Source: Longimicrobiales bacterium
Lineage (GTDB): Bacteria; Gemmatimonadota; Gemmatimonadetes; Longimicrobiales; RSA9
NCBI GenBank assembly: GCA_035461105.1
Contig: DATHVV010000063.1
Location: forward strand, 46,446-110,445
Reading direction: 5' to 3'
DNA length: 64,000 bases
Positions 1 to 64,000 of the stretch are shown one piece after another (within the stretch, counting starts at the first letter, position 1; the number at the start of each line of letters is the position of its first letter). The notes under the pieces were generated by a model. The model was given only the letters and a program-made list of their open reading frames with translations. It was not told the origin of the DNA and searched no databases. Made by a program: the position numbers and the translations under genes.

Positions 1-1
1 T

Positions 2-520
2 GGGCGCGAACAGGTCGACGCCGTCGTAGCCCCAGCCGAACCGACCCGGGAACGCTGCCACCGGCATGAGCTCGACGACGTTGATCCCGAGCGCCGCGAG
101 CGGCTCCAGCCCGGCGGCGGCGGCCGGCCAGGTGCCGGCGGGCGTGAACGTGCCGACGTGCAGCTCGTAGATCACCGGGCGGGCGAGGTCCGGACCACGC
201 CACGCGTCGTCGCGCCAGCGGTACGCGCCCGGGTCCACCACCAGCGACGGGCCGTGCGGCCCGTCGGGCTGGAACCGGGAGGCGGGGTCCGGCCGCGGCT
301 CGGCGCCGTCCAGCGAGAAGCGGTAGCGGTCTCCCGGCGCGACCTCCGCCACGAGCGCGCTGAAGTAGCCGTTACCTTCCGCGCGGAGCCCCTGCCGGGC
401 GCCGCTCTCGAGGACGATCTCGACGCCTTGCGCGGCCGTCGTCCAAACACGGAAATGCACGCCACCCTGCGCCGCCGGTTCCGCTCCGACCGGCAGGCGC
501 CGCCCCGTCCCGCTCCTCAT
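2..520 (-). CDS. treZ: malto-oligosyltrehalose trehalohydrolase (GH13), N-terminal part; 3' end lies outside the window
   Basis: My own reverse-strand translation from ATG at 520 (absent from the ORF track because it runs off the edge): MRSGTGRRLPVGAEP..GVHFRVW..RPDPASRFQPDGPHGPSLVVDP..VIYELHVGTFTPAGTW..ELMPVAAFPGRFGWGYDGVDLFAP. These are the conserved TreZ N-terminal and barrel-start blocks. Confidence 0.8.
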   Translation of the reverse strand, partial: MRSGTGRRLPVGAEPAAQGGVHFRVWTTAAQGVEIVLESGARQGLRAEGNGYFSALVAEVAPGDRYRFSLDGAEPRPDPASRFQPDGPHGPSLVVDPGAYRWRDDAWRGPDLARPVIYELHVGTFTPAGTWPAAAAGLEPLAALGINVVELMPVAAFPGRFGWGYDGVDLFAP

Positions 521-625
521 CGCCCTCCCCTGCTGAGCCGCCGATCACCATGCAGGTTGAATACCTGCGGCTCCGGCAGTGCGTCACGCCGGGCGCGCCG
601 GGCGGAACGACGCTGCGGGGACGCC

Positions 626-1654
626 TCACTCGAGCAGCGCGTCCACGGCCGACGCCACGTCGATCAGTCCTTCGATCCACGGGTCGTAGCGCGCGCCCAG
701 GGCGACGTCGCGCGCCCAGTCCAGGGCGGCCCTTCCGCGCCATGCATCGGGCGGACTCGCCAGCGGATGCCGGCTCGTGCCCCGGTGCAGCTCCGCGGTG
801 AAGTCGCTCGCGGATCCCGGCACGTTGCGGAACGAGCCGCCGCCGTCCGTGCCGTAGAAGCTCACCTCGATGACCGCCTGCCGGCCGGTAGGCAGGTTCC
901 AGGAACAGGCCAGCCGCATGGTCGCGCCCGTGTCCAGCTCGAGCAGCGCGGCTGCGTAGTCTTCGGGCACGGACGCGCCGCGCGGGAGCAGCTCGCCGCG
1001 CGCGTAACGTCGGCTCCGGACACTCGTGACGCGCGGGAAGCCGAGCGTCCACAGCGCCAGATCGATGACCTGAGCGCCGAGCTCGACCACGCAGCCGGCG
1101 TCCGAGCCGGCGTCCGGGAGCGCAGGATCGCGCGGACCGTCCACCGCCCCCGCGCCGTGGAACACCAGGTCGATCGCATACACGTCCCCCAGCTCGCCGG
1201 CCTGTACGACCGAGCGCAGCACGCGCATGGCTTCCGTGCAGCGGTACGGGAGATCCACGCCGAGCCGCAGGTTCGCCCGTCTGGCCACGGCGATCACCGC
1301 ACGCGTCGCGGCGGTCGTAGCCGCGAGCGGTGGCTGGCAGAACGCGGGGATGCCCGCCTCGAGCGCGCGCAGCGCGGGAGTTGCGTCCGGCGCGCCGGAC
1401 GGCGCGATCACGATGCCATCGAGCGGCTGCCGCAGCAGCTCGTCCAGGGTACCCAGGCGGACGGCTCCGGGGACGATGCCCTCGAGCTCATGCAGCAAGG
1501 TCATCGACGGGTCCGCAACGGCGGCTACCTCCGCGACACCGCTCGCGGCGATGGCGCGCATGCGGTCGCGGGCGCTCGGCCCGGCGCCGAGGAAGCCGAG
1601 GCGCGGCGGCCGGCCCGGCGCCGTGGCCTTTGCGATCACGGTCGCGTCGCTCAT
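626..1654 (-). CDS. Gfo/Idh/MocA-family NAD(P)-dependent oxidoreductase
   Basis: ORF 626..1711 trimmed to MSDATV (ATG at 1654). It has an N-terminal Rossmann-like LGFLGAGPSARDRM and a Gfo/Idh/MocA-like alpha/beta C-terminal half. The start is uncertain because there is no clear SD. Confidence 0.7.
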   Translation of the reverse strand: MSDATVIAKATAPGRPPRLGFLGAGPSARDRMRAIAASGVAEVAAVADPSMTLLHELEGIVPGAVRLGTLDELLRQPLDGIVIAPSGAPDATPALRALEAGIPAFCQPPLAATTAATRAVIAVARRANLRLGVDLPYRCTEAMRVLRSVVQAGELGDVYAIDLVFHGAGAVDGPRDPALPDAGSDAGCVVELGAQVIDLALWTLGFPRVTSVRSRRYARGELLPRGASVPEDYAAALLELDTGATMRLACSWNLPTGRQAVIEVSFYGTDGGGSFRNVPGSASDFTAELHRGTSRHPLASPPDAWRGRAALDWARDVALGARYDPWIEGLIDVASAVDALLE

Positions 1655-1742
1655 GCGGGTAGGCGTTGAAGTGGCGGCGCCGCGCGAGCGCCTGCGAGGC
1701 GCCGGGTGCAAGCGTCATGCCCTGCGCCCCCCGGCCGGAGCG

Positions 1743-2636
1743 TCAGCTCTCGCTCTCCAGCTCGTCGAGCGTGCGCGGCCAGTCCGCGCCGAGCAGCTTC
1801 GAGAAGGCACGATCGGCGAGCAGGCGGCCATCCGTCTGGCACCGGGCGCAGTAGTTCGTCTCGTTCTGGGCGTAGACGATGCGCTGGATGGGAGCGCCGC
1901 ATACGCGGCACGGCTGGCCGTACCGGCCGTGGACGGACATGGCCGGGTGAAAGGCACTCACCTTCTCCGGGAATCGATCGCCGCACTCCTCGGCGAGGCG
2001 CGCCACCATCGCCGACAGCCAGGTGCGCGCGGCATCATGCAGTCGGCCAAGCTCCTCGCGGTTCAGTTGACGGGTCCGGCGCGCGGGCGACAGTCGCGCC
2101 AGAAAGAGAATTTCGTCGGAGTGCGCGTTGCCGATGCCGCTCACGATGCGCGGGTCGGTGAGCGCGCGCTTGAGCGTCCGGTTCTCACGGACCAGTGCCT
2201 CCGTGAATTCCCGGACGGAAGCGGTCAGCGGCTCGATCCCGCCGCGCCCGAGCGCCAGCACCGCCGCGCGGCCGCGCACGATGTGGAGAGAGGCGCGCTT
2301 GCGGGTGGCCGCCTCGGTGATCAGCAGGGTGCCGCTCGGGAACTCGAACGCAGCGTGCGCGCCCCGCTTCGGCGCGGCCGTGCCTGCCGCGCGCCAGCGG
2401 AGTCGGCCGGCGATCATGAGGTGCAGCACCGCGAAGAGGTCATCGTCGAAGCCGAGCCCGATACGCTTGCCGAGGCGGAAGACCTCGCGAACGCGGTGTC
2501 CCGCGAGGGCCGTCGGGGGAGGATCGAAAGTGCGGAGCAGCGAGGGCGAGAGGACGCGCAGTCCAAGCAGAGGCTGGTCGAGCGTGCGGGCGCGCAACGC
2601 CCGGACGTAGATCTCGACTTCCGGCAGCTCCGGCAT
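1743..2636 (-). CDS. Fpg/Nei-family DNA glycosylase / AP lyase
   Basis: N-terminal MPELPEVE catalytic signature, an H2TH region (GIGNAHSDEILF) and a C-terminal zinc finger (CRVCGAPI...YCARCQ). Confidence 0.9.
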   Translation of the reverse strand: MPELPEVEIYVRALRARTLDQPLLGLRVLSPSLLRTFDPPPTALAGHRVREVFRLGKRIGLGFDDDLFAVLHLMIAGRLRWRAAGTAAPKRGAHAAFEFPSGTLLITEAATRKRASLHIVRGRAAVLALGRGGIEPLTASVREFTEALVRENRTLKRALTDPRIVSGIGNAHSDEILFLARLSPARRTRQLNREELGRLHDAARTWLSAMVARLAEECGDRFPEKVSAFHPAMSVHGRYGQPCRVCGAPIQRIVYAQNETNYCARCQTDGRLLADRAFSKLLGADWPRTLDELESES

Positions 2637-2648
2637 GCGCGCCCCCGG

Positions 2649-4535
2649 CTAGCCCTCACCCTCGAGATACGTGTAGCCGGCCAGGCCGTCCACGTAGTCG
2701 GCGATGAACGTATTCGCCTCGCCGCGCGGTAGCCGTGCGTTGTGCACCTTGCGGCGGAACGTCGTGACCAGGTCCTGGGCGCTGAACTGCACGTAGTTGA
2801 GGACCTCGGTGACGGTGTCGCCGTGGACCAGGTCGCCGATCTCGTAGCCGCTCGATGTCAGCTTGATGTGCACGGCGTTGGTGTCGCCGAACAGGTTATG
2901 CATGTCGCCCAGGATCTCCTGGTACGCCCCCGTGATGAAGATGCCGAGCACGTACGGCTCGCCGTGTCGGAACGGGTGCAGCTCCAGGTTCCGCTTCGGC
3001 TTCCGCCAGCCGGCGAAGCGGTCGATCTTGCCATCCGAATCGCAGGTCATGTCCTGCAGCGTACCGCGGCGCGTCGGCTCCTCGTCGAGCCGGTGCACGG
3101 GCATGATCGGGAAGATCTGGTCGATCGCCCAGGAGTCGGGCAGCGACTGGAACAGCGAGAAGTTGCAGAAGTACCGGTCGGTGAGCACCACCGACAGATC
3201 GGGCAGGATGTCCTCGTACTCCTCTTCGTCACGGGAGGCCAGCTGGGCGATCCGGTTGATGATCGCCAGGTAGAGCTGTTCCGCCATGGCGCGCTCGCGC
3301 AGCGACAGCACACCGCTGTTGAAGTGCGAGTTGATCGTCTCCTTCGCGAACACCGCATCGTGGTAGATCTCGCGCAGCGAGCGGGTGTCCACCTCCTTGA
3401 GCGCGGCGGCCAGCTCGTGCACGATGGGGTGCGCATCGTCGTCGATGGTCTCGGGCACGACCGCGACCTGCGCTTCCAGGTCCACGACGTTGATGAGCAG
3501 CAGCGCATGGTGGGCGGTGAGCGCGCGCCCCGATTCCGAGATCACGTGCGGCATGGGCAGCTCGTTCTCGCGGCAGGCCTCGGCGAGCGAGTAGATGATG
3601 TCGTTCGCGTACTCCTGCACCGAGTAGTTGACCGAGGCGGAGCCGGTCGAGCGGGTGCCATCGTAGTCGACACCCAGGCCGCCGCCCACGTCCACGTACT
3701 CGATGCCCACGCCCAGCTGCCGCAGCTCCACGTAGAAGCGCGAGACCTCGGCCATCGCCGCCTTGATGTTGCGGATGTCCGGGACCTGCGAGCCGAGGTG
3801 GAAGTGCAGCATCTTCAGGATGTCGGGCGCCCCCGCGGCGTTCAGCCGGTCCACCGCCTCGACCAGCTGCGCCGAGGTCAGCCCGAACTTGCTCTTCTCG
3901 CCCGCCGACTCCGACCAGCGACCCGCCCCCGTGGTCGACAGCTTCACCCGGATCCCTGCGGTCGGAGTCACGTCCAGCTCGCGGGCCACCTTGAGCAGGA
4001 CGTCGACCTCGCTGAGCTTCTCGATCACCATGAGCACGGTATGGCCCAGCTTCTGCCCCATGAGCGCGAGCCGGACGTACTCCTCGTCCTTGTAACCGTT
4101 GCATACGATGATGTGATCGCTGCGCTCGGTGAGCGCGAGCACCGCCTGCAGCTCCGGCTTGCTGCCCACCTCCAGCCCGACGCCGTGCGACTCGCCGAAT
4201 TCGACGATCTCCTCGATCACGTGCCGCTGCTGGTTCACCTTGATCGGGTAGACCGTCGTGTACTCGCCCTGGTAGCCGAACTCCGCCCGGGCCGCCTCGA
4301 AGCGGTCCGAGAGCGTCTGGATGCGGGTTCGCAGGATGTCCGAGAACCGCAGCAGCAGTGGCAGCCGGATGCCCTGCGCCTCGAGGTCCATGGCCAGCTC
4401 GTAAAGGTCGAGTCCGCGCTCCCGCTCCTTGGTCGGGTGCACGGTGACGTGGCCCTTCTCGTTGATCTCGAAGTAGCCGATGCCCCAGCCTTCGATGTTG
4501 TACAGCTCGCGTGCGTCCTCGAGAGTCCAGCTCAT
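2649..4535 (-). CDS. speA: biosynthetic arginine decarboxylase
   Basis: ORF 2649..4622 trimmed to MSWTLEDARELYNIEGWG (ATG at 4535, GGAGCGA upstream). Full-length similarity to SpeA, e.g. YPIKVNQQ, HFHLGSQ, CDSDGKID. Confidence 0.9.
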   Translation of the reverse strand: MSWTLEDARELYNIEGWGIGYFEINEKGHVTVHPTKERERGLDLYELAMDLEAQGIRLPLLLRFSDILRTRIQTLSDRFEAARAEFGYQGEYTTVYPIKVNQQRHVIEEIVEFGESHGVGLEVGSKPELQAVLALTERSDHIIVCNGYKDEEYVRLALMGQKLGHTVLMVIEKLSEVDVLLKVARELDVTPTAGIRVKLSTTGAGRWSESAGEKSKFGLTSAQLVEAVDRLNAAGAPDILKMLHFHLGSQVPDIRNIKAAMAEVSRFYVELRQLGVGIEYVDVGGGLGVDYDGTRSTGSASVNYSVQEYANDIIYSLAEACRENELPMPHVISESGRALTAHHALLLINVVDLEAQVAVVPETIDDDAHPIVHELAAALKEVDTRSLREIYHDAVFAKETINSHFNSGVLSLRERAMAEQLYLAIINRIAQLASRDEEEYEDILPDLSVVLTDRYFCNFSLFQSLPDSWAIDQIFPIMPVHRLDEEPTRRGTLQDMTCDSDGKIDRFAGWRKPKRNLELHPFRHGEPYVLGIFITGAYQEILGDMHNLFGDTNAVHIKLTSSGYEIGDLVHGDTVTEVLNYVQFSAQDLVTTFRRKVHNARLPRGEANTFIADYVDGLAGYTYLEGEG

Positions 4536-4677
4536 GTCGCTCCGGCTCGATAGTCGTGGACCGCGTGGGCGGCAGGAATCCGGGAAGATGCGAAGGAAGC
4601 GGCACGCTGAAAAGGCCGGCACCAGCCTGGCGGCGGAGCCGGCCGGGCCCGCGCCGGCGCGCGCGAAGAGCCCGGGA

Positions 4678-4707
4678 GCGAGGGCGAGCCTGCTGCTTCG
4701 CCCTCGC
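4678..4707 (-). terminator. GC hairpin (GCGAGGGCGA / TCGCCCTCGC, 10-nt loop) just downstream of the M14 peptidase gene; no U-tract
   Basis: The perfect 10-bp inverted repeat was read directly. It is a member of the GAGGGCGA-core intergenic family. Confidence 0.4.
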
Positions 4708-4718
4708 CCCGCCCGACA

Positions 4719-7649
4719 TCAGGGCGCGGCCGCCGCGACTCCGGCGGCGGGCCCGCTCACGCCGAGGCTGCCGTGATGCAGCAGCGCGTTGAACAGCAGC
4801 GGATACGAGCCTAGCGTCTCGGAGCGCCAGAACGGGTTGAAGCTGAACAGCAGCACGTGTCCCCTGCCGTAGCTCACGTCGATCAGGGCCGGCGCGTTCG
4901 CCAGCGCGTCGCCACCCCGCAGGCCGCCGCTGATCAGCAGGTCCTTTGGCTGCTCCGCGAAGCGCATCACCACTCGAGCGTCCCGGATCGCCTGCGCCGG
5001 CGTGGGCGTGGAGTCCGGGTTCTCGCGCCGGAACTCCTCGACCCGATCGCCGCCCAGATCGCGGGCGCGGCCCTGCACGATGTCCGGCTCGTCCAGGCCG
5101 CCGCGGCTGCTGCGCCGTGCGGTGGTGCTGACTTCCGCTGGAGAGCGGGGTGCGGCCGCCGGACGTGCGGCTGCGCCGAAGCCCCCGGGCGCGCCGGGTC
5201 CGCCGGCGATCGCGAACACCGGCGCGGTGTTGAAGTAGACGCCCAGCTCCTCGTCGAAGCCGTACCCCAGCGGGCTCGCGGGATCCACGATGCGGCTGCG
5301 GAAGACGCCACCGCGAGCCCAGAGCGAGGGCGTCTCCCGGATCTGCACGCCCGGAGTCATCCCGAAGTGCACCGGCAGTACCGATGTGTTCTGCAGCGTG
5401 ATCAGCGTGCCGCCGGCCTTCACGAAGTTCGACAGGTTGAGCACGCCGGTGAGCTCGAGGCCGCCGCGCATGTCGGGGCTGGACGCCTGCCGGCCGAGGT
5501 TCGGGGTGAGCGCGGTCTTCTGCCACGGCAGCGGCTGCTCGCCCTGCAGACCGTTCAGCAGCACCAGCGCGCTGTTCGTCGCCGGCCCGAAGATGAGCAC
5601 GTCGTAGCGGTCACCCAGCCGCGCGTCGTCGCGCACGTCGTGCACCGAGATGTACTCGTACGGCACCCCGTACTCGTCCAGCCCGATCCGCACCCAGCCT
5701 TCGTTCTGGGTGGTGGTCCAGGTGTGCACCACCGCGACGCGCGGCACCACGACCGGGTGGGTCGCGACCGCCGGCACGTCGGCCACGCCGCGCGCCACGA
5801 ATCCGTATTCCGCCGTGGCCCGCTCCAGCAGCGCCGCCAGGTTGTCGGGATTCCCGCGTGCCGGGATGATGAACGAGCCCGCGGGATAGCCATGGCCGCC
5901 GCTCTCGAAGGCCACTTCGGCCGCGAGCACGCGCAGCCTGCGGTGTGCGAAGCGGAACGCGGCCAGCCCGTTTTCGGCCCGGTTCGCGATCACGAACGCG
6001 CGCGCACCCGCGGCGTCTGCGACGGCACCGCCGGCCCGGACGGGCTCGGTGATCCGCGTCATCGCTGTCCCGAGCAGAGTCGTGTCCTCGACCCGCACGC
6101 TCCGCGTGTTGTAGAGCGGCGCGAGCGTCCAGCCGACATCGTCGTAGGGGGCGGGGTCCTCCGGGTTGTAGTACTGCCGGTCGAGCAGCATGTCCGCGGC
6201 GCGCGAGAACGGCTGGTCCATGCGCACCACCATGCTGCCCGGCGGGAACGTATCGGTCGCCGTCGCCGCCGGCGCGTCGAGCCGGTGCACCTCGATGCCG
6301 TGCCGCTGCAGCAGCTGCAGCAGTCGCGCCTGCTGCCCGGGCCGCGGATCGGACGCCGGGAAGACGTACCCGGCCGGGCCCTCGGCGCGGGCCTTCGCGA
6401 CGGCGCGCTGGCTCTTCAGGTAGAAGCTCCGCAGATACTCGGTGCGGTTCCCGGCGACCTCGCCGAGCGCGACCAGCAGCGCACTCTGCTGCAGGTTCAC
6501 GTTGTTGCGGATCGACCAGACCACCTCGGGCAGCGGCGTGTTCGGCCGGTGCCAGGCCCGGTCCACGCTCGTGCGCACGATGCGGTTCGAGGCGTCGCCC
6601 GCCCCCTGAGTCTCGTAGAAGCGGCCGATCGAGTTGCGGATGTTCGCGGTCCAGAGCAGGTAATTGGGCGACCAGCCGTCGTAGAAATCGAACGTGTAGA
6701 CCCCGGGCACGCCGTAACCGGTCAGCGCCTCCACCTCGCGATGCGCGAGCCGGTACCACTCGCTGATCAGCACCGGGTCCACCCAGGCGTTGTATGGCCC
6801 GCGACCGGTCGACGTGTACAGGTACGAGGCGGACTCGTGCAGGTCGTGCAGCACCGTCGGGTTCCATTCCAGGAAATGACGGGTGACGTGCCGCGAGAGC
6901 TGCAGCGCGAGCCCGATGTTGTCGCGGTTGTTGTCGTGGGCGACGTACTTGCCCCAGTACGCCAGGCGGCTGGCCACGTTCGCCTTCGGGTCCCGGCGCT
7001 TCGCCATGTGCAGGTCGACCTGCTTGGCGCGGCCATCCACCTCGAGCACCGGTGTCAGCATCACGATCAGGTTATCGCGGATCCGGCGTACCGCCTCCGA
7101 TTCGTCCACCGCCAGCCGATACGCCAGCTCCATCAGCATCTCCGGCGAGCCGGTCTCGGGCGAATGGATGGCTCCCGTCGCCCAGTAGACCGGCTTCGCC
7201 TGCGCGATCAGCAGCTCCGCCTCGGACGGGGGCGTGCGGCGCGGATCCGCGAGCCGGGCCAGCAGGTCGCGATATTCGTCCAGCCGGGCGATCGTCGGCG
7301 CGTCGGAGATGACCACCACGATCAGCTCGCGACCTTCCTCGCTCTCGCCGAGCGACAGCACGCGGACCCGGTCGGAGGCCGCCTCGATGGCACGCATGTA
7401 GGCGTGCACGTCCTCGGGGTACGTGAGCACATTGGGCGCGCCGGCGATATGCCCGAGCACCGCGAGCGGCGTCGGCACCGTCTCCGACTTCGGCAGATAG
7501 TCGACGAGCGGCGTGAGGAAGAACGGCTCGGTCGTGTAGGCGCGGATCTGAACGCCGTACGCCGAGTCCTGCGGCTGCTGGCCGAAGGCCGCGGTTGAAA
7601 GCAGCAGGAGCGCGACCGCCAGCCGCAGCGCGCGAAGCATCGGGGCCAT
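4719..7649 (-). CDS. secreted M14-family metallocarboxypeptidase-like protein (large, multi-domain)
   Basis: Signal peptide MAPMLRALRLAVALLLLSTAAFGQQ. The N-terminal region resembles the zinc carboxypeptidase fold (..IHSPETGSPEM..). GAGG lies upstream of the ATG. 976 aa. Confidence 0.75.
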   Translation of the reverse strand: MAPMLRALRLAVALLLLSTAAFGQQPQDSAYGVQIRAYTTEPFFLTPLVDYLPKSETVPTPLAVLGHIAGAPNVLTYPEDVHAYMRAIEAASDRVRVLSLGESEEGRELIVVVISDAPTIARLDEYRDLLARLADPRRTPPSEAELLIAQAKPVYWATGAIHSPETGSPEMLMELAYRLAVDESEAVRRIRDNLIVMLTPVLEVDGRAKQVDLHMAKRRDPKANVASRLAYWGKYVAHDNNRDNIGLALQLSRHVTRHFLEWNPTVLHDLHESASYLYTSTGRGPYNAWVDPVLISEWYRLAHREVEALTGYGVPGVYTFDFYDGWSPNYLLWTANIRNSIGRFYETQGAGDASNRIVRTSVDRAWHRPNTPLPEVVWSIRNNVNLQQSALLVALGEVAGNRTEYLRSFYLKSQRAVAKARAEGPAGYVFPASDPRPGQQARLLQLLQRHGIEVHRLDAPAATATDTFPPGSMVVRMDQPFSRAADMLLDRQYYNPEDPAPYDDVGWTLAPLYNTRSVRVEDTTLLGTAMTRITEPVRAGGAVADAAGARAFVIANRAENGLAAFRFAHRRLRVLAAEVAFESGGHGYPAGSFIIPARGNPDNLAALLERATAEYGFVARGVADVPAVATHPVVVPRVAVVHTWTTTQNEGWVRIGLDEYGVPYEYISVHDVRDDARLGDRYDVLIFGPATNSALVLLNGLQGEQPLPWQKTALTPNLGRQASSPDMRGGLELTGVLNLSNFVKAGGTLITLQNTSVLPVHFGMTPGVQIRETPSLWARGGVFRSRIVDPASPLGYGFDEELGVYFNTAPVFAIAGGPGAPGGFGAAARPAAAPRSPAEVSTTARRSSRGGLDEPDIVQGRARDLGGDRVEEFRRENPDSTPTPAQAIRDARVVMRFAEQPKDLLISGGLRGGDALANAPALIDVSYGRGHVLLFSFNPFWRSETLGSYPLLFNALLHHGSLGVSGPAAGVAAAAP

Positions 7650-7875
7650 AGGACCTCATCGGGGAAAGGAACGCGGGCGCACCCGCATGATGCCCCGGCG
7701 CCCGGAACCCGACAAGCCCGAACCTGCGCGCAGTCGGACGACACCGCCGGCGTCCCCATGAACGAACCAGGCGACCGGCGGCCCGGGAGCCGATTCGGGG
7801 ACGCCCCCTGCCGGCCGAGGTCGAAGCGGTCGGCCACGGTCTCAGTCCGCAGTCCCTCGCCCTCGACCCTGCCGC

Positions 7876-8901
7876 TCAGATCCAGTCGCGCCGGCGGAAG
7901 AACGTGAACAGCGAGCCAGCCACCGCCAGCATGATCGCCACCGCGACGAAGTAGCCGTAGCGCCAGCTCAGCTCGGGCATGTGCCGGAAGTTCATGCCGT
8001 AGACGCCGGAAACCACGGCCATGCTCATCAGGATGATCGACCAGGCGGTCATCATGCGGACGGTCGCGTTGAGCTGGTTGGACGAGATCGAGAGCTGACC
8101 CTCGAGGGTGGCGGCCAGCAGGTCGCGCAGCACGTCCAGCTCCTCCGCGATGCGCATGGCGTGGTCGCGGATGTCCATGAAGTACGGGATCAGCTCGGCG
8201 TTGATGAACGGGAGGTCGCGGCGCACGACGTCGCCCAGCATGTCACGCTCCGGGCCGACCACGCGCCGGAACAGCACCAGCTCGCGGCGCAGGCCGAGGA
8301 TGTCCTGCATCGCGGCCGGGGCGGCGTCATCGAAGATCTCGGTCTCGAGCTCGGCGACGCGCTCCGCGAAGTGCTCCATGATCGGGAAGTAGTCGTCGAC
8401 CACGGCATCGATGAGCGCGTGGGCCAGGTGGCCGACCTCGCGGAAGAGCGTGGGTGCGGCGCGCCAGCGGGCGAGCACGGCCCGCAACTCCGGGATGCCG
8501 TGATCGCGCACCGTGATCAGGAACCCCGCGCCGATAATAAGGTGCAGCTCGGTGAACGCGACGCGGTTGCGCTCGGGGTTGATGTGCGCCGCGTAGGACA
8601 CGATGAAGAGGTGCGACCCGAAGCGGTCGATCTTCGGCCGCTGCCGGCCGCGCAGGCAGTCCTCGACCGCGAGCTGGTGGATACCGAGTCCGCGCAGGAA
8701 CTCGCCCTCGCTTTCGGCAGGGGCGACGATGTCCAGCCAGATCGGCGGGCCGTCCGGCGCAGCGAGCGGTGCGCCCAGCATGGCGCGGATCCGCTCGCCC
8801 GCCTCGGCCACGGGGATGGCGCGCACCCGCGTGCCGTCGGCGCGGAACGCGCGCACGCGGGTGTGGCTGCCCTGCTCCGACTCGGCCAGGTCCGGCTCCA
8901 T
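7876..8901 (-). CDS. corA: CorA-family Mg2+/Co2+ transporter
   Basis: C-terminal YGMNF motif followed by two TM helices. The upstream gene's stop abuts the start (TGAATG). Confidence 0.85.
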   Translation of the reverse strand: MEPDLAESEQGSHTRVRAFRADGTRVRAIPVAEAGERIRAMLGAPLAAPDGPPIWLDIVAPAESEGEFLRGLGIHQLAVEDCLRGRQRPKIDRFGSHLFIVSYAAHINPERNRVAFTELHLIIGAGFLITVRDHGIPELRAVLARWRAAPTLFREVGHLAHALIDAVVDDYFPIMEHFAERVAELETEIFDDAAPAAMQDILGLRRELVLFRRVVGPERDMLGDVVRRDLPFINAELIPYFMDIRDHAMRIAEELDVLRDLLAATLEGQLSISSNQLNATVRMMTAWSIILMSMAVVSGVYGMNFRHMPELSWRYGYFVAVAIMLAVAGSLFTFFRRRDWI

Positions 8902-10602
8902 TCAGCGGCTGCCGCCCAGCATCTGCTCGCGCCGCGCGCGGAACTCCGTGCCCGGGCTCCACTCCGGCCAGGTCTCGGCCTGGGCGACCCGGTAGCCGAC
9001 CTCGAGCAGGATCTGGGCGTCCTCCACGGCCCCGGAGAGGTCCCAGTCCGGCTTGATCTCGTCGCTCGGCTTGTGGTAGTCGTTCGCCGTGTATTCCTCG
9101 CGCTTGCGCTGGCTGAAGTCCGTCGGCTTGCCGATGTACTGCGTGCCGCCGCGGATGTAGAGCGCGGGCACGCCCTGCTTCGCGAACTCGAAGTGGTCGG
9201 AGCGGTAATAGAACCCCTTCTCCGGCTCGGCATCGGGCGCGAGCGTGCGTCCGCGCGGTGCCACCGCCAGTGCGAGGACGTCGTCCAGGGTGGAGTTGCC
9301 CAGGCCGATCACGCCCAGGTCGCTGGTGCGCCCCCACTGGTTCACGCCATCCATGTTGATGTTGGCAAGCGTCTGCGTGAGCGGATAGAGCGGGTTCTCG
9401 GCATAGTACTTCGCGCCCAGCAGACCCTTCTCCTCCGCGGTCACGGCCAGGAACAGGATGGAGCGCTTGGGGCGCGGCTGGTTCTGGGCGAACGCTTTCG
9501 CGATCTCCAGCATGGCGGCCGTGCCGGAGGCATTGTCGAGCGCGCCATTGAAGATCTGGTCGCCGCTGCGCGTCGTATCCCGGCCGAGGTGGTCCCAGTG
9601 CGCGGTGTAGATGATGTACTCGTCCGGGCGCTCGGTGCCGGTCAGCTTCGCGATCACGTTCCTCGACTGCACCTCGCGCAGCTGGTTGCGGATCGTGAAG
9701 CTGGCCGTGCCGTTCAGCGGCACCGGCCGGAAATCCTGCCGGCGCGCGGCCGCCTTGAGCTGGTCGAAATCCTGGCCGGCCGCGGCCAGCACCCGGCGGG
9801 CCGCGGGCTCGGTCAGCCAGCCCTGCACCGGCACGGGGGGGGCGCTGCCGAGCGGTGCGCGCACGTCGAACGTCTCGCGGCCCCAGCCGGCGGAGAGCAC
9901 CTCGAAGGGGTAGCCGGCGGGTCCGGTCTCATGCACGATCAGCGCGGCCGCCGCTCCCTTCTCCGCCGCGATCTGGTACTTGTACGTCCAGCGTCCGTAG
10001 AGCGTCATGGCGCGGCCGCGGAAGATCGCGGTGTCGAGCACCGCGCTGTCGGCTGCGCTCGGCACGGGCGGATCGTTCACCAGCATGACGATCGTCTTGC
10101 CGCGCACGTCCACGCCCTTGAAATCGTCCCAGCCGTACTCCGGGGCGACGACGCCGTAGCCGACGAACACCAGCTCGCTGTCCGCGACGCGCACCTCCGG
10201 CTCCGCGCGCAGCGTGCTCGCGATGTAGTCGGTCGGTCCGTTCAGCGGCATCGCCGAGCCGGCGATCCGCAGCGAGCCGGCCACGTCCGAGGTGATGCCG
10301 ACCATCGGCACGTTCTGCACGTAGGTGCCATCCGGGTTGCCCGGCTCCAGGCCCATCGCCTGGAACTGCTCCGTCAGGTAGCGCACGGTGCGTTCCTCGC
10401 CGGGCGTGGCCGGGGCGCGCCCCTCCATGCTGTCGTCGGCCAGGACGCGAATGTGCGCGAGCATGCTTTCGGCGGTGATCCGGGCGAATGCCGGCTGCAG
10501 CCCTTCCAGGTCGGGCTCGTCGGTCGCGGTCGCGGGCTCATCGGCGACACAGCCGACGCCGAGCAGCGCCAGAATCAGCGAAGTGGCGTATACGGGCTTC
10601 AA
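8902..10602 (-). CDS. M28-family aminopeptidase with PA domain (probable lipoprotein)
   Basis: ORF 8902..10845 trimmed to a TTG at 10602 preceded by [23 protein letters not shown] is a signal/lipobox-like sequence. M28 blocks are present: [37 protein letters not shown]. Confidence 0.8.
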
Positions 10603-10789
10603 GGGAGACCTCCATGGTCGAGAGTCGATGGCGCAATGTAAGCGGCGGCGCCGCGGGCGGCATGAGGGCGGGCGCGCGCGGTGCCGGCAGCTCCGCCCGG
10701 AGCGGAAGCGGCCGGCGCCCGCTGCCGGGGTCAGCGGCCGCGGACAGCACCGACTGGTGCGATGCGGGCGCCGGGCGCGAGATTGGCCC

Positions 10790-11533
10790 ATGCCCATGAA
10801 CGCCGAGCTGGTCCTGGTCGATTTCGACGATACGCTGGTCGCCACCGCTCCGCGCTTCGAGGCTGCCCGCCGCCGCCTGTTCGAGCGGCTGCGCGAGTGC
10901 GGTCACGAGGAGCGGCTGGTCCGGACGCTGCACCACGAGATCATCGACCCGCCCATGCGGGCCCGCTACGGATTCGGCCCGCGCCGGCTGGCCCATGCCT
11001 TCCGGGCCACCTACGAGGCGCTCTGCGCCCAGCGCGGCGAGGCGCCGGACGCGGCGCTGGCGCGCGAGTGCGAGGAGCTCGGCCGCTCCGTGCTGGGCGC
11101 ACCCCCGGCGGTGGACGGCGCCCTGGAGGCGCTCGCCCGCCTGGCCGCGCGGCTGCCGACCGCGCTCTACACCCAGGCCGGCGACCCCGACTACCAGCTC
11201 GAGTGCGTGCGTGCGGCCGGTGTGCTCGAGGTGCTCACGCCGGAGCGCGTCCACATCTGCGCGCACAAGACCACGGAGGCGTTCGCGCTGGTGCTGGACC
11301 GATTCCGGGTGCGCGACCCTGGGGCCGTGTGGATGATCGGCAACAGCATCCGCAGCGACGTCAATCCCGCCCTGGAGCTCGGCGCCAACGCGATCCTCGT
11401 GGAAATCGAGGATCCCTGGACCTACGACGTCGTCGAGCCCGTCCGGAACGGCTTCGTGCGCGTGTCGTCATTCGCCGCGGCGGTCGACCTGCTGCTCGGC
11501 GGGAGCCGGCGCCCGGCCCGGTCCCGGAGCTGA
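10790..11533 (+). CDS. HAD-superfamily hydrolase
   Basis: ORF 10388..11533 trimmed to [17 protein letters not shown] (ATG at 10790). Contains the DxDxT motif I and a later GNSIRSDV motif. Confidence 0.75.
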
Positions 11534-11547
11534 CCGTGATCCCGGAC

Positions 11548-11985
11548 ATGAGTGACGAAGGCCTGCTGCGCGTCGATGAGTCGCTCGCGATTCCGCGCAC
11601 CGAGCTGGAATACCGTGCGACCCGCTCCGGCGGTCCCGGCGGCCAGCACGTCAATACCTCGAGCACCCGCATCGAGCTGACCTGGAACGTGCGCGAGTCG
11701 GCCGCGCTCGACGAGGCGCAGCGGGCCCGCATCATGGAGAAGCTGGCCAGCCGCATCGATGCGAACGGGGTGCTGCGTATCGTGGCCGCGAACAGCCGCA
11801 GCCAGCACCAGAACCGGGAGACCGCGACCACGCGCCTGGCCGAAACCGTCGCGCGCGCGCTGCGCGTGCCGAAGCCGCGCCGGCGCACGAAGACGCCGCG
11901 GGCGGTGAAGGAGGCGCGGCTGCAGGAGAAGAAGCGGCGCTCGCGCGTCAAGCAGGACCGGGGGCCGGTGCGCCCCGACGAGTGA
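11548..11985 (+). CDS. arfB: alternative ribosome-rescue factor ArfB (peptidyl-tRNA hydrolase, GGQ)
   Basis: Only the last 145 aa of ORF 10681..11985 are used. SGGPGGQHVNTSSTRIEL carries the GGQ motif, followed by a basic C-terminal tail (KPRRRTKTPRAVKEARLQEKKRRS). Confidence 0.85.
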   Translation: MSDEGLLRVDESLAIPRTELEYRATRSGGPGGQHVNTSSTRIELTWNVRESAALDEAQRARIMEKLASRIDANGVLRIVAANSRSQHQNRETATTRLAETVARALRVPKPRRRTKTPRAVKEARLQEKKRRSRVKQDRGPVRPDE

Positions 11986-12000
11986 CGCACCGGTGCCGGC

Positions 12001-13950
12001 TCAGCGCATGACCGGCAGGACCACGCGTGAACGTTGCTCGACCGAGCGATACACGCGCTGCGTCGTCGCCTCGAAGTCCGTGTCGCTCGCACTCCAGATA
12101 TCCATGAAGCGACCCGGGTTGCGGTCGATCATGGGGAACCACGTGCTCTGCACCTGCACCATGATCCGGTGACCGGCGGCGAACGTGTGGAAGACGTCGT
12201 TCAGCGTGAGGCGCAACGGCGTGGCGGCACCGGGCGTGAACGGCTCGGGCGTGCTCATCGAGTTGCGGAACTTGCCACGCAGGACATCGCCGCGGACCAG
12301 CATCTGGTAGCCGCCCGTGCGCGCGCGGTTCGCCGGCGGACCGCCGGTCCCGCTGTCCGGAAGCACGTCGATCACCTTCACGATCCAGTCGGCGTCGGTT
12401 CCTGACGTGGCGACGATCAGCTCGACCTCGATCGGGCCGGCCACGGTCAGGTCACGCGCCAGTGGCTCCGTGCGGTAGACCAGCACGTCCGGCCGGCGCG
12501 CCGCGAAGCGCTGGTCCTCGACCATGAAGCCCGGATTGTACCAGTGGCGGTACTCGGCGGTATACGGCACCGGCTTCGAAGGATCGCTCGTGTACTCGTC
12601 GAACGTGCCGGGAGTCTCCGTGGGCGGCTCCGGGCCGAGCGTGCCGCCGGCGCCCAGGTAGAACGCCATGGGCGTAGTGCCGCGCGGCGGCCACGCAGGG
12701 ACGAAGTGCCAGCGGTTCGCGCCCGTCTCGAACACGGCCGCCTCGAACTCGCGCGGGGCGTTCGTGCCGAGCAGGTGGTGATGGAAGAACGGCGCCTCGA
12801 TGCTGTCATTGTAGAATACCGAGGTCAGCGAGCCCCAGCCGACCGCGCCCAGCGAGTCGCCGCGGGTGCCATTCCACTGCCCGTGCGACCACGGTCCCAT
12901 CACCAGCCGATTCGAGGCGCCCGGACTCTGCCGTTCCGCCGCGGCGTAGGCGTTGAGCGCGCCCCACAGGTTCTCGGTATCGAACCAGCCGCCCACCCAG
13001 AGCATCGCCGGCTGCAGGTCGCGCAGCCACGGCCGTGCGCTCCGGGCCTGCCAGAACGAATCCCAGGTCGGGTGTCGCGACAGCTCATTCCAGAATCCGA
13101 TGCTGTCGTGGAAGAACCGCGGGTTGGCGTTCGCGAGCGCGCCCAGTCGCTCGAGGAAGAACTCGTACCCGTCGGGCGTGCCATGGTCGATGCGCGGTGT
13201 GAACTCCGTGGTCGGCTGCGGCCGCGCCCGGCCGAAGCTGGAGAAGAAGTCGAACGCGTGCGGTAGCAGCAGCGCCCCGCCGTGCAGGAAATCGTCACCG
13301 CCCATCCACTCGGTCACCGGCGCCTGCGGCGAGACCGCCCTTACGGCCGGGTGCGCATCGATCGCGGCCATCGAGGCGTAGAAGCCGGGATAGGACGTGC
13401 CGCGGACGCCCACCCGGCCGTTGTTGCCGGGCACGTTGTGGATGAGCCACTCGACCGTGTCCCACGCGTCGCTGGCCTCATCCACGTCCGCGCTCGAGCG
13501 CTTGTGCTCGATGTAGGGCCGCACGTCCGTGAACTCGCCCTCCGAGAGGTACCGCCCGCGCACGTCCTGGATCACGAATATGTACCCGTGGCGCAGGTAC
13601 GACCTCCAGGCCGGAAGATCCGAGTTGCGGAAGAAGCCGGGGAACTGGTCCTCCCCGTAGGGGCCCGAGCTGTACGGCGTGCGCATCATCAGGATCGGGT
13701 GCCGCGCCGCCGTGTCCCGCGGCGCGTAGACCGCCGTGAACAGCCGGACCCCGTCGCGCATCGGGATCATGACCTCCCGCTTCGTGTAGCGCGGCGTGTA
13801 ATCGGTTGCGGTCTGCTCCGGGGCGACCGGCGCGGCCGCGGGCGGTGGCCCGGCTGCCTGCGGCGCGGCTGCGGCCCGCTCCGGCCCAGCCTGCGGTGCA
13901 GTGGCGCACGACAGGAAAAGCAACCCGGTCAGCGGCAGCGCGAATCTCAT
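12001..13950 (-). CDS. CocE/NonD-family (S15, X-Pro dipeptidyl-peptidase-like) hydrolase, secreted
   Basis: ORF trimmed to MRFALPLTGLLFLSCA (ATG at 13950). Blocks: MIPMRDGVRLFTAVYAP, GTSYPGFY nucleophile elbow, and a C-terminal jelly-roll region typical of the family. Confidence 0.8.
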   Translation of the reverse strand: MRFALPLTGLLFLSCATAPQAGPERAAAAPQAAGPPPAAAPVAPEQTATDYTPRYTKREVMIPMRDGVRLFTAVYAPRDTAARHPILMMRTPYSSGPYGEDQFPGFFRNSDLPAWRSYLRHGYIFVIQDVRGRYLSEGEFTDVRPYIEHKRSSADVDEASDAWDTVEWLIHNVPGNNGRVGVRGTSYPGFYASMAAIDAHPAVRAVSPQAPVTEWMGGDDFLHGGALLLPHAFDFFSSFGRARPQPTTEFTPRIDHGTPDGYEFFLERLGALANANPRFFHDSIGFWNELSRHPTWDSFWQARSARPWLRDLQPAMLWVGGWFDTENLWGALNAYAAAERQSPGASNRLVMGPWSHGQWNGTRGDSLGAVGWGSLTSVFYNDSIEAPFFHHHLLGTNAPREFEAAVFETGANRWHFVPAWPPRGTTPMAFYLGAGGTLGPEPPTETPGTFDEYTSDPSKPVPYTAEYRHWYNPGFMVEDQRFAARRPDVLVYRTEPLARDLTVAGPIEVELIVATSGTDADWIVKVIDVLPDSGTGGPPANRARTGGYQMLVRGDVLRGKFRNSMSTPEPFTPGAATPLRLTLNDVFHTFAAGHRIMVQVQSTWFPMIDRNPGRFMDIWSASDTDFEATTQRVYRSVEQRSRVVLPVMR

Positions 13951-14033
13951 GAGTTCTCTCCCGGGACGGGACCAGAAAAAAAGGGCCGGACGGTCACCGC
14001 GACCGCCCGGCCCGTTCCCGAACCTGCAATCTG

Positions 14034-15380
<1,347 letters not shown>

Positions 15381-15665
15381 GAGATCGCCTCCTCGGCGCC
15401 TTGAGCGGGCAAGAGTGCTGGTGAGTGGCGGCCCGTTCCGGGGGCGCCAGGGCCGGCGCGCCCGGGGGGCGTACGGACTGTCCCTACGTTGCGCCGGGGG
15501 CAAGCTCGCGCGCAACCCGGCTTTCCCCCACCACGTGTAAGGATAACAGACTGCAGGGTCGGCTCACCGCGAGCGGTGGCGCAGTCCGGCGCATCCCGGT
15601 CAGCTGGGTCGGGCGGACCCACCGGCGCGCACGAGCGAACGGCGGCCCGGCGACTCGAGTTGCGC

Positions 15666-16769
15666 TCAGGTCGCGGGCATCACCGCCCCGGCGCCGACGT
15701 CGGCGAAGCGCGGCACGCCGATCAGGGCGAGCGTGCGGGCGATCTCGGCGCGCAGCACCTCGAGCACGTGCCGCACGCCCGGCTCCCCGGCCAGGCTCAG
15801 GCCCCACAGGTAGGGCCGGCCGATCAGCACCGCGTCCGCGCCCAGCGCGCGGGCCTTCACCACGTCGCTGCCGCGGCGTACGCCGCCGTCGAGCAGCACC
15901 GGCAGGCGGCCCGCCACGGCCGCCGCGATCTCCGGCAGCACCGCGAGCGTGGGCGGCGCGCAGCCGAGCTGCCGACCGCCGTGGTTGGAGACGATGATGC
16001 CGGCCGCGCCCCGGTCCACGCAGAGGCTTGCGTCCTCCGCGGTGAGTACGCCCTTCACGACCACCGGCAGGTCCGACACGCCGGCCAGCCAGTCCAGGAA
16101 GCTCCAGGTGAGCGTCGGGTCGAACTCGCGGGCGATGAAGCGGTCCAGGCCCGAGCCGGCGGTGAGCGGCAGGGCGTGCTGCGGCATGCCGCGGAAATTC
16201 GCGATCTCGACTTCGGGGGGCAGGTGGAACTGGTTGCGCGCGTCGCGCGTGCGGTTCCCCTGCACGGGCACGTCGACGGTAATGCACAGGGCGCGGCAGC
16301 CGGCGTCGCGGGCGCGCAGCACCAGGTCGCCGGTGAGGGCGCGGTCGCGCAGCACGTACAGCTGGAACCAGAGCGGCCCGGCGCTCGCCGCCGCCACGTC
16401 CTCGATGGCGGTGGTCGCGAGCGTGCTGAGCACCGGGATCGTGCCGAGCGTGTGCGCGGCCCGGGTGCTCGCGCGCTCGCCCTCGGGGTGGGCCAGGCAC
16501 TGGAATGCCGCGGGCGCGAGCAGCACGGGGAAGGCGACGTCGTCTCCGAGCAGCCGCACGCGCGTATCGATCGCACTCACGTCGACGAGCACCCGCGGCC
16601 GGAGCCACCAGCGGTCGAACGCGCTGCGGTTGGTGCGCAGCGCCGCCTCCTCGTCGGCACCGCCCGCGTAGTAATCGAAGATGGCGCGAGGCAGGCGCTC
16701 GCCGGCGAGGGCCTCGCAGCTGTCCAGGTCGCGCGGGAGCCCGCGCTGGCCGTCGATTTCCACGCTCAA
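15666..16769 (-). CDS. FMN-dependent alpha-hydroxy-acid dehydrogenase/oxidase (LldD / glycolate oxidase family)
   Basis: C-terminal 367 aa of ORF 15666..17963. Blocks: FDYYAGGADEE, WFQLY, VSNHGGRQL, GRPYLWGL. There is no in-frame ATG, so the start is TTG at 16769 or GTG at 16763, 20 nt after the MATE stop. Confidence 0.8.
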   Translation of the reverse strand: MSVEIDGQRGLPRDLDSCEALAGERLPRAIFDYYAGGADEEAALRTNRSAFDRWWLRPRVLVDVSAIDTRVRLLGDDVAFPVLLAPAAFQCLAHPEGERASTRAAHTLGTIPVLSTLATTAIEDVAAASAGPLWFQLYVLRDRALTGDLVLRARDAGCRALCITVDVPVQGNRTRDARNQFHLPPEVEIANFRGMPQHALPLTAGSGLDRFIAREFDPTLTWSFLDWLAGVSDLPVVVKGVLTAEDASLCVDRGAAGIIVSNHGGRQLGCAPPTLAVLPEIAAAVAGRLPVLLDGGVRRGSDVVKARALGADAVLIGRPYLWGLSLAGEPGVRHVLEVLRAEIARTLALIGVPRFADVGAGAVMPAT

Positions 16770-16789
16770 GGTCTCATTTCCCGTCCGGG

Positions 16790-18184
16790 TCACGCTTCGA
16801 TGATGCCGAGCGCACCGCGTCCGCGCCACAGGCGCTGGCGCACGCGAATGGCCAGCATCAACGCGACCGCGGCGAGGCCGGCGGAGAGCCCGATCCAGAC
16901 GCCGACCGGCCCGAGCGCGGTGCGGAACGCGAGCAGGTACGCCACCGGCACCCCGAGCGCCCAGTACCCGACGCCGGCGATCAGCATCGGCCCGCGCGTG
17001 TCCGCGGTACCCCGCAGCACGGAGAAGCCGGCCACCTGAGCGCCGTCGAACACCTGGAACGCGGCCGCCACCAGCAGCAGGCTCGTCCCGGTCGCCAGGA
17101 TCCCGGGATCGTCGGTGTAGAGGCCGATCAGGCCGGCGGGGGCGACCACGAACGCGAGCGCACAGAGCGCCATGAACCCGACCGCGAGGAGATAGGTCGC
17201 GATCGCCGCGCGGTGGATCGCGCGCGGGCGCCGCGCGCCCACGTGCTGCCCGACCCGGATCGAGCCGGCGATACTCACGCCCAGCGCGACCATGAACGTG
17301 GTCGCGGCGATGTTGATGGTGACCTGGTGCGCGGCCAGCTCCACGGGACCGAGCCACCCCATCATGATCGCGGCGAACGAGAACAGGCCGACCTCCAGGC
17401 CGAACTGCGCGCCGACCGGGCCGCCCACCCGCGCCATGGTGGCGAGCAGGACGCGGTCCACGTGGACGCGCACGCCGCGCAGCGGCTGCAGCTCGCGGTG
17501 CGTCAGCACCCATCCCAGCATGCCGGCGAGCATCGCCCAGCGCACCAGCGTCGTCGCCCAGCCCGTCCCCACCACCCCCATCGCGGGCACCCAGCCCGGC
17601 ACGCCGTAAATGAAGATCCGGTTGGCCACGACGTTCAGCACGAGACCGCCGAACGTGAGCACCATGGCAGGCTTCGAGCGGCCCATCCCCTCCAGGTACT
17701 GGCGCAGCACCAGAAACAGGAACAGTGGAGGGATGCCCGCCGTCAGTGCCCGCATGTACCCGCCCGCGAGCACCGTCACACCCCGGTCCTGCCCGAGCGC
17801 CCGGGTCAGCTCCTCGCCGAGCAGGCTCACGTACATCACCGGCAGGCTCAGCAGCAGCGCCAGCCAGAAGCCCTGGACCAGCACCTGCCGGCACCGCCGC
17901 AGGTCGCCCGCCCCGTACGCCTGGCTCACCAGCGGGGCCATGCCCAGGATCACCCCCGTGCATACCAGCGTGGTGAAGGTGTGCAGCGCACTGCCCACCC
18001 CCACCGCCGCGAGCGGGCGCGCTCCCAGCGGCCCGACCATGATCGTGTCCGCCGTGCTCATCCCGACGTGGCCCAGCTGGCTCGCGACGATCGGACCGGC
18101 CAGCGCGAGCAGCGCCCGCAGCTCGTGGAGCAGGAGGCGCGCCGGCCGGCGCGGCGGGTGCGCGGTTCTCCCCGGGGAACGCAT
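16790..18184 (-). CDS. MATE-family efflux transporter
   Basis: 464 aa and about 12 predicted TM helices. N-terminus LLALAGPIVASQLGHVGMSTADTIMVGPLG is typical of NorM/DinF-type MATE pumps. Confidence 0.85.
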   Translation of the reverse strand: MRSPGRTAHPPRRPARLLLHELRALLALAGPIVASQLGHVGMSTADTIMVGPLGARPLAAVGVGSALHTFTTLVCTGVILGMAPLVSQAYGAGDLRRCRQVLVQGFWLALLLSLPVMYVSLLGEELTRALGQDRGVTVLAGGYMRALTAGIPPLFLFLVLRQYLEGMGRSKPAMVLTFGGLVLNVVANRIFIYGVPGWVPAMGVVGTGWATTLVRWAMLAGMLGWVLTHRELQPLRGVRVHVDRVLLATMARVGGPVGAQFGLEVGLFSFAAIMMGWLGPVELAAHQVTINIAATTFMVALGVSIAGSIRVGQHVGARRPRAIHRAAIATYLLAVGFMALCALAFVVAPAGLIGLYTDDPGILATGTSLLLVAAAFQVFDGAQVAGFSVLRGTADTRGPMLIAGVGYWALGVPVAYLLAFRTALGPVGVWIGLSAGLAAVALMLAIRVRQRLWRGRGALGIIEA

Positions 18185-18201
18185 GACGTTACCCGGGCGC
18201 C

Positions 18202-18828
18202 ATGTTAGATTCAGGGGCGACCGGCCTCTCCAACCCTGCTGTCCCCATGACCCTGCTCTTCTGGATCGCGCTCGTGCTCGGCGGTGGTCTCGCCCTGCTC
18301 TCCATGCTCGGCGACGTCTTCGGTGACGTTTTCGGGCATCCGGCCGAGGGCGACATCGATCATGACGGCCTGCACATCATCTCGCTGCGCAGCGGCACCT
18401 ACTTCCTGTTCGCGTTCGGCGCGGTCGGGGTGCTGCTCGACTGGGCCTGGGATGGGCGGCTCACTCTCATGGCCATGCTGGCGGCCCTCGCCACCGGCGC
18501 AGGGGCCGCGCTGTTCAGCGCCTACGTATTCCGCTGGGTGCGCCGGACCGACAGCGGTGCCATGCCGGACGATCGCACGCTCACCGGCCTGGCCGGCGAG
18601 GTGGTGCTGCCGCTCCGGCAGGGCAGCGGCAAGATCGTGGTGCGGCGGGGCGGCCGCGAGTACGAGCTGATGGCCCGGCCGTTCGGCGAAGCGGAGAGCG
18701 CGGAGACGTGGACGAGGGTCGTCGTCGTGGACGTCGTGGACGGAACCGCCCTGGTGAGTCCGTACGGCGAGCTGGAAACCGATCTCCTGCCACCCTCGAA
18801 CCCTTCGCGTGGAGCTGCACATGAATGA
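18202..18828 (+). CDS. NfeD-family membrane protein (flotillin partner)
   Basis: N-terminal TM helices plus a C-terminal OB-like NfeD domain (GLAGEVVLPLRQGSGKIVVRRGGREYELMA). Its stop overlaps the flotillin start. The true start could be the ATG at 18247. Confidence 0.7.
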   Translation: MLDSGATGLSNPAVPMTLLFWIALVLGGGLALLSMLGDVFGDVFGHPAEGDIDHDGLHIISLRSGTYFLFAFGAVGVLLDWAWDGRLTLMAMLAALATGAGAALFSAYVFRWVRRTDSGAMPDDRTLTGLAGEVVLPLRQGSGKIVVRRGGREYELMARPFGEAESAETWTRVVVVDVVDGTALVSPYGELETDLLPPSNPSRGAAHE

Positions 18829-20308
18829 GCTGGGCATGATCATCGGGGGTGTCGCCCTCGCCGTCATCTTCCTCGCGCTCTACACCATCAACCGGCTGAT
18901 CATCATCGTGCCGCCGAACATGGCGGCGGCGATCACCGGCCGCGAGCGCGCGCTCGAGGACGGCTCGTCGGTCGGCTACCGCACCGTGACCGGCGGGCGC
19001 ACGCTGCGCATTCCGATGCTCGAGAAGGTACAGTGGCTCTCGCTGGGCACGATCCCGCTCGAGATCAACGTCACCGATGCCTACTCGCGCGGCAACATTC
19101 CGCTCGCGGTGCAGGCGATCGCGAACGTGAAGATCGCATCGGCGCCCGAGTCGGTCTTCAACAACGCCGTGGAGCGACTGCTCGGCAAGGACCAGGCGGA
19201 AATCGAGCGTCTCGCGCGCGAGACGCTCACCGGCAACCTGCGCGGCGTGCTCGCCAAGCTCACCCCGGAAGAGGTGAACGAGGACCGGCTCGGCTTCGCG
19301 CGGCACCTCTCCGAGGAGGCGGATCACGACCTGAAGAAGCTCGGCCTGCAGCTCGACGTGCTGAAGATCCAGCACGTGAGCGACAAGGTGGGCTACCTGC
19401 AGGCGATCGGCGAGAAGGCGACGGCCGAAGCGCTGCGTGATGCCGAGATCGCGAAGGCGGATGCGCTCGCCGAGACGCGCCAGAAGCAGGCCGAGGCGAA
19501 GCAGCGTGCGGAGGTCGCTTCCGCGTACGCGGAAGCGGAGATCAAGAAGCAGCAGGCGGAGGCGCGTCGCCTGGCCGCCGTGGCGGAGGCCCAGGCGGAG
19601 GCGAACATCAAGCAGGAGCAGGCGGGCGCGCGCCGGCTCGCCGAGATCGCCGATGCCGAGGCCGGGGCGCAGATCAAGCAGCAGCAGGCGGCGGCCCGCA
19701 AGCTGGCCGAGGTGGCCCAGGCGCAGGCGGACGTGAGCATCTCCGAGGCGAAGAACGTCCTGCGCGTGCGCCAGGCCGAGCTGAACCGCGAGGCGGAGAC
19801 GGCGGAGAAGGTGGCGCGCGCTTCCGCCGAGCGTGCCGAGGCCGAGGCGAAGACCGAGACCGAGCTGCAGCGCGTCGAGCTGGAGAAGACTCGCCTGCAG
19901 GCCGACGTGGTGCAGCCGGCCGAGGCCGCACGCCTGGCCGCCGAGGCCGATGCCCGCGCGATCGCCGCGCCCATCCTGGAGAAGGGTCGCGCCCAGGCCG
20001 CCGTGCTCAACCTGCTCTACGAGCAGATCCAGCAGGGCGGCGCCGCGGGGCTGCAGGTCTTCCTCGCGGAAAAGCTGCCGGCACTGCTGGGCGTCACCGT
20101 CGATGCCATGAAGGACATCAGCATTGACCGGCTCACCGTGATCGACAGCGGCGATGGGAAGGGCGTCGCGAACGCGGCGACCCAGAAGGTGAACGCGTCC
20201 CTCGCCGCGCTCGAGCAGGTCGCCGGCGCCATGGGGCTGGACCTGGAGGACTTCCTGCAGCGGCTCAAGCGGACGAGTCTGCCGGCAGAAACGACGGTCA
20301 AGCTGTAG
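18809..20308 (+). CDS. flotillin / SPFH (band-7) domain protein
   Basis: N-terminal TM anchor, SPFH domain, then long Ala/Glu-rich coiled-coil repeats. The alternative start is ATG at 18821 (MNELGMII). Confidence 0.85.
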   Translation: MELHMNELGMIIGGVALAVIFLALYTINRLIIIVPPNMAAAITGRERALEDGSSVGYRTVTGGRTLRIPMLEKVQWLSLGTIPLEINVTDAYSRGNIPLAVQAIANVKIASAPESVFNNAVERLLGKDQAEIERLARETLTGNLRGVLAKLTPEEVNEDRLGFARHLSEEADHDLKKLGLQLDVLKIQHVSDKVGYLQAIGEKATAEALRDAEIAKADALAETRQKQAEAKQRAEVASAYAEAEIKKQQAEARRLAAVAEAQAEANIKQEQAGARRLAEIADAEAGAQIKQQQAAARKLAEVAQAQADVSISEAKNVLRVRQAELNREAETAEKVARASAERAEAEAKTETELQRVELEKTRLQADVVQPAEAARLAAEADARAIAAPILEKGRAQAAVLNLLYEQIQQGGAAGLQVFLAEKLPALLGVTVDAMKDISIDRLTVIDSGDGKGVANAATQKVNASLAALEQVAGAMGLDLEDFLQRLKRTSLPAETTVKL

Positions 20309-20376
20309 GGGAGGGGCGAGGGCGAGGGCGAGGGGGTGGAGGGAATCTCGCTCTCTGCCCTTCTCTCGCCCTCGTC
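20309..20376. repeat. G-tract array (GGGGAGGGGCGAGGGCGAGGGCGAGGGGGTGGAGGG) facing a C-rich arm (CTCTCGCCCTCG); fills the spacer between the convergent flotillin and DtxR genes
   Basis: Read directly: three tandem GGGCGA hexamers, with CGAGGGCGAG and CTCGCCCTCG complementary. It may act as a bidirectional terminator. Confidence 0.5.
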
Positions 20377-21057
20377 CTAGCCACCGCCCTCCCCTTCCGG
20401 CTCGACTCGCACCTTCCCCGCCAGCCCGGTACCGATCGCGCACTCGCTCTGGCCGACGCGGAGCCGTACCGGCCCACTGAAGGGTGCGCGCTCCAGCACG
20501 CACACGCGCGCTCCCGGCACCAGCTCCAGCTCCGCGAAATAGCGCAGCGCCTCGGCGTCCTCGTCCGGTACCCGGCGCAGCACGGCGGGCTGGCCGATCT
20601 CGATATCAAGCAGCGTGGGCAGCTCGACCTCGTGCAGCTCCCCGCCGGCGGTCGGGATCGGGGCGCCGTGCGGGTCCTCGTCGGGCTCGCCGAGCACGCG
20701 TGCCATGCGGTCGATCAGCTCCGCGGACACCGCGTGCTCGAGACGTTCCGCCTCGTCGTGCACGCAGTCCCACGAGTAGCCGAGCACCCGCACGAGAAAC
20801 AGCTCGAGCACGCGGTGGTGGCGGATCGTGCGCACCGCGGTGGCGTCGCCCGCGGCGGTGAGGCGCGCGCCGTAATAGCGGGTATGCTCGACGAGACCCT
20901 GCTCGGCGAGCCGTTTCAGCATGCCGGTCACCGAACCGGGCGCGACCCCGAGCCGCTCGGCGAGCGCCGAGGTGCTGACCGGCGCGCCCTGGCCCGACAG
21001 CTGGTGGATCGCCTTGAGGTAGTCCTCGACCGCGGGGGTGGTCATGCCTCCTGCCAC
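20377..21057 (-). CDS. DtxR/MntR-family metal-dependent transcriptional repressor with C-terminal FeoA/SH3-like domain
   Basis: VEDYLKAIHQL...TSALAERLGVAPGSVTGMLKRLAEQGLV wHTH, a dimerisation/metal-binding region (HDEAERLEH), and a FeoA-like tail. It overlaps the upstream permease stop. The start is ATG at 21057 or 21045. Confidence 0.85.
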   Translation of the reverse strand: MAGGMTTPAVEDYLKAIHQLSGQGAPVSTSALAERLGVAPGSVTGMLKRLAEQGLVEHTRYYGARLTAAGDATAVRTIRHHRVLELFLVRVLGYSWDCVHDEAERLEHAVSAELIDRMARVLGEPDEDPHGAPIPTAGGELHEVELPTLLDIEIGQPAVLRRVPDEDAEALRYFAELELVPGARVCVLERAPFSGPVRLRVGQSECAIGTGLAGKVRVEPEGEGGG

Positions 21058-22199
21058 TCCATCCTGCCCCCGTTCGTGCCGGGCGACGTCTCACCCAGGG
21101 TGCGCACCGCGGCGGCGCGTCCCCGTGGCGTCAACCGCAGAACGCCGTCGGCGCCCCGCTCGATCCAGCCCTCGCGCGCGGCGCCGCGCACCACGCGTCG
21201 CGCGAACTCCGGTGTCCAGCGCAGGTGCTCGCCGAGGTGGCTCTCCCGGCTCTCGGGCACGGCCGCGGCCGTGCCCTCGTGCTGCAGCAGGTGAATGGTA
21301 AGCATGAGCTGTGCGAAGTCCACGCGCTGGCGGCGGCGCCGGTGGGCGAGGGCGAGCAGTCCGCGCTCGCGCCCGAACAGCAGCGCCGTCATGAAGATGA
21401 CGCCCGCGGCTGCGGCCATGCAGCCCGCGATCGAGGCATCGACCCACCACGCGATCCAGAACCCGCCCAGCGCCGCCACCGCGGCGAGCCCGGCCGAGAG
21501 CAGCAGCACGACCGCGAGCCGATCGGAGAGCAGGTAGGCGGCGGCCGGGGGCGCGATCATGAGCGCCACCACCAGGATCGAGCCGACCGCGTCGAAAGCA
21601 CCCACCGCGGTGATCGAGACCAGGCCCATGAACGCGTAATGCAGCAGCACCGGCGAGAATCCGAGCGCGGCGGCCAGCGCGGGATCGAACGTGGAGAGCT
21701 TGAGCTCCTTGTAGAACGCCACGATCACGACCAGCTCGAGCACGAGGATCCCGCCCATGACGTAGAGCGTGCGCGGCCCGAGATCGATGCCCCCGACCTC
21801 GAGCCGGCGGAAGGGCGCGAACGCGATCTCGCCGAGCAGCACCGCGTCCGTGTCCAGGTGCACGTTGCCGGCGTAGCGGGCGATCAGCAGCACCGCGATG
21901 CTGAAGAGGGCGGGGAAGACCAGCCCGATGGAGGTATCCTCGCGCACCAGCCCGGTCCGGCGCAGCGCCTCGACGAGCGCGACCGTGAGCACCCCGGTCG
22001 CGGCCGCGCCCAGCATGAGCAGCGGCGAGGCCATGTTCCGGGTAAGAAAGAACGCGAGCACGATGCCGAGCAGCACCGTGTGGCTGATCGCATCGCTCAT
22101 GAGCGACATGCGGCGCAGCACCAGGAACACGCCCGGCAGCGCGCACGCCACCGCGACCACCACCGCGACCAGCTGGATCTCCAGCGCGATGCTCAGCAT
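21042..22199 (-). CDS. metal (Mn/Zn/Fe) ABC importer permease (ABC-3 family) with a ~100-aa C-terminal wHTH-like extension
   Basis: ABC-3 hallmarks are present (RRMSLMSDAISHTVLLGIV). The start shares one nt with the preceding stop (TGATG). The extension is described in the findings. Confidence 0.85.
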   Translation of the reverse strand: MLSIALEIQLVAVVVAVACALPGVFLVLRRMSLMSDAISHTVLLGIVLAFFLTRNMASPLLMLGAAATGVLTVALVEALRRTGLVREDTSIGLVFPALFSIAVLLIARYAGNVHLDTDAVLLGEIAFAPFRRLEVGGIDLGPRTLYVMGGILVLELVVIVAFYKELKLSTFDPALAAALGFSPVLLHYAFMGLVSITAVGAFDAVGSILVVALMIAPPAAAYLLSDRLAVVLLLSAGLAAVAALGGFWIAWWVDASIAGCMAAAAGVIFMTALLFGRERGLLALAHRRRRQRVDFAQLMLTIHLLQHEGTAAAVPESRESHLGEHLRWTPEFARRVVRGAAREGWIERGADGVLRLTPRGRAAAVRTLGETSPGTNGGRMEWQEA

Positions 22200-23314
22200 C
22201 AGGCGCCGCCCGTCCGGTCGCGCTCGACCTGCGCCCGGCCGCTCGCCGTGATGTGCCAGCGACCCTGCTCGTCGCTGCGGGCCAACTCGTCCTCGGCCAG
22301 CTGGGCCAGCGCCCGCCGCACCACCGAGCGGCCGCGCAGCGCGTCCAGCACACCCACCTCGTGACCGTGCACGGCCGCACCGTGCTGCCGGGCGAGCGCG
22401 TACAGGTCATCGAGCACCGCCTCGGCACCGACCGCGTGCCGCTGCCGGCGTCGCCGCAGCGCCGCCCAGACCAGGCCGCGCTCGGGAGCGAGCGTGAACG
22501 AGAGCGCGACCACGGTGGTGGCCGCGAGCACGATCATGGGCCCGGTCGGGATGTGGCTGCCGGTCGCGCTGATCACCGCGCCCGTCACACCCGCGATCGC
22601 GCCGAACAGCGCCGCCAGCAGCACCATGATCGTGAGCGAGTTGGTCCACTGCCGCGCCGCCGCCGCCGGCGCGATCACCATCGCGCTCATCAGCACCACG
22701 CCCACGGTCTGCAGTCCGATCACGATCGCCAGCACCAGCGCGCTGGTGAGCAGCACATCCAGCACCCGCACCGGAAAGCCCAGCGTGGCCGCGAAGTCGC
22801 GATCGAAGCTGAGCAGCTTGAACTCCTTCCAGAACAACGCCACGCAACCCAGCGCCAGCGCGCCCAGCAGCGCGATCGTGATCACGTCGCGCTCCAGCAG
22901 CGTGGCGGCCTGACCGAACAGGAAGCGGTCCAGGCCCGCCTGCGACGCGGTCGGCCGGCGCTGCACGAACGTCAGCAGCACCAGCCCCACGCCGAAGAAC
23001 ACCGACAGCACGATGCCGAGCGCCGCGTCCTCCGGCACGCGCGTCGAGCGCACCACCAGCATCACCAGCAGCGTGCCCAGCCAGCCGGCGATCGCCGCGC
23101 CCAGCACCAGCACCAGCGTCGCCTTCGAGCCGGTCAGCGCGAAGGCCAGCACGATGCCGGGCAGCGCCGCGTGCGAGATCGCATCACCCAGCAGGCTCTG
23201 GCGGCGCAGCACCGCGAAGGTACCGAGCACGCCGCTCACGATGCCCAGCGCCGCGGTGCCGAGCGCCACCGTGCGCAGCGTGTAGTCGAAGAACAGATCC
23301 TGGAAGACGCTCAT
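22199..23314 (-). CDS. metal ABC importer permease (ABC-3 family), paralogue, also with a C-terminal extension
   Basis: ORF 22199..24010 trimmed to [16 protein letters not shown] (ATG at 23314, ATGA overlap with the ATPase stop). Contains [19 protein letters not shown]. Confidence 0.85.
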
Positions 23315-24114
23315 CCGAGCGCTCGCACATCGCCCGGCGAAGGACTCGCGTAGAACGGGACGCGCCCGCCGTAGGTGTGACGGAGGTTGTCCTCGGTGAA
23401 TACGTCGGCTACCGGACCCACCGCGATGCGGCGTACGTTCAGCAGCGTGACCCAGTCGAAGTACTCGGGCACGGTTTGCAGGGCATGATGTACTACCACC
23501 ACCGTGTCCCCCGCCGCGCGCAGCTGCTGCAGCACCGTCACGATCGCGCGCTCCGTCTTCGCGTCCACGCCCTGGAACGGCTCGTCCATCAGGTACACGC
23601 GCGCATCCTGCACCAGCGCCCGTGCCAGGAACACACGCTGCTGCTGCCCGCCCGAGAGCTGGCTGATCTGACGGCCCGCATAATCCACCATATCTACCTG
23701 CGCCAGCGCCGCGAGCGCCTGCTCCCGCTCGCGCCGCCCCGGACGCCGCAGCCAACCGAGCGCGCCATAGCGGCCCATGGTGACCACGTCCAGCACCGAT
23801 GTCGGGAAATCCCAGTCCACACTGCCGCGCTGCGGCACGTACGCGACCAGCCGCCGGTTCTCCGCGTAGGGTCGACCGTGCACCAGCACCTGTCCGGCCG
23901 CGGCGCGTACCAGGCCCAGGATCGCCTTGATGAGCGTGCTCTTGCCTGCGCCATTGGGGCCGACGATCGCCATCAGCACGCCCGCCGGTACCGTCAGGTC
24001 GATGTCCCACAGCACCGGATGCTCCCGGTACGCCACCGTCAGGTCGTTCACCTCGATGGCCGGCGTCGCTCCATTCGCCTTCGGACCCCGGCCCGAGCCC
24101 CGCTCCTCACCCAC
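23311..24114 (-). CDS. metal ABC importer ATP-binding protein
   Basis: Walker [10 protein letters not shown], signature LSGGQQQR, Walker B VYLMDEP. Overlaps the SBP gene by 8 nt. Confidence 0.9.
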
Positions 24115-25102
24115 GTCGCCTCCCGCGCTCCGCCCGACGCTCCGCGACCACCGGCGCGCTCAGCGCATCCACGATCGTGTTCACGTTGTGTCTCACCATG
24201 CCGACGTACGTGCCCTCCGGTGTGCCCCCATCGCCCATCGCGTCCGAGAACAGCGAGCCGCCGATCCGTACCTGGAAGCCGCGCGCACGCACCGCCGCCT
24301 GCAAAGCCTCCACGGTGCGCCGCGGGATCGAGGTTTCCACGAATATGGCCGGGATGCGACGTCGCGTGATCTCGTCCGCGAGCCGCTGCATGTCCGCCGT
24401 GCCCGCCTCGCTCGCCGTGCTGATGCCCTGCAGTCCGCGGACCTCGAAGCCGTAGGCCCGGCCGAAGTAGTGGAACGCATCGTGGGCCGTCACGAGCACG
24501 CGCCGCTCGGGTGGAACCTCCGACGCACGCTCGCGCACCCACGCATCCAGCTCCGCCAGCTCGGCGCGGTACGCCTCGGCACGCGCGCGGTACTCGGCAG
24601 CGTACGCCGGATCCAGCTCACCCAGCGTCGTCGCGATCGTGCTCGCCGCGCGCGACCAGAGCGCCACGTCGAACCAGACGTGCGGGTCGTACGATCCCTG
24701 GAACTCGGGCGGCGAGGAGAGCTGCTGCCGATCGATGCCGTCCGTCACCGCCCGCGTCGGACGCCACCGGTTCATCTCCTCCAGCACCTCGCCCATGGCC
24801 GCTTCCAGGTGCAGACCGTTGTAGAACACCAGGTCCGCGGCGGCGAGACGGCGCACATCGCCGGCGCTCGCCTTGTACAGGTGCGGGTCCACGCCCGGAC
24901 CCATGAGCCCAGTCACTTCCACGCGCGATCCCCCGACCTGCTGCACCACGTCCGCGATCATCCCGATCGTGGCCACCACGCGCAACGGCCCCGGCCGGCG
25001 GGTCTCGACGTCCCGCCGCGCGCACCCGGTCCCGAGCAGCACCAGCGCGAGGGCCAGGCTGGCAGCGATTCTCACCATGCGAGTCGGAAACCTCTTGCTC
25101 AT
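24107..25102 (-). CDS. metal-binding lipoprotein, cluster A-I SBP (ZnuA/MntC/TroA/PsaA family)
   Basis: Lipobox LVLLGTGC. Blocks: [22 protein letters not shown]. Confidence 0.9.
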
Positions 25103-25105
25103 TTC

Positions 25106-25124
25106 TTAGGCCAAGCTAAACTTT
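25106..25124. promoter_or_regulatory. candidate DtxR/MntR-type operator in the divergent promoter (TTAGGCCAAGCTAAACTTT)
   Basis: An AT-richer patch in the 49-bp spacer. Its TTAG-N6-CTAA symmetry matches about 12 of 19 positions of the classical DtxR box TTAGGTTAGCCTAACCTAA, by my own alignment. A DtxR-family gene closes the operon. Confidence 0.3.
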
Positions 25125-25151
25125 GGTTTTGGATCACGTCAAGGAGACGAT

Positions 25152-27359
25152 ATGCGGTGTCGGTGGCTGGCCGTGGCGATCGGGCTCGGGCTGGGCGGCA
25201 CCCCGGCCTGGGGCCAGACGGTGCTGGAGGGCCGGGTGGAAGACGGGAGCGGGCTGGCGCTCGCGCGGGCGGAAGTGGTGCTCCAGCCGCTGGGTCGGAA
25301 TGCGGTGACGGATCGCGATGGGCGGTTCCGCTGGCGGGGTCTGGCGCCGGGGCGCTACCGGGTGCTGGCGGCGCGTATCGGGTACGCGCCGGCGGAGGTG
25401 TCGTTGACGCTGGGGGCGGGCGACAGCGTGCTGGTGGTGGTGCGGCTGGAGGCGTCGCCGCTGGAGCTACCTGGCCTGGAGGCGAGCGCGAGCATCGGTG
25501 CGCGGGATCCGTCGGCGGTGATCCAGGCGACGACGCAGCTGTCGGGGCGCAGCCTGGAGCGTGAGGTGGGCGGAAGCATTGCGCAGACGCTGCGCTACCA
25601 GCCGGGGGTGGCGGTGCGGTTCATGGGTCCGGGGGCGGCAGCGCCGGTGCTGCGGGGCTTGACTGGGGACCGGGTGCTGATGCTGCAGGACGGACAGCGG
25701 AGCGCGGATCTGTCGGGTTCGGCGGACGATCATGGTACGACCGCGGACCCACTGGCGGCCCAGCGCGTGGAAGTCGTGCGCGGTCCGGCGACGCTGCTGT
25801 ACGGGAACAATGCGCTGGGCGGCGTGGTGAACGTGATCTCCGGGGATGTTGCGAGCAGCATCCCCCATCGCGCGGAGGTCTCGCTCGCCGCGCACACGGA
25901 GAGTGCGTATCCGGGGGGGGCGGCGAGCGTACGCACGATCGTTCCGCTGGGTGCGGCAGTGGCGCTCACGGCGCGGGCCGGGGGACGCAGTGCCGGTGAC
26001 ATGCGGATCGGTGCCGACCCGGTGCTCGGCGACCGGCTGCGCAACACGGCGGCCCGATCGTGGAACGGGGCGGTCGGGTTGTCGCGGGTGAGCGGCGGGT
26101 GGACGGCGGGCGCGGCGGTGCGCGGCCACGGCTTCGCCTACGGGTTGCCGGTGCCGCCCGGGGCGGCGCCGGTGAGCCTGGAGGGATCGCGCCGGGAGGT
26201 GATCGCGCGGGCGGAGGCGGAGCTCGGACGCGGCGTGCTGGGCTCGGGCCGACTCGACGGGACGGTGCAGGATTACGGGCACGACGAGCTCGATGGCGAG
26301 GGCGCGGTTCAGCAGCGTTTCGCGCTGGCCACGCGCACGCTCACGCTGCAGCTGCGCCAGCGCGCGACCGGCCCGCTGCGCGACGGCGCGTGGGGAGTGT
26401 CGCTGCTCGAGAAGCGATACGCGGCCACCGGTCCGGCGGCGCTCACCCCGTCGGCACGTTCCGGGGCGTGGGGGCTGTTCGGCTTCCAGGAGCTGGGCTT
26501 CGGCGCCGGCCCTTCGCTGCAGCTGGGCGCCCGCATCGACGAGTACTCGATCCGGTCGCGCGCGGACGACAAGTTCGGACCGGCCCGATCGCGCCGGCTG
26601 CGTGCGTGGTCCGGGTCGGCCGGGCTGCGCCAGGAGCTGGCCCCGGGCGTGGCGGCGAGCTTCACCTATGCGCGATCGTTCCGCGCGCCCACGGTGGAAG
26701 AGCTGTTCTCGGGCGCGCCCCACGCGGGAACGGGGGCGGTGGAGTACGGGAACGCGGCGCTGCGCGCGGAGCGCGGTGCCTCCGTGGAGGGGCTGGTCCA
26801 CGTGCGGCGCAGCGGCGTGCAGGCGCAGCTCGCGGTGTATCGCAACCGCATTGACGACTACATCGCGCTCGAGCACGTCGGCGACACGCTGATCGGCGGG
26901 GCGCAGCTCCCGGTCTACGTGTACGGCCAGCAGACGGCGGTGCTGCGCGGGGCCGAGGGGTCGACGGAGTTTGCGCTGGGCCGGACGCTGGCGCTCGGCG
27001 TGCGCGGCGACGTCCTGCACGCGGCGCGGACGTCGGGCCTGCCGCTTTCGTTCATGCCGCCCGCCCGCCTGGGTGCGCACCTGCGCTGGGACGACGGGCG
27101 GTTCGCGCTGGGCGGCGAGCTGCACCACGAGTTCGCACAGCTGCGGGTCGGGGCCGGCGAGGAGCGACCCACGCCCGCGCACACGCTGCTGCGGCTGGAC
27201 GCCGCAGTGCGCCTGCGCATCGGCGGGCACACGCATTCCCTCACGCTGCGCGCCGAGAACCTGACCGACGAGCTGCACCGGGAGGCCACCAGCCGGATCA
27301 AGGACTGGGCGCCGGCGGCCGGCCGCAACATCGCCCTGGGCTACCGGGCCTGGTTCTGA
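25152..27359 (+). CDS. TonB-dependent outer-membrane receptor with N-terminal CarboxypepD_reg-like domain
   Basis: Signal peptide; GRVEDGSG...GRYRVLAARIGY (carboxypeptidase-regulatory-like fold); plug motifs (VEVVRGPATLLYGNNALGGVVNV); terminal aromatic ...GYRAWF. AAGGAG lies upstream. Confidence 0.85.
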   Translation: MRCRWLAVAIGLGLGGTPAWGQTVLEGRVEDGSGLALARAEVVLQPLGRNAVTDRDGRFRWRGLAPGRYRVLAARIGYAPAEVSLTLGAGDSVLVVVRLEASPLELPGLEASASIGARDPSAVIQATTQLSGRSLEREVGGSIAQTLRYQPGVAVRFMGPGAAAPVLRGLTGDRVLMLQDGQRSADLSGSADDHGTTADPLAAQRVEVVRGPATLLYGNNALGGVVNVISGDVASSIPHRAEVSLAAHTESAYPGGAASVRTIVPLGAAVALTARAGGRSAGDMRIGADPVLGDRLRNTAARSWNGAVGLSRVSGGWTAGAAVRGHGFAYGLPVPPGAAPVSLEGSRREVIARAEAELGRGVLGSGRLDGTVQDYGHDELDGEGAVQQRFALATRTLTLQLRQRATGPLRDGAWGVSLLEKRYAATGPAALTPSARSGAWGLFGFQELGFGAGPSLQLGARIDEYSIRSRADDKFGPARSRRLRAWSGSAGLRQELAPGVAASFTYARSFRAPTVEELFSGAPHAGTGAVEYGNAALRAERGASVEGLVHVRRSGVQAQLAVYRNRIDDYIALEHVGDTLIGGAQLPVYVYGQQTAVLRGAEGSTEFALGRTLALGVRGDVLHAARTSGLPLSFMPPARLGAHLRWDDGRFALGGELHHEFAQLRVGAGEERPTPAHTLLRLDAAVRLRIGGHTHSLTLRAENLTDELHREATSRIKDWAPAAGRNIALGYRAWF

Positions 27360-27382
27360 GCGCGGCGGCGTGCTCGGTCGGA

Positions 27383-27452
27383 GCGCGGCAGCGCGGCGCT
27401 TCGGGGCGCGGCAGCGTATCGGTTCCCGGGCGCGGCAGCGTGTCGGGATTTT
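27383..27452 (+). repeat. three tandem ~24-bp direct repeats with core GCGCGGCAGCG
   Basis: The cores are at 27383, 27406 and 27430, read directly. They lie between the TonB receptor stop and the acyl-CoA synthetase start. Confidence 0.7.
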
Positions 27453-27587
27453 CCCCATCGGAATGCGGTTTCCCCCGCTCGCCGGCCCGGCGGGCGGGGG
27501 CCTAGCTTGCGCTGCAGCGGCGGCCGAAGCGGCCGCCGCGGCTCGCGCGGATGCGCGGGGCACTTCCCATGGGGGGACGGATCCGGA

Positions 27588-29702
27588 ATGGTAAAGGTGG
27601 AGGGGCCGCTGCGGCCCATTTTCGAGCCGGTCTCGATCGCGGTCATCGGCGCGAGCCGGACTCCGGGCACGGTGGGCTACGAGCTCGTGCACAACCTGCT
27701 AGCGGACGGCTTCACGGGTGCGATCTACCCGGTGAACCCGAATGCGGTCGCGGTGCACTCGATCCCGGCGTACCCCTCGATCGAAGCGGTGCCGCACGCG
27801 ATCGACCTGGGCATCATCTCGGTGCCGAAGGAGCTGGTGGTGGCGACGGCGGAAGCGTGCGGTCGGAAGGGTGTGCGTTGCCTGGTCGTGATCTCGGCCG
27901 GCTTCAAGGAGGTGGGACCGGCCGGCCAGGAGCGCGAGGCGGCGCTGCTGGAGGTGGCGCATCGTTACGGCATGCGCATGATCGGGCCGAACTGCCTGGG
28001 CGTGCTGAACACCGCGCCGGGCATCTCGATGAATGCGACGTTCGCGCCGATCATGCCGCCGCCGGGCCCGGTGAGCTTCATGAGCCAGTCGGGGGCGATG
28101 GGGGTCACCATCCTCGATTACGCGGCCGAGTACGGCATCGGTGTGAACCACTTCGTGTCCGTCGGCAACAAGGCGGACGTGAGCGGCAACGACCTGATCG
28201 AATACTGGGCCGAGGATCCGGCGACGCGCGTCATCCTCATGTACCTGGAGAACTTCGGCAACCCGCAGAAGTTCACCCGGCTGGCGCGCGAGGTGACGCG
28301 CACCAAGCCGATCATCGCGGTGAAGGCGGGACGTACGGCGGCCGGGGCGCGGGCGGCGTCCTCGCACACGGGCGCGCTGGCGGGACTCGACAGCGCCACT
28401 GACGCGCTGCTCGAGCAGTGCGGCGTGCTGCGCGTGGACACCGTCGAAGACCTGTTCGATCTGGCCATGGCGTTCAGCCAGCTGCCGGTGCCCAGGGGCA
28501 ATCGCGTGGCGATCGTGACGAACGCGGGCGGTCCCGGCATCATCATCGCCGACGCCTGCGAGTCGTACGGCCTCTCGATCGTGGAGCTCTCCGAGCCGAC
28601 CCAGGCGAAGCTGCGCGCATCGCTCCCCGAGGAGGCGGCCGTACGCAACCCGGTGGATATGATCGCGAGCGCCACCCCGGACACCTACCGGCTGGCGCTG
28701 GACGCGGTGCTGCAGGATGAGAACGTGGATGCGGTGATCGCCGCGTTCGTGCCACCGCTGCGCGTGCGCCAGCAGGACGTGGCCCGGGCCATCGTCGAGG
28801 TGCGCAATGCGCATCCGGGCAAGCCCATGCTCGCGGTGCTGATGGGCCGCAAGGGACTGCCGGAGGGCCGCGCCGAGCTCTCCGAGGCGGGTGTGCCCGC
28901 CTACATCTTCCCCGAGTCCGCGGCCAGCGCGCTCGCGCACATGGACCGCTACCGCCGGTGGCTGGCACGGCCGCGCGGCTGCGTGCGCGAGTTCGAGGTG
29001 GACCGCGCTGCCGCCGACGCGGTGCTCGCGCGCGCCGGCACGAACCCGGACGGGTACCTGCCGGGCCCCGATGTGCTGGCGCTGCTGCGCGCTTACGGCC
29101 TGCCCACGCTGCAGTCGCGCTTCGCGGCGAACGGTAACGCGGCGGCACGCGTCGCCGAGGAGCTCGGCCTGCCGGTCGTCATGAAAGTCGTATCGCCCGA
29201 CATCGTGCACAAAACCGACGTCGGCGGCGTTGCCCTCGACCTGCGCACGGCCGACGAGGTGAGGCGGGGCTGGGACGCGATGCGCGAGCGGATCGCCGAG
29301 CGCATGCCGGCCGCGCGCATCGAGGGCGTCATGGTCGAGCAGTACGTGCGCGGCGGCCGCGAGACGATCATCGGGATGAGCCACGATCCCTCGTTCGGGC
29401 CGGTGCTGATGTTCGGCCTCGGCGGCATCTACGTCGAGGCGCTGCAGGACGTGACGTTCCGGATCCACCCGGTGAGCGATATCGATGCGCACGAGATGGT
29501 GCGCGCGATCCGCGGCGTGAAGCTGTTGCAGGGCGTACGCGGCGAGCCGCCCGCGGACCTGGCGGCCGCCGAGGAGGCGATCCAGCGGATCTCGCAGCTG
29601 GTCGGCGACTACCCGCAGATCGCGGAGCTGGACATCAACCCGTTCGTGATCTTCCAGAGCGGCGGTGTGGCGGTCGATGCCCGCATTCGCGTGGCCGGCT
29701 GA
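27588..29702 (+). CDS. ADP-forming acetyl/acyl-CoA synthetase (fused alpha+beta, NDP-forming family; Pat-like N-domain without GNAT)
   Basis: ORF trimmed to MVKVEGPLRPIFEPVSIAVIGASRTPG (ATG at 27588). CoA-binding and succinyl-CoA-synthetase-like blocks are present (GPNCLGV, SQSGA), plus a C-terminal ATP-grasp domain. Confidence 0.85.
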   Translation: MVKVEGPLRPIFEPVSIAVIGASRTPGTVGYELVHNLLADGFTGAIYPVNPNAVAVHSIPAYPSIEAVPHAIDLGIISVPKELVVATAEACGRKGVRCLVVISAGFKEVGPAGQEREAALLEVAHRYGMRMIGPNCLGVLNTAPGISMNATFAPIMPPPGPVSFMSQSGAMGVTILDYAAEYGIGVNHFVSVGNKADVSGNDLIEYWAEDPATRVILMYLENFGNPQKFTRLAREVTRTKPIIAVKAGRTAAGARAASSHTGALAGLDSATDALLEQCGVLRVDTVEDLFDLAMAFSQLPVPRGNRVAIVTNAGGPGIIIADACESYGLSIVELSEPTQAKLRASLPEEAAVRNPVDMIASATPDTYRLALDAVLQDENVDAVIAAFVPPLRVRQQDVARAIVEVRNAHPGKPMLAVLMGRKGLPEGRAELSEAGVPAYIFPESAASALAHMDRYRRWLARPRGCVREFEVDRAAADAVLARAGTNPDGYLPGPDVLALLRAYGLPTLQSRFAANGNAAARVAEELGLPVVMKVVSPDIVHKTDVGGVALDLRTADEVRRGWDAMRERIAERMPAARIEGVMVEQYVRGGRETIIGMSHDPSFGPVLMFGLGGIYVEALQDVTFRIHPVSDIDAHEMVRAIRGVKLLQGVRGEPPADLAAAEEAIQRISQLVGDYPQIAELDINPFVIFQSGGVAVDARIRVAG

Positions 29703-29720
29703 ACCAGGAGATGGCATGGA

Positions 29721-29750
29721 AGGGGCGGTCCGCAATCGCGGGCGGCCCCT
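29721..29750 (+). terminator. imperfect GC hairpin after the acyl-CoA synthetase gene (AGGGGCGGTCCGC-AAT-CGCGGGCGGCCCCT), no U-tract
   Basis: 13 stem positions, including 1 mismatch and 1 G-U wobble pair, read directly. Confidence 0.35.
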
Positions 29751-29871
29751 GCTCACGACCACAGCGAGCGTCCCGTGGCAGCGGCCCGCACGCCCCGGAA
29801 CGCCGACGTCCCCCTCGGGGCGCGGCAGCAGTTGACACGCGGGGCACGGGCCGTGCACCGCACCGTGCGCC

Positions 29872-31209
29872 ATGCGAAGCTGGAACGGTGCGGCGCGACT
29901 GCGGGCGCTCTGGCAGGAGGTGACGGACAGCCTCTGGTTCCTGCCGGCCCTGATCACCCTGGGCGCCGGCGCCCTCGCCGTGCTGCTCGTCAACGTCGAT
30001 GCCGGCATCGACGCCGAGGAGCGCTCGGAGCTGTGGTGGCTGTTCGGCGGCGGCGCGGAGGGAGCGCGCGGCGTGCTGGGTGCCATCGCCGGCAGTATCA
30101 TTACCGTGACCGGCGTCGTGTTCTCGGTCACGATCGTGGCCCTCCAGCTCGCGTCCTCGCAATTCACGCCGCGTGTGCTCCGGCAGTTCATGGGATCGCG
30201 GCCCAACCAGGTCGTGCTCGGCGTCTTCATCGGCACCTTCACCTATACGCTGCTCGTGCAGCGTACCGTGCGCGGTGCCACCGACGACGTCGAGGTCTTC
30301 GTGCCCGCGCTCGCCGTAACCGGCGCGGTGCTGCTCGCGCTGGTGAGCATCGGCTTCCTGATCTTCTTCATCAATCATGCGGCGCGCTCCATCCAGGCCT
30401 CGGTCGTGATCGACAACATCGCGCGGGACACACTGCGGGTGCTTGCGCTCACGTACCCGGAGGAGCCGGCCATCGCGGCGGATGCGCCGCCCGGGCCGGC
30501 CCGGCCGATCGGCGCGCGCACCAGTGGCTACATCCAGGCGATTGCCTACGACGCGCTCCTGCGGACGGCGTCGGACCGGGACCTGGTGGTGCGGGTCGAG
30601 CGCATGCCGGGGGACTTCGTGCTGGAGGCGCAGCCGCTGCTCGCGGCATGGCGCACGCGCGCGGATGGCAGCTCCGAGGCCGCCGTCCTGGATGAGGACG
30701 CCGCGGAAGAGCTGATCGGTACGCTGCACGTCGGCATGGAGCGGACGCCGCACCAGGACGTGCGGTTCGGCGTGATCGAGCTGACCGACGTCGCCGTGAA
30801 AGCGCTCTCCCCCAGCATCAACGACCCGACCACCGCGATCAACGTGATCGACCGGCTCGGCGAGGTGCTGCTCGCGCTCGCGCGCTGCCCGCCGCCCGGC
30901 CGGGCCCGGCGCGATGATGCGGGCGTCGCACGCGTGCTGCTGACCCGGCCCGACCTGTCCTGCGTGCTCGACCTGGCCGTGAACCAGCTGCGCCACTTCG
31001 CAGCGGGGACGCCGGCGGTCGCCGTCCGCCTGATCGACATGCTGGGCGCCGTCAGCTCGCTCGCCCCGGCCTCCGCGCGCGCCTGCATCAGCACGCACAT
31101 AAGGCAAGTCCTCGATGCCGCACTGCGCAGCATCGAGGACCCGCACGATCGCATCTACCTCAGCACGTCGGCCCAGCGAGCCCTGACCCGCGACGCCATG
31201 GAAGCCTGA
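29872..31209 (+). CDS. DUF2254-family membrane protein
   Basis: SLWFLPALITLGAGALAV, VTGVVFSVTIVALQLASSQFTPRVL and the following TM/soluble layout match what I recall of DUF2254. Confidence 0.7.
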   Translation: MRSWNGAARLRALWQEVTDSLWFLPALITLGAGALAVLLVNVDAGIDAEERSELWWLFGGGAEGARGVLGAIAGSIITVTGVVFSVTIVALQLASSQFTPRVLRQFMGSRPNQVVLGVFIGTFTYTLLVQRTVRGATDDVEVFVPALAVTGAVLLALVSIGFLIFFINHAARSIQASVVIDNIARDTLRVLALTYPEEPAIAADAPPGPARPIGARTSGYIQAIAYDALLRTASDRDLVVRVERMPGDFVLEAQPLLAAWRTRADGSSEAAVLDEDAAEELIGTLHVGMERTPHQDVRFGVIELTDVAVKALSPSINDPTTAINVIDRLGEVLLALARCPPPGRARRDDAGVARVLLTRPDLSCVLDLAVNQLRHFAAGTPAVAVRLIDMLGAVSSLAPASARACISTHIRQVLDAALRSIEDPHDRIYLSTSAQRALTRDAMEA

Positions 31210-31215
31210 AGACCC

Positions 31216-31280
31216 GGGAGGACGGCCGAAGCACGTGCGCCCGAAGAAGCCGGCGCCCGCCTCGCCCTCGGCCTCCTCCC
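31216..31280. repeat. G-rich/C-rich arm pair (GGGAGGACGGCCGA ... TCGGCCTCCTCCC) between the convergent DUF2254 and hemE genes; contains CCTCGCCCTCGG
   Basis: Read directly: about 13 bp of pairing with one bulge and a ~38-nt loop. Confidence 0.4.
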
Positions 31281-32300
31281 CTACGCCGTATACTCGTGCA
31301 CGAACTCCGCGACCGCGCGCACCACCTCGTGGTCGGTGTCGGCGTGCAGACCGTGCCCGCAGTTGAAGATGTGCCCGGGCCGACCGTCGATGCGATCCAG
31401 GATGTCGCGCGTGCGGCGGAGCGCGAACTCGCGGCCGGCGAGCAGCGCGGACGGGTCCAGGTTGCCCTGTACCGCGCGGTCGGCGCCGATCACGTCCCAG
31501 GCCTGGTCGATCGGCATGCGCCAGTCAATGCTCAAGCAGTCGCCGCCGGCGGCGACGACCAGCGGCAGCAGCGCCGGGTTGCCGGTGAAGAAGTTGATGC
31601 TGGGCACGCCTTTCTCGAGCAGGCGGTCGAAGATCCGCTTCATGTGCGGGAAGACGAACTCCTCGTAGTCGGCCACCGAGAGGCTGCCGGCCCAGGAATC
31701 GAACACCTGGACCGCGGCGGCGCCGGCCTCGTGCTGGGCGACGCCGAACTCGGCCATGTGCGTCGCCCAGAAGTCGGCAAGGCGGTGCCAGGCAGCCGGC
31801 TCGGACCACATGAACGCCTTGAGCGAGGCGAGCTCGCGGGCGCGCCCGCCGGTCAGCAGGTACGCCGCGAGTGTCAGGGGTGCCCCCACGAAGCCGAGCA
31901 CCGGCACCTGCTCGCTCGCGACCAGCAGCCGGATCTGCTCGAGGTTGAAGTGCAGCGTGACACGCGGATCGAACGGCGTCATGCGGTCGAGGTCGGCGGG
32001 CTTCTCGATGGGGTTCAGCACTATCGGGCCGACGCCCTTGCGCATCTCCACCTCGAAGCCGGCCCCGAAGTACGGCGTGGACAGGTCGTTGTAGAGGACC
32101 AGCGCGTCCACCGGGTAGTACTCCAGCGGCATGCGCGTGATCTCGGCGGCCGCGGGCGGGTCGCGCAGCAGCTCGAACATGTCACGCTCGGCGCGCGATT
32201 CGCGGTACTTCGGGAGCGCGCGCCCGGCCTGGCGCATGAACCAGACCGGCGTCGCATCGACGGGTTCGCGCCGCAGGGCGCGCAGGATTCGGTCATTCAT
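31281..32300 (-). CDS. hemE: uroporphyrinogen decarboxylase
   Basis: ORF trimmed to MNDRILRALRREPVDATPVWFMRQAGRALPKY (ATG at 32300). This is the canonical HemE N-terminal signature. Confidence 0.95.
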   Translation of the reverse strand: MNDRILRALRREPVDATPVWFMRQAGRALPKYRESRAERDMFELLRDPPAAAEITRMPLEYYPVDALVLYNDLSTPYFGAGFEVEMRKGVGPIVLNPIEKPADLDRMTPFDPRVTLHFNLEQIRLLVASEQVPVLGFVGAPLTLAAYLLTGGRARELASLKAFMWSEPAAWHRLADFWATHMAEFGVAQHEAGAAAVQVFDSWAGSLSVADYEEFVFPHMKRIFDRLLEKGVPSINFFTGNPALLPLVVAAGGDCLSIDWRMPIDQAWDVIGADRAVQGNLDPSALLAGREFALRRTRDILDRIDGRPGHIFNCGHGLHADTDHEVVRAVAEFVHEYTA

Positions 32301-32457
32301 GGGGGAAAAGTAGGCGTGTCGCGGGCAGCCGCCAGTCGCCGGAATCTGGACAGGCGCCGTCGGGGAAACGCCGACCGCGGCGCATCCAGCCGCGCTTGCG
32401 GGCGGCGTCCGCGCTGGCCGGCTGGTCTCCGGCAGGCCCGATCGATACCGTGGGGAC

Positions 32458-34002
32458 ATGAATCCGAAACGCAGATCCGCCCGCGCCGCCCTGCTCATCG
32501 TGTTGCTGCCGGCGGTGGTGGGCGCGGGGGCGCTCGAGGCTCGAACGGCCGCGAGCGCACCGGCGGCCGGAGCCGGCCCCGCACACCCCGGCCCGGCGAC
32601 TTCACCGGCGTCCGCCGCCGACTCCGCCCGCATCGCCGCCCGGCTCGCAGCGGTACTGGACACCGGCGCGATGGCGCGGGTGCACTGGGGGATCGACGTG
32701 CGCGACGCGTCCACCGGCCAGGTGCTGTTCGGCCGCAATGCGCACCGGCTGTTCATCCCGGCCTCCAGCCTGAAGCTGGTGGTCGCGGCCGCCGCCGCGC
32801 ATCACCTGCCCGCGTCGTTCCGGTACCGGACCACGTTCCTGGCCGGGGGTCCGCTGCGAGACGGCGTGCTCGAGGGCGACCTGATCGTGCGCGGGCGCGG
32901 CGACCCGACCATCTCGGGACGGTACGAGCCGGCCATGACGACGCTGCTCGCGGCGTTCGCCGACTCGCTGCGTGCCCGCGGCGTGCGGCGCATCAGCGGC
33001 GCGGTCGTCGCCGATGAGACGGAGTGGCCGTACCAGCCGGTGCACGGGGACTGGGAGGCGTACGACCTGAACTGGTGGTACGCCGCGCGCGTCGGGCCGC
33101 TCGGCTTCAACGACAACGCGGTCGACTTCCGGGTCGCCCCCGGCGCGGTCGGGCAGCGGGCGCGGATCACCTGGCAGCCGGACACGCGCGCGTTCCACTT
33201 CCGCAACGACACGCGCACGGTCGCGGCCGGCCGCCCGACCACGCTCGACTTCGATCGCGTCCCCGGCACCGACTCGATCTTCGCGTACGGCGAGATCCCG
33301 GCCGACGCGAGCGCGCGCACCGAGTCGTTCGCCGTGCGCGACCCGGCGCACTATTTCGCCATGGTGCTGGCCGAGCAGCTCGCCCGGGCGGGCATCGCGA
33401 TCGACTCGGCGCACGTGCGCATCAGCCGGCCGCCGCAGCTCCCAGCGCGCGGCACGGTGCTCTTCGAGTACCTCTCGCCGCCGCTCGCGCGCATCGTGGG
33501 ACCGGTGCTGCAGACCTCGCAGAACTGGTTCGCGGAGCAGCTGGTGCGCACGCTCGGTCACGAGGTCAGCGGGGAAGGCTCGTGGGCCGCGGGCCTGGCG
33601 GTGGAGCGTCGCTTCCTGAGCGACGTCGTGGGCATCGACTCCGCCACGTTCCGGCTGCGCGACGGCTCCGGCCTCTCCGGCGGCAACCTGATCACGCCCG
33701 CCTCGCTCTCGCGCCTGCTCGTGCACGTGCGCCGCGATCCGCGGCAGCAGGTGGTGCGGGACGCGCTGCCGGTGAGTGCGGCGGAGACCGGGTCGCTGCG
33801 CCGCCGACTGCAGGACCTGCCCGGGCGCGTCCAGGCGAAGACCGGGTCGATCCGCAACGTGGACTCGCTCAGCGGGCTGCTGCGCACCGACTCCGGCCGC
33901 GAGCTGGCGTTCAGCATCGTGGCGAACGGCTCGGGCGTCTCGTCCGCGCGGATGCGCAACGTGATCGACGCCGCCGTACGCATCCTCGCCGCCGAGCTGT
34001 AG
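32458..34002 (+). CDS. dacB: D-alanyl-D-alanine carboxypeptidase/endopeptidase (PBP4, S13 family)
   Basis: Signal peptide, SxxK (PASSLKL), SGL-type and KTGS (AKTGSIRN) motifs in the expected order. Confidence 0.85.
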   Translation: MNPKRRSARAALLIVLLPAVVGAGALEARTAASAPAAGAGPAHPGPATSPASAADSARIAARLAAVLDTGAMARVHWGIDVRDASTGQVLFGRNAHRLFIPASSLKLVVAAAAAHHLPASFRYRTTFLAGGPLRDGVLEGDLIVRGRGDPTISGRYEPAMTTLLAAFADSLRARGVRRISGAVVADETEWPYQPVHGDWEAYDLNWWYAARVGPLGFNDNAVDFRVAPGAVGQRARITWQPDTRAFHFRNDTRTVAAGRPTTLDFDRVPGTDSIFAYGEIPADASARTESFAVRDPAHYFAMVLAEQLARAGIAIDSAHVRISRPPQLPARGTVLFEYLSPPLARIVGPVLQTSQNWFAEQLVRTLGHEVSGEGSWAAGLAVERRFLSDVVGIDSATFRLRDGSGLSGGNLITPASLSRLLVHVRRDPRQQVVRDALPVSAAETGSLRRRLQDLPGRVQAKTGSIRNVDSLSGLLRTDSGRELAFSIVANGSGVSSARMRNVIDAAVRILAAEL

Positions 34003-34005
34003 CGC

Positions 34006-34809
34006 ATGGGGCCGCGTCCCGCGTGCGCAATGCGCGCGTGCCTGGCGCTGGCCCTGCTCGCATCAGGGGGGTGCGCGGGCGAGTCGGAGGCGTCGCGCCG
34101 CCTGACGCTCGTGAGCACGCACACGCTCGAGGACTCGGGCTTGCTCGACTCGCTCGCGGCCGGCTTCCGGCGGGCGCAGCCCGGCGTCCGGTTGCGCGTG
34201 GTCGTCGTGGGCAGCGGTGAAGCGCTCGCCATCGGGCGGCGCGGCGACGCGGACGTCCTGCTCACGCACGCTCCCGACGCGGAGATCGCGTTCGTGCGGG
34301 ACGGCCACGGCGTCCAGCGCCGGGTGGTCATGCACAACGACTTCGTGCTGCTCGGTCCACCCGGTGATCCGGCCGGCGCGCGCGCTGCCGGTGATGCCGC
34401 GGCCGCGTTCGACAGGGTACGCGAGCACGGGGCGCCGTTCATCTCCCGCGGCGACAGCAGCGGCACACACGTGATGGAGCGCGCCATCTGGGCGCGCACC
34501 GGGCACCTGTCCTCGTGGCCCCGCTACGTGGAGGCGGGCTTGGGCATGGCCGAGGCGCTGCGCCTGGCCTCGCAGCGGCGGGGCTACGTGCTGTCCGACC
34601 GGGCCACCTGGATCGTCCTGCAGGAGCAGCTCGCGCTCGAGCTCGCGTTCGAGGGGGACCCGACGCTGAGCAACGTCTACGCGGTGACGGAGGTGGTGAA
34701 GGCACGCAACCCGGCCGGTGCGGCGCTGCTTGCGGACTGGCTGGCCGGACCGGACGCCCGCCGCCGCATCGAGTCATTCCGCGGCGGCGGGCTGTATTAC
34801 ACGGAGTGA
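34006..34809 (+). CDS. TupA-like (tungstate/oxyanion) periplasmic binding lipoprotein, orphan
   Basis: Lipobox LLASGGC. STHTLEDSGLLDSLAAGF...VVGSGEALAIGRRGDADVLLTHAP...MHNDFVLLGPPGDPAG closely parallels TupA/PBP_like_2 proteins. No cognate permease or ATPase lies nearby. Confidence 0.65.
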   Translation: MGPRPACAMRACLALALLASGGCAGESEASRRLTLVSTHTLEDSGLLDSLAAGFRRAQPGVRLRVVVVGSGEALAIGRRGDADVLLTHAPDAEIAFVRDGHGVQRRVVMHNDFVLLGPPGDPAGARAAGDAAAAFDRVREHGAPFISRGDSSGTHVMERAIWARTGHLSSWPRYVEAGLGMAEALRLASQRRGYVLSDRATWIVLQEQLALELAFEGDPTLSNVYAVTEVVKARNPAGAALLADWLAGPDARRRIESFRGGGLYYTE

Positions 34810-34909
34810 TGCAGAGCGCGGGCGACGCTCGACGCGCGCGGCCGGCTGGCGTCCACTGACGCCGCCTCGCGGTGGTGCCTCACGGACGCGCCCCGGGAGC
34901 TCGGCTCCG

Positions 34910-35524
<615 letters not shown>

Positions 35525-35670
35525 GGGATCGCTCCTCCTCGGTTCGGGCCGGCCGTGGTATCGGCCGGGGGGCACTGCTTGCGGATGTAGCCCGGGCAGC
35601 GACTGGAGGCAAGCATGGAACGGTCCACGGCGGGATCCGGCGCGCCGGGCGGCGCGCCGGTGGCGAAACG

Positions 35671-36027
35671 TCAGGCGGCGTGGCGGGGCGGTTCGGCTTC
35701 GTCGTGGCCCAGCACCATCGCCTCCATACGGCCGAGCAGGGAGTTGCTGCCGGCGCGGCTGGCGCCGAACAGGCCCCCGGCACGCGCGTCGGCCGAGTCG
35801 GCGGCGCTGAACAGGTTGAGCCAGCCGTCGAAGCGCTCGCCCAGCTGCAGCACGAAGTAGAAGCGGTGCCCGGGCCGCTCGCCGGGGAACAGCACATCAG
35901 CGGCCGCAGCGGCGAAGGAAGCGGGCATCAGCACGAGGTCCTTCAGGCCGTCGATGGCGAGCTTGATCTGGAATATCGCCAGGTCGCGTAGAATGACGCC
36001 TTTGGGCGCCGGTCGGTTCTGCTTCAC
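35671..36027 (-). CDS. hypothetical protein (118 aa)
   Basis: Natural-looking composition (K, I, F, L present) compared with the Arg/Ala/Gly-rich shadow frames. No recognisable motif. Confidence 0.5.
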
Positions 36028-36141
36028 GGGCGTTTCGGAGTACGGGCGCGGACGCGCCGGAACAGCCAGGCCGGCGCGGTGGCGCCGGGAGCGCCGTCCT
36101 CCGGCGCCTGGGTACCGTACGCGGCTCGGCCGGAGCCGGTT

Positions 36142-36534
36142 TCAGCCGGTGCGGCGCCGGCCCGAATGGGTCCCGGAAAGCTCGCCGAGCGCCCAGGTGC
36201 CGGTGAACTCATCACCGGCGAAGTCCATATTCAGGCTGAGCGGCCCGTCCGGCGTGTCCGCGGTCACCAGTACCCGGCTGCCTTCGACGCTCACCGTCCG
36301 GATGGTCAGCGTATCGGTCACGGTGCTGGTGATGGTGCCGCCCAGCCCGGTGGCGACGCGGGTGATGGTGATCGTGCCCGTCACGGGGGAGCCATCCACG
36401 ACGGTGCTGAAATCGAACGTCCCGGTCGGATCGAGCGCCACCACACCGGCTGGCGGCGACTCCGCGCCCGGGTCGGGCGTCCCCGCGCAAGCCGCGAGCA
36501 CCGCAACGACCATCGCCAGCAGCCACTTCGTCAT
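36142..36534 (-). CDS. hypothetical lipoprotein (130 aa, Thr/Gly-rich beta-type)
   Basis: Lipobox MTKWLLAMVVAVLAAC. No family recognised. Confidence 0.6.
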   Translation of the reverse strand: MTKWLLAMVVAVLAACAGTPDPGAESPPAGVVALDPTGTFDFSTVVDGSPVTGTITITRVATGLGGTITSTVTDTLTIRTVSVEGSRVLVTADTPDGPLSLNMDFAGDEFTGTWALGELSGTHSGRRRTG

Positions 36535-36565
36535 CGGGACTCTCGTTGGTTCGGGTGTCGGCGAC

Positions 36566-37075
36566 TCAGCGCACGACGCGCAGGTCGCCGGTCAGCAGGG
36601 TGGTCGGCCCGAAGCTGGGCTGTCCGAGGGCGCCCGCGTCCACCGCCAGGTTGCCCACGAGTCGATATTCGATGGCGTTGCCGGTAACCGCGTTGCGGAG
36701 TGCGTTCGCGAGGCCGGGCACGTCCGCGAAGCTGACGTTGAGGTCGAGCGGGATGATCGTGTCGCCCTGCGCGATCAGGGGCAGCCCGAGCGGCAGATCG
36801 AACGTCGCCGCCTGCTGACCCTCGAGCAGCAGGTTCCCCGCGAGGCGCGAGAGCGTGAGGCCGAAGGCGTTGGGGTTGGCGACGCGCGCCCAGACCCGGA
36901 TCCCGGCGCCGCCCAGCGGCCGCGACGTGGAGGGTCCGAGCAGGCGCAGCTCGGAGTCGCGGTCGGGGACGCGATCGAACGTCGGCGGTGCGATCAGGCC
37001 GCCCAGCGATGCACAGGCGGCCAGCGCCGTACAGGCTACTGCCGCGACCACGGTCCGGCGCCACGTCCTTCGCAT
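36566..37075 (-). CDS. LEA_2 / WHy-domain (LEA14-like) lipoprotein
   Basis: Lipobox TALAAC. VWARVANPNAFGLTLSRLAGNLLLEG...IPLDLNVSF matches the NPN-containing LEA_2 pattern. Confidence 0.65.
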   Translation of the reverse strand: MRRTWRRTVVAAVACTALAACASLGGLIAPPTFDRVPDRDSELRLLGPSTSRPLGGAGIRVWARVANPNAFGLTLSRLAGNLLLEGQQAATFDLPLGLPLIAQGDTIIPLDLNVSFADVPGLANALRNAVTGNAIEYRLVGNLAVDAGALGQPSFGPTTLLTGDLRVVR

Positions 37076-37084
37076 TCGTGCCTC

Positions 37085-37324
37085 CTACTCGGGGGCCGGA
37101 CCGCCGGCCTTGTGCCGATACGTGATGCGCCCCCGTGACAGGTCGTACGGCGAGAGCTCCAGGGTCACCCGGTCCCCCACCAGCACCCGGATCTTGAACT
37201 TCGACATCTTGCCGGCCGCGTAGGCCAGCACGGTGTGACCGTTCTCCAGCAGCACGCGGTAGTTGCGGTCCGGCAGGACCTCGGTCACCACCCCGTCCAT
37301 CTCGATGCCCTCCTGCTTCGCCAT
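37085..37324 (-). CDS. infA: translation initiation factor IF-1
   Basis: [70 protein letters not shown] is near-canonical IF-1. Confidence 0.95.
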
Positions 37325-37454
37325 GCACCCGCTCCGCTCGTCAGGTCGTCCGGCTCTCTTGCACGGCCGGAGGCAGGAAAAATAGTGCCGCTTCGCAGGC
37401 GCACGCGAGACTGACTTGCCCCGCGCGCCCGGCGGCAACCCCACCCGCAAGCGG

Positions 37455-37481
37455 CAAAGCCCCGCCCATCCGGGCGGGGCT
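37455..37481 (-). terminator. rho-independent-type terminator after the cold-shock gene
   Basis: On the minus strand: AGCCCCGCCC-GGAT-GGGCGGGGCT followed by TTGCC. A perfect 10-bp stem with a short U run. Confidence 0.6.
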
Positions 37482-37521
37482 CTCCAGTCCGCTTTCACCA
37501 CTGCGCCGACGACCCCGGATC

Positions 37522-37836
37522 CTACCAGCCGTCGCCCCTGTCACCCTCGCGATCGGCGGGCACGCCGCGGCTGCCGCCACGACCCACCTGGCCCGCACCG
37601 CTGCTCCCCGGGCCCCCGGCCGCGGGCGGATTCAGCCGCGTAACGTTGATCGCCTTGAGCCCGCGGTCCTCCTCCACGACCTCGAACTCGACTTCCTCAC
37701 CTTCGCTCAGCGTCTTGAACCCGGAGCCCTGAATGGCCGAGTGGTGGACGAATACGTCCGGGCCGCTCTGCCGCCTGATGAATCCGTAGCCCTTGTCCTG
37801 AGCGAACCACTTAACGTTGCCCGTCTCGCGCGCCAT
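37522..37836 (-). CDS. cold-shock domain protein with Gly/Arg-rich C-terminal tail
   Basis: Only the last 104 aa of ORF 37522..39606 are used. [15 protein letters not shown] (RNP1) and VFVHHS (RNP2) are followed by a 37-aa tail [35 protein letters not shown]. Confidence 0.9.
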
Positions 37837-37905
37837 ATCGTGCCTGCCGTCTCCGGTGGATATGGAAACCCGGGGGCAGGAATGCATGAGTCGTTCCAAC
37901 CGGCA

Positions 37906-37987
37906 GGGACCAGGGCAGAGGGCGAGGGCGAGGAGGGGGCGGGAAGGGAGGGTGGGGGGTTGGAGGGGGAGGCGAGAGGGGGAGGGG
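37906..37987 (+). repeat. ~80-nt uninterrupted G-tract array (more than 12 runs of G3 or longer), candidate G-quadruplex-forming sequence; C-rich on the csp-coding strand
   Basis: Read directly: GGGACCAGGGCAGAGGGCGAGGGCGAGGAGGGGGCGGGAAGGGAGGGTGGGGGGTTGGAGGGGGAGGCGAGAGGGGGAGGGG. Confidence 0.6.
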
Positions 37988-38037
37988 CACGGCGTGTGCG
38001 CCTGCGCGGCGGGCGAGCGCAACAACGGAGCGTAAAC

Positions 38038-39549
38038 ATGGATTCCAGGGAAGATCGGACACGCACGCTGTGGCGGAGCACGGTCGAGCTGCCGGCGTTC
38101 GAGCGGCTCCGGGCCAATGCGGACGTGGACGTATGCGTGGTCGGGGCGGGCATCGCGGGGCTGAGCACGGCCTACCTGCTGGCCCGGGAGGGCCGCAGCG
38201 TGCTGGTGCTCGACGACGGCGACATCGGCGGCGGCGAGACGGGCAACACGACCGCGCACCTCTCGAACGCGTTCGATGATCGGTTTTCTGAAGCCGAGCG
38301 GCTGTTCGGCGAGGGCGGCGCACGACTGATCGCGGCCAGCCACGGTGCGGCCATCCGGATGATCCGGGAGATCGCGGAGCGCGAGCGCATCGAGTGCGAC
38401 TTCGCCACGGTGGACGGCTACCTGTTCCCGGCGCCGGGCGGTGAATCGCAGCTGCGCGAGGAGGCGCGCGCGGCGCGCACGGCGGGCATCGACGTGGTCA
38501 TCACGCAGGACCCGCCCTGGAACCCGTTCGGTACGGGTCCCGCCCTCCGCTTCCCGGGCCAGGCGCGGTTTCATCCGCTCAAATACCTGGCCGGGGTGGC
38601 GGCCGCGGTCCACCGACAGGGGCGCATCTGCACCGGCACGAAGGTGAGTGCGATCCACGGCGGGGAGCGCGTGCGGGTAGAGACCACGGGCGGCGCGGTC
38701 GTGACCGCGGGCGCGTGCGTGGTCGCCACCAACGCAGCCATCACGGACATGTTCCAGACGCACTTGAAGGCGGCGCCGTATCGTACGTTCGTGGTCGCGC
38801 TCGAGGTTCCTTCCGGGACCGTGCCCGATGCGCTCTACTGGGAAGACGCCGATCCCTACATCTACATCCGCCTGCACCCGGGCTCCGGCCGCGACTACCT
38901 GATCGTGGGTGGCGAGGACCACAAGACCGGCCAGGAGGACGATGGCGCGGAGCGGCTGCAGCGGCTCGAGCGCTGGACACGCGAGCGCGTGTCGGCGGCG
39001 GGTGCGCTCGCGTTCGCGTGGTCCGGCCAGGTCATCGAGCCGGACGACTGCGTCGCCTTCATCGGCCCCAACCCGGATGGCGCCGAGAACGTCTACATCA
39101 TCACCGGCGACTCGGGACAGGGCATGACCCACGGGACCCTCGGGGCACTGCTGCTGACCGACCTGATCCAGGGGCGGGCCAACGAGTGGGCGCAGCTCTA
39201 CGATCCGCGGCGCGTCAGCGCAGGCGCGGTCGGGGAGTACCTGCGTCAGAACCTGAACGTCGCAGCGCAGTACGCGGACTACGTGAAGCCTGGTGAGGTG
39301 CGCAGCGCCGACGAGGTGGCACCGGGCACCGGCTGCCTGATGCGCCGGGGCGCGAAGATCCTGGCCGTCTATCGCGACCCCGATGGACACGTCCACGAAC
39401 GCTCTGCGGTGTGCACGCACATGAAGTGCATCGTAGCCTGGAACGAGCTGGAGAGATCGTGGGACTGCCCCTGCCACGGCTCGCGCTTCGACCCCTACGG
39501 CCGCGTGCTGAACGGGCCGGCCATCGAGGAGCTCGGTCCCGCCGAGTGA
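38038..39549 (+). CDS. FAD-dependent oxidoreductase (DAO-like) fused to a C-terminal Rieske [2Fe-2S] domain
   Basis: ORF trimmed to [12 protein letters not shown] (ATG at 38038). Dinucleotide fold [18 protein letters not shown]. Rieske ligands CTHMKC...CPCHGS. Confidence 0.8.
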
Positions 39550-39647
39550 CGGGCTTGCCCCGAGTGCGGATCGCCGCACGGCGCGAGCCGCGTCCGGGGC
39601 CGGCAACGGCGCTGGCGCGGAGCGGGCGGTGCAGTAGCTTTGCGCGT

Positions 39648-40814
39648 ATGAGTTTCCACGACCGCGTCCGCTTCCCGCGCGGCTTCCGCTGCGCCGCTCG
39701 CAACTGCGGACTGAAGGCGGAGGGTCCCGACCTTTCGCTGTTCGTGTCCGACGTCGACGCGGCGGCCGCCGCCGTCTTCACGCGCAACCGGTTCCCCGGC
39801 GCCCCCGTGATCCTCGGGCGCGAGACGATCGCCGGCGGCGTGCTTCGCGCAGTGGTCGTGAACAGCAGGGTGAGCAACGTCGCCACGGGCGAGGTCGGCG
39901 TGGCCCGGGCGCGGCGCATGGCGGCCGCGGCGGCGCACGAGGCCGGCACCACGCCGGAGCGGGTCCTGGTCAGCTCCACGGGCGTGATCGGCGTGGCGCT
40001 CCCGATCGAGAAGATCGAGGCCGGCCTGTCCGGCATGGGCCGGGCGCTCGGCGACGACCCGCTGGTCGGCGCGACGGGCATGATGACCACCGACTCGTTC
40101 CCGAAGGCGCTCTCGCTCGACGCCGGCACCGCCACGATCACGCTCGTGGGCAAGGGTGCGGGCATGATCGAGCCGAACCTGGCGACGATGCTCGTCTACA
40201 TCTTCACCGACGCGGCGTTCGCGGCGGCCGAGCTCGATGCCATGCTGCGCGCGGCCGTGCACGGCTCGTTCAACATGCTCTCCATCGATACCGACACGAG
40301 CACCTCGGACACGGTCGCGCTGCTCGCGAACGGCCGGGCCGGACCGGTCGCCCGCGACGTCTTCGAGCCGGCGCTGCGGGCGGGCTGCGTGCGCATGACG
40401 GAGCTGATCGCGCGCGATGGCGAGGGTGCCAGCAAGCTGCTGCGCGTGCACGTGCGCGGCGCGGCCTCGGAGGCGGACGCGCGCACCGTCGCGAAGTCGC
40501 TGGTCAACTCGCCGCTGATCAAGACCATGGTGTATGGCGCGGATCCCAACGTAGGCCGCATCCTGATGGCGATCGGCAAATGCTTCGATGCCGCGATCGT
40601 ACCGGCAGCGACGCACGCATCCATCGGCGGCATCCAGGTGGTCGCCGGCGGCGCGCGGGCCGAGTTCGACGAGGCCCGCGTGCGGCACGTGCTCGGCTGC
40701 GACCCTGTCGACCTGGAGGTGGACCTCGGTACCGGCGCGGCCGCGGTGACTGCCTGGGGCTGCGATCTCACGGAAGGCTACATCCGCGAGAACGCAGCGT
40801 ACTATTCCAGTTGA
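39648..40814 (+). CDS. argJ: bifunctional glutamate N-acetyltransferase / amino-acid acetyltransferase
   Basis: ORF trimmed to [13 protein letters not shown] (ATG at 39648). Autoproteolytic site [17 protein letters not shown] and C-terminal ENAAYYSS are typical of ArgJ. Confidence 0.9.
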
Positions 40815-40918
40815 TAGGGATAGGGATAGGCGGGCTCAGGGGGGTTTAGGGGTCGAGGCTCTCCCGCTCCGCGTCCTGGTCCCTATCCTATCCCTATCCC
40901 TATCCCTGTCCCTGTCTC
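40813..40918. repeat. inverted repeat with 6-nt periodicity: GATAGGGATAGGGATAGG (40813..40830) and CCTATCCCTATCCCTATC (40887..40904), perfect 18-bp arms, 56-nt G-rich spacer, plus extra TGTCCC units
   Basis: Read directly and base-checked. It starts inside the argJ stop codon and ends 2 nt before the next ATG. Confidence 0.85.
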
Positions 40919-40920
40919 CG

Positions 40921-42663
40921 ATGTTCAGAATCCGGCGGATCTTCGACGATACTGCGCCGCACGATGCGGCGGCACTCGCGCAGGTGCAGCAGATCCTGCG
41001 CGAGCAGTTTCCGGACGTGCCCGAGTCGAAGGTACGGCGCGTGCCGGCGTCCCTGCGCGACCCGATGACGCTCCGTTTCCGCAGCATCCTGTTCGTCGCC
41101 GAGCAGCGCGGGCGGGTGATCGGGTTCGCGCTGCTGCTGCACGCGCCCGACCTGGATTTCTGCTTCCTGGACTACATCGCGACGGTGAAGGCGGGGAGTG
41201 GTCGGGGCGTGGGCGGCGCGCTCTACGAGCGGGCGCGGGATGAAGCGGTCGGGCTCGGCGCGGTCGGCATCTTCCTCGAGGCGCTGCCCGACGACCCGCA
41301 GCTCTGCCCGGGCCCGGACCGGTTGCGCCAGAACGCGGCGCGGCTCCGCTTCTACGAGCGGTACGGCGCGTTCCCGATCGCGAACACCGCCTACGAGACC
41401 CCGGTCGGGCCGGGGGAGGAGTGTCCGCCCTACCTGGTGTTCGATGACGTGGGCAGCGAGCGACCGCTGTCGCGCCGGCGCGCCCGGGAGATCGTGCGCG
41501 CCATCCTGGAGCGGGTCTACCCGCAGCTCTGCCCGCCCGCCTACGTGCAGCTGGTCATGGACTCGTTCCGTGACGATCCGGTGCAGCTGCGCGCACCCCG
41601 TTACCTCAAGCCGGACGCGGGCGGGGTCGCGCCGGCGGAGCCGGGCCGGCGGATCGCGCTGGTTCAGACCGAGCAGCATCGGCTGCACCACGTACGCGAG
41701 CGCGGTTACGTCGAGGCGCCGGTGCGCATCGAGGCGCTGCTGCGCGAGCTGCGCCGGCTGCCGCTTTTCGACGACGTCCCGGTGCGCCGCTTTCCGGACA
41801 GCCACATCCTGGCGGTGCACGACCGCGATTTCGTGGAGTACCTGCGCCGGGTCTGCAACGGACTGGGCGAGAACGAGGTGGTGTACCCGTACGTCTTCCC
41901 GATCCGCAACGCGACGCGGCCGCCGCGCGACCTGGCCGTGCGCGCCGGCTACTACTGCATCGATACGTTCACGCCGCTCAGCCGCAACGCCTGGATCGCG
42001 GCGCGACACGCCGTCGACTGCGCGCTCACCGCCGCCCAGAAGCTGCTCGAGGCGTATCCGCTGGCCTATGCGCTGGTGCGCCCGCCCGGCCACCACGCCG
42101 AGGTGCGCGCCTTCGGCGGCTTCTGCTACTTCGGCACCGCGGCCATCGCGGCACACTACCTGAGCCAGGCCGGGCGCGTCGCGATCCTCGACATCGACTA
42201 CCACCACGGGAACAGCCAGCAGAGCATCTTCTGGCGGCGCGCCGACGTGCTCACCGTGAGCATCCACGGCCATCCGTCCTTCGCCTATCCGTACTTCACC
42301 GGGTTCGAGGAGGAGCGCGGCGAGGCGGAGGGCGCAGGCTTCAACCTGAACATCGCGCTGCCGGAGCAGGTGGAGGGCGCCGCGTACCGCCGGGCGCTGC
42401 AGCGCGCCCTCGCCGAGGTGCGCCGCTTCGCGCCGGAGTACCTGGTGGTGGCGCTCGGCCTGGACACCGCGCGCGGCGACCCGACCGGCAGCTGGTCGCT
42501 CAACGCCGAGGACTTCGCGCGCAACGGCGAGCTGATCGGCGCCCTGCGCGTGCCCACTCTGGTCGTGCAGGAGGGCGGCTACCGGACCCGCTCCATCGGT
42601 GTCAACGCGCGCCACTTCTTCGACGGGCTGTGGCGCGGCAAGTACCCGGCGGCGAAACGCTGA
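40921..42663 (+). CDS. GNAT acetyltransferase - HDAC/acetylpolyamine-amidohydrolase-family deacetylase fusion protein
   Basis: N-terminal ~190 aa carries GNAT motif A (ATVKAGSGRGVGGALYERARDEA). The C-terminal ~330 aa carries RPPGHHA, DIDYHHGN, GLDTARGDP and QEGGY. There is no SD-like sequence upstream. Confidence 0.85.
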   Translation: MFRIRRIFDDTAPHDAAALAQVQQILREQFPDVPESKVRRVPASLRDPMTLRFRSILFVAEQRGRVIGFALLLHAPDLDFCFLDYIATVKAGSGRGVGGALYERARDEAVGLGAVGIFLEALPDDPQLCPGPDRLRQNAARLRFYERYGAFPIANTAYETPVGPGEECPPYLVFDDVGSERPLSRRRAREIVRAILERVYPQLCPPAYVQLVMDSFRDDPVQLRAPRYLKPDAGGVAPAEPGRRIALVQTEQHRLHHVRERGYVEAPVRIEALLRELRRLPLFDDVPVRRFPDSHILAVHDRDFVEYLRRVCNGLGENEVVYPYVFPIRNATRPPRDLAVRAGYYCIDTFTPLSRNAWIAARHAVDCALTAAQKLLEAYPLAYALVRPPGHHAEVRAFGGFCYFGTAAIAAHYLSQAGRVAILDIDYHHGNSQQSIFWRRADVLTVSIHGHPSFAYPYFTGFEEERGEAEGAGFNLNIALPEQVEGAAYRRALQRALAEVRRFAPEYLVVALGLDTARGDPTGSWSLNAEDFARNGELIGALRVPTLVVQEGGYRTRSIGVNARHFFDGLWRGKYPAAKR

Positions 42664-42777
42664 GAATGAAATCCGGTCCCGCGCATGCCGTCGCCCTTCG
42701 CGCACGCCAGGGGGTAGGCATCGCTTGCGGTGGCCGGCAACTTGCTCAGGCAGCGCGTACGCAAAGGAGGGTGAGCG

Positions 42778-43077
42778 ATGCCGGAGGCGTGGGAGCTTTA
42801 TTACGATGAGGTCTACCGGCGCGCCGCGCGCGTGGCCGATCAGCGCTTCGATCGCGGCCGCGCGTTCGCGGAGGCGGCGCACGAGGCGTACCGCACCGTC
42901 GCCAACCGCCTCTCGAACGAGGCGGAGTGGAGCGACGACCACACGCTCCACGTCATGCACGGACTGAACGCCGCGATGAAGCAGTGGATCGACTGCGGCG
43001 AGTGCTCGTGGGACGACCTGCGTGCGCGGCTTCGGAAAGCCTGGGGCCAGGCCACCGAGAGCCGCCCCACGGCCTAG
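42778..43077 (+). CDS. hypothetical protein (99 aa)
   Basis: A strong SD (AAAGGAGGG) precedes the ATG. Helical-looking sequence with a CGEC pair. No family recognised. Confidence 0.55.
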   Translation: MPEAWELYYDEVYRRAARVADQRFDRGRAFAEAAHEAYRTVANRLSNEAEWSDDHTLHVMHGLNAAMKQWIDCGECSWDDLRARLRKAWGQATESRPTA

Positions 43078-43274
43078 CCCATTCCCCAGGTTCCCGGGTC
43101 CTGACGGCGCGGGCAGCCGGAGCCCTGACGGCGCGGCCTGCCGGCGCGGGCGACGCGCCATCGCGGGGTCCGGCAGGAAGTTGGCGATGCCGGGGGGCGC
43201 CGGGCGCGGCTGCGTTCCAGGGCCCGGGCCGTCCGCCCCATCGTGACCCTCCCGGGCGGTCCAGAAAAGGGTTA

Positions 43275-43295
43275 GATTGCATGGTTGATGCAATC
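43275..43295. promoter_or_regulatory. perfect 8-bp palindrome GATTGCAT-N5-ATGCAATC in an AT-richer patch of the helicase leader
   Basis: Read directly. It lies in a 374-bp spacer upstream of the DEAD-box helicase. Confidence 0.35.
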
Positions 43296-43451
43296 CACGA
43301 GGCCGGCTTCGCCCTCCTGGCGGACCCGGTCTTTTTGCGAGAGTGCGTCGAGCATGCGTCCCGGTAAGGCACCGGGAATCGTCCGGTCGGACCGACCGGG
43401 GGCGGCGGGGAAGGACCCCAACGCCAGTACAGCTGGAAGAGAGGACAGATT

Positions 43452-44696
43452 TTGACGTTCGAGGAACTGGTACCGTCCGGGCCGCTGCGGCGTGCGATCG
43501 CGGAGCAGGGCTGGACGACGCCGACGCCGATTCAGCAGAAGGCGATTCCGGCGGCGCGCGCGGGACGGGATGTGGTGGGGATCGCACAGACGGGTACGGG
43601 CAAGACGGCGGGGTTCCTGATCCCGTCGGTGGAGAAGCAGCTGGACAGGGACGGGCTGCACACGCTGGTGCTGTGTCCGACGCGTGAGCTGGCCGACCAG
43701 GTGGCGGCCGACGCGCGCACGCTGCTCCGGCACACCGACTTGTGGGTGGGCACGATCGTTGGCGGGGTGCCGATGGGTCCGCAGGTGCGCGATCTGCGCG
43801 CGGGCTTCGACGTGCTGGTGGCGACGCCCGGTCGCCTGCTCGATCACCTCGAGCGCGGCAACGTGAAGCTGAACGAAATCCAGACGCTGGTGCTCGACGA
43901 GGCCGATCGCATGCTGGACATGGGATTCCGGCCGCAGATCGACGCGATCCTGGCGCAGCTCCCGAAGGTGCGGCAGACCATGCTGTTCTCGGCGACCATG
44001 CCGAACGGCGTGCATGCCATGGCGTTGCGCATCATGAACGATCCGGTCTGGGTCGAAGCGGCGCCGCAGTCGACGGTGGCGGACCGCGTCGAGCAGAAGG
44101 TGTACTCGGTGCGGGCCGAGCGTAAGCCGGCCCTGCTGCTGGAGCTGCTGAAGGAGACGCACTGGGAGCAGGTGCTCGTGTTCACGGCCACGAAGGTGGG
44201 TGCGGACGCACTGCTCTCGCGCCTCGCGAGGGCCGGGATCCGGGCCGAGGTGATGCACGGCGACCGTGACATGAAGCAGCGTCGCAAGGCGCTCGAGCTG
44301 TTCACGGATGGCAAGGTACAGGTGCTGGTCGCGACGGACGTGGCGCAGCGCGGCCTCGACATCGAGGGCATCAGCCACGTCGTCAATTACAACGTGCCGC
44401 GCCAGCCCGAGGATTACGTGCACCGCATCGGGCGGACGGCGCGCGCGGGCGCGTCGGGCTCGGCGGTGACGTTCATGTCGGGCGGCGAGCTGGCGGCGAT
44501 GAAGGACATCGAGCGGCTGCTCGGCTACCGCGTGGAACGCGTGTCGCTGGCCGATTACGACTACGAGGGCTCGACGGTCGATGAGCAGCCGGTACGCCCG
44601 GTCGCAAAGGCGAACCGCAGCGGCAGCCGGATCGGCACGCGCAGCGCGAAGGAGCTCTCTCCCGAACAGCTGCGGGAGCTGCTTAAAGTCGGGTGA
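43452..44696 (+). CDS. DEAD-box ATP-dependent RNA helicase (RhlE-like)
   Basis: TTG start. Q-motif TPIQ, AQTGTGKT, PTRELA, DEAD, SAT, HRIGRTARAG. Confidence 0.9.
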   Translation: MTFEELVPSGPLRRAIAEQGWTTPTPIQQKAIPAARAGRDVVGIAQTGTGKTAGFLIPSVEKQLDRDGLHTLVLCPTRELADQVAADARTLLRHTDLWVGTIVGGVPMGPQVRDLRAGFDVLVATPGRLLDHLERGNVKLNEIQTLVLDEADRMLDMGFRPQIDAILAQLPKVRQTMLFSATMPNGVHAMALRIMNDPVWVEAAPQSTVADRVEQKVYSVRAERKPALLLELLKETHWEQVLVFTATKVGADALLSRLARAGIRAEVMHGDRDMKQRRKALELFTDGKVQVLVATDVAQRGLDIEGISHVVNYNVPRQPEDYVHRIGRTARAGASGSAVTFMSGGELAAMKDIERLLGYRVERVSLADYDYEGSTVDEQPVRPVAKANRSGSRIGTRSAKELSPEQLRELLKVG

Positions 44697-44721
44697 GTCC
44701 GGTCGGTGAGCGGTGATTGTG

Positions 44722-44754
44722 AACGGGGCGGCCTCCAGCGAGGCGCCCCGTTTT
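44722..44754 (+). terminator. rho-independent terminator after the helicase gene
   Basis: AACGGGGCG, a 13-nt loop, CGCCCCGTT, then TTTTG. Confidence 0.7.
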
Positions 44755-44849
44755 GCCGTGCCGGCGGGTTTTGCGCCAGCGGCACCTTTCGCGACGCTAC
44801 CGCGAACGGCATCCTGCGGGACCGTTCACTGCATAGCAGAGAGGTGACG

Positions 44850-46682
44850 ATGAGGCGCGTGCTGGTGATGGTGGTGGCGGCCGGCAGCCTGGCGGCGAGC
44901 GAGGGCGCGGCGCAGCGGCCCGTGGTCGAGAAGCTGGAGCCGCCGAACTGGTGGGCGGGTCACACGATCAACCCGGTGCGCGTGTTGATCAGGGGCCGGC
45001 ACCTGGCGGGGGCGCGGCTCGAGTGCCCGCGCCTGGCCTGCTCGAACGTGGTCGTGAACGCCGCCGGCACCTACGTGTTCGCGGACGTGGCCATCCCGGA
45101 GGGCCTCGCGCCGGGGAGCTACCCGCTGTCACTGCGTACCGCGCGCGGCGCGGCGCGGGTGCCGTTCTCGGTCACGGCGCCCCTGCCGCAGGAAGGCCGG
45201 TTCCAGGGGTTCGGCCCGGACGACGTCCTCTACCTGCTGATGCCGGACCGATTCGCGAACGGGGATCCCACCAACGATGACCCGTCCGTCTCCCGTGGGA
45301 TCCTGGACCGGAGCCGGGGGCGGCGCTATCACGGCGGCGACCTGGCGGGCGTGCGCGCGCGGCTGCCGTACCTGAAGTCGCTGGGCATCACCGCGATCTG
45401 GATGAACCCGATCTACGACAACACGAACCATCTCGACCGCAAGGAAGTCTATGACGGTGAGCCGACCACGGCGTACCACGGCTATCATGCCATCGACTAC
45501 TACGCGGTAGACGAACATCTCGGCGACCTGGCGGAGCTGCGGAGGTTGGTGGACGAGGCGCACGGGCACGGCATCAAGATCATCCTCGACATGGTCGCGA
45601 ACCACACCAGTCCGTATCACCCCTGGGTCGCGGACTCGCCCACGCCCACCTGGTTCAACGGCACCGAGCCGCAGCACCTCTCCAACACGTGGCAGGTGTG
45701 GAGCCTCGCCGACCCCTACTCGACCCCGGCGATCCGCACGCCGGTGCTGGACGGCTGGTTCATCGACCTGCTGCCCGACCTGAACCAGGACGATCCCGAG
45801 GTCGCGCGCTACCTGGTCCAGAACACGCTCTGGTGGACGGGCATGACCGGCATCGACGGGATCCGCCAGGACACCTGGCCATACGTGCCGCGTACGTTCT
45901 GGCGCGACTGGATGGCGGCGATCAAGCGCGAGCACCCGACCCTGCGCGTGGTCGGCGAGGTCTTCGACGGCGACCCGTCGGTGCTGTCGTTCTTCGAGGG
46001 CGGGCGCGTCAAGTTCGATGGCATCGACGACGGCGTCGACGCGCTCTTCGACTTCCCCCTCTTCTTTCCGTTGCGACGCGCGTTCGCGGCCGGCGGGCCG
46101 GTGCGCGAGCTGGCGCAGATGCTCGGCCGCGACCACCTCTACCACGATCCGGCGTCGCTGGTCACGTTCCTGGGCCTGCACGATGTCGCGCGCTTCATGG
46201 GCGAGACGGGCGCCACCACTTCGGGACTCAAGCTCGCCTACACGTTCCTGCTGACCGCGCGCGGCACGCCGCTCATCTACTACGGCGACGAGATCGCCCT
46301 GCCCGGGGGCAACGATCCCGACAACCGGCGCGACTTCCCGGGCGGCTGGCCGGGCGATGCGCGCAACGCCTTCGAGCCGGCGGGCCGCACTCCCGCCGAG
46401 CAGGACGTGTTCGAGCACGTGCGCGCCCTGCTGCGCCTCCGCGCCGGGCGCGAGGAGCTCCGGCACGGCCGGATGGAGCACCTGCACGTGAGCGACCAGG
46501 TCTACGTTTACCGCCGCGGCGGGAGCCTGGTGGCGCTCAACAACGGCGTGGAGGCAGCGGAGGTGCCGCTGCCGGGCATCGACGTCGGCAGCGCCGCGGT
46601 GCTCGGCCCGTGCCTCGCGCCGCGTCGCGACGCGCAGGCGGCGGTGATCACGCTCCCGGCGCGCACGGGCTGCGTGTACTAG
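44850..46682 (+). CDS. secreted GH13 alpha-amylase-family enzyme with cyclomaltodextrinase-type N-domain
   Basis: ORF trimmed to MRRVLVMVVAAGSLAA (ATG at 44850). Blocks: PPNWWAGH, DRFANGDP, GGDLAG, ILDMVANHT, GIRQDT, EVF, FLGLHD. Confidence 0.85.
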   Translation: MRRVLVMVVAAGSLAASEGAAQRPVVEKLEPPNWWAGHTINPVRVLIRGRHLAGARLECPRLACSNVVVNAAGTYVFADVAIPEGLAPGSYPLSLRTARGAARVPFSVTAPLPQEGRFQGFGPDDVLYLLMPDRFANGDPTNDDPSVSRGILDRSRGRRYHGGDLAGVRARLPYLKSLGITAIWMNPIYDNTNHLDRKEVYDGEPTTAYHGYHAIDYYAVDEHLGDLAELRRLVDEAHGHGIKIILDMVANHTSPYHPWVADSPTPTWFNGTEPQHLSNTWQVWSLADPYSTPAIRTPVLDGWFIDLLPDLNQDDPEVARYLVQNTLWWTGMTGIDGIRQDTWPYVPRTFWRDWMAAIKREHPTLRVVGEVFDGDPSVLSFFEGGRVKFDGIDDGVDALFDFPLFFPLRRAFAAGGPVRELAQMLGRDHLYHDPASLVTFLGLHDVARFMGETGATTSGLKLAYTFLLTARGTPLIYYGDEIALPGGNDPDNRRDFPGGWPGDARNAFEPAGRTPAEQDVFEHVRALLRLRAGREELRHGRMEHLHVSDQVYVYRRGGSLVALNNGVEAAEVPLPGIDVGSAAVLGPCLAPRRDAQAAVITLPARTGCVY

Positions 46683-46701
46683 GGGCGAGGTCGAGGGCGA
46701 G

Positions 46702-47427
46702 GTGAGGCGACGAGGTCGTATCGGTCTGCTGATCTGCCTGCTGCTGGCATGCGGTGGGCTGTGGGGGTGCCGGTCCGGGCCCGACGTCGAGCCGCTGCCG
46801 GAGCAGGCGCGCGAGGCGGTGGTGCTGGTGCACGGCATGGGGCGGACGCCGCTTTCGATGGCGGCGCTCGAGCACGACTTCGAGGCGGCCGGCTACCGGG
46901 TGCTCAACTGGGGCTACTCGAGCTGGTGCTGCACGGTGGCAGAGCTCGCCGGGCGGCTGCGGGCCGACCTGGACACGTGGCGTGGCGACGCGGACCGGAT
47001 CCACTTCGTGGGCCACAGCCTGGGCAACATCATCGTGCGCCAGCTGCTCGCCGAAGACAACGAGCTCCCGGCCGGCCGGGTGGTCATGCTGGCGCCCCCG
47101 AACCAGGGCTCGGCGGACGCCGATCGCTACACGCGCTGGCTGGGCAACCTGCTCAAGCCTCTTCCCGAGCTGCGCACCGATTCGACGGGCAGCGTACGCC
47201 GGATTCCGCTGCGGTCCGATATCGAGGTCGGAATCATCGCCGGCGATCGTGACGGCAAGGTCACGGTCGCGGAAACGCGCCTGGAGGGCGCCCGCGCGCA
47301 CGTCGTCGTGCCTGCCGCGCACAGCTTCATCATGCTGAGACAGGACGTGCGCACGCTGGTGCTCGGCTTCGTGCGCGCGGGTCGGTTTGCGCCGGAGCCG
47401 CCGGGCGCCCGGAGGCGCGGCGACTGA
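46702..47427 (+). CDS. alpha/beta-hydrolase (lipase/esterase-like) lipoprotein
   Basis: GTG start. Lipobox-like LLLACGGLWGC. Nucleophile elbow GHSLG. LVHGMG oxyanion region. Confidence 0.7.
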   Translation: MRRRGRIGLLICLLLACGGLWGCRSGPDVEPLPEQAREAVVLVHGMGRTPLSMAALEHDFEAAGYRVLNWGYSSWCCTVAELAGRLRADLDTWRGDADRIHFVGHSLGNIIVRQLLAEDNELPAGRVVMLAPPNQGSADADRYTRWLGNLLKPLPELRTDSTGSVRRIPLRSDIEVGIIAGDRDGKVTVAETRLEGARAHVVVPAAHSFIMLRQDVRTLVLGFVRAGRFAPEPPGARRRGD

Positions 47428-47436
47428 CGCTGCTCC

Positions 47437-49113
47437 TCAGTTTCGGCTCTTCTGCTTCCGGTCGTGCGCCAGGATGTTGTAGGCGAGCAGGCCGCCGCCG
47501 ATGACGGCCGCGAGGAACAGGAGCACGGCGAGCGCGGGGTAGCCGAAGATGGTGGCGGCGGTTTCGATGCGCATGATCATGGCAGCGCCAACGATGAGCG
47601 CGGCCAGGATCAGGCCGAGCGTGATCCGGTTGGCGATCTTCTGGAGCCCGGTGATGAGCTCGGCCTCATCGAAGGCCTGGACGCGCAGCGAGAGATCATT
47701 GTCGGCGACGCGGTCAAGGACGCGGTTCAGGCGGCCGGGCAGCTTCTGCACGAACTCGTTCATGTCGAGCACGCCGGAGAGCAGCGCGGCCGGTGAGACC
47801 TGCTCCACCATGCGGCGCCGCATCACATCACTGACGTTGCGCTGGATCGCTTCGTTGACGTCGAAGCTGGCATCGAACATCAGCGACACCTGGTCGAGAT
47901 TGAGCAGAGTCTTGCCGAGCAGGCCGAACGAGGCTGGCTGCTGCACGCCGAAGTTCGCGGAGAGCGCGGTCATCTCCAGCAGCACTCGCCCGATCTGTAC
48001 TTCCTGCGCGGTCGCGTTCTGGTGCTGGCTGACCAGCTGGGTGATGGCCCGGGTATAGCCGCGCTCATCGAAGTCCTCGAGCCGATCACTCATGCCGAGC
48101 AGGATCTCGGCGGCCTCATCGCCGCGCCCCTCGCTCACCGCGAGCAGCAGCTTGATGAGCTGCTCGCGCATCCGCCCGGAAACGTAGCCGACCATGCCCA
48201 GGTCGATGAGCGCGATGCGGTTGTCGTCGGTGAGGAAGACGTTGCCGGGATGCGGATCGGCGTGGAACACGCCATCGACGAGGATCTGCTTGAAGTAGGC
48301 CTTGAGCAGCTGGTCGCCGAGCCGGGCGCCGTCCAGCTCCATGATGCGGAGCGGCGAGATGCTGGTGACCTTGCGTCCCGCCACGTATTCCATGGTGAGC
48401 ACGCGCGAGGTCGTGTAATCCTCGATCGGCGCCGGTACCACGATGCACTCGAACTCGGCCAGGTTCTCGCGGAACACGCGCAGGTTCGCGGCTTCGCGCA
48501 GGTAATCGAGCTCGCGCAGCAGCGTGCGCCGGAAGTCCGCGACCAGCTCGCTCACCGGGTAACGGCGTCCGACCACGGTGTGCTCGTCGGCCAGCGCGGC
48601 CAGATCCGCGAGCGCCTCCAGGTCGCCCAGGATGCGGTCGCGGATGTCGGGGCGCTGCACCTTCACTGCGACCGGCCGGCCATCCCGCAGCCGCGCCCGG
48701 TGCACCTGCCCGAGCGACGCGGCCGCGATCGGCTCGGGATCGATCTCCGAGAACAGCTTCGAGATGCGCACCCCGAGCTCCTCCTCGATGATCCGCTCCG
48801 CTTCGGCGAACGGGAACGGCTCCACGTCGTCCTGCAGGCGGGCCAGCGCTTCCATGTACGCTGTCGGCAGCAGGTCGGCGCGGGTGGAGAGCAGCTGGCC
48901 GAGCTTGATGTAGGTCGGACCGAGCCGCTCGATGTCGGCCGCGAGCTGCCCCGCACGGGCGGCCGCCTCCGGGTCCGCGACCACCTCGCTCTCCTCGAAC
49001 GAGGTATCGAGGTCCATGCTCCGAACCAGGTCGGAGCGTCCGTATTTGACGAGGACGCGCGCGAGCTCGCCGTAGCGAGCCAGGTGTTTGGGGCGGATCG
49101 GCACTCGGTTCAC
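47437..49113 (-). CDS. ABC1/UbiB-family atypical kinase with C-terminal TM helices
   Basis: GPTYIKLGQLLSTRADLLP, AAASLGQVH, HADPHPGN and DLGMVG motifs. The start is uncertain (GTG at 49113 or TTG at 49182). Confidence 0.85.
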   Translation of the reverse strand: MNRVPIRPKHLARYGELARVLVKYGRSDLVRSMDLDTSFEESEVVADPEAAARAGQLAADIERLGPTYIKLGQLLSTRADLLPTAYMEALARLQDDVEPFPFAEAERIIEEELGVRISKLFSEIDPEPIAAASLGQVHRARLRDGRPVAVKVQRPDIRDRILGDLEALADLAALADEHTVVGRRYPVSELVADFRRTLLRELDYLREAANLRVFRENLAEFECIVVPAPIEDYTTSRVLTMEYVAGRKVTSISPLRIMELDGARLGDQLLKAYFKQILVDGVFHADPHPGNVFLTDDNRIALIDLGMVGYVSGRMREQLIKLLLAVSEGRGDEAAEILLGMSDRLEDFDERGYTRAITQLVSQHQNATAQEVQIGRVLLEMTALSANFGVQQPASFGLLGKTLLNLDQVSLMFDASFDVNEAIQRNVSDVMRRRMVEQVSPAALLSGVLDMNEFVQKLPGRLNRVLDRVADNDLSLRVQAFDEAELITGLQKIANRITLGLILAALIVGAAMIMRIETAATIFGYPALAVLLFLAAVIGGGLLAYNILAHDRKQKSRN

Positions 49114-49386
49114 ACTCGGTTCGGGAGCCCTGGCCGGCGGCGCGGTCGCCGCCCGGCAGAAGCGGAGCCGTGCAAAGCTCAAGCCGCGCGGTGGCTGCGC
49201 AGGAAGTAGCCGCCATGCGCACGGAATGCGCGGTCGGGGCCGCCACCGCGTGCGCCGGGAGGCGCCGGTACGAGGCCGTTACTCGAAGTACCGCAAGGAG
49301 AAACGTCGACGAGCGAGGATCGGGGGGCGGCGGGCCGGCTTCATGCTCCGCAGGCAGGTGCCCAGTGCAGACCCGGGAGACTACCC

Positions 49387-49989
49387 ATGACACTGTCGCA
49401 GATCGAAGCCGGCGAGGGGCTGATCAACCTGGACGCGGTGCTCCCGGCCATGGAGCGCCGGGCCGAGCACAGCATGCTGCCGGACGAGCGGGCCCGCATC
49501 CTGAACCTGGCCGGCGACATGTGCTTCGATGCCGCCCAGCGCGAGCGGGCGCTGCATTACTACGACCGGTCCATCGACACCTATCTCTCGGCCGGCCTCT
49601 ACGCAGCGGGCGTCGCGGTCTGCCAGAAGGTGGTGCGGCTCACGCCGGAAGTGATTCGCGCGCGCTGCACGCTTGCCTGGATGGCGATCGCGCGCGGCAT
49701 GCTGGAGGAAGCGCGGGAGCGGATCCGCGATTACGCGGAAGCCGCGCGCCGGCTCTCGGACGCGCGCATCGCCTGGGGCCACCTGCGCATGATGGCCGAG
49801 GTCTGCGAGAGCCACGAGGTGCTGGAGACGCTCGCGGAGGCGCTCATGCAGCTGGGCGACGTGCGCGGCGCGGACCGCGTCTACGGGGCGGCCCTGGGCG
49901 GCGAGCTGCGCCAGCGCCGGCTGCCGGATGAGCCGGGGGAGCGCTGGAAGGTCGTGATGGAGCGGATCATGACCCCGCGGGTGAACTAG
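49387..49989 (+). CDS. hypothetical protein (200 aa, helical/TPR-like)
   Basis: Natural-looking composition and it is followed by a strong terminator. No family recognised. Confidence 0.55.
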   Translation: MTLSQIEAGEGLINLDAVLPAMERRAEHSMLPDERARILNLAGDMCFDAAQRERALHYYDRSIDTYLSAGLYAAGVAVCQKVVRLTPEVIRARCTLAWMAIARGMLEEARERIRDYAEAARRLSDARIAWGHLRMMAEVCESHEVLETLAEALMQLGDVRGADRVYGAALGGELRQRRLPDEPGERWKVVMERIMTPRVN

Positions 49990-50027
49990 CCGCCGGCGGG
50001 CGCGCTCCTGGTCCTGCGCAGTCGAGC

Positions 50028-50056
50028 GGGGCGGCCATCCGGCCGCCCCTTTTTTT
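50028..50056 (+). terminator. canonical rho-independent terminator
   Basis: GGGGCGGCC-ATCC-GGCCGCCCC followed by TTTTTTT. Confidence 0.85.
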
Positions 50057-50149
50057 CGTGCGGCCGCGGTTTCGGGCGGGCAGGGTGTCGCGGCGCGAGC
50101 CTATCGCTCGTTATCCTTGGGAGTTGCCGCAACCCATGGAGGTTTTCAT

Positions 50150-50650
50150 ATGCGACGCCTGCCCGCCATCGCCGCGCTCCTGATCGTTGCCGGCTCCGGC
50201 TGCGGCTCTCCGACCGAGCCCCACCGGGCCGTCCTTTCCCTGCTCCGCCAGGCCGAGGCCATCTGGGCGGATTCCGCTCTTACGAGCTACAGCATCGTGC
50301 AGGAGCGGTTCTGTGAATGCCTACCGTCGGAGATCGGTCCGGTGCGCCTGACGGTGGCAGTGGGTGGCGGCGCGGTCAATGCCGAGACGATCGTTTCCGC
50401 AGTCTACGTGGAGGGTGGCGAGCCCGTGGCGGCGGGGCACAGCTTCCTGTCGGTGCGGCAGCTTTTCGAGTTGATCCGCGAGGCTGCGCGCACGAACGCG
50501 GACGTGATCGAGGTCGGCTTCAATGCCATTTACGGCTATCCTTCGGACGTGCTCATCGATTACGACCGGGCGATCGCCGACGACGAGCGGGTCTACACGA
50601 CATACGATCTCCAGAACCTGGCCGAGGCGGCGGCGGTGGGCGCGCCGTAG
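50150..50650 (+). CDS. hypothetical lipoprotein (166 aa)
   Basis: ORF trimmed to MRRLPAIAALLIVAGSGC (ATG at 50150, GGAGG upstream). Carries a lipobox. Confidence 0.6.
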   Translation: MRRLPAIAALLIVAGSGCGSPTEPHRAVLSLLRQAEAIWADSALTSYSIVQERFCECLPSEIGPVRLTVAVGGGAVNAETIVSAVYVEGGEPVAAGHSFLSVRQLFELIREAARTNADVIEVGFNAIYGYPSDVLIDYDRAIADDERVYTTYDLQNLAEAAAVGAP

Positions 50651-50775
50651 CCGCCGGCGCCGCAGTCGGCGGATCAGGAGCGGCCGGGTCGGAAGCGACG
50701 CGGCCGCTTTCGCATGTGCAAGCGCGGCCTGCCTCGTCGTCCTTCCTCATGAGAGCCCCAGAACCGGAGGTCGTC

Positions 50776-53070
50776 ATGAGGAGCAGGGCGGAGAGCGCAC
50801 GGAGCGCGGCGTGGGTCGTCGCATTGCTGCTGTCGATGAGCGGCGGGCTGCACGCGCAGGGGTGGATCGAGCCGGGTCGCCCGGGCGCGTTCGCGGTCGT
50901 GAAGCTGCGCACGAACGTGCGGGTCACGGTGCACGAGAGGGTCGCGCAGGTGGAGGTGGAGGAGTGGTTCCGCAACGACGGCCCGCCGTTCGGCGAGGCG
51001 GACTACCTGTATCCGCTGCCGGCGGGCGCCAGCTTCACGAACTACTCGCTCTGGCAGGGCGACGAGGAGCTGCGCGGCGAGATGATGGACGCCGGCGAAG
51101 CCCGTCGCATCTACGAGGAGATCGTGCGCAGCAAGCGTGATCCGGCGCTCATCGAGCTGGTCGGTCACGGCCTCATGCGGGCGCGCGTGTTCCCGATCGG
51201 CACGGGCGAGACGCGGCGGATAGCGCTGCGTTACACGCAGGTGCTGCCGCGTGCGGGCAACGCCCTGGAGTTCCGCTACGCCGCGGGCAGCCGCGCGGGC
51301 GGCACGCTGGTCGCGCCGCCGGTACGGCCGCTGCCCATGCCCATGCCGCGTCCGATCGAGCCGGATCAGCGCGTCGAACATCCGGAAACGGCGGGACGGC
51401 CGCACCCGGACGGCGCGCCGCTCACGTTCACGCTGACGGTCGCGGAGGGAGCGCGCTTCCGCGATCCCTTCTCCCCGACCCACCGGGTACGGGTCGCGCG
51501 CGAGCGCGGCCGGCTCACGGTGGCGTCGGCAGAGCGTCTGGCCGGCGACTTCGCGCTGTACCTGCCGTTCGCGGACCAGCCGGTGGGAATCACGGTGGCG
51601 ACGCACCGGCCGGTACGCAGCGAAGACGGGTACTTCATGGTGACGCTCTCGCCTGCCTCGGTGGCGAGCGCGCGCGTGCCGCGCGACATCACCGCGGTGG
51701 TGGACGTTTCTGGCTCGATGAGCGGCGAGAAGCTCGACCAGGCCCGGCGCGCGCTGCATCATCTACTGGGCACGCTCGACGCGCACGACCGGATCCGGCT
51801 GATCCGCTTCCACGGCTCGGTCGCGAGCTGGCGCGAGGGGTGGGCGGAGGCGACCCCCGCGGCGCTGCGCGAGGCACGCGCCTGGGTGGACGGGCTGCGC
51901 GCCGAGGGCGGCACCAACATCGCCGGCGCGCTGACCGAGGCGTTCGCTGCGGGCACGCCCGCGCAACGGCTGGGCGTGGTCGTGTTCCTGACCGACGGGC
52001 TGCCGTCGGTGGGCGAGCGCGATCCGGAGCGGATCGCGGAGCTGGCGGAGCGGGAGCGGGGCAGCGCGCGGGTGTTCGCGTTCGGCGTCGGTTACGATGT
52101 GAACACCTATCTGCTGGACCGGCTGAGCGCTGCGGCCCGCGGCACGACGCAGTACGTGGGTCCCGAGGAGGATGTGGAGCGGGCCGTGGCCACGCTGGCG
52201 GCGCGGATCCGGCACCCGGTGCTCACCGACCTGGCGCTCGAGGTGGCGGGCGCACGCATCGCCGAGGTGTACCCGCGCGAGCTGCCGGACCTGTTCGCGG
52301 ACGAGGAGCTGGTGATCTTCGGGCGGTACACGCCCTCCGAGCGGAGCACGATCGCGCTGACCGGCCGACGCGCGGGCCGCGCCGAGAGCTACCGCACCGC
52401 CGCGTCGTTCGCGCGGCACGAGCCCGGCAACGACTGGCTCCCGCGGCTCTGGGCGACGCGCCGGATCGGACAGCTGACCCGCGAGCTGCGGCTGCACGGA
52501 CACAGCGACGAGCTGGTCGAGGAGATCCGGCGCACCGCGCTGCGTTACGGCGTGCTGAGCGAGTACACTGCGTACCTGGTGCAGGAGCCGGGGGTGATCG
52601 CCGGCAACCCGGCGCTGCGTAACCAGGCGGCGTTCGCCGCGGCGCCCGCGGCCGCGACCGGCGAGCGGGCGGTGGCGAGCGCAAAATCGGCGCAGCGGCA
52701 GCGGGACGTGACGAGCGCGGCGGAGCTGCGGGTCATGGAGCGGGAACAGGCCGATGCGGCGGTCGGTGCCGGCGGCAGGGCGCGGGCGGTGCAGGGTCGG
52801 ACCTTCGTGCTCGAGGATGGGGTCTGGGAGGATGCGCTCTCGCGCACCGGGCTTCGCGTCGTGCACGTGCGGGCGTTCTCGGCCGCCTACTTCGCGCTGC
52901 TCGCCGCGCTGCCGGAGCTGGTGCCATACGCGCGCGAGCTGGCCGATGTCCAGGTGAGCGGCTCCCGCGTGCTGGTGCGAATCACGGGCGACGGCGGCGT
53001 CGAGCAGCTGGGCAGCGCGGACCTGGCGCGCGCGGTGACGGAGTTCCGCGGCGCGAAAGCGACCCGGTGA
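50776..53070 (+). CDS. secreted VIT-domain + von Willebrand factor A-domain protein
   Basis: ORF trimmed to MRSRAESARSAAWVVALLLSMSGGLHAQG (ATG at 50776, GGAGG upstream). The VIT region is ..VHERVAQVEVEEWFRN..YLYPLP... The vWA MIDAS is VDVSGSMSG. Confidence 0.85.
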   Translation: MRSRAESARSAAWVVALLLSMSGGLHAQGWIEPGRPGAFAVVKLRTNVRVTVHERVAQVEVEEWFRNDGPPFGEADYLYPLPAGASFTNYSLWQGDEELRGEMMDAGEARRIYEEIVRSKRDPALIELVGHGLMRARVFPIGTGETRRIALRYTQVLPRAGNALEFRYAAGSRAGGTLVAPPVRPLPMPMPRPIEPDQRVEHPETAGRPHPDGAPLTFTLTVAEGARFRDPFSPTHRVRVARERGRLTVASAERLAGDFALYLPFADQPVGITVATHRPVRSEDGYFMVTLSPASVASARVPRDITAVVDVSGSMSGEKLDQARRALHHLLGTLDAHDRIRLIRFHGSVASWREGWAEATPAALREARAWVDGLRAEGGTNIAGALTEAFAAGTPAQRLGVVVFLTDGLPSVGERDPERIAELAERERGSARVFAFGVGYDVNTYLLDRLSAAARGTTQYVGPEEDVERAVATLAARIRHPVLTDLALEVAGARIAEVYPRELPDLFADEELVIFGRYTPSERSTIALTGRRAGRAESYRTAASFARHEPGNDWLPRLWATRRIGQLTRELRLHGHSDELVEEIRRTALRYGVLSEYTAYLVQEPGVIAGNPALRNQAAFAAAPAAATGERAVASAKSAQRQRDVTSAAELRVMEREQADAAVGAGGRARAVQGRTFVLEDGVWEDALSRTGLRVVHVRAFSAAYFALLAALPELVPYARELADVQVSGSRVLVRITGDGGVEQLGSADLARAVTEFRGAKATR

Positions 53071-53076
53071 GGGCGA

Positions 53077-53595
53077 TTGATCGACTGGGCACAGCTGTAC
53101 CGTGAGACGTACGCGGATCTCGTCCGCTACCTGCATCGCAAGGTGTGGGACGGGGAGCGCGCGCGCGACCTGGCCCAGGAAGTGTTCAGCCGCGCGCTGC
53201 AGCACGACGCAGCGCGCGGCGCCGACCCGGAGCGGCCCCGCGCCTGGCTGTTCACGATCGCCGCGAACCTGGCGCGTGACGAGGCCAGGTCGATGCTGAG
53301 GCGGAAGCGCCACCTCGTCCTGCTGCAGGGAGAGGCAGCCGCGCACCCCGGGGAGGCGCCGGACGCGGCGCTGGAGCGGGCCGAGCAGGAACGGGCGGCG
53401 CGTCTGGCGCTGGAGCAGCTGAGCGAGCGCGACCGGGAAGTGCTGCTGCTCTGGGACGCGGGACTGAGCTACCCCGACATCGCGGCGCACACCGGTCTCG
53501 CGCCAGGCGCGATCGGAACGACGCTGGCGCGCGCGCGCCGGCGTCTGGTGGAAGCGCACGAATTGCTGGAGGCGAAGCATGTCGCACGTGGATGA
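53077..53595 (+). CDS. ECF-type RNA polymerase sigma-70 factor
   Basis: TTG start 7 nt after the VIT-vWA stop. Region 2 (DLAQEVFSRAL...WLFTIAANLARD) and region 4 (LSYPDIAAHTGLAPGAIGTTLARARRRL) are present. Confidence 0.85.
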   Translation: MIDWAQLYRETYADLVRYLHRKVWDGERARDLAQEVFSRALQHDAARGADPERPRAWLFTIAANLARDEARSMLRRKRHLVLLQGEAAAHPGEAPDAALERAEQERAARLALEQLSERDREVLLLWDAGLSYPDIAAHTGLAPGAIGTTLARARRRLVEAHELLEAKHVARG

Positions 53596-54856
53596 AGGCA
53601 CGCTGCACGCCTATCTCGACTCGCTCGAGCGCGGCCCGGCAGCGGGCGCGCTGAGCGCGGCGGAGCGCGGCACGGTCGACGCGCACGTGGCGCAGTGCTC
53701 CGCCTGTGCCGCCGCGCTCGCGGAGGCGCGCACGCTGCGGGAGCGGGCGGGCACCGTGCTGGCGAGCGCAGCACCAACCATCGACATGCCGCCCTTCGAG
53801 AGCATGAGCGCGCGCCGTCCGGCGTCGCGGACGCCACGGCGCTGGGTCCCGCTCGCGTGGGCGGCGAGCCTGGTGATGGCAGTCGGTTCCGGCTGGATCG
53901 CGAGCGAGCTCTGGCGGAGCGGGGCGGTACAGCCGGCGGCTGAGCAGCGTGCCGCCGGCAGGACGGCGGAGCCGGGCCCGGCCCGGGGCTCGGCGCCGCA
54001 GCTCGCGGACGCGGAGACCGGCATGGAAGCGGCCGACGCCGCGGACGCGAACGCCGACATCGCGGCTCCGTCGCCGCGAGCCGGCGTCGCGCCGGCCTCA
54101 GGGGAGAGCCCGGCCGGTGCCGGCGCCCGGGAGCGCGATACCCGCCAGGCGGCCGCGCCGGATCGGAGCGTGCCGGAGACCGGCGTCGCGGCGGCCGCGG
54201 CGGCGGCGGAGTCCGCGGTGCCGGGCCTCGCGGCGGCGCGTGCCGCGCGGCCCGACACGCCGATGGTCGTCGTGCCGTCGGCTGCGAACGAGCAGCGCAA
54301 CGCACTGCTCGAAAGCCGGCCGCCCACGCCCGCCGCGGGCGAGTCGCGCGCGCAGCTCAAGAGCGCCGCGCCGACCGCGCCCGCACCCCCGGCCGCGCTC
54401 TCGCGGGAAGCGGTGGTTCCGGCGGCGGACGACGCGGCCGCGAATGCGCGCGACACGCTCGCCTACGCGGGTGATGCCGCCGTCGAGTGGGAGGCGATCG
54501 GGATGTCGGCGGCGGCACAGCGGCTGGGCGCGCCTCTCGAGCTGCTCGCCGAGGCGAGCGTGCTCGCAGTGGCCAGCGCCGAGCCGGGTGTGGTGCGCGT
54601 CCGGCAGCGGCTGCCGAGCGGCGCCGAGGCGGAGCTGGTGCAGTGGCGGCTGCCGCCGGCCGGGGTCGAGGCGACGGATGCCGAACGCGCCGCCGATGCC
54701 GCGGGACGGGATGCGGTGCGCGTGGTGCGGGAGGGGATTGCGGCGGACGGTCGGGCCTGGGTGCTGCTCGCCTGGACGGACCGCATGGTCGCGCTCAAGG
54801 CGCCGCCCGGCGTGCTCCCGCTCGCCCTGCTGCCGCGCCTGGAACGGGAGCGTTGA
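53579..54856 (+). CDS. anti-sigma factor (zf-HC2), single-pass membrane protein with a long Ala/Pro-rich periplasmic region
   Basis: Overlaps the sigma gene by 17 nt. HVAQCSAC motif; TM segment WVPLAWAASLVMAVGSGWIA. Confidence 0.75.
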   Translation: MSHVDEGTLHAYLDSLERGPAAGALSAAERGTVDAHVAQCSACAAALAEARTLRERAGTVLASAAPTIDMPPFESMSARRPASRTPRRWVPLAWAASLVMAVGSGWIASELWRSGAVQPAAEQRAAGRTAEPGPARGSAPQLADAETGMEAADAADANADIAAPSPRAGVAPASGESPAGAGARERDTRQAAAPDRSVPETGVAAAAAAAESAVPGLAAARAARPDTPMVVVPSAANEQRNALLESRPPTPAAGESRAQLKSAAPTAPAPPAALSREAVVPAADDAAANARDTLAYAGDAAVEWEAIGMSAAAQRLGAPLELLAEASVLAVASAEPGVVRVRQRLPSGAEAELVQWRLPPAGVEATDAERAADAAGRDAVRVVREGIAADGRAWVLLAWTDRMVALKAPPGVLPLALLPRLERER

Positions 54857-54893
54857 GGCCGGGTCGCGATCCCGGTTCCGGGGGACGCCCGGG

Positions 54894-55100
54894 TCAGTCG
54901 ATGGTGAAGCCGATCTTGATGGTTACCTGCCAGTGGGCGACGCGGTCGCCATCGATCATGCCGCGCGTGTCGGTGACCTCGAACCAGCGCATGTTGTGCA
55001 CCGTCTTGCCGGCCTTCGCGACCGCGTTGTGGATGGCGGCCTCGACGCTATCGGGCGAGGAACCGGTCAACTCGATCGACTTGTAGACGTGGTCGGACAT
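54894..55100 (-). CDS. dodecin-family flavin-binding protein
   Basis: The last 68 aa of ORF 54894..55556: [68 protein letters not shown]. This is a near-textbook dodecin. Confidence 0.8.
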
Positions 55101-55245
55101 GTCCGCTCCCGTTCGGTTGGTCGGAGGTCGGTGGCCGGCGTCTGCCGGGCCGTGCAAGGTGCGGTCGGGAAGGCGACGTCGCAAGCGAGTCGAACCGCAC
55201 CGGCGCGGCGTTGCCCCGCGCCCGCCCGCGGCCCATTCTCCTGCC

Positions 55246-56163
55246 ATGTCGATCACCACCTTCGACGCACTGCGGCGGCAGGCAGCGACCCTCGGCGCTC
55301 GGCGCGTCGCGGTCGCGGGCGCGGACAGCCCGAGCGCGCTCGCGGCCATGGACGCGGCGGTGGCCGCCGGCCTCGCGAAGCCGATCCTGATCGGCGATCC
55401 GCTCGCCGTGCGCGCCCGCATCGCGAGCGGCCGGCTGGAGCGCCTGCACGGTGCCGAGATCGTCTCCGCGTCCGACCACGCCGCCGCCGCCGGGGTGGCT
55501 GCCGAGCTGGTGGCGCGGCGCCGTGCGGACATCCTGCTCAAGGGCAGCGTACGCACCGATCAGCTTTTGCGCGCCGTGCTCGATGCGCGCCATTCGCTGC
55601 GCATGGGTCGGCTGCTCTCGGACGTGCTGATCTACGAGGACACGCTGGGTTCGGAGACGCGCCTGGTCGCGGTCACGGACGGCGGTATCAACGTCCACCC
55701 CGACATTGATGCGCTCCGGCAGATCATCGGCAATGCCGTCCACGTGATGCACGCGCTCGGCATCGAGCGGCCGAAGGTCGCGCTGCTGAGCGCCACCGAG
55801 GCCGTGACCGACGCGGTGCCCTCCTCGGTGATCGCCCGCCAGCTGGCGGCCGGCTCGGTCGCGGGCGATCCGGGCGGCTGCGACGTCTTCGGCCCGCTCG
55901 CCCTCGACAACGCGCTGCTCGAGAGCGCGGCGCGCGCGAAGGGCATCGACTCACCGGTAGCCGGGCACGTCGACATCATGGTCGCGCCATCGCTCGATGC
56001 CGGCAACATCCTGGGCAAGGCAGTGAAGTACTACGGCGGGTCCATCACCGCGCACGTCGTGGTGGGCGCGAAAGTGCCCGTGCTCATCCCATCGCGCGTC
56101 GAGAGCGCGGAGGACAAGCTGCACTCGATCGCGCTCGGAGTGCTGGTGCATGCCGCGGCCTGA
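55246..56163 (+). CDS. ptb: phosphate butyryl/acetyl-transferase (PTA_PTB family, Ptb-size)
   Basis: ORF trimmed to MSITTFDAL (ATG at 55246). Blocks: [34 protein letters not shown]. Confidence 0.85.
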
Positions 56164-57235
56164 GCCGCTGATCCTGGCGGTCAACCCCGGGTCGACCTCC
56201 ACGAAGCTCGGCCTGTTCCGCGGGGACGCGCAGGAATGGGTAGCGAGCATCCCGCACGGCGACGATCTCCTGGTCGAGTTCCGCGGCCGGCCCATCGCGG
56301 AACAGCTCGACATGCGCGTGGCGGAATGCACCGCGACACTCGCGGAGCGCGGCGTGCCGCTGTCGGCGCTGGCCGCGGTGGTCGGCCGGGGCGGGCTGCT
56401 GCCCTCGCTCGCGAGCGGCACCTACCGGGTCGACGAGCGCATGCTCGCCGACCTGCGCGCGCACGAGCGCGGCGAGCATGCGAGCAACCTGGGCGCGCTG
56501 ATCGCCGCGCGCCTGGTCGCCGATACGGCCTGCCCCGCCTACATCGTGGACCCGGTGAGCGTCGACGAGTGGGAGCCGGTCGCGCGGCTGTCGGGACTCC
56601 AGGGCCTGGATCGCGAGTCGCTCTCGCACGCGCTCAACACGAAGGCGATCGCGAAGCGTTACGCGCGCGAGGTCGGCCGCGACTACGGCGCGTTGCGGCT
56701 GGTCGTGATCCACTGCGGCAGCGGCACCACCGTGAGCGCGCACCGCGATGGCCGCATGGTCGACGCGTGCAACGCGCGCGAGGAGGGACCGTTCTCGATG
56801 GAGCGTGCCGGCGGGGTGCCGGTCATGAAGCTGGTCGGCCTCGCCGCGCAGCCGGACATGAGCGCGGCGGAGCTGGAGCGCAGGCTCTTTCGCGAAGGCG
56901 GCGTCTACTCCTATCTCGGGACGCGCGACCTGCGCGACGTGCTGGCCCGCATCGAGACGGGGGACCAGACCGCGGCCCTGGTGCTCGATGCGCTGCTCTA
57001 CCAGACCGCGAAGGAGGCTGGTGCGATGGCGGCCGTGCTCGAGGGTCGCGTCGATGCGGTGCTGCTGACGGGCGGGATGATGCATGCCGGGCTGGTCGCG
57101 GAGTCGCTCGCAGCACGCGTTCGGTGGATCGGGCCGGTACGCACCTATCCAGGCGAGGATGAGCTGCGCGCGCTCGCGGAAGGTGCCCACCGCGTGCTCA
57201 CGGGCGTGGAGCCCGCGCGCACGTATCCAGGCTAG
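56150..57235 (+). CDS. buk: butyrate (short/branched-chain acyl) kinase
   Basis: ILAVNPGSTSTKLGLF N-terminus, EHASNLG, and the ASKHA-fold layout. Overlaps ptb by 14 nt. Confidence 0.9.
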   Translation: MPRPEPLILAVNPGSTSTKLGLFRGDAQEWVASIPHGDDLLVEFRGRPIAEQLDMRVAECTATLAERGVPLSALAAVVGRGGLLPSLASGTYRVDERMLADLRAHERGEHASNLGALIAARLVADTACPAYIVDPVSVDEWEPVARLSGLQGLDRESLSHALNTKAIAKRYAREVGRDYGALRLVVIHCGSGTTVSAHRDGRMVDACNAREEGPFSMERAGGVPVMKLVGLAAQPDMSAAELERRLFREGGVYSYLGTRDLRDVLARIETGDQTAALVLDALLYQTAKEAGAMAAVLEGRVDAVLLTGGMMHAGLVAESLAARVRWIGPVRTYPGEDELRALAEGAHRVLTGVEPARTYPG

Positions 57236-57272
57236 CCGGGGATGCGCGCGCGGGCGCGCCGGCGGTCCCCGG
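57236..57272. terminator. GC hairpin (CCGGGGA ... TCCCCGG) between the convergent buk and iorB genes
   Basis: 7-bp outer arms with a GC-rich interior, read directly. No U-tract. Confidence 0.35.
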
Positions 57273-57304
57273 GGCCGGCGGCCGGGAGCGTCGCACGCCG
57301 CGGC

Positions 57305-57910
57305 TCAGAACGCGAGCACCGCGCGTTCCCGGGCGCGCCGCCAGGCTGCGCCCAGCAGGAACGCCTCGATGTTGTCCTGCACGGTAGCGGGCGGCACCGA
57401 GGCGCCGATCGCGCCCAGCCAGGCGTCCTCCGGGAACTCCAGGTAGAGCGAGAGCGCACCGAGCACGACGCTGCTCGCGAGGCGCGGGTTGCCGAGCGAT
57501 TTCGCGATCGCCAGTGCCGGCACCTCGACGCATTCGCGGCAGCGGCCGTCCGTGAGCGGGCCGATGTCCTCGGGGTACGCGGCCCGTCGCAGCGACTCGG
57601 AGGTCGGCCGGATGCGCTGATCGTTCATGATCAGCACGCCGCAGGGCCGGAGCCAGTCCAGGTGGCGGGCGGCTTCCAGCTGCTCGAACGCGACCAGGTA
57701 ATCGGCTTCACCCTGCGGTATCGCTGGCGACCAGGCCTCGGACCCGTAGCGCACCGTCGTGATCACGGTGCCGCCGCGCTGCGACATGCCATGCAACTCG
57801 GATGTCACGACCCGCAGTCCCGCGTTCGACGCCGCCCGACCGAGGACCTTGGTGGCCAGCACGGAGCCCTGCCCGCCGACGCCTGCCAGCACGATGTTGG
57901 TGACGCTCAT
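57305..57910 (-). CDS. iorB: indolepyruvate:ferredoxin oxidoreductase beta subunit
   Basis: The last 201 aa of ORF 57305..59293: MSVTNIVLAGVGGQGSVLATKVLG...ELHGMSQRGG. ATGA overlap with the upstream gene. Confidence 0.85.
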   Translation of the reverse strand: MSVTNIVLAGVGGQGSVLATKVLGRAASNAGLRVVTSELHGMSQRGGTVITTVRYGSEAWSPAIPQGEADYLVAFEQLEAARHLDWLRPCGVLIMNDQRIRPTSESLRRAAYPEDIGPLTDGRCRECVEVPALAIAKSLGNPRLASSVVLGALSLYLEFPEDAWLGAIGASVPPATVQDNIEAFLLGAAWRRARERAVLAF

Positions 57911-60900
57911 TTCCCCTCCAGGTGCAGCGCGACCGCATCGGCCACCCGGCGGCCGGTGGCGATCGCCTGCGTGACCGTGCCGTGGCCGAACGCGGCGTCG
58001 CCGCAGGCGAACACGCCCGCGGCCGGAGTCGCGCCCGTGAAGCGCACCCCGATGCGGCCGTCGTGCGGCACATCGGTGCTCTCCAGCGGACGCAGGTCCG
58101 GCGACTCGCCGATGGCCAGCATCACGGTATCCACTTCGATAGTGAACTCGCTGCCCGCGACCGGGACCGGCGTGCGCCGGCCGCTCGCGTCCGGGGCTCC
58201 GGGCTCGGTGCGCTGCAGCACGAGGCCGCTCACGTGGCTGTCGTGCGTGAGCACGCGCACCGGCACGGTGAACGGCTCGATGACCACGCCCTCGGTGCGG
58301 GCGTCGTCCAGCTCCTCGACGATCGCGGGCATCTCCGACGCGGCCCGGCGGTAGTAGACGGTCACGTCCGCGCCCGCCCGGCGCGCGGCACGCGCGCAGT
58401 CCATGGCGGTGTTGCCGCCGCCGATCACCGCGACGCGACGTCCGAGCGCGACCGCATCGCCGTGGTTGTAGTGCTGCAGGTACTCGAGCCCGCTGCCGAT
58501 GCCGGTAACACCGGCGTCCGCGCCCTCGATGCGCACGCCCTGCCCGCGCCAGGCACCGAACGCGAGCACGACCGCATCGTGGTCGGCGCGCAGCTGTGCG
58601 AGCGTCGTGTCCCGGCCCAGGCGCGTGCCGCAGCGCAGCTCGACGCCGGCACCGGTGAGGCGCGCGATCTCGGCGTCGAGGGTCGCGCGCGGCAGCCGGA
58701 ACTCGGGGATCCCGTGACGGAGCATGCCGCCCGGCCCGTCGTGCTCGTCGTAGAGCGTCACGGCGAAGCCGTGCCGGCGGAGGTACCAGGCCGCGGCCAG
58801 CCCGGCGGGCCCGGAGCCGACGATACCGACGCTCGCGCTCCGCGTCTCGCGCGGCGCAAACCCGGCGGCATCGAGGTTGTAGATCGCCCAGTCGCCGAGG
58901 AAGCGCTCGACGAGACGAATCGAGATGCGGTCGGGCGTCTCGGGCGAGCGGAAGTCCCGCACCAGCTGCGGGTAGCGCGCGGCGAAGTCGGCGTGCTGGT
59001 CGCGGCCGAGCGCGTTCAGATCGGCCTCGCACGGGTGCGGGCAGATCCGGCCGGCGATCGCGGGGAACGGGTTGGCCCGGAGCACCAGGTCGAACGCCTC
59101 GCGGTACCGCTCCTGTGCGACCAGCTCGAGCATGCGCGGCACGTCGATGCCGGCGTTGCAGTTGGCGCACACCTGCTGGCAGTGCGAGCAGCCGTTGCAG
59201 AGCGACGCGTCGATCCAGGGCCGGCCACGGCTCGACTCGTCCACCTGTATCGCGGGGCAGCCGAGTCGCAGGCAGGCCTGGCACTCGGTGCATTTCGCCA
59301 CGTCCACGTGCACGGCCGGACCGAACGTGACCTTCTCGGCGAGCACGCAGGGGGCGCGCGCGACGATCACGCTGGGATGATCCGCGCGCATCGCGTCGTC
59401 GATCGTGCGGGCCGCGCCGGCCAGGTCGTAGGCATCGATCTCACGCACGTCCGCGACGCCGACCGCGCGCGCGATCGCGGCGATGTCGAGGCGCGGCGCT
59501 TCGCGGCCGTTCAGGTCACGACCACTGCCCGGGTGGCCCTGGTGCCCGGTCATCGCGGTGGTGCGATTGTCGAGCACCACTACCGTCGAGTTGCCGTGGT
59601 TGTAGACCACGTCGAGCAGGCCGGTGATGCCGGAATGGAAGAACGTCGAGTCGCCGATCACCGCGACCACGCGCTGCGCCTCCTCGGCCGGCATGACCTT
59701 CTTCATGCCGTGCGCCATGCCGATCGACGCGCCCATGTTCATGCACGCGTCCATGGCGTCGAGCGGGGCGGTCGCACCCAGGGTATAGCAGCCGATGTCA
59801 CCGGAGACGATCGCGCCCAGCTCGTTGAACGCGTAGAACGCGGCCCGGTGCGAGCAGCCCGGACAGAGGGCCGGCGGCCGCACGGGCAGCGGCGGCAACG
59901 GCGCGCGCCCGGCGGGCGGACGTCGCTCACCGAGCAGCTCGGCGCGGATCAGCGGCACGGACAACTCCCCGGTGCGCGGCAGGCCGTGGGTCTCGACGCG
60001 CACGCCGAGCGCGCGCACCTGCTCCTCCAGCCAGGGCTCCAGCTCCTCGATCACCATGAGCCGCCCGTGCCGCTCCGCGAACGCGAGGATCGCGGCACGC
60101 GGCAGCGGATAGGTCATGCCCAGCTTGAGCACGGGCGCGTCCGGGAACGCCTCGCGCACGTAGAGGAAGGGCACGCCGGCCGTGATGAAGGCGACGTCGC
60201 CGCTGCCCTCGAAGCATTCGACCCAGCGCTCCGCCTCATGCTCCAGCTGCGGGATGCGGCGCGTCTCGATCAGGTCGTGACGCATCCGGCCGTGCGCCGG
60301 CAGCACCACGTTCTTGCGCGCGTCCTTGCGGTACGGCCGGCGCGTGCCGGCCTGCCGCTCCCGGCGCGCGACTTCCGCCCTGCCGTGCGACAGCTGCGTC
60401 GTGGTGCGCAGCAGCACGGGCGTGTCGCAGCGCTCCGACAGCTCGAAGGCCGCCGCCGTGTAGCGCCGTGCCTCCTCGGGCGTGGCCGGCTCGAGCAGCG
60501 GGATGCGCGCGGCGCGGGCGTAGAGCCGGTTGTCCTGCTCGTTCTGCGAGGAGTGCATGCCGGGATCGTCGGCGGACACCAGCACGAGCCCGCCATTCAC
60601 GCCCATGTATGCGACCGAGAACAGCGGGTCCGCGGCGACGTTCACGCCGACGTGCTTCATGGTGGCGAGCGCGCGGCCGCCCGCGAGCGAAGCGCCGACC
60701 GCCACCTCGAGCGCCACCTTCTCGTTCGGCGACCACTCGCAGTCCACGTCGCCCAGGCGGCTGAGCGCCTCCAGGATCTCGGTGCTCGGCGTGCCCGGAT
60801 AGCCGGCGCCCACGGCCGCGCCCGCCTCCCACGCGCCCCGAGCGATCGCCTCGTTGCCGGAAAGCAGAAGCGGTCGCAGCGCTTCGTCGCGCTTCGACCG

Positions 60901-60930
60901 CTCCCGGTTACGACCCGTCGTCGTGCTCAT
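57907..60930 (-). CDS. iorA: indolepyruvate:ferredoxin oxidoreductase alpha subunit fused to a GltD/NfnB-like [4Fe-4S]-FAD-NAD(P)H oxidoreductase module
   Basis: N-terminal ~600 aa: LLSGNEAIARGAWEAG, GYPGTPS, TPP site GDSTFFHSG, ferredoxin-type CxxCxxC...CxxCxxC. C-terminal ~400 aa: NPFPAIAGRICPHPCE, VGIVGSGPAGLAAA, VAVIGGGNTAMD, ACGDA. Confidence 0.85.
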   Translation of the reverse strand: MSTTTGRNRERSKRDEALRPLLLSGNEAIARGAWEAGAAVGAGYPGTPSTEILEALSRLGDVDCEWSPNEKVALEVAVGASLAGGRALATMKHVGVNVAADPLFSVAYMGVNGGLVLVSADDPGMHSSQNEQDNRLYARAARIPLLEPATPEEARRYTAAAFELSERCDTPVLLRTTTQLSHGRAEVARRERQAGTRRPYRKDARKNVVLPAHGRMRHDLIETRRIPQLEHEAERWVECFEGSGDVAFITAGVPFLYVREAFPDAPVLKLGMTYPLPRAAILAFAERHGRLMVIEELEPWLEEQVRALGVRVETHGLPRTGELSVPLIRAELLGERRPPAGRAPLPPLPVRPPALCPGCSHRAAFYAFNELGAIVSGDIGCYTLGATAPLDAMDACMNMGASIGMAHGMKKVMPAEEAQRVVAVIGDSTFFHSGITGLLDVVYNHGNSTVVVLDNRTTAMTGHQGHPGSGRDLNGREAPRLDIAAIARAVGVADVREIDAYDLAGAARTIDDAMRADHPSVIVARAPCVLAEKVTFGPAVHVDVAKCTECQACLRLGCPAIQVDESSRGRPWIDASLCNGCSHCQQVCANCNAGIDVPRMLELVAQERYREAFDLVLRANPFPAIAGRICPHPCEADLNALGRDQHADFAARYPQLVRDFRSPETPDRISIRLVERFLGDWAIYNLDAAGFAPRETRSASVGIVGSGPAGLAAAWYLRRHGFAVTLYDEHDGPGGMLRHGIPEFRLPRATLDAEIARLTGAGVELRCGTRLGRDTTLAQLRADHDAVVLAFGAWRGQGVRIEGADAGVTGIGSGLEYLQHYNHGDAVALGRRVAVIGGGNTAMDCARAARRAGADVTVYYRRAASEMPAIVEELDDARTEGVVIEPFTVPVRVLTHDSHVSGLVLQRTEPGAPDASGRRTPVPVAGSEFTIEVDTVMLAIGESPDLRPLESTDVPHDGRIGVRFTGATPAAGVFACGDAAFGHGTVTQAIATGRRVADAVALHLEGK

Positions 60931-61050
60931 CTATACCTTCACGGCTCTCCGGGGTCCCCCAACCGGCAGACCTCGGACGCTGCTTCGCCGGCCAGTACCG
61001 AACACTAGGCCGAGGGGCGGATTGATGCTGTCGGCGGGAGGTTTATTTGG

Positions 61051-61069
61051 TGTAGGGCCCTGCCCTACA
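61051..61069. other. small perfect hairpin TGTAGGGC-CCT-GCCCTACA
   Basis: Read directly. It lies between the large inverted repeat and the ior promoter region. Confidence 0.5.
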
Positions 61070-61080
61070 GGACGGATTTA

Positions 61081-61264
61081 CGGCGGGCGGGGGCGGGGGT
61101 GGGCGTGGGGGTGGGGGCACTTCGGGGGCGCTGCGGGTGGGGGGCGCCGTGCCATGACGTGCTCGGTGCGCGCGGGCCTCGCGACGAGCCCCGACGGCAG
61201 GGCGAGGGACCCCTCGCCCGCCGTGTTCCCGCCGTTCCTCCACCCCCACGCCCACACCCGCCGT
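61081..61264. repeat. long-range G-rich/C-rich inverted repeat (left arm 61081..61114, right arm 61240..61263; perfect 16-mer GTGGGCGTGGGGGTGG / CCACCCCCACGCCCAC) enclosing an inner GGGCGAGGG/CCCTCGCCC hairpin at 61200..61219
   Basis: Arms base-checked by hand. The spacer between the 16-mers is ~125 nt. The element lies directly downstream of the S9 peptidase stop. Confidence 0.75.
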
Positions 61265-61268
61265 TGAT

Positions 61269-63326
61269 TCACTCGGTAGCGTCCGTGTCCCGCAGATACG
61301 CATGCAGCCAGTCCAGCATGGTGTCCCACCACACGAATGCGTTCTGGGGCTTGAGCACCCAGTGGCCTTCGTCGGGGAAGTAGAGCAGCCGCGCGGGCAC
61401 GTCGCGGCGGCGGAGCGCGGTGAACGTGGCGATGCCCTGCTCGAGCGGGACGCGGTAGTCGAGGCCGCCGTGGATGATGAGCGTGGGCGTGTTCATGTTG
61501 GCGACGTGGTTGGCCGGGTTCCAGCGATCGAAGCCTTCGGGGTTCTCCCACGGCGTGCCGCCGAATTCCCATTCCGGGAACCACAGCTCCTCGGTCGCGA
61601 AGTACATGCTGCGCGTGTCGAAGAGGCCATCGTGGTTGATGAGCGCACGGAAGCGATCGGTTTGGCCGTTGATCCAGTTGATCATGTAGCCGCCGTAGGA
61701 CGCGCCGGCAGCGGCGAGGCGGTTCTTGTCGAGGAACTCGTAGGTGGCGAGCGCGTGATCGAGGCCGTTCATCAGGTCGGTGTAGACCCGGCCGCCCCAG
61801 TCCTGCGAGATCTCGTCGGTGAACTTCTGGCCGTAGCCGGTGCTGCCGCGCGGGTTGGTCGCGACCACGACGTAACCGGGCGCCGCGAACTGGTTCGGGT
61901 TCCAGCGGTAGCTCCAGGAATCCGTCCACGCGCCCTGCGGCCCGCCGTGGATCAGGTACACCACGGGGTATTTCCGGGACGAATCGAAGTTCGGCGGCCT
62001 GACCATGAAGCCCTGCACGCGCGCGCCCTCCGCGCCCTCGAACCAGAACGGCTCGACCGGCTGGAGCGCGAGCTGCTCCAGCAGCGCGCCGTTCTGGTTC
62101 GTCAGGCGACGCCGCTCGCGGCCGTTCGCGTCGAGCGCGTACAGGTCGACGGGCCGGTCCACGCCCTGGCGCGCGACCACCAGCGTGCGCCCGTCGCGCG
62201 CGACCGCAAGCGCACTGAAGTAGCCTTGCTTCGTGACCTGCACCGGCGGCTTGCCGTCGAGCGCGACGCGGTAGATCGAGTGGTTCAGCTCGTCCTGCGC
62301 GAGGAACCAGATCGTGCGCGAGTCGGCCGACCAGGTGAAGAAATCGACGGACCGGTCGAGCGCTGCGGTGATGCTGCGCGCCTGCTCAGTGGCGCGGTCG
62401 TAGATCATGAGCTGGGTGCGGTCGGCCTCGAACCCCGGTCGCTCCATGGCGAGGTAGGCTATGAATCGGCCGTCGGGCGAGTACTGCGGGGCGACGTCGT
62501 TCGCCGCGCTGGTGGTGAGGCGCACGGGCTCGCCGCCTGCCGAGGGCACCAGCCAGATGTCGTTGCCGGTGCCGACCATGTTCGGCACGTCCGGGTTGCG
62601 CACGAACGCGACCTCGGCGCCGTCCGGGCTGACGTCGTAGTCCTGGAAGCCGCCGAGCGCGATCGGCGGCGAGTCGAAGGGGCCGGGCGTGAGGTCGCGC
62701 GTCTCGCCGCTGGCAATGTCGATGACGAAGACGTGGTCGCGTTCGGCGTCTTCCCAGGCGTCCCAGTGCCGATACATCAGCTCGTCATAGATCTTCGCCT
62801 CGGAGCTGCGCGCAGCGAGCTGCTGGAGGCGCTCCGCCTGCGGATCGCCCGCGGGCACGACCGAGCTGACGAACACGATGCGGCTGCCGTCGCGCGACCA
62901 GACCGGTCCGCGCACGCCCCCCGTCACATTGGTGAGCTGCCGAGGCGCGCCGCCGGCGGCCGGCATCAGGTAGAGCTGGCTGGTCCGGTCGCGGGTGGAG
63001 ACGAAGGCGATCTGCGACCCGTCAGGCGACCAGGCAGGCGCGGAGTTGTTGCCCGTCTCCGACGTGATGAAGCGCTCGGGCGTGCCGCCGGTCGTCGGCA
63101 CCGCCCAGATCTCGGTCCTGGAGCGGAAGCTCTCGAGGTCGTAGCTGGTGACCGGATAGAGGACGCGCCGGCCGTCCGGGCTCAGCGCCGGCGCGCCGAC
63201 GCGCGCCAGGGACCACAGATCGCGCGGCGTCATCGCCCGCTGGGCGGCCGCAGGCAGCGCGGAAACGAGGGCGAGCACGAGCGCGGCGACGAGCGTCCGG
63301 GAGAGCGCAAACGAAAGGGTTCTCAT
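61269..63326 (-). CDS. S9-family serine peptidase (prolyl oligopeptidase / acylaminoacyl-peptidase type) with N-terminal beta-propeller
   Basis: ORF trimmed to MRTLSFALSRTLVAALVLALVSALPAAAQ (ATG at 63326). WD40/TolB-like repeats (APAWSPDGSQIAF). Catalytic GASYGGYM, with D and H blocks (HGGLDYRV, PDEGHW). Confidence 0.85.
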   Translation of the reverse strand: MRTLSFALSRTLVAALVLALVSALPAAAQRAMTPRDLWSLARVGAPALSPDGRRVLYPVTSYDLESFRSRTEIWAVPTTGGTPERFITSETGNNSAPAWSPDGSQIAFVSTRDRTSQLYLMPAAGGAPRQLTNVTGGVRGPVWSRDGSRIVFVSSVVPAGDPQAERLQQLAARSSEAKIYDELMYRHWDAWEDAERDHVFVIDIASGETRDLTPGPFDSPPIALGGFQDYDVSPDGAEVAFVRNPDVPNMVGTGNDIWLVPSAGGEPVRLTTSAANDVAPQYSPDGRFIAYLAMERPGFEADRTQLMIYDRATEQARSITAALDRSVDFFTWSADSRTIWFLAQDELNHSIYRVALDGKPPVQVTKQGYFSALAVARDGRTLVVARQGVDRPVDLYALDANGRERRRLTNQNGALLEQLALQPVEPFWFEGAEGARVQGFMVRPPNFDSSRKYPVVYLIHGGPQGAWTDSWSYRWNPNQFAAPGYVVVATNPRGSTGYGQKFTDEISQDWGGRVYTDLMNGLDHALATYEFLDKNRLAAAGASYGGYMINWINGQTDRFRALINHDGLFDTRSMYFATEELWFPEWEFGGTPWENPEGFDRWNPANHVANMNTPTLIIHGGLDYRVPLEQGIATFTALRRRDVPARLLYFPDEGHWVLKPQNAFVWWDTMLDWLHAYLRDTDATE

Positions 63327-63568
63327 GGGAACCTTGGCGGCTGCAGGGCACGGAAGGACGGCGCCGCTTCGATCACCGGCACCGCCATCGAACTGGGCAA
63401 TGTAGGGAGCACCAAAGTGGGTCGCGAGCCGGGCCGGCGAGCCGCCCTGGGGACCATGCAGAGCCGTCGCTGAGCGCCCCTGCCAACCGGGGGGCCGGAC
63501 GAGGGGTCCCATCGGGCGCGGACCTTGCGACCGGGGCAGGCTGCGCAAACCGACAAATTGGAGAACGC

Positions 63569-64000
63569 ATGGAGCGGCTCGAAGGGCAGTCCGTGGGTGT
63601 GGTCGGCCTGGCGCGGGTGGGCGTCGCGCTGCGGCTCGCGGCGCACGGCCACACGGTCGTCGGCTACGACCCGGTGCCGGCCTCGGCGGAGGCGCTCATC
63701 GCCGCGGGCGGCAGGCACGTCGATTCACTCGCGCGACTGATCGCCGCGCTGCCGGCGCCACGTCTGGTCTGGGCGCAGCTGCCCGCGAGCGCGGTGGACG
63801 ACCTGCTCGCCACGCTGCAGCACCTGCTCGAGGAAGGCGACGTCCTGATCGATGCCAGCGAATCCTATTACGGGGATACGCTGCGCCGAGCGGAGCCGTT
63901 TGCGGAATCGGGCGTGCACCTCGTCGATGTCGGCCTGAGCGGTGGCTCGTGGAGCCGCACGCAGGGGTACGCGCTGCTCGTGGGCGGCAGCGGGGAGGCG
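63569..64000 (+). CDS. gnd: 6-phosphogluconate dehydrogenase (decarboxylating), YqeC/short type; 3' end lies outside the window
   Basis: My own translation from ATG at 63569 (GGAGA upstream): VGVVGLARVGVALRLAAHGHTVVGYD...LIDASESYYGDTLRRAE...GVHLVDVGLSGGSWSRTQGYALLVGG. This parallels the short Gnd family. Confidence 0.75.
   Translation, partial: MERLEGQSVGVVGLARVGVALRLAAHGHTVVGYDPVPASAEALIAAGGRHVDSLARLIAALPAPRLVWAQLPASAVDDLLATLQHLLEEGDVLIDASESYYGDTLRRAEPFAESGVHLVDVGLSGGSWSRTQGYALLVGGSGEA

Follow-up and report, generated by a model that had tools for sequence, protein, structure and literature searches.

A palindrome of G-tract hexamer repeats between argJ and a GNAT-histone-deacetylase-family fusion gene of a Longimicrobiales bacterium is a possible 3'-end or processing hairpin

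The spacer between argJ and a downstream GNAT-histone-deacetylase-family fusion gene is made up of two simple-sequence arrays of G-tract hexamers in inverted orientation. Within the 64-kb stretch of DNA that we analyzed (the window), the first array starts in the argJ stop codon and reads GGGATA on the sense strand, and the second carries GGGATA and GGGACA units on the antisense strand and ends shortly before the start codon of the fusion gene. We tentatively favor, with a probability of roughly 40%, a reading in which the spacer would act post-transcriptionally as a 3'-end or processing hairpin and so uncouple the expression of argJ and the fusion gene. The element itself is a further example of the G-rich repeat pairs already described in Xanthomonas and cyanobacteria, not a new kind of element.

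The argJ-fusion spacer is 106 nt long in the window. It follows the argJ stop codon (TGA, 40812-40814) and has the order ...TCCAGTTGATAGGGATAGGGATAGG CGGGCTCAGGGGGGTTTAGGGGTCGAGGCTCTCCCGCTCCGCGTCCTGGTCCCTAT CCTATCCCTATCCCTATC CCTGTCCCTGTCTCCG ATG (Table 1). The product of the fusion gene matches Pfam GNAT and Hist_deacetyl (1.2e-72), and its homologues share the start MFRIRR. We considered an earlier start for this gene and rejected it: the frame is open from 40750, yet it contains no ATG, GTG or TTG before 40921, and the homologues begin at the same Met. The order of genes across the locus is csp, a FAD-Rieske oxidoreductase gene, argJ, the fusion gene, a DEAD-box helicase gene and an amylase gene, and it is kept in related metagenomic contigs. 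Genes for an RNA helicase and a cold-shock protein are among the neighbors of the spacer.

The sequence-only reading had described a perfect 18-bp inverted repeat with a 6-nt periodicity, its arms 56 nt apart, that begins inside the argJ stop codon, and we confirmed each of these points. The two arms are exact reverse complements, the left one begins at the second base of the TGA, and Tandem Repeats Finder reports a period of 6 on both sides, with 3.0 copies at 100% match in the left arm and 5.8 copies at 89% match in the C-rich array (40880-40913). When the window was shuffled with dinucleotides preserved, 0 of 100 shuffles gave a match to the left-arm 18-mer, even with up to 3 mismatches allowed. 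The left arm also places three more in-frame TAG codons after the TGA. On the opposite side, the antisense array comprises about six GGGATA/GGGACA units located 5-41 nt upstream of the fusion-gene ATG, and read on the mRNA, as C3N3 units, it gives the left arm three pairing registers (inverted repeats I1-I3).

Other details of the sequence-only reading held in part. CCCTAT and CCCTGT units had been said to continue up to 2 nt before the ATG; the units are present, but one of them is a 5-mer (CCTAT), and the final CCCTGT stops at 40915, leaving 5 nt to the ATG, so that it is a CTCC tail that reaches to within 2 nt of it. The segment between the arms, which had been called a G-rich loop, does measure 56 nt, but only its 5' half (40831-40858) is G-rich, with runs of G3, G6 and G4, whereas the 3' half (40859-40886) is C-rich and pairs imperfectly with the 5' half, lengthening the stem. 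A manual count over 40860-40920 gives about four C per G. The absence of a Shine-Dalgarno sequence upstream of the fusion-gene ATG also holds, and 12 of the 18 called neighboring genes have a Shine-Dalgarno-like 4-mer, but argJ lacks one as well.

Table 1. Features of the argJ-fusion spacer, its flanking genes and similar elements in the window.
Feature	Coordinates	Strand	Description
argJ	39648..40814	+	388 aa; Pfam ArgJ 1.8e-121; NCBI HSJ13779.1, exact protein match
Left arm GATAGGGATAGGGATAGG	40813..40830	+	(GATAGG)3, a sense-strand GGGATA hexamer array
Inner 56 nt	40831..40886	+	between the arms; corresponds to the hairpin of sister lineage L001 (alignments)
Antisense G-tract hexamer array	40880..40915	-	GGGACA x2, GGGATA x3, one 5-nt unit, GGGA
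Right arm CCTATCCCTATCCCTATC	40887..40904	+	(CCTATC)3; exact reverse complement of the left arm
C-rich leader CCTGTCCCTGTCTCCG	40905..40920	+	without a Shine-Dalgarno sequence
GNAT-histone-deacetylase-family fusion gene	40921..42663	+	580 aa; ATG at 40921; NCBI HSJ13780.1, exact match
(GGGCGA)3 hairpin	20306..20398	+	TAG, then GGGGAGGGG(CGAGGG)3GGGTGGAGGG, loop, C-rich complement
Gene ends with G3-tract arrays	4719-, 7876-, 20308+, 31281-, 40814+, 46682+, 61269-		several with a downstream C-rich complement, no T-run

L217, an independent assembly of this species in ENA, matches the window at 99.75% identity over 20.3 kb, with 46 difference events, 43 of which are mismatches. Its spacer is 100% identical to that of the window, base for base, indicating that the repeat palindrome is real and not an assembly artefact. 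Repeat number is unchanged between these two strains, which are 0.25% diverged, and the palindrome is not hypervariable at the strain level.

Among the relatives that we compared, a long spacer is present only in the window and in a 90% relative (L001/L002). In L004 and L203-L211, whose fusion proteins are 69-72% identical, the gap from argJ to the fusion gene is 7-9 nt and contains no hairpin, while argJ is absent altogether from an 85% relative, L003. The short gap in the ~70% relatives indicates that the junction was once tight and that the hairpin was inserted later, as a derived feature. The spacer of L001 is 74 nt long and has a different hairpin (AGGACCGGGACAGGGCAGCAGG ... CCUGCUCCUGUCCCCGGUCC, -44.3 kcal/mol, z -2.5), with a 5' arm that is likewise G-rich with period 6 and a 3' arm that is C-rich. 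In the alignment, the L001 hairpin matches the inner part of the window's hairpin, and the outer GGGATA and CCCTAT/CCCTGT arms are extra blocks on both sides. At fourfold-degenerate sites of the flanking genes, 37-47% of positions differ between the window and L001, where about 55% would be expected by chance. Neutral change has thus almost reached saturation, and still both lineages have kept a hairpin. The spacer hairpin is either selected for pairing or continually re-homogenised. Our covariation analysis with RNAalifold used only two sequences, those of the two diverged lineages that carry the hairpin. A metagenome scan with the fusion protein returned only relatives of 54-63% identity, none with an adjoining argJ, and no close partial relatives were found using the N-terminal 150 aa as the query.

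The long hairpin that had been proposed from the sequence is borne out by RNA folding. RNA spanning 40800-40930 folds at -58.9 kcal/mol; against dinucleotide shuffles, the z-score is -2.65 for the + strand and -4.07 for the - strand. The predicted structure is a composite hairpin of ~100 nt, composed of 3 bp, then 18 perfect bp, then the imperfect inner helix, and the foot of the stem is predicted to rest on the stop codon of argJ on one side and to end 17 nt ahead of the next AUG on the other. A sliding scan with GC correction (110-nt windows, both strands) places position 40801 second of ~12,800 in the 64 kb (z -4.2), and rank one belongs to 20301-20410 (z -4.5). Three left-arm registers have nearly equal energies (-66.7, -63.4 and -65.5 kcal/mol) and are possible because units are more numerous on the C-rich side than on the G-rich one and because CCCUGU pairs with GAUAGG via G-U. 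A search of the entire window against Rfam 15 at the gathering score gave 0 matches. The stem is not followed by a T-run, the sequence there being CCTGTCCCTGTCTCCGATG, and a terminator scan reports nothing at the spacer. Canonical terminators with T7-T10 runs are found elsewhere in the genome, suggesting that intrinsic termination by its RNA polymerase probably depends on a U-tract.

Under the reading that we favor, the array pair would fold into one very stable composite stem-loop on a bicistronic mRNA. This hairpin would act after transcription start, as a structure that forms or protects a 3' end, and it could be a terminator that lacks a U-tract, a barrier to exonucleases, or a site for processing of the RNase III type. 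Expression of argJ and of the fusion gene would be uncoupled as a result, at a junction where the genes of distant relatives abut and are presumably translationally coupled. The match between the arms may be maintained via repeat slippage, hairpin-templated correction, selection for pairing, or a mix of these, and G-quadruplex (G4) folding would be a transient co-transcriptional intermediate at most. We infer formation of the hairpin in vivo and an effect on the ends, stability or processing of transcripts.

Several observations bear on this role. After GC correction, no spots in the window are more structured than 40801 and 20301, a strong hairpin with a G-rich 5' arm is present in both the window and L001 despite near-saturation, and the spacer is unchanged in the strain that is 0.25% diverged; all three are consistent with a 3'-end or processing function. 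A stem without a T-run, in a genome that has T7-T10 terminators, counts against a 3'-end role. In Xanthomonas, transcript starts and stops are commoner at similar G4-forming repeats than at control repeats (PMC4692102). That Rehm et al. found no function for the analogous repeats counts against such a role. We found no sigma-70-like promoter between 38000 and 44000. Since no internal promoter was found, complete termination at the spacer would silence the fusion gene, which leaves partial termination or processing as the only tenable options. The best candidate for a promoter within the spacer, a -10-like hexamer (TATCCT, 40884-40889), was rejected because it has no -35 partner by eye.

The design of the spacer is also found elsewhere in the window. 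A (GGGCGA)3 hairpin that starts at the stop codon near 20308 lies between two convergent genes, which encode a flotillin/Band_7 protein and an iron-dependent repressor, and it folds at -79.7 kcal/mol (z -5.84). For this convergent-gene case, only a 3'-end role makes sense. In relatives of 83-93% identity, the 3' end of the Band_7 gene has an ordinary, unrelated hairpin at the same place, indicating that the position of the 3' hairpin is kept while its sequence turns over. Sense-strand G3-tract arrays begin 0-9 nt after the stop codon at 7 or more of the 39 gene ends in the window, and the arrangement of stop codon, G3N3 array, loop and C3N3 array with no T-run recurs at the 3' ends of unrelated genes. 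Over the first 20-40 nt downstream of stop codons, the G-over-C skew is +0.15 to +0.17 (p about 0.001), a modest effect given the +0.10 at coding ends. GAGGGCGAGG, a motif related to GGGCGA, occurs 7 times in the window against 0.48 expected, and 7 of 7 occurrences are intergenic; as seen in these 64 kb, GGGCGA is a recurrent unit of this genome.

Stem-loops between cistrons stabilise or process polycistronic mRNAs, as exemplified by the REP element in malE-malF and the hairpins of the puf operon. The spacer is similar to these in having a stable predicted hairpin without a U-tract between two co-transcribed genes, and the differential stability or expression that we propose for the upstream and downstream segments would be a further likeness. 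In contrast to them, its arms are simple-sequence repeats, and its stem is much longer than typical decay barriers. With intrinsic (Rho-independent) terminators the spacer shares a G+C-rich stem-loop directly after a stop codon, but it has no U-tract, and it is a ~100-nt composite rather than a 5-14 bp stem with a 3-8 nt loop. In a literature search, neither Gemmatimonadetes nor Gemmatimonadota was found in combination with intrinsic terminators or G-quadruplexes.

Among elements already described, the spacer comes closest to simple-sequence repeats that form G4s, known from Xanthomonas (GGGAATC) and Nostoc (GGGGAYT) (Rehm et al. 2015, PLoS One; PMC4692102). These repeats are over-represented between co-directional ORFs, those of Xanthomonas often occur as convergent pairs able to form stem-loops, and Rehm et al. 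found no function for them (PMC4692102). The spacer likewise consists of tandem units of the 6-9 nt class with a G3+ tract (GGGATA x3, and ~5.8 GGGATA/GGGACA on the - strand), and its arrays are in non-coding DNA between co-directional ORFs. It follows both positional rules, with the left array starting in the TGA and the antisense array ending 5 nt before the ATG, and it contains a convergent opposite-strand pair able to form a stem-loop (the 18-bp inverted repeat, -58.9 kcal/mol). Length and sequence are variable among related genomes here too (106 nt in the window vs 74 nt in L001, with different units). The differences are the hexamer unit GGGATA/GGGACA, the phylum Gemmatimonadota (Longimicrobiales), the occurrence of the GGGATA unit at one locus in 64 kb, and a left array of three units where the preferred number is four, with the G4 capacity here predicted from the sequence. 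Some E. coli intergenic repeats have been described as G-quadruplex-hairpin-duplex switch motifs (Kaplan et al. 2016, NAR; PMC5100583). Like them, the spacer has an extragenic G4-capable tract flanked by a complementary C-rich tract, with hairpin and G4 in competition, and shares their location between ORFs, often near 3' ends and sometimes as opposed pairs. However, the E. coli motifs are a conserved dispersed family (PMC5100583), whereas the spacer hairpin is single-copy in the sequence searched, built from repeats, and without sequence relatives.

Alternatively, the spacer might be a neutral, self-perpetuating repeat that arose and is kept up by slippage and strand switching (a quasipalindrome), with no selected role in expression. 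We consider this somewhat unlikely. It agrees well with a derived insertion that is missing from most relatives and with arms of pure simple sequence, where the presence of one unit on both strands makes perfect complementarity automatic. The spacer has diverged at about the pace of synonymous sites, and G-rich low-complexity arrays are widespread in the intergenic DNA of the clade: in related loci, 14 of the 20 segments with G4Hunter scores >=1.6 fall within the non-coding 11-15% of the sequence. The lack of a function found for the Xanthomonas and Nostoc analogues (PMC4692102) points the same way. Neutrality sits less well with a hairpin kept in two lineages near synonymous saturation, with arrays that are non-randomly placed and oriented relative to stop and start codons, and with a repeat number that does not change between strains. 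Moreover, public genomes contain at least 118 other (GGGATA)3 loci, and among the matches listed 0 of 118 have an inverted partner within 200 nt; the two Gemmatimonadota loci among the matches listed (L112 and L116) are unrelated and carry a lone array. If the spacer were neutral, it would be a clean case of concerted evolution in both arms of a repeat palindrome.

A G-quadruplex/i-motif switch appears quite unlikely to us. In this reading, the hairpin would compete with G4s formed by the nascent RNA (+ strand) or the template DNA (- strand), and the outcome, governed by K+, temperature or a G4-binding protein, would modulate RNA polymerase progress or downstream initiation. The sequence-only reading had suggested G4 or i-motif structures on either strand, and canonical G3N1-7 motifs are indeed present on both strands of the spacer, with G4Hunter scores of 1.3-1.9 on the + strand (1.9 at 40820-40858) and about -1.36 over the C-rich array. 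However, the G4 is not the dominant fold: with the G4 energy model of RNAfold turned on, the hairpin is still the minimum-energy structure, and only when the nascent RNA ends at 40845-40855 does a G4 become marginally the better fold. After the C-rich half has been transcribed, the hairpin is ahead by ~40 kcal/mol and the G4 model adds nothing, and we rejected the G4 as the equilibrium fold on these grounds. The left array has only three units, and a 56-nt spacer between the arms disfavors cruciform extrusion in duplex DNA. High-scoring G4Hunter segments are also not enriched in number in the 71% G+C window (12 vs 11.7 +/- 4.2 in Markov shuffles); only their intergenic placement stands out. 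On the favorable side, analogous repeats form G4s and i-motifs in vitro (PMC4692102), and a switch between G4, hairpin and duplex has been proposed for the E. coli intergenic repeats (PMC5100583).

Ribosome-dependent control of the junction is decidedly unlikely. Ribosomes ending argJ translation would melt the left arm and alter access either to the fusion start, as in translational coupling or gating, or to a masked Rho site in the form of the rut-like C-rich tract. The geometry is suggestive, with the left arm inside the footprint of a ribosome terminating at 40812-40814, a stem that brings the stop and start codons within about 17 nt of each other, a leader without a Shine-Dalgarno sequence, and the excess of C over G at 40860-40920. 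In our models, however, keeping 40800-40827 single-stranded does not make the start region more accessible: the unpaired probability of -20..+15 is 0.48 vs 0.47, and that of -16..-1 drops from 0.50 to 0.28. The start region is about half unpaired whether the RNA is free or a ribosome occupies the argJ stop, and we rejected the translational gate, which the sequence had earlier been taken to suggest, as the main mechanism because the modelled accessibility of the start site is unchanged. The Rho logic would also be inverted, with the rut-like tract exposed exactly during active translation.

Insertion of a MITE with 18-bp terminal inverted repeats between argJ and the fusion gene, another early suggestion, is highly improbable: the perfect terminal repeats, the 'empty' 7-9 nt site in relatives and the dispersal of another G-rich intergenic element of the clade (window 61080-61144 is 86% identical to L001 12202-12263, a different locus) speak for it, but the arms are simple repeats and not transposase-type ends, neither arms nor interior have a second copy in the 64-kb window or in ~100 kb of relatives (L001, L003, L004, L203, L208 and L211), no target-site duplication is visible at the flanks (CCAGTT and CCTGTC, no direct repeat), as had been noted before, and the sister lineage has a diverged, shorter hairpin at the exact same site, which indicates evolution in place.

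If, as in the 3'-end or processing reading, the hairpin sets transcript ends or processing, an operon junction still tight in relatives would have been rewired simply through the growth of a repeat-built palindrome. A functional hairpin would also extend the G4-capable ORF-boundary repeats of Xanthomonas and cyanobacteria to uncultured Gemmatimonadota, with a hexamer unit. Either way, one gene pair is affected, and no long-standing question is opened. A broader proposal, which we regard as very unlikely, is that G3N3 repeat hairpins (GGGATA here, GGGCGA elsewhere) might be a Longimicrobiales-specific 'punctuation' of U-tract-free 3'-end or processing signals. Their G-rich 5' arm could be trapped co-transcriptionally as an RNA G-quadruplex, and read-through from argJ into the fusion gene would then depend on K+, temperature, an RNA helicase or a cold-shock protein.

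On the minus strand at 2652-7649, a spacer of about 100 nt lies between a gene for an M14 carboxypeptidase and one for an arginine decarboxylase (speA-like). This spacer contains a hairpin with its G-rich arm first (GGGCGGGGCGAGGGCGA...TCGCCCTCGCTCCCGGGC), 4 nt past the stop at 4719. Hairpins of this kind thus adjoin arginine and polyamine genes at two places in the window.

The motif GAGGGCGAGG, which derives from (GGGCGA)n arrays, occurs seven times in the window against an expectation of 0.48, and all seven copies are intergenic, most of them immediately 3' of stop codons on the sense strand. The divergent region between csp and the FAD-Rieske gene is occupied by one GGGCGA-type array (37912-37990). 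Other tandem repeats are listed with the individual sites below.

Repeats in the window
Feature	Position	Unit and copies	Setting
GAGGGCGAGG	7855		
GAGGGCGAGG	20318		
GAGGGCGAGG	20324		
GAGGGCGAGG	31260		
GAGGGCGAGG	37918		
GAGGGCGAGG	37924		
GAGGGCGAGG	46693		
Intergenic tandem repeat	27352-27446	23 nt x 4.1	just past stop at 27359
Intergenic tandem repeat CCTGACGGCGCGG	43100-43149	13 nt x 4	spacer 5' of DEAD-box helicase gene
Coding tandem repeat	19529-19731	66 nt x 3.1	within flotillin/Band_7 gene, A/E/Q/K-rich

An imperfect inverted repeat of about 180 nt that is 71% self-complementary is found at 61080-61262, again with the G-rich arm first and the C-rich arm second. It is flanked by two minus-strand genes (stop at 61269, next start at 60930). 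The G-rich arm matches positions 12202-12263 of L001, a contig of the 90% relative, at 86% identity; in L001 this segment is intergenic and lies 3' of a 98-aa ORF, at a different locus from the window repeat. The comparison suggests that a G-rich repeat family is dispersed in this clade.

The DEAD-helicase-to-amylase spacer of L001 (13788-14022) holds a tandem array of an 8-mer, (GGACCAAG)n. Upstream of this array are GTCCCAGG-type units, and downstream of it is a canonical terminator that has a T10 run; at this position the window shows no more than a short spacer and a terminator. In a 72% relative (L004, 6557-7266), a G-rich array of the GGGCGT/GCGGGC type is present twice in the IF-1/FAD-Rieske intergenic region, together with a long CACCCGGTC/CACCCGATG tandem array. 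At 1960-2060 of L003, from an 85%-identical relative, argJ is missing and the GNAT-deacetylase gene lies 9 nt 3' of the FAD-Rieske gene.

Outside the Longimicrobiales, (GGGATA)n is dispersed in two Chloroflexota metagenome-assembled genomes (contigs JALUWE01... and JALVZI01..., within L016-L122). Among the matches listed (118 stretches), one Anaerolineales bin accounts for about 18 and one Anaerolineae bin for about 7, the arrays reach 12 units, and none of them belongs to an inverted pair.

When the window is compared with the near-identical strains L212 and L213, the apex of the 20308 hairpin (G-run and loop, 20331-20347) shows small indels and swaps. The argJ spacer is the same between strains.
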